The position numbers were made by a program, and so were the translations under genes. Positions 1 through 64,000 of a stretch of DNA of 64,000 bases are shown one piece after another; the stretch's first letter is position 1, and each line of letters begins with the position of its first letter. The notes beneath the pieces were generated by a model. It did no database searches. It saw only the letters and a list, made by a program, of their open reading frames with translations, and was not told where the DNA came from. The DNA is from Asterias rubens (taxonomy: Eukaryota), in contig NC_047080.1 in the NCBI RefSeq assembly GCF_902459465.1, positions 744,001 to 808,000 on the forward strand. The letters run 5' to 3'.

Positions 1-462
1 CCGTATGGCCCCACCACTTTTTTACTCTTTTTTACTAAAAGGGATATCTCATTGAGGTAAATTAGATACTATATTATTTCATATCGAATGAAAAAGTGGT
101 GGCGCCATTCGGAAACTTTTCCGGTAACAAAAATAACAATAATTAAAACCATTGAATCAAATGCCTGTTTGAAGAGATGTGTTTTCAGTTGTTTTTTAAA
201 TTGGGTCAAAGAAACGGATGATTTTACTACACAACAAGATAATTCAAACAGAGTTAATTATTTGGAAGGCTCATTGACAAAATGCCAAATCTACCCCCTT
301 CCGTTCCTCGCCCATCTAAACAAAACACAACTCCTCGTGCATGCTCTTATTATTTTCTCAACGCACGTTGACCATCATACAACAACAACACACGACCTCA
401 CGTCGCAGTATACAATCACCATTTATAAAAAATAATATAATTTAAAAAACTACACAACTCAC

Positions 463-760
463 CTCCCGTTTTAACATCAATTTATGACCTGAAAATGCCT
501 TCACGTGCACCCTAAATCCCCCTTAAATCATCATTCAATCAAATGGCCTAATTTCTAGGGCAGGCTCCTCGGTTTCTTTGACGAAATTCAGAGAAAACTG
601 TCAGGAAAAACACGTCACATTACTGTAGTATTAATGGAAATGTTGCTTCGCTCGTTTGTCGTGAACCCGTAGCCTTGCTCCGACGGCGGACGGACGGCCT
701 GCATATTATTCTTGTGTGTACCACGATTACTTGTGGTTTTTGTACGTGAAAATGTAACGT
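463..760 (-). other. Probable first (5' UTR) exon of an unidentified gene running off the left edge
   Basis: Minus-strand donor GAG|GTGAGT with the intron starting at 462. CpG-rich island at about 640-830 with a CRE (TGACGTCA, 808-815) just upstream. The 5' boundary is a guess. The exon contains a short ORF at 704-615. Confidence 0.4.
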
Positions 761-2777
761 ACGCTGGTGGTGCGGGGGGGGGGGGGGGGGCAGTCACCCG
801 AAATGTATGACGTCACTTACTGACCAACCGTACTTAAAGGGGTGCTTTTTAAAAATAAATACAAATTAATACAAAACTAATAAACACATCATTCTGCCTT
901 TTTGCCAATACTGATCGCCGTACCGCGGTAAGCAGTAAGAGGAAAATAAGCTACAGCATTGAGGTAGATGGCTACACTCACATCACCAAAAACAGGAATC
1001 CCAACCCAAACGGGAGACCCATCAACTCATGATGTGTAATTAATTTACAAAGCATGCAAGGGCACAATTTCATTATAAGTTCAGAACAAAGCTGCTCATT
1101 CCAGCGTAAGTCCCATTTATGACAAAAGATGACAATAACGATGATGATGATTTTGTTAAGAAGGCGATTAGATTAATTGATGTAGTTTTGTTTTGCCTTT
1201 CTTTTAAGTGAAAATTAATGCAAATTGTATTATATGCAAATGCAAATGTATTATATGAATGAATATAATACATACACCGGGCAAAGTATTAATTAATTAA
1301 CTAATTTTACGGAATGGCAGAAAAGACATATTATTACGATTTTTACTTTAAATCTTGGAACTATTCAAATTCTTGTACCTAATATTTCAACAGAGGGCAG
1401 CATTCAAGTCAAAACATTCTTCAGAAACTGAACAGCTTTTTATAGGCCTAATAAATGCAAAGAATACTTTGCAAGCATAGCCATCCTTAATTTGAAAGGT
1501 TTTTTTACATAAAAATGACGGTGTTAGTTCTAACCACAGATTCACACAACTTTTTCACCGTCATTATTAATTTAATCGTATCAATGATTTGTTTGATAGT
1601 TACAAAGAAACATGAAGTATGCCTACATGGAGAACCCAAACTACTTGTCAAAAGTGTCAGGAAATTGTGATTAGTGTCGCAATGTCATGTGATTACAGCA
1701 GAACATGAATCAATCACGATTGCGTGTTGGGCATGTGCCCATAATTTACACTCCTTTTAAGAAAAGGCTGCCAAAAAGTAGAATTTCCTCCCTAGAGGAG
1801 GTCACTGAGATTTCTTGTTGACTTGTAGTTTTTCCAAAGTTTGTAAAGAGAGAAGTAGGTCAGTTGTTCACCCAATCATTTCCCGCTGGGCGAACGTAGA
1901 CATTACAACGACCTAGGCCTACTTAACTCTTTTTTTTTGTCATAGTGTCCCCCCAATGTAGCAGGGGAGTGCCTTATTGACGCCGCACCCCTTATCAGCC
2001 GGAGTTTTATCACGTGACGGAATTGGGTAGGCCTATTTCTTATAATGACATCTGAACTTTATTGGAACTTAGTGTGAATTGGTTTGAAAGATCCATATTA
2101 TTTTGAGTTGTGTATTTATTGCACCATAAAGGAAATCTACCATTCATAAACGAATTCACATTCATCTGCCTCTGATTTTGACATTATATAGCCTCTTTTG
2201 CAACTTGGGACCACTTGCTGAATGTGGAGGTAGAATTCCAGAAGAGCGCATGCTCCGCGGCTTGTTTGTTTTTACGTTGCCCGTCCTTCACCTTGATGTT
2301 CTTTGAAGTTGAAACAAACATATTTTGCGGCCCCATCGGGGCACTTAACTTTGTGCAATCCACTGGCAAGTTGTTGTGTTCTGCTTGACATGCAAAAATG
2401 GTCTTCTTCGAAACACTGCTGCTAAAAAATTAACCACAACCATGGAGGTAGAATTCAGAGCCTAACGACGGAGCCCAAGCCGAGGTTTAAGAAAAGACAC
2501 CTTAGTAGTTTCGAAAAGGCTTTGAGACTGCTTCCACTTGAAGCACGCCCTCTACTTAAATAAAAAAATGTTACAGCCACATGTCTGATTTGATCATGAT
2601 GACACAGCCCTTTAATTACCTCCCCTACGATCCTCTTCATTAAAGGGACTAAGATAAAGGAGGCGGGGCAATTTAAACACGCATCAAGAAACAATTTATA
2701 GAGATAAATCAGAATAAAAATAGCTATAACCTGACGATGAGGGCAGTATACACCTTCAGCAAACTTGCTCTGGAATA

Positions 2778-2942
2778 GGCCCTTTTCGAAATCACACAGC
2801 TTCGGCTTCAGGCTCCGTCCTCTCATCTGAAGCGCTCTGACTGTGTATACGCACACAGAGGGCAATCAACTGTCAAAACAACCGCGGGCCAAGCTAGCCT
2901 GAAGCCGAATCCAAAGCCGAAGCCCTCGTTTCGGAAAGGGCC
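2778..2942. mobile_element. MITE with terminal inverted repeats and a 3-bp target-site duplication (PIF/Harbinger-like)
   Basis: Left end GGCCCTTTTCGAAA..GCTTCGGCTT and right end AAGCCGAAGC..TTTCGGAAAGGGCC. Flanked by ATA on both sides. A partial related right end lies at about 2468-2520. Confidence 0.65.
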
Positions 2943-5900
2943 ATAGATGTTCAGGTTAGCTCTGGGACATAAAAGAGCGTGTATCAAAACAGAAAATCAA
3001 TGGGGTGTAAATATATCAAAATGGGTTAATGTCTAACAAAACCGAATGAAGAAACAATAAAATGAACCTCACTATTACCATATTTATTTTATTCTACATT
3101 TCAATATCTCTATATACAAATTTTAACCAGAAATCTTTAATTAGAAGAATAACATCCAACATTACAACTCTTCAAATCTAAGCAAGCTATAAAATTGTAA
3201 ATTATTACAAATGCTCATTCCACTGTGCTTTGAGTTTACACATTAGATGACTTATAATTAATATCAAGGTATCTCTTTCACATCTGGATAAAATGTAACG
3301 ACAATAATTAATCCCAAACACCCACAATAGAAGACAATCCAATAAAACAAAATGTTAATTTTCGTCCTAATGAAAGTCAAGCTCACTATTATAATTGAAA
3401 GGAGATTTAAAGTGGCCATAATTTCTTTTAAAACAAAACAATAAATATTAAGTTTTCATTGAAAACGAATCCTGTTTTGAGCAAAATAACAAGCGGACAT
3501 TCATAATTGAATATCAAAAACTTCATAAAAAATATCTTTGACTAAGTTTGATGATTGAATTTATGTAGTAAATACAATGATAAACCCCCTCTATGTTCAT
3601 TGTGCCTGGAGCATTACAGAAACCAGCTCAACTCCTTTGGAGTATGCAGCACCAGCAACCAAATGAAAGCATAGGTTGCTATTCATTCGCATAAACAAAT
3701 CTCCCATGTACCCGTTAATTCTGGGGCGATGATAAGCAATATGCAGATGACTGGGATTCTAACCCACACTATAATGACCCAATCATCAGTACTTCTGTTT
3801 AATTCATGGTTGAGGTCTGGAGACCACTATAATTCTCTTTGTGCTAAGCACTCAATACAGCTTTAAATGGCATATTCTACTTCGTGCTAAGCTCATTTTG
3901 GCAACCATCTTCTGAAAGTTCAACTTGTGAAACTGGTGTGAGAAAATAATAAAGCTGTAGCATTTCTGTGCTCTAATAATATTAATACAAAATATGTAAA
4001 ACTTCCCCCGAAATCAAGATAAGGTTGTAGAAGTTCAAGATATTTACATGTGACCAACTTGACCCAGTGTCTGCCCTGTGTCCAATGAGTTTAATTAAAA
4101 CATGTTTATTTCTCAAATTCTTTCTGCTGATCACAAAATAACTGATTGTACCTTGTGCATGAAAACAACTTTTCCCCACCTCAAAAAGTGATATGCACTT
4201 AAACATACACATAACATAGCTTTTACAATAGCTTTAAGTATTTTTTTCAACTTCCACCAGAATCTATCATTGTGTCTATGAATCTATTACCGACTGAAGT
4301 TATAAGTTATTTGTAATATCAATCTTAATTATTTCAACCTTCAAGGTAAATCTACTTGTCACAGTTTTCATAATTATTTCTTATTCTTATTTTCACATTT
4401 TATAAATTACATTATTGTTGAACCTTTTTCTACATTAATTAATTGTTCACACCAGAGATACTTTCACAAAATAAATATAGCTTTGATTAAATATATATAT
4501 TTCCTCTAGTTTGCTTCCGGAAAGATTTGAGAGAAGTGCAACAAATATATACAAATAATTAACCTTAGTATGACTAAACCAGGGCCTGAACGATAAATAA
4601 GAAGAGAATTTCAAATATTTGAAGTGATTAAATGAAAATTAATATAATAACATTAGAGGAAAAAAAACATAATTAGATAAATGAATAAAAATAAGAATAA
4701 TTTATTAACTGATATGATGTTTGCTTTTAAATTTTCAAATACAAAAAATGAGCAAAGGTTATTTGATTAAGAAAACAAGTCAATAAAAAGAAAAACCTTA
4801 AGAAGTTTGAATATGGAAACTATTTGATGCAATGTCACGTTTTTACTAAGTTAGGCCATCACATTAATTCATCAAGGTTTTGTTTTAAAATTTGTTGTTT
4901 ATTTATGAGGAAAGATTTTTGGAATGTGTTGTCTTTGAAACCCTGAAGCCATACTCGGACATCTCTGAATCTTGTAATAAGCAATTACACATTTCCAGAT
5001 AAAAGTTTGACTAAACCTTATACATTTGTGTAACTGTTAGTGTAAGATACAAGTGAGTATTTGTGAAGATTCGTTATCCATAACGAGAATTATTGCTAAT
5101 TTCGATAATACAGTATCTCTAGCTATATAGAATGGTTTACACTTCAAGTGAATTAATTCGCACAAGGTGTTTAACGTGTATATGTAAGTACTTTGTTGTA
5201 ACATAAGAATACAATCTATGAAAATTTACAGCTCAAAGACGTGACCACCTTATATTGAAAACATAGTCAAAATATATACAGATCATACCTTACATTTATC
5301 TGGGTGTTTTTACATTAAATTAAACTGAAAGACAATTAATTTGTTAACGCAAAAACCTTAATTTTTAAGACTTTAAAAACTGCGGTTCATCTTTACTGTT
5401 TAGAGTAGCTTTTTTTGCAAAACACGATTTCACCCAGTGAGAACAAGAAATTATTATGACAAGCCAAATTAACAGTGCAGTCCTGTTCAACAGGGTCATT
5501 TGCATAATTTATGCAAAACAGATGTAACTACTACTACATCTGTAATGATCTTATTTACATATTGACAGCAACCTTCGACTTGGAAATCACCTTTTATGTA
5601 CACACAGATAGAACAAGCAAAAACCCAGTATAGAATGGAAATATCCCAATTTAAAAATCAAGTTTAAGTGATAATAAAACCCACATTTTCACAATTCAGA
5701 TAAAATTAGTCACACAAAATGGAATGAAATAATCATTTTTAAATTTACAGACATCTGGCAACTCAATACCTTACTGCTTAGCAGGGGAAAAAGTTGCTAA
5801 GCAGGATCAGGACACCAATCCAAATGTTACAAACTGTGCGTTTTGTTTGACCAGTGCCTAGCTTTGATAAGCCAAATTTACTCAAATCCTATACAAATTT

Positions 5901-7299
5901 ACTCAACACTGTTTGAAATTGCGCGATGCATATTCAGTGGTTCTCGAATATAAAATACTTTCCAATGTCTTTAAAAAAGAAGTTATGAATAATTCCAATA
6001 AACATAATTTATACAGTTTAGTGTAGTTTCCAATGAATATTGAATATATTAATTTAAAATCATCATCATCATGGTATCTAAAAATAACACAATATGTACA
6101 GTGCACGCTATTAAAATATTAAATTTAAAATATCTTATTTGAATGTCAGGGAAGTCCTTTGCTAAAAATTGTAGCTGAAAATATTATCTCACTTAAAAAA
6201 AAAAATCACACACAAATAAATAATTGAATGGCTGCAATTTTCTCAAGTATTTGGTAAACTTCTTCATGTCCACAGTCGAAAGGACATGGTGCAGTTAGAT
6301 TAAACTTTTTGAATTATTTTATTTGGTAAAGAGCACCATAGAGCTGTCAGAAATGACACCCTATGAAGGAATGTAGTTTTAGAGAAAGGGGTAATTTTCA
6401 CCCTAAGATTTGAAGCTGAGAAAGTCTTCAGATGTGAATCCTTTCTTGAGCATCTCAAAGTACACAATTCTATGCAGCAAGGGTGTTTTTTTCTTTCTAG
6501 CAATTTCAATAACTAATTAAACCAAAGTCTTCATGCATATAATATTTGGATACATCAGGTAAGGATACTGGTCTTTGACATAAAGATAAACCCTGCCAAT
6601 GAAGTTTTGTGATACACTTTGATAACCTCAAATTAAAAAGTTTCTTACCTCGCATTAAAATGTAAAATTTAAAACATGACATCTCAGTGCTCATTTGGAT
6701 TGATTTGTCTAAGGGAAAAGGGGTGGGGGGGGGGAGATGGATCCAATAGAGGTGTTTTTAAAGCTCACTACCTCAAAGTGCAAAGCACACAATAAATACA
6801 AAACAGTGTATTTGCCAGACTTTGTCAACAGACTTTTACACAAAAGCTCTATACCATTAGTGGATTTGATATTTGAGCACATTCTCAGGGTTATTTACAC
6901 TTAATGAACCTGTGAATGTGTATTACTTTACGCAACGCTGCCTATTCAGAATAAACTGCACTCAAGTTACTCTCACAGACAGACAAGAGAACCTCCTCAC
7001 AGTGTCAACATACTACAATTTAGATTTTGCTCCGATCACAGTTGGATATCACAAACTGGCACGCAATGTATAAACAGCAGTTACCATCCACTACAAATTT
7101 ATTAAAAATCCACCTTCAATTTGAAGAGCTTTTTGGCTGAAAAGGTTATTTTCCAATCAAAATAATAAATTCACAAAATATATTCCCATGGAAAATCTAC
7201 TTAATGTAAAATCAGCCAGAAACACTTTTAGTGACTTGTGAGCAAGACTACTCAATAGCCTCTGTATATGAAACGACCATTGACCTTTGCCCTTTGTCT

Positions 7300-10200
7300 T
7301 CAAAACAGAAGGGCAGCGGAACCAGACCCTGCAGATGAGAAGTAGTCTCCTGAGTCATCGTATGTGATTGCTAATTCATCCGAGGCTGGTTCGTCTGTTG
7401 GTGGAGGCTCTTCTTCTTTGGGTGTAGGGGCTGAACGTTGTTGCTGCTGCTGCTGACGGAATGATGATGGACTGAAGTTCTGCATGTCCTTAGGGGTGAA
7501 ACTTTGGAGACCTACGGAAAAATGCAAACAAATAAAAGCAAATTTGGGTTAGCATCAAGGGTATAATAATTTAACATTTCAATAATAACCCTCAAAGGCC
7601 CAATTACATCTTTTAGATGATGTAGCCAATGTAGCCAATGGTTGAATACGCACACGCTAATTCAACCAATTGAGGGCAAGCCTTGTTAAGGGAAGGTACA
7701 CGTTTGGTAATTACTCAAAATAAATATTAACTTCAAAACTGACTTGGTAATGAGCATTGGAGAGCTGTTGATAGTATAAAACATTGTGGGAAACAACTCC
7801 CTCTGAAGTAACGTAGCTGCGCGTATTGCAAGGGATCTATTTTGTGTGAGAAATTAATAGCTCCACCTTGCATAACGCTAAACGCTACAGGTACGCTGAG
7901 TTCACGCGCACATTTTTACGCACAGAGAACAGCTATTGTCTGATGATCTGCCTCCTTTTTGAGATTGTGACCTCACATGCAATGAGTCTATAATTAATTT
8001 TAAATCTCTACCATACCTTCATGAGCTAAGACGTTGTCGGTCTTTGCAGAGGGTACCGACAAATCTCCCAGATCAATATCATCATCTTCTTCCACCTTAG
8101 CCTCTTGTCTTGGCAGATTACCGACTCGGGGGTTACCGTTCATACCTCGTTCCTCACGAAGATACTCGTCTAGCAAAGAGGACTCTGACTGATACTCGAA
8201 TACCTCACTCAAATTGGAATCATTGAAGGCGATTCTCAACTAAGGAGAAAAAAAACCCAAAAAAACTTTTGGTTAGGTTTTTGGAAAAATATGAAAAGCC
8301 AAAATAACAAGAAATTTGATCTTCTATAGCAGAGGCCAGCTTTTTTATGATCTTCACTCAAGGAAAAAAGAACAAATTGATGCCATACCTACACACAAGG
8401 TTAAAGCAATGTTTTATGAATCATAACAGTAAATATATTAAAAAGATTAGCCTTGACAGTTTGTTGTATGCAGGTAGGCCAACTAGACAGTTAGTAAATA
8501 TGTTGGGTGTTTTAAGACCTAACTTAAAAGTATAGTACATAATAAATATTAACTGTTTAAAGATATTATACACAACCATGGAGGTAGAATGAAAATGTGA
8601 AACAAAAATACAGGTGGATTTTGACGGGTTGGGTGGTTAGGATTTAGGATTATTGTCAACCAAGTTTGGGTTAAACAAACACAAATTGACTACAGAAGGA
8701 TTTGAACCAGTGAACTCTGAACGACTGTGTCCAAATATTGGCGGTCTCCCTTATTTGTAAAAATCTTAGTTCTGAGAAGCCGGTCAGAAGCTAACTTAAC
8801 CTACAGTCTATAACTGCTTGGTAACCGGGAATCACGACCAAGTTTATGATACAACCAACCTTACAGGGGAGGGATCACCTTAAGGGGAAGCGACTTTTCA
8901 GCTTTCATTTATAAAAGGCAGTGGACACTATTGGTAATTACTCAAAATTAACCTTGCTTGGTAACGAGTAATGGGGAGAGGTCGATAGTATTTATAAACA
9001 TTGTGAGAAATGGCTCCCACTGAAGCAATTGCTCTGAAATAATAATGTTTTCGAGAAAGAAGCAATTTTTCCCTCAGATTCCGAATTTTAGGTCTCGAAA
9101 TCGAGCATCTGAAAGCCACAACTTTGGTGACAAGGGAGTTTTTTCTGTCTCGCAACTTGGACGACCGATTGAGCTTGAATTTTCACAGGTTTGTTATTTT
9201 ATGCATATACATGTATGTTGAGATACACCAACTGTGAAGACTAGTCTTTGACAATTACCAATAGTGTCCAGTGTCTTTAAAGATATTAACTCCGCGACTA
9301 ATGCGGTAAAAACAAAAAAATATCGTAATTATCTCTAGAATGAATGCTCAAATGAAGGAAAGTTCCAGCTGACTAATTACTTGAATACCATAGCAACGGC
9401 CTTTAATTATGAAAATTGAGCACTTCATGGCATATCTCAGCCCTGCATACTTCATTTTTTTCTGAAAGGGCAAGGGCACCAAAGCATTTTCTCCTTTGTA
9501 AAAGGTACCATGAAAAAAAGCGTGAATTTTAATTGTAGCATTTCAAAGGCAGCAAGGCAATGACCAGGGGGCATGGAGACAAATGCCTTAAGTATCAGGC
9601 CTGTATCTGTACATTGACAGGGTATACTGTGAAAAACAGCATTACAACAGTTAGATGAATAAGATAATCCCTAGGCAAATGAAATCAATACTTTAAAGTA
9701 TATAATTGCCTTCAAATTTCAGAGTCTTTGACTGAATTATAAGCCAATATACAAGGGTGGGGGGGGGGGCAGTTTTCTGAAAGAGTCAATTTACACTATT
9801 ATTCATGCGTTTTTTTAAATTTTATATCAAGATCCTCCAGTTTTATTTAAAAATGCTCATCCTTCACCCACCTTGAGGCAAAACAAATACAAAACCACTT
9901 CTAAAAAGAAAATCACTCATGCAAAAGAAATTTTTAACACGACACCGCGTGAACATGCTGCTAACAAATCTCACTCAAACCACGGCAGTTTGGTTACAGA
10001 ATTTAATTGTAGTAAATCAATAGAGATGTTGAGTATTTGTTCTGACTGACAAGCATGATCAATGCAGGACATTGGTTCAATCTATTACTTATTGTTGAGC
10101 AGCTGTGGCTCAGCCAAATCCTGCTCAATCACATATTATTATCACATATATACTTCTTTCTGTTCCTAGCATACGTTTTCTTTTTCCTATACGAATTGAT

Positions 10201-13200
10201 CGATGCTAAATGCATCATGTGGTGTACTCAGCATTTGTAATCAATTTATGTGCGCAAACTCAGAAGATGCGGCTTGCTGTACATTCCTTTTCAACATAAT
10301 CTGTATTTGTGTAATTGATTTAAGACAGTGTGACATTATATATAATTAATATTTCTAGCTTGGTATGTATGTCTGTTTCCAAAACAAAACCGGAATAAAA
10401 TATGAATTGTAATTTGCCAAACTCAGGTCTGGACAATAAATCCATATCAATTTCACTCATATATTCTTTGACACGTTTGAATAATAATAACAAGTTCTTA
10501 TATAGCGCATTTCACAATAAACTGTATCAATGCGCTTTACATAAGTCCCCTGGTCATTGAGCCAATAAACATCCCTTTAATCTTTCTCAGCTCCCATTAG
10601 AGAGTATACAGCCCTGAGCTGCTGTGGCGCTCCGAAAGCTTGTCATTCACAATATCAACCTCTACCCTCGCAGGTACCCATTTATACCCCTGGTTTGAAG
10701 ACATTCGACCGAACAAATATTTAAAAATAGCACAATATGTAAACACTGATTATTCTGAGTGTTCCCTTACATTCCTCTACATTAATAATATAAACTCTAA
10801 ATGAAAATCTGGTAAAGGACACTAGAATATATTTCTATGTTGCCCTTGGAAACTGTGAAACATAATTTCCCCAGCAGCTGATGATCCGATACAAGCCACA
10901 GCAATAATTACTTTCGTCAGTGATGAAATGTTAGTCAGATATACACGATGCAGGCTTACAACCAAGTTTATTTACGTCCGTCCTCAACTAATGCGTGATA
11001 ACCGATTGCGCATAGTCCAAGGCAGTTGGTCCAAGGTCGAATTTTCATAAATGAGGTCGGATTTTCATAAATGAGGACGCCTTTTGTGATTGTAACTAAT
11101 TGCAGTGCCTTAAGGCTAGATAACCATGAGATAAAACGTAAACGGAAATAAATGTCTGTTCATTGCAAACTGGATGCCTTTGAAACAAATCCCATCCTTA
11201 TTCAAACCGATTGCTAACTTCCTGTGTTATGGTAAACAGATGAAGCCATTACTGTCTTGTTACACAGTGAATGTTTTCTCAACCTTTTATCATTAGGGAT
11301 TGCCTGAGGCTCAAATATTACACTGAACTTCCACTAATAGTTTGGTGTCAGGCAAGTATATTTATGAACCACCAGTTTCCATGGTATTGTGTTGTGTTTT
11401 TAAAATTGAATATTAGTTAATAATAATACCTTCACTTGTATAATATCTTGAAGAAAAAACAAGTTGTGTTCTAAATATTTACTTTTGAGTCTGATAACAT
11501 ACCTTCCAATTCTTTTGAGTAAAATGGTACAAGTTTAAAGTCACCCTAAATAAATGTTCTCTTACATGTCTTAGTGCTTGTTCAAATAAAAACAGTTAAA
11601 TGCCAGTGAAACTGTGACAGGAAGTTGTTTTCCTCATTTTGATTCTGGTCTTGTATAAAAACCATTCTGGTCCAGTAGAGGCCTATATTTTGAGCTACTA
11701 GAAGTACTATGGTCCCCCCCCCCACTCCTAAGCCCTATTGCTCAAAACCGAAACCCCCGGCCCTCGATATAATCTGTCAGAAAGTGTCATTTGTTATAAC
11801 TAATTTAGTTAGGCCGATCATCTTGAAAAGAAATAAAGCAGTGGGGACCCTATTTTATTTCAGTTGATTTTGAATGATTGATGGAGATGTGATTTTGCAT
11901 TATTCAGTTAATTTGAAAGGAATGTGGCAGAGAAGTACCTCGGCAACAGAGGACATGGTCTTGTACAAATGTAGATTATGTGAAGTTCCAGTCAATTCAA
12001 TCAGTGTGCAGGATTTATACGTGGCAACAATGACCACACCCTTGGGTTCGTGCTCTCTTGTCTTTTATAAACATTGTACATATTTTTTATTATACATTAT
12101 CTACATTTGTACAACCCACAGTTTAGACTAAATCACTCACTGAACGAAACCACCTTGGCAAAAAGGATGTTATTATTCAATTGCTTCCTGAAACTGTCAT
12201 TAGGAAGTACTTACAGGAAATCCAAGTAGAAATGTTTAGAAATAACAATCATTGGTAACACATTGGCTAGACAAACATACATGTAACAATAACCTGTACA
12301 ACTTCAGATCACATTGAACCTTGAGTTTAAAATTGTGTTCGAGTATTGACCTCAAATAAAAAGCCAATGAAATTAAACTTTGTGTTTGTAAGGCCACACA
12401 AAGTGTGAGGAGATTGGATGTGAAGTTCCAGTCAATTCAATCAGTGTGCAGGATTTATACGTGGCAACAATGACCACACCCTTGGGTTCGTGCTCATAAA
12501 CTTTAAACACATACACAGCGGTACATGCCAGCAGGAAGTTTTTTGTTGATTTTGTTCATCTAGGCATATTGTCTGAATAGTTTAACAAAAATCCCTTACA
12601 TAAAATGTTCAACAAACACAGTGCACAAAATTAATGTGTGCATTATAAAATGAATATTGTAAAGGACTGGTGCGCTGAGGTCAGGAACGTGTTTGGGGGG
12701 GGGGGGGGGGGTCACACTAATTCATGTACTATTGTTAAAAACGTTAAGTGCACAATGTAAAGCTTCCCAGTAAGGCAGGGAAATGTTGTGCCCTACTCAG
12801 CAACTCTTTCACACTGTCCACGAACTGCTAATGTTAATTTACAAGGTTTCAGGTGGTTTTTAGTTGGGTTGTTTTTGAATATTTGTATACATTATGTATT
12901 TTATATTGAAGATGTGTGTGGTTGTTCAGGACTTGGATCGTATTTCAGAAGGGCCACAGCAATATCCCTCTGGTCCGGTAAGGGGCACTACTTTGAAGAA
13001 AATGTAAATTTGTATTGAATTTGTTTTGCAAAAGGTACCACAGCGAAAGTACATAGCAATTGCTTTGGGTGCCAGAGGTTATTTTGAGGCTGGTTGTTGG
13101 TCGACATTTTGTTATTTTGTTGATGGAATTGTTTGTGAAGGGTGGTTGTTTGCATTTTGCTTTGCTAGGGTGGCATTGATTGTACAATAGCAGTAGTCTG

Positions 13201-16200
13201 TACAGAGCAGGCATGGAATTTCATCTTCAATTCAAGAGGCCATTTTCATTGTGAAAAATCTTCCTTTGGAAAATCTAAAAAGTCTCTTTTGGACTAATTT
13301 AAAGGGGCATAAAGGTTAAAAAAGGGCAGCTTAGGCCATTGGCCCCTCTCTAAATCCAGGTCTGACAAAACCATCACTTATTATACACACAAGAGAGTTA
13401 ATGTAGTTAGTCTACACAGGCTCCACAAAAGAAGGTACATCTTTTTCTGTCTATTTTGATCCAAATCTGTTAATACTGCTTGAGTCACAGCCTGCAATAA
13501 TGCACTGTTCCCCCAAGACTGTCGGAAGATTCATTAATTACATTTCCTCTTGCGCCGTAGATGATGCAGAGCTTTTTGGTAACCCTAGCAACTTGAAACA
13601 GGTCTTCTGAATATAATAGATTGCCCACGTCACCACCCCCTTGTTGTCATGTTAGTACATGAAGCAGTCACGCAGGGATACCCCCAAACATGCCAAAGTC
13701 AAAATGTTAACCATGAACAAAAAGGCCTAAATCCAGTCTGCCTCATCCCGTGGGCCCCATTTTCTTTTAATTGCGATCCTTTTGTTATTTCTTTTACTTT
13801 TATAATTCTCTAGAATGAAAAGCACTTCCCAATCCCAAGGGAAGATGCCTTCTTGTTCCCTACCCCTCTCCCCATCTGCCTTGCTGGTTAATATTTCTCT
13901 GAATTGTTCTACGTCATGTGAATGTTTTTTCCCTTCAGTGAACAGTTACTTCTATAATTTGTTTTTACTGTGAGGTTTCTTGTTTCATTTAAAGTTTTTT
14001 TTACCCCAATAAACTATTAAAATTTCCACATTTTATCCCAGGTTTCAATTTTTGCATGCGTTTATTTATTAAAAAAAAACCTCTTCACAGGACTTTGAAA
14101 TACCCACTGGACCACTACAGGTATTTTCCTTCCTTCTCGGCCCAGCTGTCATCTGTTTTCCCGTCAAATTGTAAGATTTTGAATACATGTACAAACCTCC
14201 GCCAACCAAAGCTCGGAAAAGGCAAAAATGAAAAGTGAATCTGAATACATTTCTTGTTTTGTAAGAACATTTCTGGCCCAGTACTTTTGGCTACTGACCA
14301 TACCAACTTACATGCTAAAGAGCAATGGAGAGCTTTTGATATTATTTAAAATTGTCAGAAACAGCCCTGTTTGAAGTAATTTAGTTTTAGAGAAAGAGGG
14401 AATTTCTCAACCAACAATGAGAAACTTAGAAAGGCTTCAACCATGAAACCCTTTTTATGCATTCATGTATCTGAAAACACACAATGCTATGTTTATTCTG
14501 TCATGTCATAATTTTCTTGCAACTTTGATGACCAATTGAGCCCAATATTTAATGCATACATCTACATAAACACTTAGTGGGGATACTGATATCTTTTGGA
14601 TGCCATCTTGCAATTCAAGCCCCACTTGGTTTTATGTGTCACGCTGCTGAAACAATAAAGCATTGTTTTAACGGATGGAATTCTTGTTCTTGTTGATCGG
14701 ATCTTGAAGGAAGTCGACTGTATAAACATGGCTGTAGTCCTGGGAATTGTACTGACACAAAGTTTGTGAACCATGTTGATCTTGCAGTATTTTCTTCCTC
14801 CATGAGTGAGGTAACTGCAATAAACCTAATGAAGCATCAAGAGATAAAAGGAATGAACCAATGGAGCATGTAAAATGGGCTCTCAACACTCCAGTCCAAT
14901 CCTGTCTGAGTAGACTTCTTCATTATCCCTATAGTTAGCAGAAGTATAAGTTTGTACATAACACAAGCATACTATTAAATACGTGTTATTAAACAATCGA
15001 TAGATCATTTATGATTTAGTAAGTAAATCTTACAACGGCAAGCGGGAGCGTACAATCTCTGTAGTATCTGCTACAAGGTACACTACACGCACATAATATA
15101 AAAATAATTGTCTCGCTCTGCTACATTACATACGTATGTAATATACAATGTATTGTGTCTTGTAAGAAATTGTTCATCTTAACTATTGTTATTATTATCT
15201 GCATAACGTTGTGTGTGTAGAATACTTGTTTATGTATTGTTTTCTGGAGTAGCAAATCATGCAAATTTGCACCCTCTATTTTTCAATAAACACTATTCAA
15301 ACATAAACTTATTCAAAGATTCAAACAAACAGCTAAGCCTGTGAAAATTACTTCAAATTCTGCAGACAGTTTTTTTGATCATGATATAAAGTGACAATGC
15401 TTTGTCATGACTTTTTTGTGCATATTGACATATTGGATTACTTTTATGATGCTACGATAAGCTTTGCTGGGTACAATCATACAATGGAACATGTCAGACT
15501 CATTTCCAAGAAAGAGACACAGGTATTTGGAAAGATGATTTTGATCAAACATGTAAACTTAAACATCAGCTCTGCTCACCTCTCTAGGCACCTGATTTTT
15601 TGGTCCATTTCTGAGAAAACTGTAATATAATTTTGTATGCAAGTCCAAGGTTACGTGTACATCATGAAAGCAATAATGAGTTAGTATTGATCGGGAGCTA
15701 AGTAATAGGCCTACTGGCCTACTTCCATTTTTATCATCCATTTGTTCATTGTCCCAATTTGCATATGCGTATAACTTATAGCAATATTATATTTAACAGG
15801 AATACGTAATTTTGGGGGTTTACATTGTAAAATAGTACACCTCTGTAAACCCTTACTTTTGTAATGTAAGAATCAGGATTATTAAAATTGTAAAAATTAG
15901 CGAGTTTTAACTTTAAGTTTCATGATAAGAAACATGATGACATGATTTGTTTTCAAATAGAGGTCATGAACAATAGAACCCAGAAATACATGACAATTGT
16001 AGCTCCATCCAAATATTTTTCTTGAACATCACCATATAAATGTACATATAAGGAAAAGGACAGACAAAAATAAAATTGTGTGACTAATCCTATTGTATTA
16101 CGCATGGGAAATCCCTCAGATGGCCAAATAAATCCAACAATCCAAATTTAACAAGGTCGTCAGACAATAGAGAAAAAATGCACATGAAACAAAATTGGAC

Positions 16201-19200
16201 AACAGATTTATCAACTTTTCCTTGAAAGTACACAAATTGTTAGCAATCAGGCCGGCCTTGTGGCAGGGCCCACTTGCTGTACTATCCAATGAGTCATGGT
16301 AGTGTGGTGAGGTGACACCCATGGGTTTAACAGGCACTGAATGGCTGGTATGCACAAACCCATGGCATTCCAACCTACAGAAAAACCTCCCCCATTCGTA
16401 TGTTTTCTTTGGACAGTGCTTGCGTCCATTCCCTTTTGTTCATTTTGTTGACAATGATTATTGTTGGTGTATAACAATTGTGACTGTCCCTGAACTCTAA
16501 ACCAAAAGGGATGAGAGTGTGACGTAGATTGTTTGCATGCAGTGTAAATCACAAATAATTTATGCTATTTTCATTTATTTAGAGGTCTAAAAAAGGTAGC
16601 ACATTGTAACTCATTGTTTAAATTTAACACATCGTTATTATTTACCAAATAAGAAAATACCCCATGGGTGTCTTCTAAACAAAGACTTAACGAGCAAACA
16701 ATGCTAGTTGTTAAGGTTCTTATTGCCAATATTACACAAAACCAGACAATGATATTATGTAAGTGACGCTGTCTGTATGCACACCATGTTGTGTGATTTA
16801 ATAATGGTGACCGATACACTGCACTTTGAACTAGGGGAGGATTGCTAAAGGAAAGTAGACTTTGATCCATAGTTGTAACAATTATCCAGAGATTATGTAA
16901 ATAATGTTATCATTTTCTTATGGTCACCCTGGATAGGCACTATAGGGGAAGATTTTGAATCATTGATTTGAGAACAAAAAAAATCTTGTGGCAAGTACAC
17001 TCGGAAACCCCCCTTTGCGTACAGGAACAGAGTTCACTCAAAAATAGCTTTCACATTGTCTCTCTGAAGCAAAAGTATTAGTAATATTGGATGATCGATG
17101 AACCAACTCTAAAGAATGTCTGTATACAAAATAATAAAAAACTACCATTCATAAGATTATTTAGCTTCTATTGTCTAATCCTGATATGGTGGACACTTGT
17201 GTGCAGACTTGTTACATAACATCTCCCTTCTGAATTTAGAAAAGACACCCTAGGTTGTAGAACAAAATAAATCTTTTGTGATATTTTCTCGAGTTTTCAC
17301 TGGCCATAACCAGACCAAACTGTCGTTTACTTTTGAAAAAAGTGTGAATTTAAAGTATCCCTTTTCTAAAGAACTGGGAAAGAAACACCACTTCATGATT
17401 GTGCTCTCACTCAGAACGATAATAATGTGATTTTAAAACAATGTTTTGACAAAAAAGCTGTGGTCATGTCCAGAGTAGACATCTAAAGTTGGGATCAGCC
17501 CCACTGCAATTGGGATCAGACAAATCATAGTTGCTCCGGGCATATAAATTGAACCTGTAGTTGTATGGGGTACACCTACGTGTACACGTACTTCCATGGG
17601 CGGCGTGCAACAGAAACATCAGGAATAAACATTTGAAATTTAATCAATTTATCATTCTGTTGAATATCTATTTTTCACAGAAAATCAAAGCAGAAAATGT
17701 TTAAAAGTTTTGCCTTACCTTTTTGGAATCAGAACATCCCAGCTTGGATACTGACTTCAAGGCTGATGGTTTTCCAGCGGGTGTGTTGTACCCAACCCAT
17801 TCTTTACCTGGTGTCTTTTTTAGCTTTCTGGGTGCAAGTTTTTCCTCGACACGCCCATTCATCAATTTTGGCGTTTCCTTGACAGGTGATAAAGTCACAT
17901 CATCTATATTGGTCCGTGGAACTTCTTCAATGGTTTCCTTTACTGATCTTGTGTATGATATAAGTTTGATTGGGGGATCTTTTTCTTCCGTAGTCTCCTT
18001 AGTTTGGGATTTTGGCTGACGGAAGTTAGACGGGTAAGGAATTGTATCGACGTAGGTAGGCTCCTTCTGTGGTTGTCGAAAGTTTGATGGATACGGAATG
18101 ATATCATCTTTGGGCGTTGAGTCTGAGGGACTATGGTTTTCTTTTGTTTCTTTCTTTTGCCCAAAGGTATTTGTGGAAACGGCTCCCGAAGGTATGCTCT
18201 CCGTGTCCTTAGTCTCCCCATCTCTGGCAGATCTTAGGAGATTCTTTGAGGAGCTTGCTCTAGCTTCTTGTCTGGCTGCACGGACACGTGAGTTATGCTC
18301 ACTTAGTTGCTTATCCTGCGAGTTGTTGTCAGTGGAAAGACTGATGAGTGCACTGGCTGACATTTTTCCGGTGCCACGTTTTCTTCGCAGGGAAGACTGT
18401 CCGTCGCCGACAACAATCGCTGTCTTGGGTTGGTCTGCTTGCTCATCATGATTTGTTGTACTGGAACTGTTTGCGGTTTCAACAGGCTTATTGCTTACTG
18501 TCGACTCAGGTTTCTCAACGCTATGGCTTTCTTGAGTTGGTGAGATAGATACAGTTTTTGGTTCTGTTGGGGATGTCTTCCTACTCACGACAGGGACAGG
18601 GTCAGTGGTTGTTGGCGGCTTAGGTGCTTGCCGTTTGGGGGTGACTTTGACAACACTACTGGCCACTGCAACCACTTTAGAAAGTTGAGGAGGGTTCAGT
18701 GGTTTGATCTCGGACTGTTTACTAGTGTTGTCTTGCATTGAGTTAGATTGTTTTATAGTGGAAGTTGAATTTGAAACAGCGACTTTTGAGGGTGCTGGCG
18801 CAGCAGCGACTTTTGAAGGTGCTGGCGCTGGTACTGTAGTTGGCGATAGCCGGCTGGCTGAGGCTGATTTTCCAGTGAAGTGAACAGTTTGGGGTTGAGA
18901 GCTGAAGAGTTTTGTTCTGTCAAGAATCGGTGTAGGACTTCTAGGTGACCTTGGGGAATTATCATCTGAATCGCTGAGTTTATGAGAAACTCGATTCAAA
19001 TCGCCCACTGATGCTGGTCGGCCGAATTTGTTCCGTAAATCGCTGACACTGTTTTTCCTAGCCCTTGGTTCTGCTGGGACTTCTTCGGCCTCGGAAAATT
19101 TCAAGTCGATCCCGTTGGCTTTGGCTGCACGTCGCGGACTTGCAGATCGAGAGCGTTGCCTGATACTATTTTCTGGTTCCTTTTTAGTCATAGCAACAGA

Positions 19201-19833
19201 TTCCCTGGGTTGAGTTTTTGTGATAGTTGGCGGAACATCTTTGTGTACCGTTTGAAGCTCGGGTTGTTTTTGGACACTGTTGCTTCCTTTGGTTTTCTCA
19301 GTTATAACAGGTGATACCTTTCTTTTTCTCTTTCCACCGTCATGTCTTAAGAAAGGATTATCAAACACAGACACGACATGTTCCTCATCCACACCATCTC
19401 GTGCCGCAATCGTCTTCTCTTTAGCCCCATCATGCTCATCAACTCCAACATGGTTGGTCACATTTTTCTCAGTCGAAACAACATGATTGTGCTGTAAATT
19501 TCCTGCATTTTTTAGATTTTCATTTCTATACATTGTTGACGATGATGATGACCCAGCAGAACCACTTTTTATATTATTACTTTCTTTCCCAGAAGATTCA
19601 ACTTGTTCTGTATTATCATAACTTTGAGATTCACTCGGCAATTTACTCACAGTTTTTGTTCCACCCGAAATAATAATAACACTTTTGGGTACCATAGCCA
19701 TTCTTTTCCACGGGGGCAAGGCATCCAAACGCCGCTGCTCCTCATCTTGCAATTTCCGTCTTTCGTCCTCCTTCTTTTTGTCCAGTTTTTGCTGGAGGGC
19801 AACCTTCCACTGCGGTATCACCGCACTGCTCAT
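7300..19833 (-). CDS. Phostensin/taperin family PP1-targeting, actin-associated protein (single pro-ortholog of PPP1R18 and TPRN), 849 aa
   Basis: Coding exons 19833-17719 (phase 0), 8239-8017 (phase 1) and 7511-7300, all GT-AG, total 2550 nt. N-terminus IPQWKVALQQKL..LDALPPWKR matches the family motif IPxWKxxL..PxWKR. The spliced C-terminus KK|LRIAFNDSNLSEVFEYQSESSLL (RVxF motif plus the family YxSE motif), LQSFTPK and terminal ALLF match the phostensin/taperin C-domain. A possible 5' UTR intron lies at 20062-19853. Extra exons inside the 9.5-kb intron cannot be excluded. Confidence 0.85.
7690..7820 (+). mobile_element. Truncated left part of the TTAA-target (Kolobok/T2-type) MITE, subfamily B
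   Basis: AGGGAAGGTACACGTTTGGTAATTACTCAAAA.. is colinear with the copy at 62040-62406. Confidence 0.65.
8625..8880 (-). mobile_element. Dispersed repeat with a degenerate tRNA-like (Pol III) segment, probably a SINE
   Basis: Shares TTTGGGTT-AACAAA, TTGGCGGTCTC and GTCAGA-G blocks with 28090-28330. Minus-strand B box GGTTCAAATCC. Confidence 0.45.
8916..9276 (+). mobile_element. Non-autonomous DNA transposon (Kolobok/T2-type MITE), subfamily A
   Basis: Imperfect TIRs AGGCAGTGGACACTATTGGTAATT / AATTACCAATAGTGTCCAGTGTCT, TTAA on the right flank, about 360 bp. Homologous to 49990-50367 and 52699-53083. Confidence 0.8.
10480..10700 (-). mobile_element. 5'-truncated SINE with an L2/CR1-type 3' stem-loop and (TTA)n tail
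   Basis: Minus strand reads ..GGGGTATAAATGGGTACC..GTAAAGCGCATTGA..AATGCGCTATATAAGAACTTGTTATTATTATT. The body is shared with 34620-34947. Confidence 0.7.
11978..12495. repeat. Perfect 78-bp direct repeat (11978-12055 and 12418-12495)
   Basis: Base-for-base identical copies 440 bp apart in the phostensin/taperin intron. Confidence 0.9.
13208..13364. mobile_element. Old MITE family with CAGGCCTGGAA-type ends (hAT-like)
   Basis: Ends CAGGCATGGAA..TCCAGGTCTG. Related decayed copies share GGGCACCAAGGC/GTGCCCTT blocks at about 9445-9603, 22990-23105, 31370-31569, 33670-33819, 51353-51496, 53100-53158 and 56874-56960. No intact TSD seen. Confidence 0.5.
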
Positions 19834-20100
19834 CTTGTCTGGTCTTTGGGTCCTCGGAATGGATGAGAAAACAAGGTGTCAATGTATACTTTTCAGGGTA
19901 AAAGGAAGAATAGTTTCACACTATATATGACACACCACACTCAGACTCCGCCATTCAAAGTGTTTTCATATCATCACGATACGAAATCGCTACATAAAAA
20001 GTCGCCGGTAGTTGGCTGGTAACTCACTCACAATCTGAGCGGTTAACAGAGTACCAGCTTACCTGCACGACACGAACCCAAACCGAGCTTCACCTTTTAG

Positions 20101-20108
20101 TGACGTCA
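20101..20108. promoter_or_regulatory. Palindromic CRE/ATF site in the phostensin/taperin promoter
   Basis: TGACGTCA about 270 bp upstream of the ATG, next to a putative non-coding first exon (minus-strand donor CAG|GTAAGC at 20062). Confidence 0.45.
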
Positions 20109-21141
20109 TCATTACCTTGAATGACCTCACTCATCAATGCAATTTTTGTCATTTTCTTTTCACTGATTGATCGTTTTCAATAGAAAATTCATCGATTTTT
20201 ATGTGTCTAAAGCTTTTGCTATTCAGATCAATGCGTAGCATATAAGATCATCACATCACTGCTTTTGATTCATTATTATGATTACTAATTCAATCACATT
20301 GTCAACAATTTTAATGTGGGTGGAATGTTTTAGCCCACTTTCATTATTGTTGCTTATGAATAATTCAACTTAAACAGAAGGCGGTAGAATGGTGCAGTAT
20401 GCAAACAGAAATTTAAGTTTGATTATTACTGAGTTCAAGTTGATGAACAAAACAAAGGTGATAGATACCATGCGTGCAAGCAGGAAATATTCTATTTTAT
20501 AGTTCATAATGCTGAATTTTCCATTACCCTTTTTACAGCTAAGATGCAATGGAATGGTAATGGTTTATAAAATGGTGTGTGTAAAAGGATGGCTGGTGGT
20601 TTTAAGTTTGTCTGTTTTTGTTGTTGTTGAAATAGAATTAAAGGGAAGTTATACGTGTTAACCATTATTTTAATGAGATAATAGACAATGGGCGGGCATT
20701 TTATTTGAAATGGAAGTTAGTGCTTTTTTTTTTTTGGCATTTGTTTTCATACTAATTTTAGAAGAATTCTCTTAACATGATGTTTGTTTTCCCCCTGACG
20801 AAAAATATAATTTATAATTATTATAAAAGATGTGATGGGCAAACGTTTTTTGTAACTTTCGTCTCACCTTGAAAGTTTTGATTTTACTTCGAATTTAGTG
20901 TATTCGCGAGCAAGGATAGTTACCGGCCTTTTTGTTTCGCAGTATATCAATAATGTGTCCCAACTTTTTAACGTCCGAGTCTTGTTATTGTGATAACGGC
21001 CTCCTGATAGAGGGCGCCCGGTCAATATAACGAACTTTTTAGTTTGTGATGCGGTTTCTGTGTTGCAACAACGTTGACCGGCGCGGGCGCGGTGGCCAGA
21101 CACATTCTTTACCTCATACATATTCATACTATACTACCGAC

Positions 21142-21175
21142 GTCCATGACAACACCACCTGTTCGGCTTAGCAAC
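21142..21175. promoter_or_regulatory. Two RFX X-box-like motifs upstream of TEKTL1
   Basis: GTCCATGACAAC (21142-21153) and GTTCGGCTTAGCAAC (21161-21175), 160-195 bp upstream of the ATG of a ciliary gene. Confidence 0.5.
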
Positions 21176-21335
21176 ATGGACGCGCTGGTAATGTGTTTGT
21201 GTGTATAAACTATAGCGCGCTATACAACACATGCATGCAGCAGTACGTGGATGGGGGGCATGAAGAACCGACACAACTTCTGTAACAAATTAATCACAAA
21301 ATAGAACAATTTAAGTTAAACCAAAAAAATCCAAA

Positions 21336-26153
<4,818 letters not shown>

Positions 26154-26270
26154 AAAGTCAAACCATAACATCTATTATCGACACCTCTAAGAAACAACAA
26201 CAAAAAAGACATGAAAAAAAACTGCAACGAATAATACAAACATAAACCATTCGACCAATAAAGTCCAGTA

Positions 26271-26530
26271 TCGACATAGGGACCTCTGAAAACCCACAAA
26301 AAAGGGCAAGACAAAATTGAAATGAACATTATACAAACATAACAAAGTTGGATCTTTGGGAATTTTAAGGGTATTTTCACAGTAATGGGGACAAAATAGA
26401 TCGACATAGGGACCTCTTAAAACCAACATTAAAGGCATACAAAATTGCAATGATTGTTATACAATGTACAAACATAAAAAGTGTAAAAATCAAAGGTATT
26501 AGTTTTTTTCACAGCAATGGGGGTACAGTA
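26271..26530. repeat. Diverged 2 x 130-bp tandem duplication just 3' of the TEKTL1 stop codon
   Basis: TCGACATAGGGACCTCT at 26271 and 26401. TTTCACAG-AATGGGG is also repeated at the same spacing. Confidence 0.7.
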
Positions 26531-28089
26531 TTTTTTTTCATTTGGTCTTTCAAACCAAGACGAGAATGTCTTTATCAAAGACCATTCTGAATGAATGTAT
26601 GCATAAATGAGAAAGGGGAAAATCTCTTTTTATATGGTTTGTAATCGTTAATGGATACAGTGATTGAATTCATTATCTTCGGATGAAAGGCCAGATTAAG
26701 AAGTAGTACCAAACATTCATCATTTTAAGTTACCTGCGGGTGAAAAAGCCAGTGGAGGAAGTATTTTCATCGTAGTTAACCTTACAATTTTATGCTACTA
26801 ATTGTTTGTTTTGAGTCATGACTACAGTATTAATAAATACATAGGATCATAGTCCATGGACTTGTGCCCGTTAAACAAACGTGGTAAAGTTCAATTTTAT
26901 CCACAATTGCAAACAGGAACACAAAATCTTTGAGTTCTTCAAATTAGCATAATTTGCCCACTTAATATTTTTATCTTGTAGTAATAATTTAGAGTCCGTA
27001 TATCACAAAGATAGGAAAGAATTTCTTTGTATTAAGTTATGCAAAATACGACTACATGTATAAGACGATCTAATTATGCAAGAGTAATTTTTAATAACAC
27101 GTAATTGATTCACATAAATCTTTTTGGACACTATGCACAGTGGAGACATGGAATGTTTCCACCAAATAAACAATGTGTTAACATTGTGTTTTTGCCAAAT
27201 CTTTTAAAGTTTGATATATTCCGTCCATTTTTAGTTCAAGTATACTTTTTCCTTTCTGGCAGAAAGGAGAGCATGATTTTGAAGAATCAAGCATAAATAA
27301 TTCACAAATTTGAGTAGTTTTTATAAACATTTTTCTTAACCAACTGAAGTGTGCTTCTACCAATGATGCAGTAAAAAATATATCAACTGCAAAACTGAAT
27401 TGATTTTGAGAGCAAAATTCCGACAGGATATTTTTGCATTCAATCAAATGTGTAAATTTTAACTTTGAAACTTTTGTATATATTTTGCTTATTTTAAAAT
27501 TGTTTAACTGTGTAAATATGTAATGCAATTTTGTGAATGCTGTAATTTGTGGCCAGCTCTGGTCCTAAGACCCAATTTAACTAATGAGTACTCAATTGGC
27601 CCCAAAACTTAAATATTAAAAATAGAAAATAATATTTCTTTCAAAATCATGTTTTCATTAACGCTACAGGGTTGTTAACTTGTTAGTCAAGTATATCATA
27701 AAGTGTCAAAAACTGGTTAAGGTGAAATGGATCATGAACAAATGCAGTGGTTTTGTTTAATAACTTTATTCTTTTTATACAGTGCCTTCATTTTGAAATG
27801 AGTTTTGTGTTTGTTTTTTATTATGTCAGTGCATTTATAATGCATTCTGCATGTGTAAAGGAAACCTCTGTCTTTATTTTTGCATAATACTTTTTAACAT
27901 TTTAATCCCGCCTACTTTTTGTATGCACAAATAATTTCACAACGGTTTGTAGTTTGTGCAAACACACTTCACTCTCTGAGCATGAATTCAGAATAAATAT
28001 AGAAACAAACCAGAAGTGTTGACTGTCCTTTGTTTTGGTTTCAGTTTAGTGTTGTTGTAATATAGAGTAGTTTGAAGTAAATGTTGAAT

Positions 28090-28330
28090 TGAATAGATAA
28101 AATTTGGGTTGAACAAAGACACATGAATACAATAACAGGCCTTTAACCTAGGACCCCGGATTGACGTGCTGGTGCTCTACCAACTTAGCTATCTCGCCCT
28201 ACTTTGGCGGTCTCTCTATTTTGTCAATATCATTGTTCAGGGAGTGCCAGTCAGAGGCCATTGAACCTGTCATATAGCTAGGGATTGGGTGTGCAAAAGT
28301 TTACACACGATACAAATTTAGATTATGGCT
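28090..28330 (-). mobile_element. tRNA-derived SINE-like repeat (same family as 8625-8880)
   Basis: Minus strand GGGCGAGATAGCTAAGTTGGTAGAGCACC (A box) followed by a decayed B box. Confidence 0.5.
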
Positions 28331-29239
28331 TCATTATCTTATACATCCTTCATTAATAGCATTTAATATTAACTTATCTGAGAGTTCACAATGTACATTG
28401 TACAATATCATGTCCGTAGGTAATGCTTAAGATTATCAGATAAAAACAACTTTTTAAAGATCAGCTCCAAGGTTAAATTCAGTCTTGTGATGCACTCATT
28501 TTCAAATGGACAAAATCCTTATGAAGAAAAACCAACAAGTGTAAAATGATATATATTTTTTTTATACAGAGTGAATTTTGTTACCGTCCAAAATCATCAA
28601 AAGACACATTTTAATATATTAATGGTCCATACTGTTTCACGTGGGAATTACTTTAAATTCAATCCTGAATTTCTATGATCAATTCAATTCTATTCAATCA
28701 ATACAGCAGTAAATTTGACTTTTCGACTGGCACAAAAATTCCTCTTTTGAATTTACAGAAATTCCTCTTTGGAACCCATTTGTTATGATGTCCAACTGAC
28801 TTCGTGGTACAAATTTTGCTCTAAAAGACTTTCAAATAAAATGACAATTCACACCATTTTAAAATAAGACTTGTAATAGTTTCTCCCACGTACATAAGGA
28901 CTCTTAAAAATTAGGGCATCACAAAACTGAATGATATCGGAGCCCTCTTTAAATTATCTTGCAGTGATGTACTAGTTGGTAGCCATCCATAATACACTCA
29001 TCTTTCATAATAGAAAGGTTAAGCAGAGAAACATAAATAATGTCTGGACACCAATTCTTGAAGTGTCCCACTAAAATTACAACCATCATTATAGATACAG
29101 TAGGCAGTGGTACAGATTCAAAAGGCCACTAACCTCATCTAATTCTAAATGCCAACATAAATTCTGACGCCCCCCCCCCCCCCCTCCAAAAATCGAAAAA
29201 GAAGGTTTAATTTTATGTCATCAAAGGTCCCCCTTACTT

Positions 29240-29428
29240 CTGCAGCCGCTTTCACAAAACGCTAGGTGTACATGTAATCCTATCTCGAGTTGGGACGAGT
29301 AACTCGTTGTTACTTACTCGTCCTTACTTGGGTGTGGTTCAACGCGTCCTAACTAACATTTCTATGCATACTGAACTTAACTAATCATAAGTCATAAGTT
29401 AGAAAGAGTTTGGTGAAATCGAAGGCAG
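29240..29428. mobile_element. Decayed palindromic MITE related to 47247-47396
   Basis: Ends ..TTTCACAAAACGCT / AGAGTTTGGTGAAATCG.. and shared internal ATCTC-AGTT-GGAC-AGT-ACTCGT blocks. Confidence 0.5.
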
Positions 29429-32400
29429 TATAACCATTGTTACTTTTAAATCCCTCATCAACGGTTTTAGAATCTAAACTAATTACGGAGGCATGTCTAC
29501 TTACAAAAATGTGTACACTTACATGTTTGCAAATTTGAGTTTTTTTTTATACATCTAGTTTGTTATAATTCAAGACATATACACATGTGACAACATGTTA
29601 AAAACTTGTGGAGGGGGCTCAAGACAAAAACCCAATTATTTACTTATTCCAATATCAAAATGCTAAGCACATTTACTTTTAAAGCACAAATATGTGGGGA
29701 ACCATCTCATGTAGTCTACATGCAAAAACTTGAATTTTAGCTGGTATTCCGATTTTCTACTGTAATGTATAAGGGTTTTTACTAATCCCACATCATTATT
29801 TTTTGCTCATCAAAACACTACAGCTAAGGCATGACAAAGGTCTTTTGAATAATCCTAACATTTCCAAATCCTCCATAATCCTTAAACCCATCTCTGATTT
29901 TGTTGGATAAGCACTAGGCCAAACAACAAAATAGTTATGACTTGGCCAGGCATAGCATTTTTGTTAGACACCAATCATTTGGTTGTTGAGTTATAGTAGA
30001 CTGTTCGCGTTGTGTGGCCATCTTTGTTACAGTGATAATGATAGGTCTTCTCAAACAGTTTAAAGGAACCAGACTATTGTTCATTCAAGTCTCAGTTTGG
30101 TTCACAAGGGGATGACTATCAGAAAAGCAAAATGGCCAAACCATTGATGCCTCCCACAATGCGTAACGCACCTCTGCACAATTTCCGCCATTTTGGAGTC
30201 ACCTCCAATGTGTACATATTTTGGATGGCACAAATGGCGAACAGGCTAGGCGTATGTGGGTAGGAGTGAAATGGGACTATAGAGCAGTTTGGAGGATTCA
30301 GTGGGTTTCTAGGGTTTTAAGGGATGCAAAATGCAAACCCGACAAAACATAACATCCAAATGTATATGTACAAGTACCAACTTGGAGATTTGGGAAACTA
30401 CTGCACTCTAAAACTACCTCATTGCACGCTTTCAATTAACTGAAAGCTCATAAATTTGTACATATATAATATTTTTGCACTGGCATTTATGAATATTGGA
30501 TCCAATATAGGAATGTTTTGTTATTTATACATTTTGTAATAAATGTAATTAAGTAACAGAGAAAACAAATACCACCTGCTACAAAAATGAGTATTTCCTG
30601 TTTACTATGATGCATTAAGTTATGAAAAGTTATGATATATATTTTTTAAACGAATATCACATCTCCCCAAACTGAGCTGTGTGTGATTGTTTAATACTGA
30701 AAATATATAAAGTTACAATCTTCCCCAAAGAGAAACAATAACCCAAAATTCAGCATATTTTTCTTTAAGCAAGTCGGGAAGACTTACGTTATTGAAAAAA
30801 TGTACATCAGTTATATTTTGGACCAAATCAGCTGATTGCCAAATGTTTATTTTAAAAAATTTTGAAAGTTATCGTAAACAACATGTTGAGTTGACGATGG
30901 ACTTATTTAAACTTTCAAGAGTTGTCAAAATTTTCCAGGAAAACCTCAGCAATTTTGACTCCATCATTGACAAGAAAACAACCCACATAATTTAGATGAA
31001 TTACAACCACATATTCAAAAGATATGTTATCAATATAATCACCAAGTGCAAATTAAATTACTCTAATAAGTACCTCACTGTCAGGCTTGCAAATGCAGTT
31101 TGTTAAAAAAGAAAAAAACAAGAGACAAGTACAGAAAGACTGTACTGTGTTTTTCCAATTTCCAATGGTGCAGACAAAGACACCAAGAACGAGAAAATCA
31201 GATGTTGATCAGCATAAAAGTTGCAAGCCTGCATTGTTTGATTGGGGAAAAACATCTTAAATAAAATCTTTGTTACTTAGTAACTATTAGAATCATAACA
31301 TATTATAATTGTTTAAAGATCTCATAATTTTCATGAAAGACCTGATACTTCATGAAATTGCCTCTCTTGGTCAGTGCCTTGATGGCCCTTGACATTTTCT
31401 AATAGAATTTTAACATTTCATTATAGAGGTGCCCTTTACTAAGGAGAAATTACCTTAGCACACTTGAAATATTCCAATAGAAATGTCCTCACAGAGGTGC
31501 CCTTAACGAGGAGAACAGGACAAAACGCCTTGGTGCCCTTGCCATTTCAAAAATAAAGCATCAGGCCTGGACCACAAAAAGGGATGTTTTAAAAATATAT
31601 CTAGTGGGATTATGGAATATGGTATATTAACCCCTGTGCATTCTGTCTACATCCAGGTTTGAACTCATGCCAAAGAAAGACCACAGACTTCATAATACAC
31701 AAAATAAACCTTTGAATCTTGAAAACGAGTATTTACGCTATTCTTAAATCATCCACTATGTTCAATCTCATTCAAATGAGAAACTCTGACCTGTGACATG
31801 CTTTCACTAATCCAGTTTTCAGGATTTTGGTGTGGCAGACAAAGGAAAACCCTCAAACAAGACCACATGCTGGTAAAACACAGTGGTTTTATGATTCATA
31901 AAATGTATATTTGTCGTATTATTATTACACTTTTATATTAGTTTTCAACATTTTCACCTTCAACTATTATGACATTTGGATACTTTTGGTTTCTGTAAAG
32001 AATATCCAGTTTCCCTAACAAGAAAGTCAAGAAGATGTCAGTCTGACATTTTAATGCTCTCATTGCCCCGCTCTTTGGCTTTTGGTTTCCCTTCAAAATT
32101 TTACGAAAAGAACAAAAGGGCAGTTAATGTCCTTGCCCTTTCCGAGACGAGTTCCCATGCCTATGGTAGACCGTAAGCTTCCGAACAAACCATTTTACAA
32201 ATCCCATCTGCAATTTACTTTCATCAAAAAACGCCCAACTTAAAATGCAATAAATGAAATACATATTTATATAATAATAATAATAACGATATAAAAGGGA
32301 TCACTGAACATAATAATAGACATTTTTATACACAGTACCACTTATTACAAACATATTCTTACATCACTCCGATCTGCTCAATTGTAGTCGAACTCTCATA

Positions 32401-32465
32401 GATTGAATCGGACCCCAAATTATCTAGAGTTGCTAAGCAGGAAAAATAATCTACAAGTTAAAACT

Positions 32466-32659
32466 GGATCCAATTTCACAGAGCTGCTTAAGTAGATAAC
32501 GTAGTAAAGCACAGCAACAACTATGCTTACCAGAATAAGGTTACCAACCAATAATACCATGTTACATGTAGCATCTGTGACTGGTATCCTGCTCACTTTT
32601 GCTTAACAGATGATTTTTAAGCATTATTTCATGCTTGAGCAGCTCTATGAAGATGGCCC
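32466..32659. mobile_element. MITE with GGCCCAATTTCA-type TIRs
   Basis: Ends GGATCCAATTTCACAGAGCTGCTT / AGCAGCTCTATGAAGATGGCCC. The internal ATGCTTACCAGAATAAG..GTGACTGGTATCCTGCTCA block recurs at about 42510-42663. Confidence 0.6.
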
Positions 32660-33298
32660 ATGGCTGGTAAACTGTACTGGGCAAGATCTTGAATGCTTTG
32701 CTGAAAGTAGCAGATGAATGTTATTTCAAGAAGAAAATTCCAAATTACCTTTTTTGTTTCTTCAATCAAATGCTGCTAACACTTTTCAGTACTACAGAGT
32801 ACTGTGGACATACAGCCAGAGGTCATTTGCATATGCAGCTCCCAAACTCTGAAACCACCTTCCAACACATGTTGGGAATGCAATCTCAATAGGTATGTTC
32901 AAGAGTTCACTTCAAACCAATCTGATTAGCATGTGACTTTCTCTTGCCAGTGTTTTCACTTTCATCTTTTGAAATGTTGTCATGCATTGTTTTGTATATA
33001 ATGTGAAGTTTCAGAATTGTTTATGTTCATCAAGAAAGTTTCAAACCTGTACAGCTCATTTGCCATGGATGGAATGTACTTTTCAACGATTTATTATTAT
33101 GATTAATCCCTATCCTGACCTTAAAAATTTGCCCAACTAAATCAATCTCCTCTCTAATGAATAAAATGTGTCCTTCCACTGCCCAGCAGTAGCGCTAGCT
33201 TGGAAGACATTATTTCCTGCTTAGTAACTCACAAATTTGGAGGAGAAGTTGAAGTAAGGTTTAGATTCTAGCAGAGATGGGAAGAGTGCCAGTAAGCG

Positions 33299-37531
<4,233 letters not shown>

Positions 37532-37636
37532 CTAATTGGAAAATGTTATACTTTGCCCTTAGGGTAATTTGCTTTCTCTTATTAATTCAGAGTTATCAAG
37601 TTGACTTATTTGAAAGAATAAACAAGCCCTAACAGA

Positions 37637-38193
37637 CCCAACAGACCATGTATCCCAACAGACCATGTATCCCAACAGACCATGTATCCCAACAGACCAT
37701 GTATCCCAACAGACCATGTATCCCAACAGACCATGTATCCCAACAGACCATGTATCCCAACAGACCATGTATCCCAACAGACCATGTATCCCAACAGACC
37801 ATGTATCCCAACCGACCATGTATCCCAACAGACCATGTATCCCAACAGACCATCTATCCCAACAGACCATGTATCCCAACAGACCATGTATCCCAACAGA
37901 CCATGTATCCCAACAGACCATGTATCCCAACAGACCACGTATCCCAACAGACCACGTATCCCAACAGACCACGTATCCCAACAGACCACGTATCCCAACA
38001 GACCACGTATCCCAACAGACCACGTATCCCAACAGACCACGTATCCCAACAGACCACGTATCCCAACAGACCACGTATCCCAACAGACCATGTATCCCAA
38101 CAGACCATGTATCCCAACAGACCATGTATCCCAACAGACCATGTATCCCAACAGACCATGTATCCCAACAGACCATGTATCCCAACAGACCAT
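37637..38193. repeat. 17-bp minisatellite (CCCAACAGACCATGTAT) x about 33
   Basis: Direct reading of the array. Nine consecutive CCACGTAT variant units. Explains the 184-222-aa repetitive ORFs on both strands. Confidence 0.97.
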
Positions 38194-38972
38194 TATTCCT
38201 GACAACCATAAACAATATAATCAACAATCTGACAAGGTTTGCGCCCTCTATTGAAAATTTTTTACAACTGCGGTGTCTTTTTGTGCATATTATCTAGGCA
38301 CTGAAGAGTGAAGACACCACAGCAAAGGGTGCGCGGTGCTTAACACTTCCGTCCGTGCCCGGGGCACGCCTGGATTGGTGTATTACCACAATATTTCAAG
38401 ACTTCACTTTCTAAAATCTTATCAAGTGAGATGTGAATTCATAAAAATGATTGAAGAAACCACTCGCCATTTGGCTCAGTCCTTTATAGATCCTACGCTA
38501 CAACCAGAACCCTGCTCGTTTTTTTTTAAATAGCAGGAACGCTTTGTTGCAACACTTTTATTCCCTTAAAGATTAAATATAGTCCTAACTAATGCTTTAC
38601 TATCGCACCACCAGACATCAGGTGGGTGTCCTAATAAAAAAGCGTTTGGCGCCCAACCCAACCAAGGAAAAAAACACCAAAAATACACTTATTAATATTA
38701 GGCCTACACATGTAATTGTAATAACATTCAACTCAACAATGTTTTAAATTGTTAAAACAAGGGTTTATTAAAATATGTTGATTTCTTCATTGTAAATTAA
38801 AGATAAAAGTCTAAACAAAAACAGCAACTTACCATAAAAATAGAACAAGTCATGCATGACAAAATGACATACAAACAAACACACACATTTTGACATGTTT
38901 GACAAGCTGACAAGTGTCTACTCAACTCTGTCTGTCTGCTGACTTACAAATCTATCTATAAAAGAGTTATTT

Positions 38973-39018
38973 GATGCCTCTGAAGAAGGTCCGGATTGGA
39001 TCGAAAGCTAAGGCCATC
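38973..39018 (+). ncRNA. Minimal type I hammerhead ribozyme (Penelope-like element/retrozyme type)
   Basis: Stem I GAUGCCU / AGGC(C)AUC; core CUGAAGA; stem II GGUCC / GGAUC with a 5-nt loop; GAAA; palindromic stem III AGCU; cleavage triplet CUA (cut after 39010). Embedded in a 19-bp direct repeat (38957-38975 and 39031-39049). Confidence 0.75.
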
Positions 39019-39372
39019 TACCCTATTCATTATAAAAGAGTTATTTGATATCATATGGTGATGTACAGGGTCCTTTTACGAAAAATAATGAATGGTTAAT
39101 GGGAAAACTAGGTAGTCATCGCCAAGCATCGCCACCAACCGGCGCAGAGTCAGTGTGGTGTGATGGGACAACTTTGTACGGCGCCCTACCGGCATCAGCT
39201 GCACAGATGGAACGGTACAACACATAACAGACAGACAGAGCCGAAAAGCGTATACAAACATATCACTTTTATCGCAACCTTTAAATACTCACACAATATT
39301 CACACCACTAGATGAATAAAAAAACTCTGCCTCGTCCGATCTTGACTGAAGCTGACGTCAAATCTTTCTTAC

Positions 39373-39470
39373 AAATCTGAAAAATCAGGAGAGAATTTCT
39401 TGTTTTTTTTGCTGTGTAAATGCGGAAGATTTCGCTCCCGTGACCCTCGTCCAAGATGGCCGCTTGCAAA
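39373..39470 (-). other. Probable non-coding first exon of Rab14
   Basis: Minus-strand donor GTAAGA starting at 39372. The matching acceptor TTTACAG (AG at 37467-37466) lies just upstream of the ATG. CpG-rich. The TSS position is approximate. Confidence 0.55.
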
Positions 39471-39560
39471 CCTCCCTCTGATATGACGTCATATCTAACA
39501 GCAGAGAGAGAGGTGGTCGATACTACTGCGTGCGCGCCGCCCCAAAGACCAAAATTGATT
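39420..39560. promoter_or_regulatory. CpG-rich bidirectional promoter shared by Rab14 and TSC1
   Basis: Head-to-head genes. YY1-like CAAGATGGCCGC (39452-39463) and a perfect 14-bp palindrome ATATGACGTCATAT (39481-39494) containing a CRE. Confidence 0.55.
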
Positions 39561-40832
39561 TCTCTGTTTTTTCTTCAGGTCGTCTTGATGCGAATTTAAA
39601 AACCGTAAAAAAAGCAAATAGCCAACGATTTCAAAAAATCAGTTACGTTGGGGGTGGATTTTCCCTCCTCAATACTCTATCTCGGAACAGGATGCTCGTA
39701 AATGACACCTGTTATTTCTAAACCAAAGTAGTTGAGTCCTCCCCCTCTAGTCATCTGTTTCTATGGTCCTCCTCCGTTCACCGCCCACAATTTATTGTTC
39801 ATTTTGGAAAATGGAAGCAAGCTAGCATAGGATGATGATGCACCAACACATTTTCCACCCCATCAATTTCGGCCGCCACGCCTTGTACAACACGTTCAAC
39901 ACAGTAGCCCCCCCCCCCCACAAAAAATGGCCTGCTGCCATGCTGGTAGGTCGACCACACCTAATAGGCCTACTCATCTCATGTGCCACATCACACCCAC
40001 CCGGCCTCATCATGCATCCACCCTGGAAAAATCATACAGCGAATGGTAAGGTTTGATATTGTGTCTATTTTATTTACCTCTTATTGTGAAAGAAATTATA
40101 AAAATGTACACGACATAAAACAACACAATAAATATGTTTGTTTTACTTGTTGAAACTTTCTAATAAAGGGGATCGGCAGAGAGCTTTTCACTGGTGATGG
40201 GGCCCGGGGTCAAGCAGGAAGAAAATAAGGGATGAGGCATATACCGGCGAAGAGATGGCGGTAGGCAAGGACACAAACAAATTAGTTTGCATGGGTAATG
40301 ATTCAAATCTACTTGTGACTGGTCAATTCAGGGTAAAAGCTTCTCAAGCCAAATTATCCTAAAGCCAAAAATGCAACCGGCAAATCCCTTTATATGCGGT
40401 TGTTTGGGGTTGGGGGGGGGGGGGGGGGGGGCGGGGGTGTTGATTTCCTTCCATGGTGCTCACAAGAGGGCGCACTTCAAAGTTAGTGGTCCTTTTTTGG
40501 ATGGTGTACAAAGTGTGATCTCCTACCTAGAGTCCTATAGCCCTGACATTAGAGAGTACTGACTGCTTTGTACAGCTCAATTTCATCAAGGTAAGGGTCA
40601 TTTGATTATGTTGAACCAATGCCTATAGGACACAAGTAAAGTCCTTCCACAAAACCTTTGAATGTTAAGCAAAATGAAACCTGACACCAAACGAAACACC
40701 CAGACTACTTTCCACACTAAAACCATGGTAAAACTGAACTACACTACTTAAGTTATACAGTACACCCAGTCCATTAGACGGATTATTGACCTCTGACCTG
40801 TATAGCAGACTTGACCCATATTTGTTCATATA

Positions 40833-40984
40833 GGGTGCATTCGTTTAGCTTCCCTGGGTCGACCCTAGTGTGTGGTGGTTTTTTTTCCCAGGACGAACGT
40901 GTGCAGATTTTTACCCACGTTCGTCCTGGAAAAAAAAAACGCCACACACCGGGGTCGACCCAGGGAAGCTAAACGAACGCACCC
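40833..40984. mobile_element. Palindromic MITE (about 70-bp arms, about 14-nt loop)
   Basis: GGGTGCATTCGTTTAGCTTCCCTGGGTCGACCC..CCAGGACGAACGTG and its near-perfect reverse complement CACGTTCGTCCTGG..GGGTCGACCCAGGGAAGCTAAACGAACGCACCC. Confidence 0.85.
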
Positions 40985-41561
40985 TGGCTAAATGAGTCAA
41001 TATCTTTTTGGTAATAAAAGTATGGTAGTACCTGAACTTGTTTCATCTTGGGACCACATGGTCCTACACTCCCAATACTATACTACTCCTAGTTATTTCG
41101 GTTTCGTTCTGCTTTAGTCGCTGAGTGATAGCGGAATGAAATCAAAATAGTTGTAGGAGTAAATGGTCCCATGGGTATGGAATCTCTGAATTTAATCAGC
41201 ACAGAACGGAATGGTGTGTGTGGATTATAAATAGTAATCTATTAATATATAACTTGTGTGAATTATGCAATGTCTAAAAACTAATGGCATTAACCTTTGT
41301 TGGCGTTATGTCAGTGTATGTACAGATGCCTTCAGGACAGCAAAAGACACCACCACGGACGCAGTATTGAAAACAAATTATTGTCAATTCCTTTATCTTT
41401 TTATACTTATTGGAATATTGTGGCCTCTTGTTTTCTTTCAGGTTTTACGATGAAGTTGCCTATCTTAAAATGCGGTTCATTTATAGCCACGTTGGACTTG
41501 ATAATATGAAAGTCTTCAAATTTTCTAGCTGGAGTTAGACATAGTTGGATTATCTGACATC

Positions 41562-44500
41562 ATGGCTCAGCAGATGTCCGACCCAAGTGAGTTGTTCCCA
41601 TTGCTAGAATCCAACGATCTTCATGTCATCCAAGAAATCAAGGCGCTGATACAAGACAATCTTAACTCAGGTGGGTAACGACAAGACAAAAAATGTGGTT
41701 TACCTGATTTCACCCCCGAGTTTGTACTTTTGACCCTGAACTGAAGTAATTTACTCCCTTGTACAGTCTGAGCATTTAATATCACCAATTGTGGTTTCTA
41801 GTTATTGAACCATACTCAAGATGAATGAAGTAGTGAATGGTCAGACAGTAGGAGCGGTTGACTATGGGCTGTGTACATACATTCAATATATGAGGGCATA
41901 GTTTATGAACACCACAGTTGATACCGTTGAGTGGTCAGACAGTAGGAGCGGTTGACTATGTTATTGGTGATGCATTCATTACATGATTGCAGGCTAACAT
42001 AGTCTATCATTTACTACCAATGAATGAATGTGGAAGATAATATAGACCTTTATCACGGTGTGGCTATCTTGATTTTACTCCATTCCAATTTATTGTAACC
42101 AAACTAAGGCCGGACGGAATAATAGTCTGGTGCCACGTTTGCACAATGCATGTTAACATTCATTACTGTAATTGGAAGCAGGGAACATGACCAAGATGGT
42201 GACAGCATGATAAAGGTCTATTGAATGGTAAGACGATAAGACTCAAGAGGGAAGATTTTAGAATAATTGTGTGTGTAAACTTTGCTTTGTGATTTACAGC
42301 ACGTGATCCTGGGTTTCTCAATGCGTTGGTGGATTTCTACATACTCACAAACTCCCAGAATGCACTGGACCTTCTTGCTGGTGTCAGGGAACCCTTAGAC
42401 AAGGTATGCCTTGTGGCATTTGTGAATTTTATACATTTTTTTCCGAACAGGAGTAAATTTTTGTAATTTGCAACAGAATCTGAGAAGAAAAACCCCGAAT
42501 AAGAAAGTTAGCTCAACAAAAGTATGCTTACCAGAATAAGTTTACCAGTCAGACTGTAATGTCACATGTACATTTTGTGACTGGTATCCTGCTCATTACT
42601 GCTTAGCATAGAATTCTTTACACTAATGTCTTCCTAAAAAAGTAGCTCTTTGAAACTGGGCCTTGGTATACCACACCATGTTTGGTTCAAAACTGACCAG
42701 CAAGATGACTAACTCAATGAAACCCTGAGTGCATCCAAGAATGCAGCCAGCAAGGGTGAGAGCGCAAGGTCCATCTTCAAGCAGTTCCAGTCCCTAATTG
42801 TGCGAGGAAAGAACGAGAGGGTGAGAGGGCAAGGTCCATCTTCAAGCAGATCTAGTTCCTAATTGTGCGAGGAAAGAACAAGAGGGTGAGAGGGCAGGGT
42901 CCATCTTCAAGCAGATCTAGTTCCTAATTGTGCGAGGAAAGAACGAGAGGGTGAGAGGGCAGGGTCCATCTTCAAGCAGATCTAGTTCCTAATTGTGCGA
43001 GGAAAGAACGAGAGGGTGAGAGGGCAGGGTCCATCTTCAAGCAGATCCAGTTCCTAATTGTGCGAGGAAAGAACGAGAGGGTGAGAGGGCAGGGTCCATC
43101 TTCAAGCAGATCTAGTTCCTAATTGTGCGAGGAAAGAACGAGAGGGTGAGAGGGCAGGGTCCATCTTCAAGCAGTTCCAGTCCCTAATTGTGCGAGGAAA
43201 GAACGATGAAACATAGACCTGATTGCAGCAGTGTGGGATGTAGAAGCGGGATCCATGTCCTCTAGTCAGGTTGCCAGTTGTCTAGCCCTTGCCAGTTTAT
43301 GTCCACAAGGTCATAGCGAATACGATACATCATTTCAAAATGAGACCAAAAACTAGATGGCTGTACATTAATATAAATATTATGACATTTCTTGACAGCC
43401 ATTGATGGACAGAATGAATGACAACATGAAGGCGGGCCACAAATTGCAGAGTTTGACCTTACTGAGTCATGTGGTGAGACGGCAGCCATCTTGGCTTCAT
43501 AAGATCGTCCAAGCTCCTCTATTTATGTCTCTGCTGAATTGCTTAAAGGTAATAGTCCATTCTAACTTGTTAGGTTTTGTTAGCTTCGTCTCGTTTGTGT
43601 CCTTGGGGTCCAATCTGTTACAAAAAGTGTCAATTGTACATAATTTAACAGGTTTTTTTGCTGAGTTATTTGTAAAGTGCCTAGAGATAAATTGACAATA
43701 GGCGCTATGCAAATCAAATTTATTATTATTATTATTATTACTAACATAGTTGTGCTAGCAATGATGTCTTTTGGTTTCTTACCTAGATGGATATCGATGT
43801 TCCAGTGATTATGTGTGGCTTGCTGTCGATAACCACCTTGCTACCCATGATACCCAGCCTGGTTGGTCCTTCTCTGCCGGAAATTTTTCGGGTATTCTCC
43901 CACCTTGCCTCATGGAATGTTAGAAAACCGGGTAGGTCAAGAATTGACCCTAAGTATTATACTTCAACTCTCCTACTGTGTGATAATCGTCCGAAAGGTT
44001 ACAATGTTTCTGCGCCTTGAACACCCAGCAGGGTGGATATGTGCGCATTACAAGTCTTATTATTATTATTATTATTAATGAAAGATGCAACACTGCAATC
44101 AGGGCCTGATTTCACAAGTGTCAAATCCTACTTATATTGCTGGTTATTCATTAAGGACTTTTTTTCTCAACAGGTGGTATCCCTGATGTTTACCAGCTCC
44201 ATTTACAGGTAGCGGTGTATGCACTCTTCCATCGACTCTACGGCATGTACCCATTGAACTTCCTCCAGTACCTCAGATCTTATTATCAGAATAAGAATGA
44301 GGAATTCAAGAAAGCTGTCTTGGTAAGTGAAACAGGGGTTGGCACCAAAGTTTCAATCACACTTCCCTAGTAGGTGCTGCGCTGCTGTGGTGGTTCTCAT
44401 AAAAATACCTTCTTATAAAAATCTGTCAACTTGGTAGATATGTATGCTATAGAACACTCCAGTATTAAATCAAGTCATAACTTTATTTTGTTGGTCATGT

Positions 44501-47500
44501 TTTTATCTGTAGCCGATGATGGAGCGTGTTCGTATGCATCCTCTGCTAGTTATCGGCACAGCTAGATCCGAAACGGAAAATGCAAGGTGGGTTTAAATCA
44601 AATTGAATGCCCTGACTGCCCTGACCAACCTGGTTGACTGATCAAACCAGACCTGACTGAACTGACCTGACCTTTCCTGACCTGACCTGACCTGACCTGA
44701 CCTGGCCTGACCTGACCGACCTGACCGACCTGACCGACCTGGCTGGCTGACCTGACCAATCTGACAATCTGATTGATCTTATTGACTTGACTAACCTGAC
44801 TAGCATAACTGACCTGACTGAGGTTATGGTTTATGATCAAGCAGGTAATCTTAAAATTAAACAATATCTGTTAGAAGAAGATTGGGTTGTTTATGCTTTA
44901 TACTTGTGTTCTTTTCTTGAAGATGGAGGAAGATGGAGGTACATGATGTACTGATGGAGTGTGCTCGTGTTTCATTGGATACAACAGAATCTGCTCGAGA
45001 CGATTCCTTCAACTATGTCCCGATACCTGTTGGTTTTGACACTGAGAGGAGAGGGTCAAAGGGCATAGCGGCTGGGATCATGGGTCAAGGCATGAAAACT
45101 TCTTCCCCCATTGTTGATGGTCATGGTAAGAGTATGGAGGTTTATTGTCAACATTTCCAAGCCAGTTGCCTTCCCATTTGAAACAGCATGGTGGCACTAC
45201 TCGGTACAAGTGAATGTGTGTACTGTATAGATGAACATAACAATTAGATTTTACAAAATTGAAGTGTGATATGACAGTAGATGGGAAGGATATCTAGGGT
45301 TCATTTCAGTCAAGCATTTATAAACAATAAGAGCAAGTTTTAAATGAATCCATTCTCTCATTGAAGCTAGACTGGATGATATTGAATGGTCATATAGTAG
45401 GAGGGTTAAGACACTTGTAATCTGATGTTGCTGTCAACTCATTTGAAAATCGCTTTTCTTAACAAGGTACTGAGCTGTCTCACAAGCCATTGATACAGTG
45501 GGATAGTGACTCTAAGAAAACAGACCCCGATACGCACAGCCTGGTTTCGTCACAAGAGGGGGGTATTATATCGATGTTCAGCCCGTCCATGGTGTGCGGA
45601 CTGAGCACACCACCTTCCTCCCATCCTCCCTCCCCATTGGGCAGTCAACTGGATGTCAGTCTGACATCATCAGTCCAGATGCATTATACGACCCCTCTCC
45701 AAGAGACACCGACGCCTCAGTCAACACCGCACGATTCCCCTCATCCCAACGCAGCTCTCCATCTCAGCAGTCGTATGTCCAGCATGAGCGAGGGCAGTGT
45801 TCACAGCCGTGCCGGAAAGGGATCTGGCGGGAGAGCCGGACGTGGGAAGCTCCCGCCAATCACAACTCACTCTGCAATGTCGTTGTCTCGGACCGTCTCT
45901 GCACCAGTGACGCCAGGCTATGAGTCCAAATCCTTGCCGTGCACCCCTCAGAAACCTCTCATGGGTGGCAAGGCATACTCTCAAGAGATCACCAAGCAGA
46001 GGAGATTTGTGTGGGATGATGCAGAGGCTCTTGCGACTAACGGCACAGCATCGTTTTCAACCAAAGAGCCTCCTCAAGCTGCTCCTGTTACTGAAGAAAG
46101 TGAGGCAAGGAAAGAAAGGACGGAGAGCTCTGTCTCCTTGAGAGACCTTCCCGAAGTCATTAAGGATCTTTCTCATGAGGAGCAGAGACCACGTGATGGT
46201 AAGTAAACAAGAGAATGCTTGGTAGGATTTGAAACTTTGCACTGTGGGCCTACAATCAAGTGACACATGTACATTTAAATGTCTTTTTGAGTTATGTTTT
46301 TCGGTCAGAACCACCACAACTCGTGTAATGTTTTGCATTTGTTTGTTATTTGTAAACTTCCAGATGATGCAATGAATGAAGAGGTGTCGTCTTTCATTGG
46401 TAGTCCTTACACTCCACAGGATCTGGAAACTTCTGTAAACTCATGTATTACAACTACCCAAACCAAAACAACAACTTCAGACCGACTCCCTCTGAAGACG
46501 GACCTGACTACGCCTTCCATGACAATGTCATCAGCGTATTTGATGAAAGTTCACTCTAAGGATGTTGAAACAACTCCTCGAGCGAATGGAACAAGTCGCC
46601 AAGAGACAGTCAGAACGCAAAGTGATCCGAGTGCAGCACACCGTAGTACGTTGATAAAATCATCCGAGAGTGAAACCCGTTTAAGAACCAGTAGTTTCGG
46701 TAACAAGGCGACGAAGAACATCTCAGCGGATCTCTTCGGCGTCCGGAAAGGAAAGGATGCCAGCGTTGAGCATACCATAACACCACAAGGGTTTGTCCCG
46801 ATTATTGATCAATCAATGGATAGTTTGGAGTCACCGATAACTCGATACGGGACACAAAGTACCACATCAGATACTTTCAGCACCCCTGGGCCGTCCTACA
46901 ACCAACAAGCACCACCACAAATGCCTTACATGCATCTCTTCAATCTGATCGTTCCGACGTTGCAGAATTTATCCCCCGCTGGGACCTCATCGAGAGATCA
47001 CTCCCCGGTTGTCTCAAGCGCGAACAGCACGGGTAGTGGGTTGTATTCTACCCCGCCACCTATGTCTAGAGTTGACTCGCTGCCAGTAGGGAGTACACCT
47101 ATAGACAGTATCGGTAAAGTTCCGCTACATTCGTTGTATTCACCAAGTCAGCTTCTGGATCGTCATCTACAGATGGGGAATATGACTCATGAGGATCAAC
47201 TTACTGGGTAAGAACCTTCAAAGGTCATTCCACATGCCAGGACCCTGGGCTGGATTTCACAAAGAGTTAAGGCTAGTCTTATCTCAAGTTAGGACCAGTT
47301 ACTCGTCCTGACTTGGGACTAGCCATACGTTTTTAACATCTCTCCTTGGACTAGTCCTAAGTTAGGACCAGTCCTAACTCTTTGTGAAATCGACCCCACA
47401 CTGTTTTCAAGCCAAGTAGCTCCTCACTCAAATTTTGAATGTGCGCACTTAAGGTTCAAACTTCCATGAGCCAAATATTTGAACTTATAACTTAAATTTA

Positions 47501-50500
47501 GGCGGGAAATTTGAACGCTTCTTGCAATCAACTAAAAGCGCCCTCTTTAACTCAGTGTGAAAGTGTCCCAAGTAGTTATGCATGTCGGACAATACAAGGT
47601 TTTTACGGGGTTTGCTTTCTCATGTTTATTTCCAAATATCACAATATATATATATAATGTTAAACCATACAAGCATTAGGTACAATGGGTGATAAGTGGA
47701 GTGCTTTGGAAATATTAACTTATTTTATCGATGAACAACAATTTTTCAATTAAACCTTCCTTCCTTGCAGGAAATACTGATTGTTACAGCGCCAGGAGTG
47801 TCACTGAGTGACGGACATGGGCGCTATATAAGAAGCCACAATTATTATTATTATTATTATTTGCAGATTGTCTCTCGTCAGCCAAGGGGCAGTGGATTGG
47901 ACTCATTTTGGAGGATCTCCACCAGCGGATGAAATCAAACTACTGAAGGGCCAGCTGCAGTTACTTCACAATCAGCTTCTGTATGAGAGACACAAGAGGG
48001 AGGTTCATGCAGAGAGGAATAGGCGCCTCCTTGGCAAGACACATAAGGTACAGTCCCATCTCCTTGTACCGATATCGCTGGGACTGGTAAAATTACCTCT
48101 TTATAACAGGCATCTGATATTATCTCCCAAGGTATTGGAAGTTGACATTCGTCTCAGGAACTGTTTTGTCAACTTCAAGTACCTTAGTCTAGATGATAAT
48201 AGCAGATTCAGGAAGGTCTGTAGCTAAAGACTTTCCAGTTGGAATAAACCTTATGCACATAATGTCATTTGAATAGGGTGCTTCGGCTAGAGGTCAAAAG
48301 AAGGTTGCTCATTGGCCCATCATGTGCGCCAAGCGTGCACAGATTTTCATTGCATGTTTTTTTAAATTGTTGCATCATGATTATAAGATGGCGGCGTGAT
48401 GATGTCAATGCCATTATACACACGGGGACATTGGTTGTATTGTTCAGGGACATTGATCAAGTGTTGTTCATTGCAGGCCAAAGCTCTTGAAGAATCCAAT
48501 GCAGCAATGTTGGAGCAACGCCAACTCCTAGAAGTAGAAGTGAATCAAGTCAGAGCGGCCTTCAAGTTACTCCGAGAAGAGAATAAACAACTTAGTGAAG
48601 CTAATGGCACCAAGGACCAGACGCATAATGCATTAATGAAGTAAGAATACTCATCAGCTATGTTTTAATGCTGCTAAGCATGGGAAGAACCTGCTAAGTA
48701 GTTTCGGGTTACCAGTTTAGTATCATGAATTTTTTTATATCGTTAATAACTGGTGCTCCACTACAGTTTTCGTTCAAGTTGTTTTCTTGCTTTCGATACG
48801 CATGAGACTTGCATTGTTGATTATGGAATTTTTTGGGCTAAAAAAAAGAAGAAATGTTTGTAACTATAACTTTTATAAGTATTTGTATGAAAACATATTT
48901 GTATGTTGTTGGTGTTTCTCTTATTACCTACAACTTTTATTTTCAGGAAATTGCAAGGTGAGAATGAGCACATGAGAGATGCAAATGAGGAACTTCAAAA
49001 GCTTCTGGTTCATCACAAACAGGAAGTCGATAAAGAAGCAAAGGTAAACAAGAATGCTTCAACTTTGAACTCTAACCTCGATATATGAAGGTTATTAGCA
49101 CTAGACTCAAGCTCTGATGTTTCTGATCAGCAGAGTGTGGGTTTGAGTCCCGGTCTTGACACTTAAACATTATTTCTTTGTCATTCAGATGGGATGCAAA
49201 GCTGTAGGTTCCGTACACATGTGTTGTTTAATGCACGTAACAGAACCAAGTAACACTTATCCCCAAGCCTCTGTGTTTCTGGCATTGTCTGCTGAATGCA
49301 CTCAGCATCCTTTTAATTTTTTGTTTTTTTAAGCCTGTCTAAAAATGTTTTTTTTGGTCAAAATTCAACCCGTGAGTATCTCTTAGCTAGATCTGTGCCC
49401 TATATAAGATTGTAGTGTTTTACAGTATGTATTTGAGAATTTGAATTTGAATTTGGATTTTTTCAGGAGTTACAGGCGGCTAATGCTAAATTGTTCACAG
49501 TGCAACAGGAATTGGACAACGCTAGGGCGGATGTAGCAACCAACAGACACCTAAAAGATGAGGTACCTGACCTATGACATTTGCCTAGCAACTCTTGCAT
49601 CAAGACGTCCATAGGTCCTTTATAAAACCACAGCTTGGTCTTTATTGGGCTTGTGCTTGGCCTTTGTCATTCAACCTCGTCACACGAGACAACTTTTACT
49701 GGCAACAGTGCATTCTACGGGACCACTCATTCTCTGTACAGTCACACCCAATTCAGAAAACAAAAATAAAAAATAACAACTTTGGAAGCCAATTAATAAT
49801 TTGTCAAACAGTTTCTTACGATCCCAAAGAAAAATATGTGTACATTAAAATATGAATGTATTTTCTTCTTAGAGATTGCCTGGAACTGGTTGCCTGTAAA
49901 TGGCCCTGTGTGACATGGGCCTTTAGGCTTTGTCTGTTATTTAGAAGATTTGCGCTTTCCTTACAGGGTTTCAATCAAGCATTGGGTAAAGGCAGTGGAC
50001 ACTATTGGTAATTACTCAACATAAATACTAGCATAAAACCTTACTTGGTAACAAGTAATGGGGAGCTGTTGATAGTATAAAACATTGTGAGAAATGGCTC
50101 CCTCTGAAGTATTGTAGTTTTCGAGAAAGAAGTAATTTTCTATGAATTTAATTTCGAGACCTCAGAATTTGATTTTGAGGTCACGAAATCAAGCATCTGA
50201 AAGCACACAACTTTGGTGACAAGGGTGGTTTTTCTTTCATTATTATCTCACATTTTTGACGGCCAATTGAGCTCAAGTTTTCACAGGTTTGTTATATAAT
50301 GCATAATGTTGAGATACACTAAGTGAGAAGACTGGTCTTGGACAATTACCAATAGTGTCCGGTGTCTTTAAATAAAGTAATCGGTGGAGTTCAAGACATA
50401 ATGCCGTTCTTTTCTCCTCACTTACTCCCCAGATTGCTCGACTGAACAGGGAGCTATTACTGATGGGTGAGACAAACACAAAGTATCAAGAGAAGGTGGA

Positions 50501-52583
50501 GGAAGCGCGAAGGAATGATCATAAGACAGAAGAGACTGAGATGAGATGGACCACACTGAAAAAAGACCTCGCTGGTAAATGAGAAATTAAGAAAGAAATC
50601 GTTGAAAGAAAGAATCAACCCCAACAAGTTTGTCTTAAGTTTGAAAACTTTGCATGGTAGAAAGGTTTGTGGTAACACCATTGTCCAGAAAAGGCTAAAT
50701 GTTTCTCAATTTATTTGGCAACTATTTTGGCAACTATTTTCATGATACCAGAGCATGATATTTTTTTTAATGTTGTGCCAATTTCTTTTTTAGAAAAGGC
50801 CAAACATTTCTCAGTGTGTATGTGGCAACATTTTTGATGATTCAGTTTGTATTTATCAGGCGTTTTGTGTACTTTTTTGTTTGACATTTTTCAGTTTCTC
50901 AAGAGTCGTTAAAAAGAAAGAATGTTCAGACGGAAGCTGCCAAAGCTCGAATTGGAGAAATGGAGGCATCACTTACACTAAAGGTTTGTAGACACTTGTC
51001 TTATTTATTGATCTTGATAGTTTGGATGATTTATTGGGATTATTTCTCCTTAATTAATCCTTGACTGTGTGACAACTGTTTGAAAGCTCATATGTTTGTC
51101 AACCAATATTATATTTGGGGCTTTACATTTTTTTTTTCTTCATCTTTCAGGACGTTGCAATGGCTGAGCAGAAACGTTTTTTGGAAAACGTAAAAAGCCT
51201 CAACAAGGGTAAAATGGAGGTAGGAGTGACACTTTTGTTTGACCTTGAGGGTCAAATGTTATTTTGATAAACACATAGATTTGATTGGAGCTTTGAGCTG
51301 AGGGAATAACCTCATCTAATAAGCATCTTATTGTTGCATTCGAACCGCCTTTAGGCCCGGAGTTTCATCTTTGAGACGGCTAAGCTATTTTCGTTTGGCA
51401 AAAGGCACTTTCATTGGAAAATCTCAAAGTCTTAGTCTTTTGATGAGACATGAAGGCCAAGACCAAGGGCAACAAAGGCCTGTGCAACTCCAGGCCAGCT
51501 CCTTGACTATACATGTTTTGAAGAGTTAATAGACTTGTCTTTCAAAAAAGAGATCTTGAAGAAAAAAATAATGTTGGATTGATTTTGGATTTTTTTGTTT
51601 TGCAGTCGATGGATGCCAAGTACAACGCCCTCAAGAAAATCAACCAATGTCTTGAGGCTCACATCCTGAAACTCACCAAGAGCTTGAGGGAGAGAGAGAA
51701 GGAGACTGGTCACTTCAAAAGACGTCATCATCTTGTGTCGCCCCAAGGCATCTCCCGTCGTCATTCTGGTCCATCGAGCGGCGCTGCTGATCAGAAGATG
51801 GAGAGAATGGAGAGTTCAGATTCAGGAGGAACATCTTCATCTGGAATGTATTCAATCCAAACCTCATCTCCAAGAACTCTTGACCGGAGTCAGTCTCAGG
51901 ACGAAACGTACCCAGTGAGACCAGTAGATGTGGACGCTCATCTCGTCGTTAAAACTGAAAGCGACTTCTCACAGACGTCTCTGTCTGTGAAGGGATCAAA
52001 GGATGATCATCTCACCCCTAGTCATCTATCCGGGTCCCATTCAACCCCTCGCTCTAGCCCCATGAGTGAGTGGGAGAATCTAAGTGGAGAGGTTGATTTG
52101 AACAAACCTACTAAAAAAGAACCTGCAGAAGCTATCCTTGTCCCTAAACCAACAGAGAGGGCAGGTTTTGAGCGGCACGATTCAGGTAGCCGTCTTCACA
52201 TCAACAGTCCGCCTTTAGTATTCAGCGATACGTCCCCCTTCCAGCGAGTCCAGCAGAGCCCTCGCTTGTCCACAAGGCACAGCTCTTTCTCCCCCTCCAG
52301 CAAGATCTCTTTAAACCCCCCGGTTGAAATCGGCAGGAGAGCTGCCAGCCAATCCTGCCCGGATCTCGACTCGTCGGGCAGCCAGTTTACGAACTTGACT
52401 CAGTCGCAAGTCGAGGGAGGGGAAGAGGACATACAGGAGGAGGAGGCATCTGAGGGAACCTCGGCTTCACCTCCAGGGGCTGTTGTGGACAGTGTAGAAC
52501 CAAGAGTGTTCCATCACGGCTTAGCGTCTATACTACACATGGAAGCCAGTATTGAAGAAGCAGACTTAAGCAAATATAAATAG
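41562..52583 (+). CDS. TSC1: Hamartin (tuberous sclerosis 1 protein), 1441 aa
   Basis: 17 coding exons: 41562-41670, 42300-42403, 43399-43548, 43787-43931, 44174-44322, 44513-44586, 44923-45125, 45467-46198, 46364-47207, 47867-48047, 48477-48640, 48947-49043, 49467-49562, 50433-50574, 50895-50983, 51151-51219 and 51606-52583; 4326 nt in frame, GT-AG throughout. Hallmark motifs MAQQ.., [43 protein letters not shown] and [10 protein letters not shown], followed by the coiled coil. Confidence 0.95.
42753..43206. repeat. 65-bp tandem repeat x 7 in TSC1 coding intron 2
   Basis: Unit AGGGTGAGAGGGCAGGGTCCATCTTCAAGCAGATCTAGTTCCTAATTGTGCGAGGAAAGAACGAG, starting at 42753, 42818, 42883, 42948, 43013, 43078 and 43143. 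Confidence 0.95.
43567..43740 (+). mobile_element. 5'-truncated LINE/SINE 3' tail with (ATT)n
   Basis: GTAAAGTGCCTA..TAGGCGCTAT stem followed by about 7 ATT units. Possible TSD CTAAC; the left boundary is uncertain. Confidence 0.55.
44000..44077 (+). mobile_element. 5'-truncated LINE/SINE 3' tail with (ATT)n
   Basis: TGCGCC..GTGCGCA stem, then TTACAAGTC(TTA)n. Confidence 0.5.
44610..44822. repeat. (CTGAC)n-type degenerate microsatellite in TSC1 intron 6
   Basis: Runs of CTGAC/CTGACC/CTGACCGAC. Explains ORF 44598-44864. Confidence 0.9.
47247..47396. mobile_element. Palindromic MITE 40 bp downstream of the TSC1 exon 9 donor
   Basis: TIRs GGGCTGGATTTCACAAAGAGTTA / TAACTCTTTGTGAAATCGACCC. Confidence 0.75.
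47771..47860 (+). mobile_element. 90-bp 5'-truncated retroelement tail inserted in the TSC1 exon 10 acceptor, with TSD TTGCAG
   Basis: AGCGCC..GGCGCT stem, then ATATAAGAAG and (ATT)n. Flanked by TTGCAG at 47765-47770 and 47861-47866. Confidence 0.7.
49090..49170 (+). mobile_element. tRNA-derived SINE head (same family as 34620-34947)
   Basis: GACTCAAGCTCTGATGTTTCTGATCAGCAGAGTGTGGGTTTGAGTCCCGGTCTTGACACTT. Confidence 0.7.
49990..50367 (+). mobile_element. Kolobok/T2-type MITE, subfamily A
   Basis: AGGCAGTGGACACTATTGGTAATT ... AATTACCAATAGTGTCCGGTGTCT followed by TTAA. Confidence 0.85.
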
Positions 52584-52698
52584 TCAGTTATTCATTTTGG
52601 GTAATGCACAATGGTCTTAAAGGCAGTGGACACCTAGCAACACACACAGCTTTATGTTGCATACCCTTTGTGGACTTTCCTTTGTTCTGTTCACTTAC

Positions 52699-53083
52699 AG
52701 ACACTGGACACCATTGGTAAATGTCAAAGACCCATCTTCTAACTTGGTGAATCTCATCATGCACTAAATAACAAACCTGTGAAAATTTAAACTCAATTGG
52801 TCGTCAAAGTTACAAAATAATAATGGAAACAACACCCTTGTCACACAAAGTTGTGTGCTTTCAGATGCTTGATTTCGAGACCTCAAAATCTAATTCTGAG
52901 GTCTCGAAATCAGATTCAAATATTTTAGTGGGAAATTACTTCTTTCTCTGAAACTATGTTACTTCAGAGGAAGCCATTTCTCACAATGTGTTATACTATC
53001 AACAGCTCTCCATTGCTCGTAATCAAGAAAGGTTTTATGCTAATAATTATTTTGAGTAATATTACCAATAGTGTCCAGTGCCT
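52699..53083 (-). mobile_element. Kolobok/T2-type MITE, subfamily A, inverted, just 3' of the TSC1 stop codon
   Basis: AGACACTGGACACCATTGGTAA ... TTACCAATAGTGTCCAGTGCCT followed by TTAA. An orphan left end TTAAAGGCAGTGGACAC lies at 52617-52633. Confidence 0.85.
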
Positions 53084-53284
53084 TTAAAGTATATGGGAAC
53101 TTTTTGAAGGGCACCAAGGCCATGGCTTTTCTGGCCTTCATGTAACTCCATGCCTGTAGCGATCCTAAAATCTTCCATGTGGGTCGCCCTTGTATTACAT
53201 TGTTGTTCCATTGAGTCCTTGATTCATCTTCCATGTACAATGAATGTTGTATGTAGAAGTAATGGCTTCACTTGCGGCTTTTCA

Positions 53285-53450
53285 GGTGTGCAGCGGTTTC
53301 AGTCTTCTGCCGTGTTCAGTTTTCCGTGACTTAGTACGGCACTAAGAATTGACTACTTGCGCTTGCTGTTGCAGGCGTCGCATGACGTAATGTTACCGTA
53401 TTTGGTCATTTGGAAAACTGAACACGGCGGAAAGCTGAAACCGCCACACC
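53285..53450. mobile_element. MITE with about 45-bp TIRs
   Basis: GGTGTG..GCGGTTTCAG..GCCGTGTTCAGTTTTCC and GGAAAACTGAACACGGCGG..CTGAAACCGCCACACC. Confidence 0.7.
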
Positions 53451-54294
53451 GGGAGGATTGCCAATTATGCAATGTTGCCTTTAAAGCCAATGACAGCCAA
53501 TAGTTCAGTACACACTTCACCACACTAACCACTGTCTAACTATCAACTCCTGTAGTCAAATAAATGGCACAGCAAAGGGAAGGGTTAAAATTGAATACAT
53601 TTCCCCTCGAATACATTTCCCTTGAGTAGGATTATAAAAGGGATGCAACTAGTAAAACAAGGAAGTTGTTAAATGTGGCTTTTCATGGCTGTTGTGCTTG
53701 TAAAAGACTTGATAAAAATAAACCAACTTTATTGAGGTGTTCATGCACTATGTAAATAAGATATGAAGCAAATTTCAATGCACCAATCATAATTAATTCC
53801 ATTCTTCTAAGAATAATCTAAATTAGATTGTAAAGCACAATGCTATATTAACTTGTATCTGAATTTAAGAAACGGTAACATAGAGTTTCAATGCAAAACT
53901 TCCATCATATACTTTTAATTTGTTGATTTACAAACAATTTTTTTTAGTTAAAAACATTACAGTATTTTTAATTTCATCTTATGCATTAATAGACCTTTAT
54001 CTTGCTGGCACCATTCAATGTTGTCCTGCTCCTAACCTTATCAATAGCATTAAGTAATACAAAATATCTTCATACTAAAGAGAAACCTGACTTTTTTTGT
54101 GGAATGCAGAAAATAATAGCTGCTGTGTTTGATATATACATGTATATGTGATGCAGAAGTGTTGTAGTTTTAAGAAGTCCACTCGCGCTTGTGTGAGAAC
54201 TTGGTTTCTTAAACTTATAATATGTGTAACTGTTTAAGAATTTTTTCAAACCACATTTTCTGATTCATATTATGTTTAGTATTGCCCCAATCAG

Positions 54295-54531
54295 GGCCCA
54301 ATTTCATAAAGCCTGTAAGCACACAAATTTGCTTAGCCAGAAATTTCTTCCTCGATAAAAACAGGATTACCAACCAAATTTCCATTTGTTGCATATTGCT
54401 TGTTTGTGGTATTCAGCTGCTTGCTTATCCTGTCAATCACGTGGAAATTTGGTTGGTAATCCTGTTTTTATCAAGGAAGAAATTTCATGCTAATCAAATT
54501 TTTGTGCTTACAGGCTTTATGAAGTTGGGCC
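54295..54531. mobile_element. Long-arm palindromic MITE with 3-bp TSD CAG (Harbinger-like)
   Basis: GGCCCAATTTCATAAAGCCTGTAAGCAC..AAAAACAGGATTACCAACCAAATTTCCA mirrored at the right end (about 90-bp arms). CAG at 54292-54294 and 54532-54534. Confidence 0.85.
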
Positions 54532-55318
54532 CAGGATGTTAGTGAAAGTTAAGCACTACAGGCAACACCATCCTCTGAAACATGCTGCTATACTCTTTAT
54601 GCTGTTTCAACCCTCTTACTCTTTGACCATTCAATATCCTACCTTTTTCCCAAGGGCTAAAATAGCGCGCCTTCTTTTAAACCAGGAATATAATTATTTA
54701 CACTCTCATAAGCCCTATCTAAGGCAGGAAATCAAGTTATTTTTATGGGATATAAAAACACTTATCTTTTGTGCAATCATTTGTTATGCGTCATTATATT
54801 TACCTGTAAGTTTAATATTTTTGTTTACAAGTTCATTGGTTATCATTATATAAACAATTACCAACATGTGGAGCTTGGCATTTCTTAAAGTTGATCGAAG
54901 TAACATGTTTTCAAAAGATACCATGGGCTACGATCTTTAAAAAAAACTCTTGAAATATCTTTCTGGTACAATTGAATTAGGTAAGTTTTACTTTGGAGTT
55001 AAAACTTCCCTATTGCAAATAGAACTTCTTGAGAAAAACCCCAGTTATTCAACAGTCAATCTTTAATCTGTGTGTATGATTACTTATTCATCATAATTAT
55101 ATACAGTGTATGTCCTTAAAAAAAAAGTGAATGTTGCAAAGTGACAATATCTATATCATTTGTTTGAAATAAATGTCATTGTGACTTGATGCTGGCTTCT
55201 TGCGTCTCTGTCATTTCTCCATAAATATATTTGTCTAATTTAGAGTCGGAAATAAAATTTGGATGTAACAACAATAGTCCCGCCCCCATAACAGAATCTC
55301 GCTTGGTTTCAATCAATA

Positions 55319-55329
55319 GCGCCCTCTAT
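55319..55329 (-). promoter_or_regulatory. CTCF-like motif (CCG)ATAGAGGGCGC(TA) in the ZIP7 promoter
   Basis: The same 11-mer also occurs at 21007-21017 (+) and 38241-38251 (-). Resembles the CTCF core CCASYAGRKGGCRS. Confidence 0.45.
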
Positions 55330-55525
55330 CGGCGATTAGTAGCCAATTGCACTCGGTGGACTCTGACGTATGCTTTCTGATATAAATTTATGTCATGGTT
55401 GTTGTGCACACGCTGATGTACGATACGAAAATTGCATGGGAGGAAGTGTGTGTGCCACGTTATTATAAAATTGATTGGATGCCCATTGAATAGGTGTATG
55501 TGTGTTCAAGCGCTCGGTAGTCAAA

Positions 55526-58500
55526 ATGGCCATGTCTGTAGCTAAATCCAGGCTGACTTTTGTGTGTCTCTGCGTCCTGATTTACTCCTTTTCCACGGAG
55601 ATTTCAGCCCATGGATCCGGCGAACATGTCCACGGAGAAAAGGTGCAGTCTCATGAAGGAATTCACAGCCATGACACGGGTGCACCTCCACTCAAATCCA
55701 GCTCTATGCAGAAATGGGGAGATGCAATCGGAGCAACTCTTCTGATCAGCGCAGCACCATTCTTGATTTTATTTGTCATTCCTTTGGACAAGGACCGTGA
55801 AGGGCAAGAGGCACTCTTGAAGGTGTTGCTCAGTTTTGCCTCCGGAGGGTTACTGGGTGACGCTTTCTTGCATCTTATTCCTCATGCCGTCTCACCACAT
55901 CATCACCATGGAGATGATGGCGAGGGGCATCACCATCACCATGAGGATGAACATCACCACGTCCACGATGACCATCATCACCATCATGACCACACACATG
56001 ACATGATGGTTGGTTTATGGGTTCTTACCGGTATCGTTATTTTCCTGGTTGTTGAGAAAACCGTTCGTTATCTCAAAGGAGGGGCTGGCCACACCCACTC
56101 CCATGGCGGTGTGGTTGCCGAGCCAAAAGAATCAAGTGTTGTCAATGGAAGCGGAAAGACAGCAAAAGAAGGCGGAGCAAGGAGGAGAAAAAAGACGAAC
56201 AGCGGAAATGGAACAAAAAAGAATGGCGATGAGGCATCAGATGACTCAGAAAAGGGTAATGATGATGCCCAGCTTGAAAGAAAGAACAACTTTCTTTCAT
56301 GTAAAATTGAAAGTTTTTTGGGTTCACAGTTGCTACTCCTACCTAGGACTATGGTTCGTTCGGCTATTGTCTTGAGACAATAGTGGAACGAACCTCATAG
56401 TTCTAGAACTTCTAGGACACACAGTTGCAGGCTAGCTGATACTTCATGTTTCAAATGGACGCAACACAATCATCACAGTTTATGCAACATCTTGTTCAAG
56501 GGGCAGATTTGTTCATTTCTAACACACGTTCCTGTCTGCAACTCCGTGCTCAAACTTCACACGGCAACTGTCTAGCTGGAGTTTGTTAAAGCTTAAATTA
56601 AATGCTGAGCTGAAATCTGAATACTGCAAAGAGTGTTATGCCAATCCTGCACCTTGAACAAGATAGAAGTTTTTAGAACATAATCGTAAAATTACAGTGA
56701 AAGTTGGTATTGTCTCCATACTCCTGCTTGGTTATTGCATTGAAATTGTGAAATGTTTGAGTAGCTGCGTGTTTCATTTTAGAAGTTTACATTTCCCATA
56801 CATTGTGTTAATACATGAGAAAAATTGTACTGCTCAGAACAAAGTGCCAGGCCATCATGTGCCATCTTACATCAGGCCTGGAACTACATAAAAAGAGGGC
56901 ACGGAGGCCATGGCCCATGTTGCCCTGGTCTTTGCCTTGATGCCCCATCGACAAACATAGAAAGTGCCCTAATGCAAAGTGCAAACTGTTGACTTCTTAA
57001 CTTTTGGCCAATATCTTACCTTGACTATATTTACCAATGAAGAACTGTGCACCTATAATTGTTGACATGAATTTTAAGTTCTTGACCCTTGACTTGAGAG
57101 TGAGAGTAAAAATAATCACTTTCAAAAGATGTTGATGTGAAATCAAAATTAAATTAATTTTGAGTAGTTGGCTATAGAATGCTAGCACTAGCAGACATTG
57201 AAACAAAACGTTAAAATGTTGTGGTAGAATTTAAAGTTTTAAATGTAGAAACTTGCCATAGTCTGTTAATTGTGATTGTGAAGTTTTAAATGAAACAGAA
57301 ATTTTTCTTTAGAACGAAAAAACAACAAAACATCATACCGATTCTACACACTATAGCATATAAATCATTCAATATCAATTTCTAAAAAAAGACTGTATAG
57401 GAAATTTACCATCTGTTACCAAAATGCATCGAGCCTAATTAACATAATCGCTGAATCAGTGAACATGCAGAGCATTGATTGCTCGCTAACAAACAACACA
57501 TCAGTTGACTTCCAATTATAGTTTTATCCTACCATGTCTTACAATAATTATTTGGCCTTGTACATAAATAGATGGATTCTCAAATTAATTTATTTTTGAT
57601 CACTGCAAATGCTACAGGCCTACTGTACCTGGGAACATTTTGATCCATTGAGCTCAGAGAACTACTGCAAAATGTTTGACCTAAAACAAGTCCTATGATT
57701 TTTGTCTCACATTCAAAATAAAAATGAGTATTTTGACGATATCAGAAAACTAACCTACTTTTTTTTTTAAAAGCATTCTAAAACTGATAGGGGCCTGAAC
57801 TGTAATTGATAACCTGTAATGGGAACACAGCCGTACACTATACACCTAATCTGTGTATCATGATTCATAGTAATTAGTTGGCCTGTAAAATGTTAAATTG
57901 TATAAATTAAATTATTTAGGTGTGACTCCATAAACTGCCAGCAACTTGTAGTAGGTACTTAACATTGTGCAAAGTACCCGTTATCCACCCATAAAAACGC
58001 ATAATTTGTTTTGTTCAGAGTTAAGATAATATAAGAATGTAAAAAAAAAAAAAATCTTTTAAAAACATTTTTGATAATGACTGCCGGTCTGGAATTTTAA
58101 AATTTTTATCTTTGAAGTGTAATCCAATGCCCTTTAAAAAAAGGAATTACTTCTTTATAACGGTAATTCATTATTCAGAACTTAATATTTCCTTTTACAG
58201 ATGAAGGAATCAAAGTTGCCGGCTACTTGAACCTAGCAGCAGACTGCACACACAACTTCACCGATGGTTTAGCAATTGGAGCATCGTTCCTCGTTAGTCG
58301 TAATGTCGGAATCGTCACAACTATCACCATACTGTTACATGAGGTCCCGCATGAGATTGGAGACTTTGCAATTCTTGTGCAATCTGGTTGCAGCAAGAGA
58401 AAGGTGGGTTCACTAATAAGTCGGACAATTGGTGGCTAAGGGCTACCTTAAAGAGGTTTGCAGTAACACCATGTGAAAATCTCTCTTGGATGGTATTGGT

Positions 58501-60214
58501 TCTTGTGCAATCTGGTTGCAGCAAGAGAAAGGTGGGTTCACTAATAAGTCGGACAATTGGTGGCTAAGGGCTACCTTAAAGAGGTTTGCAGTAACACCAT
58601 GTGAAAATCTCTCTTGGATGGTATTGGTTCTTGTGCAATCTGGTTGCAGCAAGAGAAAGGTGGGTTCAGTAATAAGTCGGACAATTGGGGGCTAAGGGCT
58701 ACCTTAAAGAGGTTTGCAGTAACACCATGTGAAAATCTCTCTTGGATGGTATTGGTTCTTGTGCAATCTGGTTGCAGCAAGAGAAAGGTGGGTTCAGTAA
58801 TAAGTCGGACAATTGGTGGCTAAGGGCTACCTTAAAGAGGTTTGCAGTAACACCATGTGAAAATCTCTCTTGGATGGTATTGGTTCTTGTGCAATCTGGT
58901 TGCAGCAAGAGAAAGGTGGGTTCAGTAATAAGTCGGACAATTGGTGGCTAAGGGCTACCTTAAAGAGGTTTGCAGTAACACCATGTGAAAATCTCTCTTG
59001 GATGGTATTGGTTCTTGTGCAATCTGGTTGCAGCAAGAGAAAGGTGGGTTCAGTAATAAGTCGGACAATTGGTGGCTAAGGGCTACCTTAAAGAGGTTTG
59101 CAGTAACACCATGTGAAAATCTCTCTTGGATGGTATTGGTTCTGAAAAGAACCGGTGGTGAAAGACTTTTCCACAACTTTTCCAGAACCAACACAACTCA
59201 AAGGAGATTTTTACATGGTGTTACCGAACACCTTTCTCAGTTCTGCCATATTTCAAATCCAACTTATTTGGTGGGTAGTAAATGCATGAGTTGTTCTGAA
59301 CAGATGGTCGGGGAGGCCGATTTGTATTTTTCCTTGCCTTTCATTCTTGGACCTTGGTTTGAATTCCACCGGTGGGCACTATGTGGATTAGAATTGTAGT
59401 CTCTATCTGATTGCATTGGGTTTTCCCTGGAATAATTCTCCAGGATCAAACAGAGAGAAGACAAATGGACAAATAGAGACAGTATGGAGGCTGTTTTGAT
59501 TGGAGACTGGCTAGTCAGAAACAAGACAAACAGAAAATCAAAGACAAGACAAATGGACAATAACAGATAAGACAAACATACAAACAGAGACAAGACTACA
59601 TAGAAAAGACAAACAGACAAACAGAGAAGACAAATGGACAAACGGAGATAGTATGGAGGCTGTTTTGAGTGGAGGCGTGTAGTAATAAGCCTGTGGCTAG
59701 TCGGAAACAAGACAAACAGAAAATCAAAGACAAGACAAATGGACAAAGACAGATAAGACAAACATACAAACATAAACAAGACAAACAGACAAACAGAGAC
59801 AAGACAAATGGACGAACAAAACAGTACATACAACAGCAGCTCTTAGTTAACTAGAATGAAGTAAAAATTATGTTAAAAAAATAAATAACAATTGATTATG
59901 ATTCACCTTGCAAAGCAGTCAATAATTTAATGTGGTGTTTATTTGTCACTTTGTATTTACAGGCAATGTATCTCCAGCTTGTTACAGCAGTTGGAGCTCT
60001 CGCTGGTTGTGTCACAGCCCTGTTGGCCGAAGGAGGGGATGAAACCGCCCCCAGCTGGATCTTACCGGTTACAGCCGGTGGCTTCATTTACATAGCAACC
60101 GTCTCGGTCATACCTGAGTTGCTTCAACACAACAACATCAAGCAGTCTATAGCAGAGATCTTCGGTCTGTTAGCAGGAGTCTCTCTGATGATTCTAATTG
60201 CTTATTTTGAGTGA
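55526..60214 (+). CDS. SLC39A7: Zinc transporter ZIP7 (KE4/Catsup, LIV-1 subfamily), 394 aa
   Basis: Exons 55526-56255 (phase 1), 58201-58403 (phase 0) and 59963-60214; 1185 nt. Signal peptide, [20 protein letters not shown], His-rich loop (21 His in 40 aa), [63 protein letters not shown]. Confidence 0.93.
58372..59143 (+). repeat. 128-bp tandem repeat x 6 spanning the ZIP7 exon 2 / intron 2 junction
   Basis: Units start at 58372, 58500, 58628, 58756, 58884 and 59012. Each is the last 32 nt of exon 2 plus the first 96 nt of the intron. Confidence 0.97.
59446..59820. repeat. GACAA/ACAG low-complexity tandem duplication (about 170-186-bp unit x 2)
   Basis: GTATGGAGGCTGTTTTGA at 59482 and 59651. 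Explains ORFs 59264-59833 and 59596-59829. Confidence 0.8.
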
Positions 60215-61111
60215 GAATTTTTGTTTTGTTTTTTGCCAGTGAAAAATTATTTTATTTTCTATCTTATAAAGTTTTAGATTTCAAAATAACACCCGTCATT
60301 TGCGTGCATTTATTTTTTATTCCTGTAAGAGTAAGTTGGTTTTCAATTTTGTTCATAAAAATAAAACTTGTTCCTTTATTGGATCATAATTTCTGCACAT
60401 TGAAACACGAAATGACACGGTCGTTCAAACTTGCTATAAAAAAATCAACTAAGATTGTGTCTAGGTTGTTCATTTCAATGAAAAATTTAACTGGGTATCC
60501 AAGAAACAAGAGACTAACATATTGCTTATTTTTTTTAAAGTTTCATTTCTTATGGCCCAAAATGGCTTTAAGTATGATACTGATTCTCTGAAAATGACTC
60601 ATTTTTGCTTTGTATCTAAGTTTAGCATTAATGTTTATTTGTAATATCTGTAGCGTACATTGGTTGTCGAAAATGATTGAATGTCTGAGTGTATTGGTTG
60701 TCATCATATTTTCTATTTTATGACACTTTCCTAGGATCCCACCAGTTTCTGTTTTATTTCCTTTAGTCAAATTTTTCCTTTAATAGTGAAGACATTTCTT
60801 TCAGTATTTCTTTGTTTGTGTTTAGGAAAATTTTACCGCTTCAAGAATTAATCTCGCATGCAACTTTAGTATCAGCCGGTTTTCTCAGAATTTGTTTCTC
60901 CCTTTGTAGTGAAGTAGAAAACTGAAAAACACTTCAAGTTTTTGTATTAAAAAGTCTCTTTTATTTAATTTGATTTCTTTTTATTCCACTGTACACTGGG
61001 AAAACATGAGGAGTCAATTAAAAAAAAAACAATCCAAAACATAAAACATTGACTGAGAAAATAGAAACATAAAAGTGTATACACATTTTCAAGTAGTATA
61101 AATTACCAAGC

Positions 61112-61187
61112 CAGTGAGTGGCAAGGATTGCATTGGGGATTGCCAGCAGTGAGTGGCAAGGATTGCATTGGGGATTGCCAGCATTGA
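61112..61187. repeat. 35-bp perfect tandem duplication
   Basis: CAGTGAGTGGCAAGGATTGCATTGGGGATTGCCAG at 61112 and 61147. Confidence 0.9.
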
Positions 61188-62039
61188 GTTAGAATTCTTG
61201 CCTCAGAATTGTCAAGATTTCAACATTGATGGAGACAGACTTATTGAAACATATAATCTTTCAGGTATCTCTAGAAATCCCAAAGTAGGGTCGGGGGATT
61301 CCCCCTTTGTCTTTTTGTGCTCCACCACATTTTTAGCCAATGTAGCTTGGTCAGTGTACACGTATGAATGTTTATTGTTTATAGATTACAAAAGTGCATT
61401 TGTGATGTCCTACCAAAGCCCTTTTCACACGACTGCATTTAAACAGGAGTCCCTTGCTTTAATTTCAGCATGGTTTTGAAAGTTTATAAATTTAACTCTT
61501 TGTCGAAGGACAGCAAAGGTCGGACTGTCCGAGGTCCCTGTGATATCTCAAATTTGCTGTCCTTTGCTGTACAGTTTTTAAAGATTTCAAACTCGACCAA
61601 AATAAAAAAATAAACAAAGGACCCTTGCTACATTGCTGTTGTCTGAAAATGGCTAGTGTAAAATGTTAAATGTGTTTGAAGAACAACGATATTTGTACAA
61701 CGAAAACAACAATCCTTGTCATGTATATTTTATTCCGAAAACTGTTTTGCAGATAATGTTGAACAATTTAATATTTTTTGTGTTTAAGAGCAAATGTGGA
61801 TTGGTGGATAATTGCTAAAGGCTGTTATGTGGTGAATTGTGATGTGTAATTTAATGGCCGTATTACAATACAGCCAACTTTTTATTTCCTTTAATAAGTT
61901 AACAAAAACCAAAGTGGACTAGATAGAAAATAGACTGGTTCTTTGTATGCTTAAATTCCATAATGCAGCCAATGAACATAAAAGAAATGGTTGCATCGAC
62001 TATAGATACAAAAACTATATTTAGAGTAAACAATTTTAA

Positions 62040-62406
62040 AGGGAAGGTACACATTTGGTAATTACTCAAAACAAATATTAACTTAAAAACTAACTTGGTA
62101 ACGAGCATTGGAGAGATGTTGATAATAAAAAACATTGTGGGAAATGACTCCCTCTGAAGTAATGTAGTTTTTGAGAAATAGGTAAATTCTCACTCAAATA
62201 ATAAAAGACTTCTAGCTAGAAGTCTTTTATTCCTATCTGAAAGCACACAAATTCGTCCAACAAGGGTGTTTTTCTTTCATCATTTTCTTGCAACTTCGAT
62301 GACCAATTAAGCCCCAATTGTCACAGGCTTGTTGTTTTATGCTGATGATGGGATACACCAAGTGAGAACACTGGTCTTTGAGAATTACCAAACGTGTACA
62401 GTGTCT
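62040..62406 (+). mobile_element. Kolobok/T2-type MITE, subfamily B, with intact TTAA TSD
   Basis: TTAA|AGGGAAGGTACACATTTGGTAATT ... AATTACCAAACGTGTACAGTGTCT|TTAA. Confidence 0.85.
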
Positions 62407-63448
62407 TTAAATATTCATCCCAAAAAGTAAATGGTAATTTTAATTTTGACGCCTGCATGAAATGACGGTGAAATCATTCAGTTGTAAGGGCTACTTCTAG
62501 GTCCAGGTACTTAATAATAATGCGATATTTGTGGCACTGGTTGAAAATAAATGAAGAAAAACAAGTGATTTTTACTGCATTTTGTCTTATTATGTATTCC
62601 ATTTAATTGTTTGATTAATTGAATGTTGATAGGAGTATTATCAAAACAAAGTGCAGCCTGGCTTTGCTAAGGTTAATTAGTTTGTTTTATTTGTTTGTGT
62701 GTTTGTTTGTTGGGTGTTTAAGGGGGAGGGGGAGGGGAGAGGGCATGTATTTAAGATATGTGTCTTCTATTCATCACAATCCCACACTTACTTTATTGCT
62801 GCCCTTAAATTGTTATTTTCATGCTGGTGAAAAGACCTTTCAACTGAAAATGTTAATGGGCAGTAAAGTAGACTATTTGAATTGAGAAACTTTAAACCCT
62901 CCCCCGAAAATAATGACTTAAATTTCGTTTCACCCCACCCCCTATTCCTGCCCCCTCCCCCCCCCCAATTCCTGGTTCCACACACATAACCACCACTATC
63001 AGCAAAAACCATCCTTTATCGATAATTGATCATCCTGTTAAACATAAACAGCTGGAGATAAAAGCGATAACAACCACCCAAACATTATTATTTAATGCAC
63101 TAATATGGTTTATTTTCAGCACATAATGCAGTTTTGTATCTCTTTAATAAACCATGCCCCTCCCGTCGTATCTCCGTCCCTGGTACTTGGCTTGTAACTC
63201 ATAGCGCCGTGAAGTATTCGAAGTGCACCCGTTAAATCAAGGGTCGGCCGAGTGCAATGACATGTGACATTTCCACATGTGCGCACTCAGATCAGTGTTG
63301 TTTATTGTGGCGCTTCCTTCCTGTGTGAGAAACACCATGGTCGTCAGCTCAAAAGATAGCAGGATTTTTTGACCATTTTCCCTTGAAAAATGCCACATTG
63401 TCAGCGTGTAATTTTGTCCTCAAGCTGTTGGTGAAATAGTGCTGGACA

Positions 63449-64000
63449 ATGTCAGACCAGGCTAAGCTAAAGGAGAGCCTTAAAAAGTCCATTAAAGCAC
63501 TTGTCATCTCAGCACCGCTCGGACTGACTGTAAAAGAAGTTGAACTAGACTATGCAACTTACGAGGGTCGACCTCTACCATACAGGCAACTGGGCTACAC
63601 AACATGCCAAGATTTCTTACAAGACATTCCAGATGCTGTGCGTTCTGTATGGGAGAGGGGTCATCTGGTGGTTCGAGCTGTCGCAGACAGCTCAACAAGA
63701 CATATTCAAAGTCTTGTTTCTAGACAGAAAGTCGACGTTCAAAAATGTCTGAAGAAAAGACGAGCAAGTACGCGAAAACCAGTTCAAAGACAAGTTGTAG
63801 TGTCTGTTGCCAAATCGTTGAACGTACCTGTTGGGTCATCTTCGTCAAGCCATCAGAGAGCCTGGCGTCCAGGAGGAGGCGGTTCATCATATCGAACATC
63901 GCCCTCGCCTGGCATTGCTTACAACTCACGCCCCAAACCACGAGGCCCACCTGCAGTACAACCCAGCGTTCCAGCCTATGTCCAGAGTCAGCTTAAAACA
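63449..64000 (+). CDS. TDRD5: LOTUS-domain Tudor protein TDRD5 (tejas-like), 5' part only
   Basis: Open frame from ATG 63449 to the window end (184 codons, no stop, so absent from the ORF track). MSDQAKLKESLKKSIKALVISAPLGLTVKEVELDYATYEGRPLPYRQLGYTTCQDFLQDIPDAV..AVADSSTRHIQSLVSRQK is an extended LOTUS domain, and PSVPAYVQSQLK looks like the start of LOTUS 2. TDRD7 is the less likely alternative. Confidence 0.8.
   Translation, partial: MSDQAKLKESLKKSIKALVISAPLGLTVKEVELDYATYEGRPLPYRQLGYTTCQDFLQDIPDAVRSVWERGHLVVRAVADSSTRHIQSLVSRQKVDVQKCLKKRRASTRKPVQRQVVVSVAKSLNVPVGSSSSSHQRAWRPGGGGSSYRTSPSPGIAYNSRPKPRGPPAVQPSVPAYVQSQLKT

What the first reader, a model, noticed from the sequence alone, without database searches (positions are those of the whole stretch)
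38957..39049. Intact minimal type I hammerhead ribozyme inside a 74-bp unit with 19-bp terminal redundancy
All catalytic core positions are present: C3-U4-G5-A6-A7-G8-A9 (38980-38986), one extra A, stem II GGUCC/GGAUC, G12-A13-A14-A15.1 (39003-39006), G-C, U16.1 and A17. Stem I has 7 bp with one bulge. Stem III is the loop-less palindrome AGCU, typical of the minimal hammerheads of Penelope-like elements and retrozymes that cleave as dimers. The flanking repeat TATAAAAGAGTTATTTGAT (offset 74) looks like a monomer plus a partial repeat from such an element. The motif lies in Rab14 intron 1, antisense to Rab14 and about 450 bp from the Rab14/TSC1 promoter, so it could cut plus-strand antisense or read-through RNA or yield small circular RNAs. 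No reverse transcriptase ORF is nearby.
Basis: partly seen in the sequence, partly recalled or inferred. Interest (0 to 1): 0.8.

Follow-up and report, generated by a model that had tools for sequence, protein, structure and literature searches.

The report
Truncated Penelope retrotransposon tail with hammerhead
The hammerhead-ribozyme motif is real, but it is only the last 55 bases of a common, recently active Penelope-like retrotransposon that landed in a Rab14 intron and duplicated 19 bases of target DNA, which is an ordinary and already described kind of insertion.

Summary
A descriptor scan finds this one site in the window and none in 200 shuffles.

The interpretation needs correcting. 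The motif is the 3' tail of a ~4.06-kb Penelope-like element (PLE) with one RT plus GIY-YIG ORF and a pseudo-LTR layout. The genome holds 750 near-identical copies of the ribozyme and at least 15 uninterrupted ORFs at 98-99% identity. The window copy is a severe 5' truncation: 55 inserted bases (38976-39030).

The 19-nt repeat is a target-site duplication, not the overlap of a 74-nt tandem or circular unit. Other truncated copies carry their own 10-25-bp duplications, nearly all starting ATAA. The predicted tandem junction occurs nowhere in the genome. One public run has a contig that skips exactly these 74 bases, which is the empty site.

The copy lies in Rab14 intron 1, antisense, about 260 nt from the exon-1 donor. 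As a lone minimal hammerhead it would need a partner RNA to cleave, so activity here is unlikely.

The scan has met this PLE/hammerhead system before elsewhere in this genome (e.g. s1-150093). Known kind, low interest.

The parts
38957..38975 (.). Left copy of the 19-bp target-site duplication. The first 5 nt (TATAA) and last 2 nt (AT) are also compatible with the element's own ends (microhomology).
   Evidence: D2 (exact repeat). (family-wide duplications of 10-25 bp, nearly all starting ATAA). (the 19 nt fit both sides of the 74-nt skip).
38976..39030 (+). Inserted 55-nt 5'-truncated 3' tail of a Penelope-like retrotransposon. BLAST homology to the parent runs over 38967-39031 because of junction microhomology.
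   Evidence: 97% identity to the last 65 nt of the reference copy, L033:4902-8964.
38973..39018 (+). Minimal type I hammerhead motif. Stem I is 38973-79 with 39011-18 (C39015 bulged). The core is CUGAAGA at 38980-86, with an unpaired A at 38987. Stem II is 38988-92 with 38998-39002. GAAA is at 39003-06 and the palindromic helix III AGCU at 39006-09. The predicted cleavage site is after A39010.
   Evidence: Architecture matches the PLE minimal hammerheads described in PMC4209133.
39031..39049 (.). Right copy of the 19-bp target-site duplication.
37466..39292 (-). Rab14 intron 1 (inferred), which hosts the insertion in antisense orientation. The acceptor AG is at 37467-66 ahead of the ATG exon (ATG at 37453-51). 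The candidate donor GTGAGT is at 39292-87.
   Evidence: Rab14 exons on the minus strand. (polypyrimidine tract plus AG). (donor sequence and promoter-like motifs at 39350-39500). (high-depth contigs of X3 and X4 start exactly at 39293).

Best explanation
The locus is a dead-on-arrival, 5'-truncated insertion of a Penelope-like retrotransposon (PLE). The parent family is about 4.06 kb long. It has a leader, a single ORF encoding reverse transcriptase plus a C-terminal GIY-YIG endonuclease, and a 3' region of about 570 nt whose last ~60 nt carry a minimal hammerhead. Inferred mechanism: the element's endonuclease nicked AT-rich target DNA just before ATAA, and reverse transcription was primed on the element RNA's 3' end. 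Synthesis stopped after about 55-60 nt, where the cDNA could join the upstream target end through microhomology (the element's TTGTTTTAT against the target's TTATTTGAT). A staggered second-strand cut 18-19 bp away produced the target-site duplication. The hammerhead is therefore a passenger. In the parent element it belongs to the pseudo-LTR ribozyme found throughout PLEs, which is thought to act as a dimer formed through the AGCU palindrome between tandem copies. At this locus there is one copy, on the strand opposite to Rab14 transcription, so it most likely does nothing. Shown here: copy boundaries, parent element, family-wide duplications, copy number and the empty-site contig. Inferred: the order of nicking and priming, the microhomology-mediated 5' joining, and the lack of activity.
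For: The exact 36-nt core occurs 401 times, and the 44-nt motif occurs 750 times within 3 mismatches; the reversed control gives 0. All copies share one 3' end (...CTATTCATT followed by AT/ATAA) and have variable 5' ends from 60 nt to more than 1.5 kb. Longer copies reach a ~4.06-kb element whose ORF hits RVT_1 (1.2e-10) and GIY-YIG (3.2e-5). L033 shows a 415-nt upstream partial copy joined head-to-tail to a full copy, which is the pseudo-LTR layout. At least 15 copies have uninterrupted ~921-aa frames at 98-99% identity. Other truncated copies carry their own exact duplications of 10-25 bp, nearly all starting ATAA: L002 15, L007 15, L019 12, L021 15, L026 16, L027 16, L028 15, L030 14. L002 is a second tail-only copy with unrelated flanks. 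The hypothetical tail-repeat-hammerhead tandem junction is absent from the genome at up to 3 mismatches. In run X4, a 316-nt contig joins 38956 to 39031, skipping exactly 74 nt with 19 nt fitting either side; a contig of X2 starts inside the motif and runs into the unique right flank. Literature: PLE minimal hammerheads, mostly single motifs from truncated PLEs (PMC4209133); frequent 5' truncation, pseudo-LTRs and variable duplication length (PMC8557442); AT-rich target preference, and the hammerhead is not needed for insertion in vitro (PMC11167929).
Against: The empty-site contig has only 21 nt on its short side and comes from one run of unknown library type. If that run is RNA, a reverse-transcriptase jump across the 19-nt repeat could mimic a deletion. 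The window and L002 duplications resemble each other (TATAAAA.G.TT.ATT). I attribute this to microhomology with both element ends plus AT-rich target preference, but did not test it on a genome-wide sample. No cleavage or strand-specific expression data exist for this locus.
Confidence: 0.9

Rival explanations
1. One reading: the 93 nt are one monomer plus a partial second unit of a 74-nt tandem, retrozyme-like element copied from a multimeric or circular hammerhead RNA.
For: Short tandem arrays of this tail exist elsewhere in the genome: a 66-nt-period array on C5, and pairs 165 or 213 nt apart. An earlier scan note reports a 75-nt array. Animal retrozymes are thought to derive from PLE pseudo-LTRs (bioRxiv 10.64898/2026.07.22.740005).
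Against: The junction such a unit would create is absent from the genome at up to 3 mismatches. The 12 central bases of the repeat (AAGAGTTATTTG) match nothing in the parent element, whose sequence upstream of the motif is different. The repeat has the length and ATAA start of the family's ordinary target-site duplications. An empty site with a single copy of the 19 nt is seen. The C5 array has a different unit and junction.
Confidence: 0.04
2. The copy has been co-opted. It pairs in trans with abundant PLE transcripts through the AGCU palindrome and cleaves plus-strand promoter-upstream or antisense RNA in Rab14 intron 1, which influences Rab14/TSC1 expression.
For: The core is intact, and stem I is one pair longer than in the parent. 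The copy is about 260 nt from the Rab14 exon 1 donor and 350-500 nt from the divergent promoter. PLE-derived sequence is very abundant in the runs laid.
Against: The intermolecular helix III is only 4 bp, about -2.5 to -4.5 kcal/mol. Single minimal hammerheads show no detectable cleavage, and dimers cleave only weakly in vitro (PMC4209133). The insertion appears to be absent in one sample, so it is not a conserved feature. The family is 97-100% identical, so intactness reflects youth rather than selection. There is no evidence that the plus strand is transcribed here.
Confidence: 0.03
3. Chance resemblance to a hammerhead in AT-rich intronic DNA.
For: The loose core pattern CTGANGA...GAAA is not enriched in the window: 6 matches against 4.2 expected. 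Rfam models give no hit.
Against: The full descriptor gives 0 hits in 200 shuffles. There are 750 near-identical copies in a PLE tail. A second family in the same genome keeps the same core with different, still complementary stems.
Confidence: 0.01

Closest known systems
Minimal hammerhead ribozymes of Penelope-like elements (Cervera & de la Pena 2014, PMC4209133)
   Same: Type I topology and a full catalytic core. An unpaired nucleotide sits 5' of stem II. There is no helix III hairpin, only a small palindrome (AGCU), which implies dimeric action. The motif lies in the pseudo-LTR/3' tail of an RT plus GIY-YIG element. Hundreds of mostly solitary copies derive from truncated elements. The same paper reports such motifs in fish (fugu Xena).
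   Different: Stem II is 5-6 bp here, against the 7-8 bp typical of Schistosoma families. Stem I is 6-7 bp with a bulge. The 2-nt GC insert between A15.1 and U16.1 resembles the Drosophila/rotifer/shrimp variants more than the strict minimal descriptor. The PLE clade (Penelope/Poseidon, Neptune, other) was not resolved here.
5'-truncated, target-primed insertions of EN+ PLEs (Craig et al. 2021, PMC8557442; Frangieh et al. 2024, PMC11167929)
   Same: Common 3' end with variable 5' truncation. Variable-length target-site duplications. AT-rich target. Partial tandems forming pseudo-LTRs. Occasional inverted adjacent copies (L014).
   Different: This copy is at the extreme short end, with 55 inserted bases, so that nearly nothing but the ribozyme remains.
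Animal non-LTR retrozymes (Cervera & de la Pena 2020, PMC7229834; Li et al. 2026 bioRxiv)
   Same: Type I hammerhead with a weak helix III, probably mobilised by PLE machinery. Tandem short units of this same tail exist elsewhere in the genome.
   Different: This locus is not a tandem array. It has one ribozyme and a target-site duplication, and there is no evidence of circular RNA.

Membership tests
Hammerhead ribozyme (minimal type I, PLE variant) | Conserved core C3-U4-G5-A6-N7-G8-A9, G12-A13-A14, A15.1/U16.1, and a non-G at position 17 | tested here: met
   (sequence read directly). (descriptor hit at 38980-39010).
Hammerhead ribozyme (minimal type I, PLE variant) | Helices I and II flank the core in type I order | tested here: met
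   the minimum-free-energy fold of 38973-39018 gives stem I (7 bp, one bulge) and stem II (5 bp) at -13.6 kcal/mol..
Hammerhead ribozyme (minimal type I, PLE variant) | Helix III: a hairpin in canonical forms; a small palindrome that allows a dimer in PLE forms | tested here: met
   AGCU at 39006-09 is self-complementary, which matches the PLE variants in PMC4209133. The canonical hairpin is absent, and Rfam RF00163 gives no hit, so the motif is not a canonical Hammerhead_1 member.
Hammerhead ribozyme (minimal type I, PLE variant) | Stems supported by compensatory changes in related copies | tested here: inconclusive
   Within the family the copies are nearly identical. A second family in the same genome keeps the core, the bulged A and GAAAGCU. 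Its stem II differs at 4 of 5 pairs and its stem I at 1-2 pairs, all still complementary. These were read by eye from pattern output, not from a statistical covariation test.
Hammerhead ribozyme (minimal type I, PLE variant) | Mg-dependent self-cleavage at position 17 | not testable with these tools
   Needs in vitro transcription. The runs were available only as contigs, which cannot show RNA ends.
Penelope-like element (EN+) | [quoted passage not shown] | tested here: met
   Parent copies L033:5686-8394 and L031:673-2454 hit RVT_1 and GIY-YIG above Pfam's cut-offs. The window copy itself holds no ORF.
Penelope-like element (EN+) | Partial tandem insertion forming pseudo-LTRs that carry the hammerhead | tested here: met
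   In L033, a 415-nt upstream partial copy with the hammerhead is joined directly to the leader of the full copy.
Penelope-like element (EN+) | Frequent 5' truncation with variable-length target-site duplications | tested here: met
   copy lengths run from 60 nt to more than 1565 nt, with duplications of 10-25 bp. The window copy is 55-65 nt with an 18-19-bp duplication.
Non-LTR retrozyme | Head-to-tail tandem units, each with a hammerhead, able to yield circular RNA | tested here: not met
   There is one motif in the window. The repeat is 19 nt only. The predicted unit junction is absent genome-wide.

The most novel reading that the evidence does not exclude
The lone tail copy is not inert. 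It forms trans-dimers with abundant PLE transcripts through the AGCU palindrome and cleaves plus-strand promoter-upstream RNA in Rab14 intron 1. On this reading a polymorphic retroelement ribozyme would modulate the Rab14/TSC1 divergent promoter.
Probability: 0.03. Interest if true: 0.55.

Novelty: already known. Interest (0 to 1): 0.1.

Why it matters
It matters mainly as a correction. A hammerhead motif flanked by a short direct repeat looks like a tiny ribozyme-bearing unit, but here it is the signature of an aborted Penelope-like element insertion with its target-site duplication. The same family contributes hundreds of such motifs to this genome, so other hits in the scan should be read the same way unless real tandem units are present. 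The useful by-products are modest. The PLE family looks young and probably active, with many uninterrupted ORFs and an apparent presence/absence difference between samples. The genome also holds a second hammerhead family whose stems differ in a compensatory way, which supports the fold.

Tried and rejected
- **Rfam searches:** cmscan on 6 kb and on 201 nt at E up to 10, and RF00163 across the whole genome, gave no hammerhead hit. This is a limit of the model for helix-III-less variants, not evidence against the motif.
- **Loose core pattern:** it is not enriched in the window, so I replaced it with a full descriptor.
- **Tandem-unit junction:** the pattern search found nothing. The only short-period array found has a different 66-nt unit that lacks the 5' strand of stem I.
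- **Divergent PLE families by protein search:** the search returned only the same family among the 50 scored candidates.
- **RNA evidence for cleavage or strand:** all runs offered were contigs, so starts, ends and strand cannot be read.
- **Dimer folding:** ViennaRNA's dimer minimum-free-energy structure prefers a trivial domain-swapped stem II over the helix III dimer. The AGCU duplex alone is weak.
- **PLE clade naming:** not attempted, because the expensive protein searches would not change the verdict.

Full report
**1. The observation**

- The core CTGAAGA is at 38980-86, followed by one unpaired A at 38987.
- Stem II pairs GGTCC with GGATC around a 5-nt loop, or forms 6 bp with a 3-nt loop.
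- GAAA is at 39003-06, the self-complementary AGCT at 39006-09, and A17 at 39010.
- Stem I pairs 38973-79 with 39011-18, with C39015 bulged.
- The 19-nt direct repeat (38957-75 and 39031-49, spacing 74) is exact.

The free-energy minimum of the 46-nt RNA is the stem I plus stem II shape. A full minimal-hammerhead descriptor hits this site alone in the window and scores 0 of 200 dinucleotide shuffles. The bare core pattern is at chance level. Rfam's hammerhead models miss the site, which is expected when there is no helix III hairpin.

**2. What it belongs to**

BLAST of the region against the window's own genome (418 Mb) gave 1223 first-look candidates. The exact 36-nt core occurs 401 times. 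The 44-nt motif occurs 750 times within 3 mismatches. The reversed control gives none.

In the 30 loci fetched, the motif always sits at the extreme 3' end of a repeat. Upstream sequence is shared, while sequence after ...CTATTCATT(AT/ATAA) differs at every locus. The 5' ends are ragged, with copies ranging from 60 nt to more than 1.5 kb.

Longer fetches show an element of about 4.06 kb. Its ORF matches RVT_1 and, at the C-terminus, GIY-YIG, both above Pfam's cut-offs. In L033 a 415-nt 5'-truncated copy ending in the hammerhead is fused directly to the leader of a full copy, at the junction ...CATT|CCGGTCACC. This is the pseudo-LTR arrangement that defines Penelope-like elements.

A protein search of the genome found at least 15 copies with uninterrupted frames of about 921 aa at 98-99% identity. 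The family is therefore young.

**3. The window copy**

Only 38967-39031 matches the element, and it is the sole fragment of the element in the window. The parent reads ...TTGTTTTATGCCT ahead of the core, whereas the window reads ...TTATTTGATGCCT. Unambiguous element sequence therefore starts at about 38974-76. G38973, which gives the seventh stem I pair, comes from the target.

The net insertion is 55 nt (38976-39030), flanked by the 19-nt repeat.

**4. Why the repeat is a target-site duplication**

- **Family pattern.** Other truncated copies have their own exact flanking duplications of 10-25 bp. These differ in sequence but nearly all begin ATAA: L002 15, L007 15, L019 12, L021 15, L026 16, L027 16, L028 15, L030 14. 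The composite L033 insertion has one as well.
- **Independent tail-only copy.** L002 is a second tail-only copy whose outer flanks are unrelated to the window's.
- **No tandem junction.** The junction that a 74-nt tandem or circular unit would create is absent from the genome at up to 3 mismatches.
- **Empty site.** In public run X4, a 316-nt contig matching the unique right flank joins 38956 directly to 39031. It skips exactly 74 nt, with 19 nt fitting either side. In X2, a contig begins inside the motif (39008) and continues into the right flank, which is the filled form.

Caveat on the empty site: its short side is only 21 nt, it comes from one run, and the library type is not on record. 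A k=31 assembly cannot, however, collapse across a 19-nt repeat. Loose ends at 38970-75 in all four runs read the parent element's upstream sequence, which marks the copy's left boundary independently.

**5. Mechanism**

PLE features established in the literature match these observations.
- Target-primed reverse transcription after GIY-YIG nicking, with variable stagger giving variable duplication lengths.
- Heavy 5' truncation, partial tandems and inverted neighbours (PMC8557442).
- A preference for AT-rich targets (PMC11167929).

My inference is a nick before ATAA, priming at the RNA's 3' end, and arrest after about 55-60 nt. The 5' junction would be joined through microhomology, since 7 of 9 bases agree between the element and the target at that point. 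This also explains why the window and L002 duplications look alike.

The template cannot have been cut at its own ribozyme, because the copy extends 5' of the cleavage site.

**6. Is the ribozyme credible, and active here?**

The architecture matches the published description of PLE minimal hammerheads: an unpaired base before stem II, no helix III hairpin, and a small palindrome. The same paper reports that most genomic motifs are solitary remnants of truncated PLEs. It found no detectable cleavage for single motifs and only weak cleavage for dimers in vitro (PMC4209133). In Anolis PAc, catalytic mutants of the hammerhead did not affect insertion in vitro (PMC11167929).

Within the family there is no variation to test. 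A second, older family in this genome does provide a comparison.
- It keeps CUGAUGA, the bulged A and GAAAGCU.
- Its stem II is GUAGU/GCUAC, and its stem I is UGCAU/AUGCA.
- Four stem II pairs and one or two stem I pairs differ from family 1 yet remain complementary.

I read this by eye, so I count it as moderate support for the fold.

At this locus there is a single copy. The trans helix III would be 4 bp, about -2.5 to -4.5 kcal/mol. Local activity is therefore unlikely.

**7. Gene context**

- Rab14 coding exons lie on the minus strand.
- The ATG exon is preceded by a polypyrimidine tract and AG at 37467-66.
- TSC1 (Hamartin) exons lie on the plus strand from about 43400.
- The stretch 39350-39500 carries two TGACGTCA motifs and an AAGATGGC motif.
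- A GTGAGT donor on the minus strand sits at 39292-87. Contigs of X3 and X4 with depth of about 100 start exactly at 39293, while their neighbours have depth 3-8.

This fits Rab14 exon 1 ending at 39293. It places the insertion in intron 1, antisense, about 260 nt from the donor.

**8. Verdict**

The thing itself is an ordinary truncated PLE tail with its target-site duplication. The scan has met this system repeatedly in this genome: 59 notes mention it, and the follow-up on s1-150093 reached the same PLE-tail reading on other DNA. Novelty: already known. Interest: low.

Noticed in passing
window 37518-38300: A large 17-bp-period tandem array (33 or more register-shifted copies, 94-99% identity in the centre) sits in the same Rab14 intron 1, just upstream of the ATG exon (D1).
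   Followed up: no
G000 dispersed, e.g. C1:11273739-11273768, C7:1615262-1615291, C15:732701-732730: A second, older hammerhead family with core CUGAUGA, a bulged A, stem II GUAGU/GCUAC, GAAAGCU-C and stem I UGCAU/AUGCA. The 3' half has 62 exact copies. Its stems differ from family 1 in a compensatory way.
   Followed up: partly
G000:C5:213711-214189 (L039-L045): An array of at least 8 units with a 66-nt period, made of the PLE tail. Each unit keeps the core and stem II, but the 5' strand of stem I is replaced by unrelated AT-rich sequence, so the units should not fold as hammerheads.
   Followed up: partly
G000:C2:3838648/3838813, C2:8012260/8012425, C16:13933137/13933330 (L015), C3:12932017/12932522: Same-strand pairs of identical hammerheads 165, 193-213 and 505 nt apart. 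These are partial tandems (pseudo-LTR-like or retrozyme-like units) of the same tail. L014 (C21:6130125/6130328) is an inverted pair.
   Followed up: no
L033:5189-5571 and L031 (oriented) 4925-5506: The leader of the PLE, between the tandem junction and the ORF start, contains several diverged internal repeats of about 135 nt, rich in TTTTCAG-like motifs.
   Followed up: no
window 40871-40948: A near-perfect long hairpin (a T-run plus CCAGGACGAACGT and its complement) scores as mir-3747-like at E 0.00076, far below the gathering score. It is probably a palindromic repeat or MITE end rather than a microRNA.
   Followed up: no
window 39908-39923 and 40410-40425: A poly-C run and a poly-G run form an inverted repeat about 490 nt apart between the promoter region and the first TSC1 coding exons (I3-I7). 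Its nature is unknown.
   Followed up: no
several loci, e.g. L003, L004, L014, L016, L017, L018 just 3' of the PLE end: Many PLE copies are followed by, or inserted into, a short tandem motif (AAGAGCAAAMCCATATATAT). This could be a preferred microsatellite-like target or an optional PLE 'tail' extension.
   Followed up: no

What the first reader, a model, noticed from the sequence alone, without database searches (positions are those of the whole stretch)
47751..47870. Retroelement tail inserted exactly into a TSC1 3' splice site: the TSD duplicated the acceptor and left a poison alternative
The sequence reads CCTTCCTTCC-TTGCAG-[90-bp LINE-type stem-loop plus (ATT)n]-TTGCAG-exon 10. The upstream copy (AG at 47769-47770) keeps the pyrimidine-rich tract. 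The downstream copy (AG at 47865-47866), which is needed for full-length hamartin, has only the (ATT)n tail as its tract. Use of the upstream AG adds 96 nt in frame but reads GGG AAA TAC TGA (stop at 47778-47780). That would truncate hamartin before the conserved VDWTHFGG/coiled-coil region and predict NMD. A TE insertion may thus have created a tunable unproductive-splicing switch, or a hypomorphic allele, in a core mTOR regulator.
Basis: partly seen in the sequence, partly recalled or inferred. Interest (0 to 1): 0.75.

Follow-up and report, generated by a model that had tools for sequence, protein, structure and literature searches.

The report
Old SINE tail at TSC1 acceptor
The last ~100 bases of a common starfish SINE landed millions of years ago exactly at the splice acceptor of a TSC1 (hamartin) exon; the gene still splices normally at the downstream acceptor, and nothing yet shows that the upstream "poison" acceptor is used.

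Summary
The sequence is as described. TTGCAG (47765-70) is followed by a 96-nt retroelement tail ending in (ATT)7, then TTGCAG (47861-66), then TSC1 exon 10 (47867-48047). Splicing at the upstream AG would read GG|G AAA TAC TGA.

The element is the 5'-truncated tail of a ~415-430-bp SINE with a tRNA-like head, not a LINE. The genome holds at least 1750 candidate copies. The upstream CTTGCAG is also SINE sequence, so target duplication and microhomology cannot be told apart.

The insertion is not a variant allele. The same insertion, with the same junctions, is in Asterias amurensis. Acanthaster, Patiria and Lytechinus have a plain T-rich tract and AG at the same exon start.

Spliced contigs from three RNA-like runs, and the RefSeq proteins of both Asterias species, join 47207 to 47867. 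The downstream AG is therefore the constitutive acceptor. Its branch point and tract must lie in the SINE tail, and by this gene's own standard the tail is not a weak tract.

Use of the upstream AG was not seen, but contigs cannot exclude a rare isoform cleared by NMD. The regulated switch is unsupported. This is an ordinary kind of event, comparable to the canine merle SINE, in a notable gene.

The parts
46364..47207 (+). TSC1 (hamartin) exon 9. It ends ...CTT ACT GG|gtaagaac, in phase 2.
   Evidence: A spliced model of 17 exons reproduces the RefSeq A. rubens hamartin-like protein P0123 exactly. RNA-like contigs end this block at 47207.
47239..47400 (.). Unrelated MITE-like element of very high copy number, with inverted ends, inside intron 9.
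   Evidence: Summed contig depth is 10^4-10^5 in all four runs. The A. amurensis copy has a 29-nt internal gap.
47701..47763 (+). Ancestral 3' splice region of intron 9. It has a 67-nt AG-free zone, a TTAAC branch-like motif near 47716-20 and the CCTTCCTTCC tract.
   Evidence: Sequence. AG-free zone and pyrimidine figures. There is 1 substitution and 1 indel against A. amurensis.
47764..47770 (+). CTTGCAG, the proximal (decoy) acceptor. It is at once the first bases of SINE homology and, as TTGCAG, the upstream arm of the 6-bp direct repeat (target duplication or microhomology).
   Evidence: Nearly all of the other 29 copies read ..ATCTTGCAGGAAATACTG... BLAST of full-length copies against the window starts at 47764.
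47771..47840 (+). Non-repetitive part of the 5'-truncated SINE tail. It holds in-frame stops at 47778-80 and in GTCACTGAG, the GCGCC...GGCGC hairpin (47789-47824) and five further AGs.
   Evidence: It has 6 substitutions in 70 nt against A. amurensis.
47841..47861 (+). (ATT)7 microsatellite tail of the SINE. It now serves as the T-rich tract, and probably the branch-site region, of the acceptor in use.
   Evidence: Tandem repeat finder. The last AG before the acceptor is at 47834-35, which leaves a 29-nt AG-free zone. Tails of other copies run from 5 to 79 units.
47861..47866 (+). TTGCAG, the distal acceptor and the one used constitutively. It is the downstream arm of the direct repeat and abuts the ancestral exon start.
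   Evidence: RNA-like contigs in X10, X13 and X4 join 47207 to 47870 with 3 letters between. The region 47830-69 was masked as a repeat, so this equals 47207>47867. Supported by the RefSeq models and by outgroup exon starts.
47867..48047 (+). TSC1 exon 10 (G)[16 protein letters not shown]...GKTHK, the start of the conserved coiled-coil region.
   Evidence: Contigs join it onward to exon 11 at about 48477.

Best explanation
In the Asterias lineage, a reverse-transcribed copy of an abundant SINE integrated at the TTGCAG acceptor of TSC1 intron 9. The SINE is ~415-430 bp long, with a tRNA-like head and an (ATT)n tail. Only its last ~100 nt were copied.

The 5' end joined where the SINE's own internal CTTGCAG could pair with the target. 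As a result, the 6-bp flanking repeat is both a target-site duplication and a microhomology.

The insertion left two acceptors 96 nt apart:
- The upstream one combines the ancestral branch region and CT-rich tract with a SINE- or duplication-derived AG.
- The downstream one is the ancestral AG next to the exon, now preceded by the SINE tail.

The downstream AG is the constitutive acceptor. Five other AGs lie between the two sites, and the last is 29 nt upstream of the acceptor. The branch point and U-rich tract in use must therefore lie in the SINE tail (CCACAA + (ATT)7). In this T-rich-acceptor genome that is an ordinary-to-good tract. This probably explains why the insertion was tolerated at birth and became fixed.

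The upstream site is a decoy. Its product would carry a stop after three codons and would be expected to be degraded. It is at most a minor isoform.

What is shown: the insertion, its family, its age bracket and dominant use of the distal AG. What is inferred: the microhomology mechanism, the branch point inside the SINE, and near-neutrality at birth.
For: Family and truncation:
- At least 1750 candidate copies in the genome.
- Full-length copies of 413-446 bp share the head GTGGCCGAGCGGT...GGTTCGAATCC.
- Homology in the window starts at 47764.

Age:
- The same insertion, the same junctions and the same 96-nt spacing are in A. amurensis locus L031.
- The window's exons reproduce the A. rubens RefSeq protein exactly.
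- The two species are dated to ~28 Mya apart in PMC11090083.
- DNA run X1 has a contig identical over 47672-47801.

Ancestral state:
- Acanthaster (...gattttgcttctttcag|TTTGCCC), Patiria (...ttatttttcttttcag|TTTGCCC) and Lytechinus (...ggttttttttacacag|GTTACCC) have a plain tract and AG at the same codon.

Usage:
- One contig in each of X10, X13 and X4 covers 46600-47207, then 3 letters, then 47870-48045, then 48475-48641.
- The RefSeq proteins of both Asterias species read ...HEDQLTG|LSLVSQ.

Tract quality:
- Distal T fraction is 0.65 against a mean of 0.56 for the other acceptors.
- The crude PWM gives 12.2 bits for the distal site, 6.7 for the proximal one, and a mean of 6.5 (sd 4.3) for the 15 others.

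Literature:
- The AG-exclusion-zone logic comes from PMC1431707.
- Annealing of an internal cDNA sequence to the 5' target, and microhomology-mediated end joining, are described in PMC2912911.
Against: - The RNA evidence is assembled contigs, which drop rare variants. The junction itself fell in a masked repeat, so it is read from a 3-letter gap and not from a listed joint.
- The upstream site looks fully competent: a 67-nt AG-free zone, a 12-nt pyrimidine run and CAG|G. Strict first-AG scanning from the old branch point would favour it, so some use is plausible and could be hidden by NMD.
- The PWM rests on only 15 sites.
- No branch point was mapped.
- The tRNA-like head is not recognised by ARAGORN and only weakly by Rfam (tRNA clan, E = 0.58).
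- The partner LINE was not identified.
- The outgroup introns are too diverged to align, so they are not a true empty site.
Confidence: 0.78

Rival explanations
1. Regulated unproductive splicing. The upstream acceptor is used at a meaningful and variable level. It yields a PTC-containing mRNA that NMD removes, so the SINE insertion gave Asterias a tunable brake on hamartin dosage. The (ATT)n length might act as a modulator.
For: - The upstream site keeps a complete ancestral 3' splice region, and the stop comes 3 codons in.
- Both the AG and an in-frame stop are present in A. amurensis too. The first stop there lies further in, at CAC TGA.
- NMD would hide the isoform from contigs.
- Tail-length-dependent acceptor choice has a precedent in the canine merle SINE (PMC7349775).
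Against: - No contig or gene model shows the 47207>47771 junction.
- The SINE interior diverges faster than the rest of the intron (8.6% against 3.5%).
- At this divergence, retention of the AG is expected by chance.
- The tail has the same total length in both species.
Confidence: 0.12
2. Hypomorphic or segregating insertion allele. A recent insertion in the sequenced individual weakens the TSC1 acceptor.
For: The insertion disrupts the spacing between the old branch region or tract and the exon.
Against: - It is present at the orthologous site in A. amurensis with species-specific substitutions.
- It is present in DNA run X1.
- The copy differs from the family majority at about 4 of 77 positions, which is typical of the family and not young.
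- Normal spliced mRNA is seen in three runs.
Confidence: 0.02
3. The distal AG is reached from the ancestral branch point upstream of 47764. The SINE hairpin would shorten the effective distance or hide the intervening AGs, so the SINE supplies spacer and structure and not the branch or tract.
For: - A GCGCC...GGCGC stem with an inner GTCAC/GTGAC stem encloses three of the intervening AGs.
- Structure-assisted 3' splice site choice is known in yeast (PMC3239191, listed).
Against: - The fold is not significant (z = -1.5).
- The outer stem is broken in A. amurensis (GGCGC becomes GGCCC).
- The proximal AG, the ACAG at 47785-88 and the AAGAAG at 47830-35 lie outside the hairpin and would still be met first.
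Confidence: 0.06

Closest known systems
Canine merle: SINE insertion at the intron 10/exon 11 boundary of PMEL (PMC7349775)
   Same: A SINE landed exactly at a 3' splice site. The flanking target duplication contains the original acceptor. The element brings a second (cryptic) acceptor, and its simple-repeat tail lies next to the acceptor as the tract.
   Different: - Merle is antisense, with a poly(T) tract. Here the SINE is in sense orientation with an (ATT)n tail.
- Merle is a full-length, recent, segregating allele whose tail length visibly shifts splicing. This one is a ~100-nt fragment, fixed in at least two species, with normal splicing as the only isoform seen.
- Here the decoy acceptor lies upstream and uses the host's old tract.
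tRNA-derived SINEs with a short-repeat 3' tail, mobilised by a partner LINE that recognises the 3' end (general knowledge of non-LTR retrotransposons)
   Same: - Length of about 415-430 bp.
- Head with A-box-like and B-box-like motifs.
- No ORF.
- A 3' stem-loop followed by a microsatellite tail.
- Thousands of dispersed copies, many of them 5'-truncated.
- Short flanking repeats.
   Different: - The partner LINE was not found.
- The head scores below the tRNA detection thresholds.
- The family was not matched to a named SINE family or core domain.
Microhomology-mediated 5' end attachment of truncated L1/Alu insertions (PMC2912911; Zingler et al. 2005, cited there)
   Same: The truncation point coincides with 6-7 nt shared between the element and the target, so the duplication and the element overlap.
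   Different: This was shown for human L1-driven insertions. Here it is inferred from one junction, for an unidentified echinoderm LINE machinery.
Alternative 3' splice sites coupled to NMD (poison exons, unproductive splicing)
   Same: Use of the upstream AG would add 96 nt with an early in-frame stop, more than 270 nt before the next exon junction.
   Different: No use of the site, no regulation and no conservation beyond the neutral level were observed.

Membership tests
SINE (non-autonomous non-LTR retrotransposon) | Many dispersed copies of a short non-coding unit | tested here: met
   1750 candidates in the genome, with the best 40 at 92-96% identity. The shared unit is 413-446 bp, or up to 513 bp with a long tail.
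SINE (non-autonomous non-LTR retrotransposon) | Pol III-type head derived from a tRNA (A and B boxes) | tested here: inconclusive
   The head reads GTGGCCGAGCGGTTAAGAGCAC...GGGTTCGAATCCCC in ten full-length copies. ARAGORN finds no tRNA. Rfam gives only a weak tRNA-clan match (21 bits, E = 0.58).
SINE (non-autonomous non-LTR retrotransposon) | Simple-repeat 3' tail and short target-site duplications | tested here: met
   (ATT)5-79 tails in all 30 copies. Flanking repeats of 5-7 bp are visible in some full-length copies (L004, L008, L018) and unclear in others.
Retroposed insertion at the TSC1 acceptor | Homology begins inside the element, ends in the tail, and is flanked by a direct repeat | tested here: met
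   Homology runs from 47764 to the tail. TTGCAG lies at 47765-70 and at 47861-66.
Retroposed insertion at the TSC1 acceptor | Orthologous site without the insert | tested here: inconclusive
   Acanthaster, Patiria and Lytechinus have a tract and AG directly at the same exon start and no SINE. Their introns are not alignable. The only close relative available, A. amurensis, has the insert.
Unproductive-splicing (AS-NMD) switch | The alternative site introduces a premature stop | tested here: met
   GG|G AAA TAC TGA, with the stop at 47778-80.
Unproductive-splicing (AS-NMD) switch | The alternative junction is present in RNA | tested here: not met
   Contigs of X10, X13 and X4 show only the canonical junction, and no 47207>47771 joint is listed. 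Contigs cannot exclude a rare isoform.
Unproductive-splicing (AS-NMD) switch | Conservation of the alternative region above the neutral level | tested here: not met
   The SINE tail diverges 6.8% (interior 8.6%) against 3.5% for the unique part of the intron.
Unproductive-splicing (AS-NMD) switch | Isoform stabilised when NMD is blocked; use varies with condition | not testable with these tools
   This needs raw junction counts and an experiment.
Merle-type tail-length-dependent splicing | Tail length varies among individuals and shifts acceptor choice | not tested
   Only two genomes were compared. The tail has the same total length in both, with one interrupted unit in A. amurensis.

The most novel reading that the evidence does not exclude
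The upstream decoy acceptor is used in a substantial, condition-dependent fraction of TSC1 pre-mRNAs, and NMD hides the product. A SINE fragment would then have given Asterias a heritable dosage control on an mTOR brake, with (ATT)n length as a possible modulator. Starfish regenerate arms and grow plastically with food supply, which is where such a control might matter.
Probability: 0.1. Interest if true: 0.6.

Novelty: new member of a known kind. Interest (0 to 1): 0.3.

Why it matters
This is a clean natural example of a retroelement fragment replacing the whole branch-point and tract region of a constitutive acceptor in an essential growth regulator, and surviving for millions of years.

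It shows that an (ATT)n SINE tail can serve as a working 3' splice region in an echinoderm. It also leaves a fully formed ancestral acceptor 96 nt upstream as a built-in competition experiment.

As a splicing curiosity it is useful for testing rules of 3' splice site choice outside vertebrates. As a regulatory mechanism it is unproven. It does not change what is known about TSC1 or about retroelement effects on splicing.

Tried and rejected
- **Upstream junction in RNA.** It returned only assembled contigs, with the junction region 47830-69 masked as a repeat. No 47207>47771 joint was listed, but 14 joints were not shown and rare variants are dropped. This is no proof of absence.
- **tRNA detection in the SINE head.** ARAGORN found nothing. 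Rfam gave only a sub-threshold tRNA-clan hit, and the other Rfam hits in that locus are chance.
- **Hairpin as a significant structure.** Rejected: -21.5 kcal/mol, z = -1.5, and 18 of 200 shuffles fold as well.
- **Other forcipulatid orthologues, to date the insertion more tightly.** The protein searches returned only Asterias, Patiria and Acanthaster among sea stars. The brittle-star protein had no contig on record.
- **Logan-derived protein fragments ending ...LTGKY.** Not pursued. No Logan-derived Asterias hamartin of 788 aa or more appeared, so the collection seems not to hold those transcripts.
- **Partner LINE.** Not identified. The SINE copies swamp any search with the tail.
- **Earlier notes of the scan, searched by words.** Nothing found.
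- **Conservation as an argument for function.** Rejected. At 3.5% neutral divergence, retention of a dinucleotide is expected by chance.

Full report
**1. The observation**

The window reads ...aaaCCTTCCTTCC-TTGCAG(47765-70)-GAAATACTGATTGTTACAGCGCCAGGAGTGTCACTGAGTGACGGACATGGGCGCTATATAAGAAGCCACA-(ATT)7-TTGCAG(47861-66)-ATTGTCTCTCGTC.... The ATT array at 47841-61 is confirmed by Tandem Repeats Finder.

The downstream sequence encodes [24 protein letters not shown]..., the conserved hamartin motif. Exon 9 ends at 47207 with two bases of a codon. The downstream AG therefore gives GG|A TTG TCT (G L S). The upstream AG gives GG|G AAA TAC TGA, with the stop at 47778-80.

**2. The gene and the organism**

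A protein search with exon 9 found sea-star hamartins. A spliced model of 17 exons in the window (41562-52583) reproduces the RefSeq Asterias rubens hamartin-like protein (P0123, 1441 aa) residue for residue. Exon 10 is 47867-48047.

The window is therefore A. rubens or something indistinguishable from it, and "exon 10" is the right number.

**3. What the insert is**

The 90 bases 47771-47860 have at least 1750 candidate matches in the same 418-Mb genome. The best 40 are 92-96% identical.

Aligning the flanks of 29 other copies shows a shared unit of about 415-430 bp. Its parts are:
- a head, GTGGCCGAGCGGTTAAGAGCAC...GGGTTCGAATCCCC, which looks like the A and B boxes of a tRNA gene;
- a non-coding body;
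- the stem-loop region seen in the window;
- an (ATT)n tail of 5 to 79 units.

This is a SINE, not a LINE. ARAGORN does not call the head a tRNA and Rfam gives only a weak tRNA-clan match. The tRNA origin is therefore probable but not proven. The partner LINE was not found.

The hairpin in the tail is not more stable than shuffled sequence.

**4. The 5' junction**

Nearly all of the other 29 copies read ...CCCACATCTTGCAGGAAATACTG.... BLAST of full-length copies against the window begins at 47764. The upstream CTTGCAG is therefore SINE sequence as much as it is a copy of the target.

The most economical account combines three points:
- The target TTGCAG was duplicated.
- Reverse transcription ended where the cDNA could pair with that overhang at the SINE's own TTGCAG.
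- This kind of 5' attachment, at an internal cDNA sequence or by microhomology-mediated end joining, is described for L1-driven insertions (PMC2912911).

Under a duplication reading or a no-duplication reading, the reconstructed empty site is the same: CCTTCCTTCC-TTGCAG|ATTG.

**5. Age and fixation**

The A. amurensis gene (L031) has the same fragment with the same two junctions and the same 96 nt between the two AGs. It carries its own substitutions. For example, it keeps the family's GTATG and GAGCG where the window has GATTG and GAGTG.

A DNA run under another organism label has a contig identical over 47672-47801, which spans the 5' junction.

The insertion therefore predates the A. rubens / A. 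amurensis split, dated to about 28 Mya in PMC11090083. The copy differs from the family majority at about 4 of 77 positions, which is typical of the family.

In Acanthaster, Patiria and the sea urchin Lytechinus, the homologous exon starts at the same codon. It is preceded directly by an ordinary T-rich tract and AG, with no SINE. These introns are too diverged to align, so they bracket the event without providing a true empty site.

**6. Which acceptor is used**

Three RNA-like runs from three studies and two organism labels were laid on the region. In each, one contig covers 46600-47207, then 47870-48045, then 48475-48641, with exactly three record letters between the first two blocks.

The tool masked 47830-47869 as a repeat. 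The three letters are therefore 47867-69, and the junction is 47207>47867. The upstream acceptor would have left 99 letters.

The RefSeq proteins of both Asterias species read HEDQLTG|LSLVSQ. No 47207>47771 joint was listed. However, contigs drop rare variants and not all joints were shown, so a minor, NMD-depleted isoform is not excluded.

**7. How it most likely works**

Five further AGs lie between the two acceptors. The last is at 47834-35, which leaves a 29-nt AG-free zone before the acceptor in use. By the AG-exclusion-zone logic (PMC1431707), the branch point for the distal AG should lie in or just upstream of that zone. That places it in CCACAA/(ATT)n, inside the SINE. This is inferred, not mapped.

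The (ATT)n tract is not weak by local standards:

| Measure | Distal site (47867) | Proximal site (47771) | Other 15 TSC1 acceptors |
|---|---|---|---|
| T fraction, -23 to -4 | 0.65 | 0.40 | mean 0.56 |
| Pyrimidine fraction, -23 to -4 | 0.65 | 0.70 | mean 0.70, minimum 0.55 |
| Crude PWM score (bits) | 12.2 | 6.7 | mean 6.5, sd 4.3 |

The PWM rests on only 15 sites and is descriptive.

The SINE tail plus the duplicated TTGCAG thus rebuilt a serviceable 3' splice region at once. This would explain why an insertion into the acceptor of an essential gene was tolerated and became fixed.

**8. The poison-switch idea**

The upstream site is intact and looks competent: a 67-nt AG-free zone, a 12-nt pyrimidine run and CAG|G. 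Some use is therefore plausible. Its product would end after three extra codons, before the coiled coil, with the stop more than 270 nt before the next junction.

Nothing observed supports use or regulation. Sequence comparison adds nothing, because the unique part of the intron differs by only 3.5% between the two species and the SINE interior by 8.6%. I put the regulated-switch reading at about 0.1 and the hypomorphic-allele reading at about 0.02.

**9. Comparison with known cases**

The nearest described case is the canine merle allele (PMC7349775). In merle:
- a SINE sits at the PMEL intron 10/exon 11 boundary;
- the target duplication contains the original acceptor;
- the element supplies a cryptic acceptor;
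- the tail acts as the tract, and its length decides which acceptor is used.

The present case differs in four ways:
- it is in sense orientation with an (ATT)n tail;
- it is a fragment, not a full element;
- it is old and fixed;
- it shows normal splicing only.

It is a new member of a known kind.

**10. Verdict**

The insertion reading is supported, with corrections: the element is a SINE, the junction shows microhomology, and the insertion is ancient and fixed. The poison-switch and hypomorph readings are not supported.

Interest is modest. It is a neat natural experiment in 3' splice site choice in a non-model deuterostome, and it is testable with raw junction counts and NMD inhibition.

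Noticed in passing
window 47239-47400: A MITE-like element with inverted ends (GG..CTGGATTTCACAAAGAGTTAAGGC ... CCTAACTCTTTGTGAAATCGACCCC) lies in TSC1 intron 9. Its summed contig depth is 10^4-10^5 in every run laid, so it is one of the most abundant repeats of this genome. The A. amurensis copy has a 29-nt internal gap.
   Followed up: partly
L033 5636-5792 (Acanthaster); L032 just downstream of 8416 (Patiria): In the two valvatid sea stars, the equivalent of exon 10 is split by an extra intron right after ...DWTHFGG. The upstream piece is a 49-nt micro-exon in Acanthaster, and Patiria's looks the same. Asterias and the sea urchin Lytechinus (L034 21129-21308) have one continuous exon. This suggests intron gain in Valvatida, or parallel loss.
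   Followed up: partly
window 34831-34947 (-), 37199-37297 (-), 49107-49164 (+): Three more stretches match the tRNA-like head of the SINE at 79-86% identity, without the tail. They are probably other SINE families that share the head, or old copies.
   Followed up: no
L010, downstream of its (ATT)11 tail: This SINE copy is followed by TTGCAGGATACT, which resembles the SINE's own internal TTGCAGGAAATACT. It may be a second truncated copy inserted tail-to-body, or another microhomology junction.
   Followed up: no
window 47878-48019: DNA run X1 shows zero depth over most of exon 10, although both flanks are covered. The tool warns that conserved genes lose contigs to its filter, so this is most likely an artefact and not a deletion.
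   Followed up: no
loci L018, L023, L025, L030: (ATT)n tails of this SINE family range up to 36 and 79 units. In some copies they have changed into GTT/ATT, CTG or GTCACT arrays. The tails are active microsatellite seeds.
   Followed up: no
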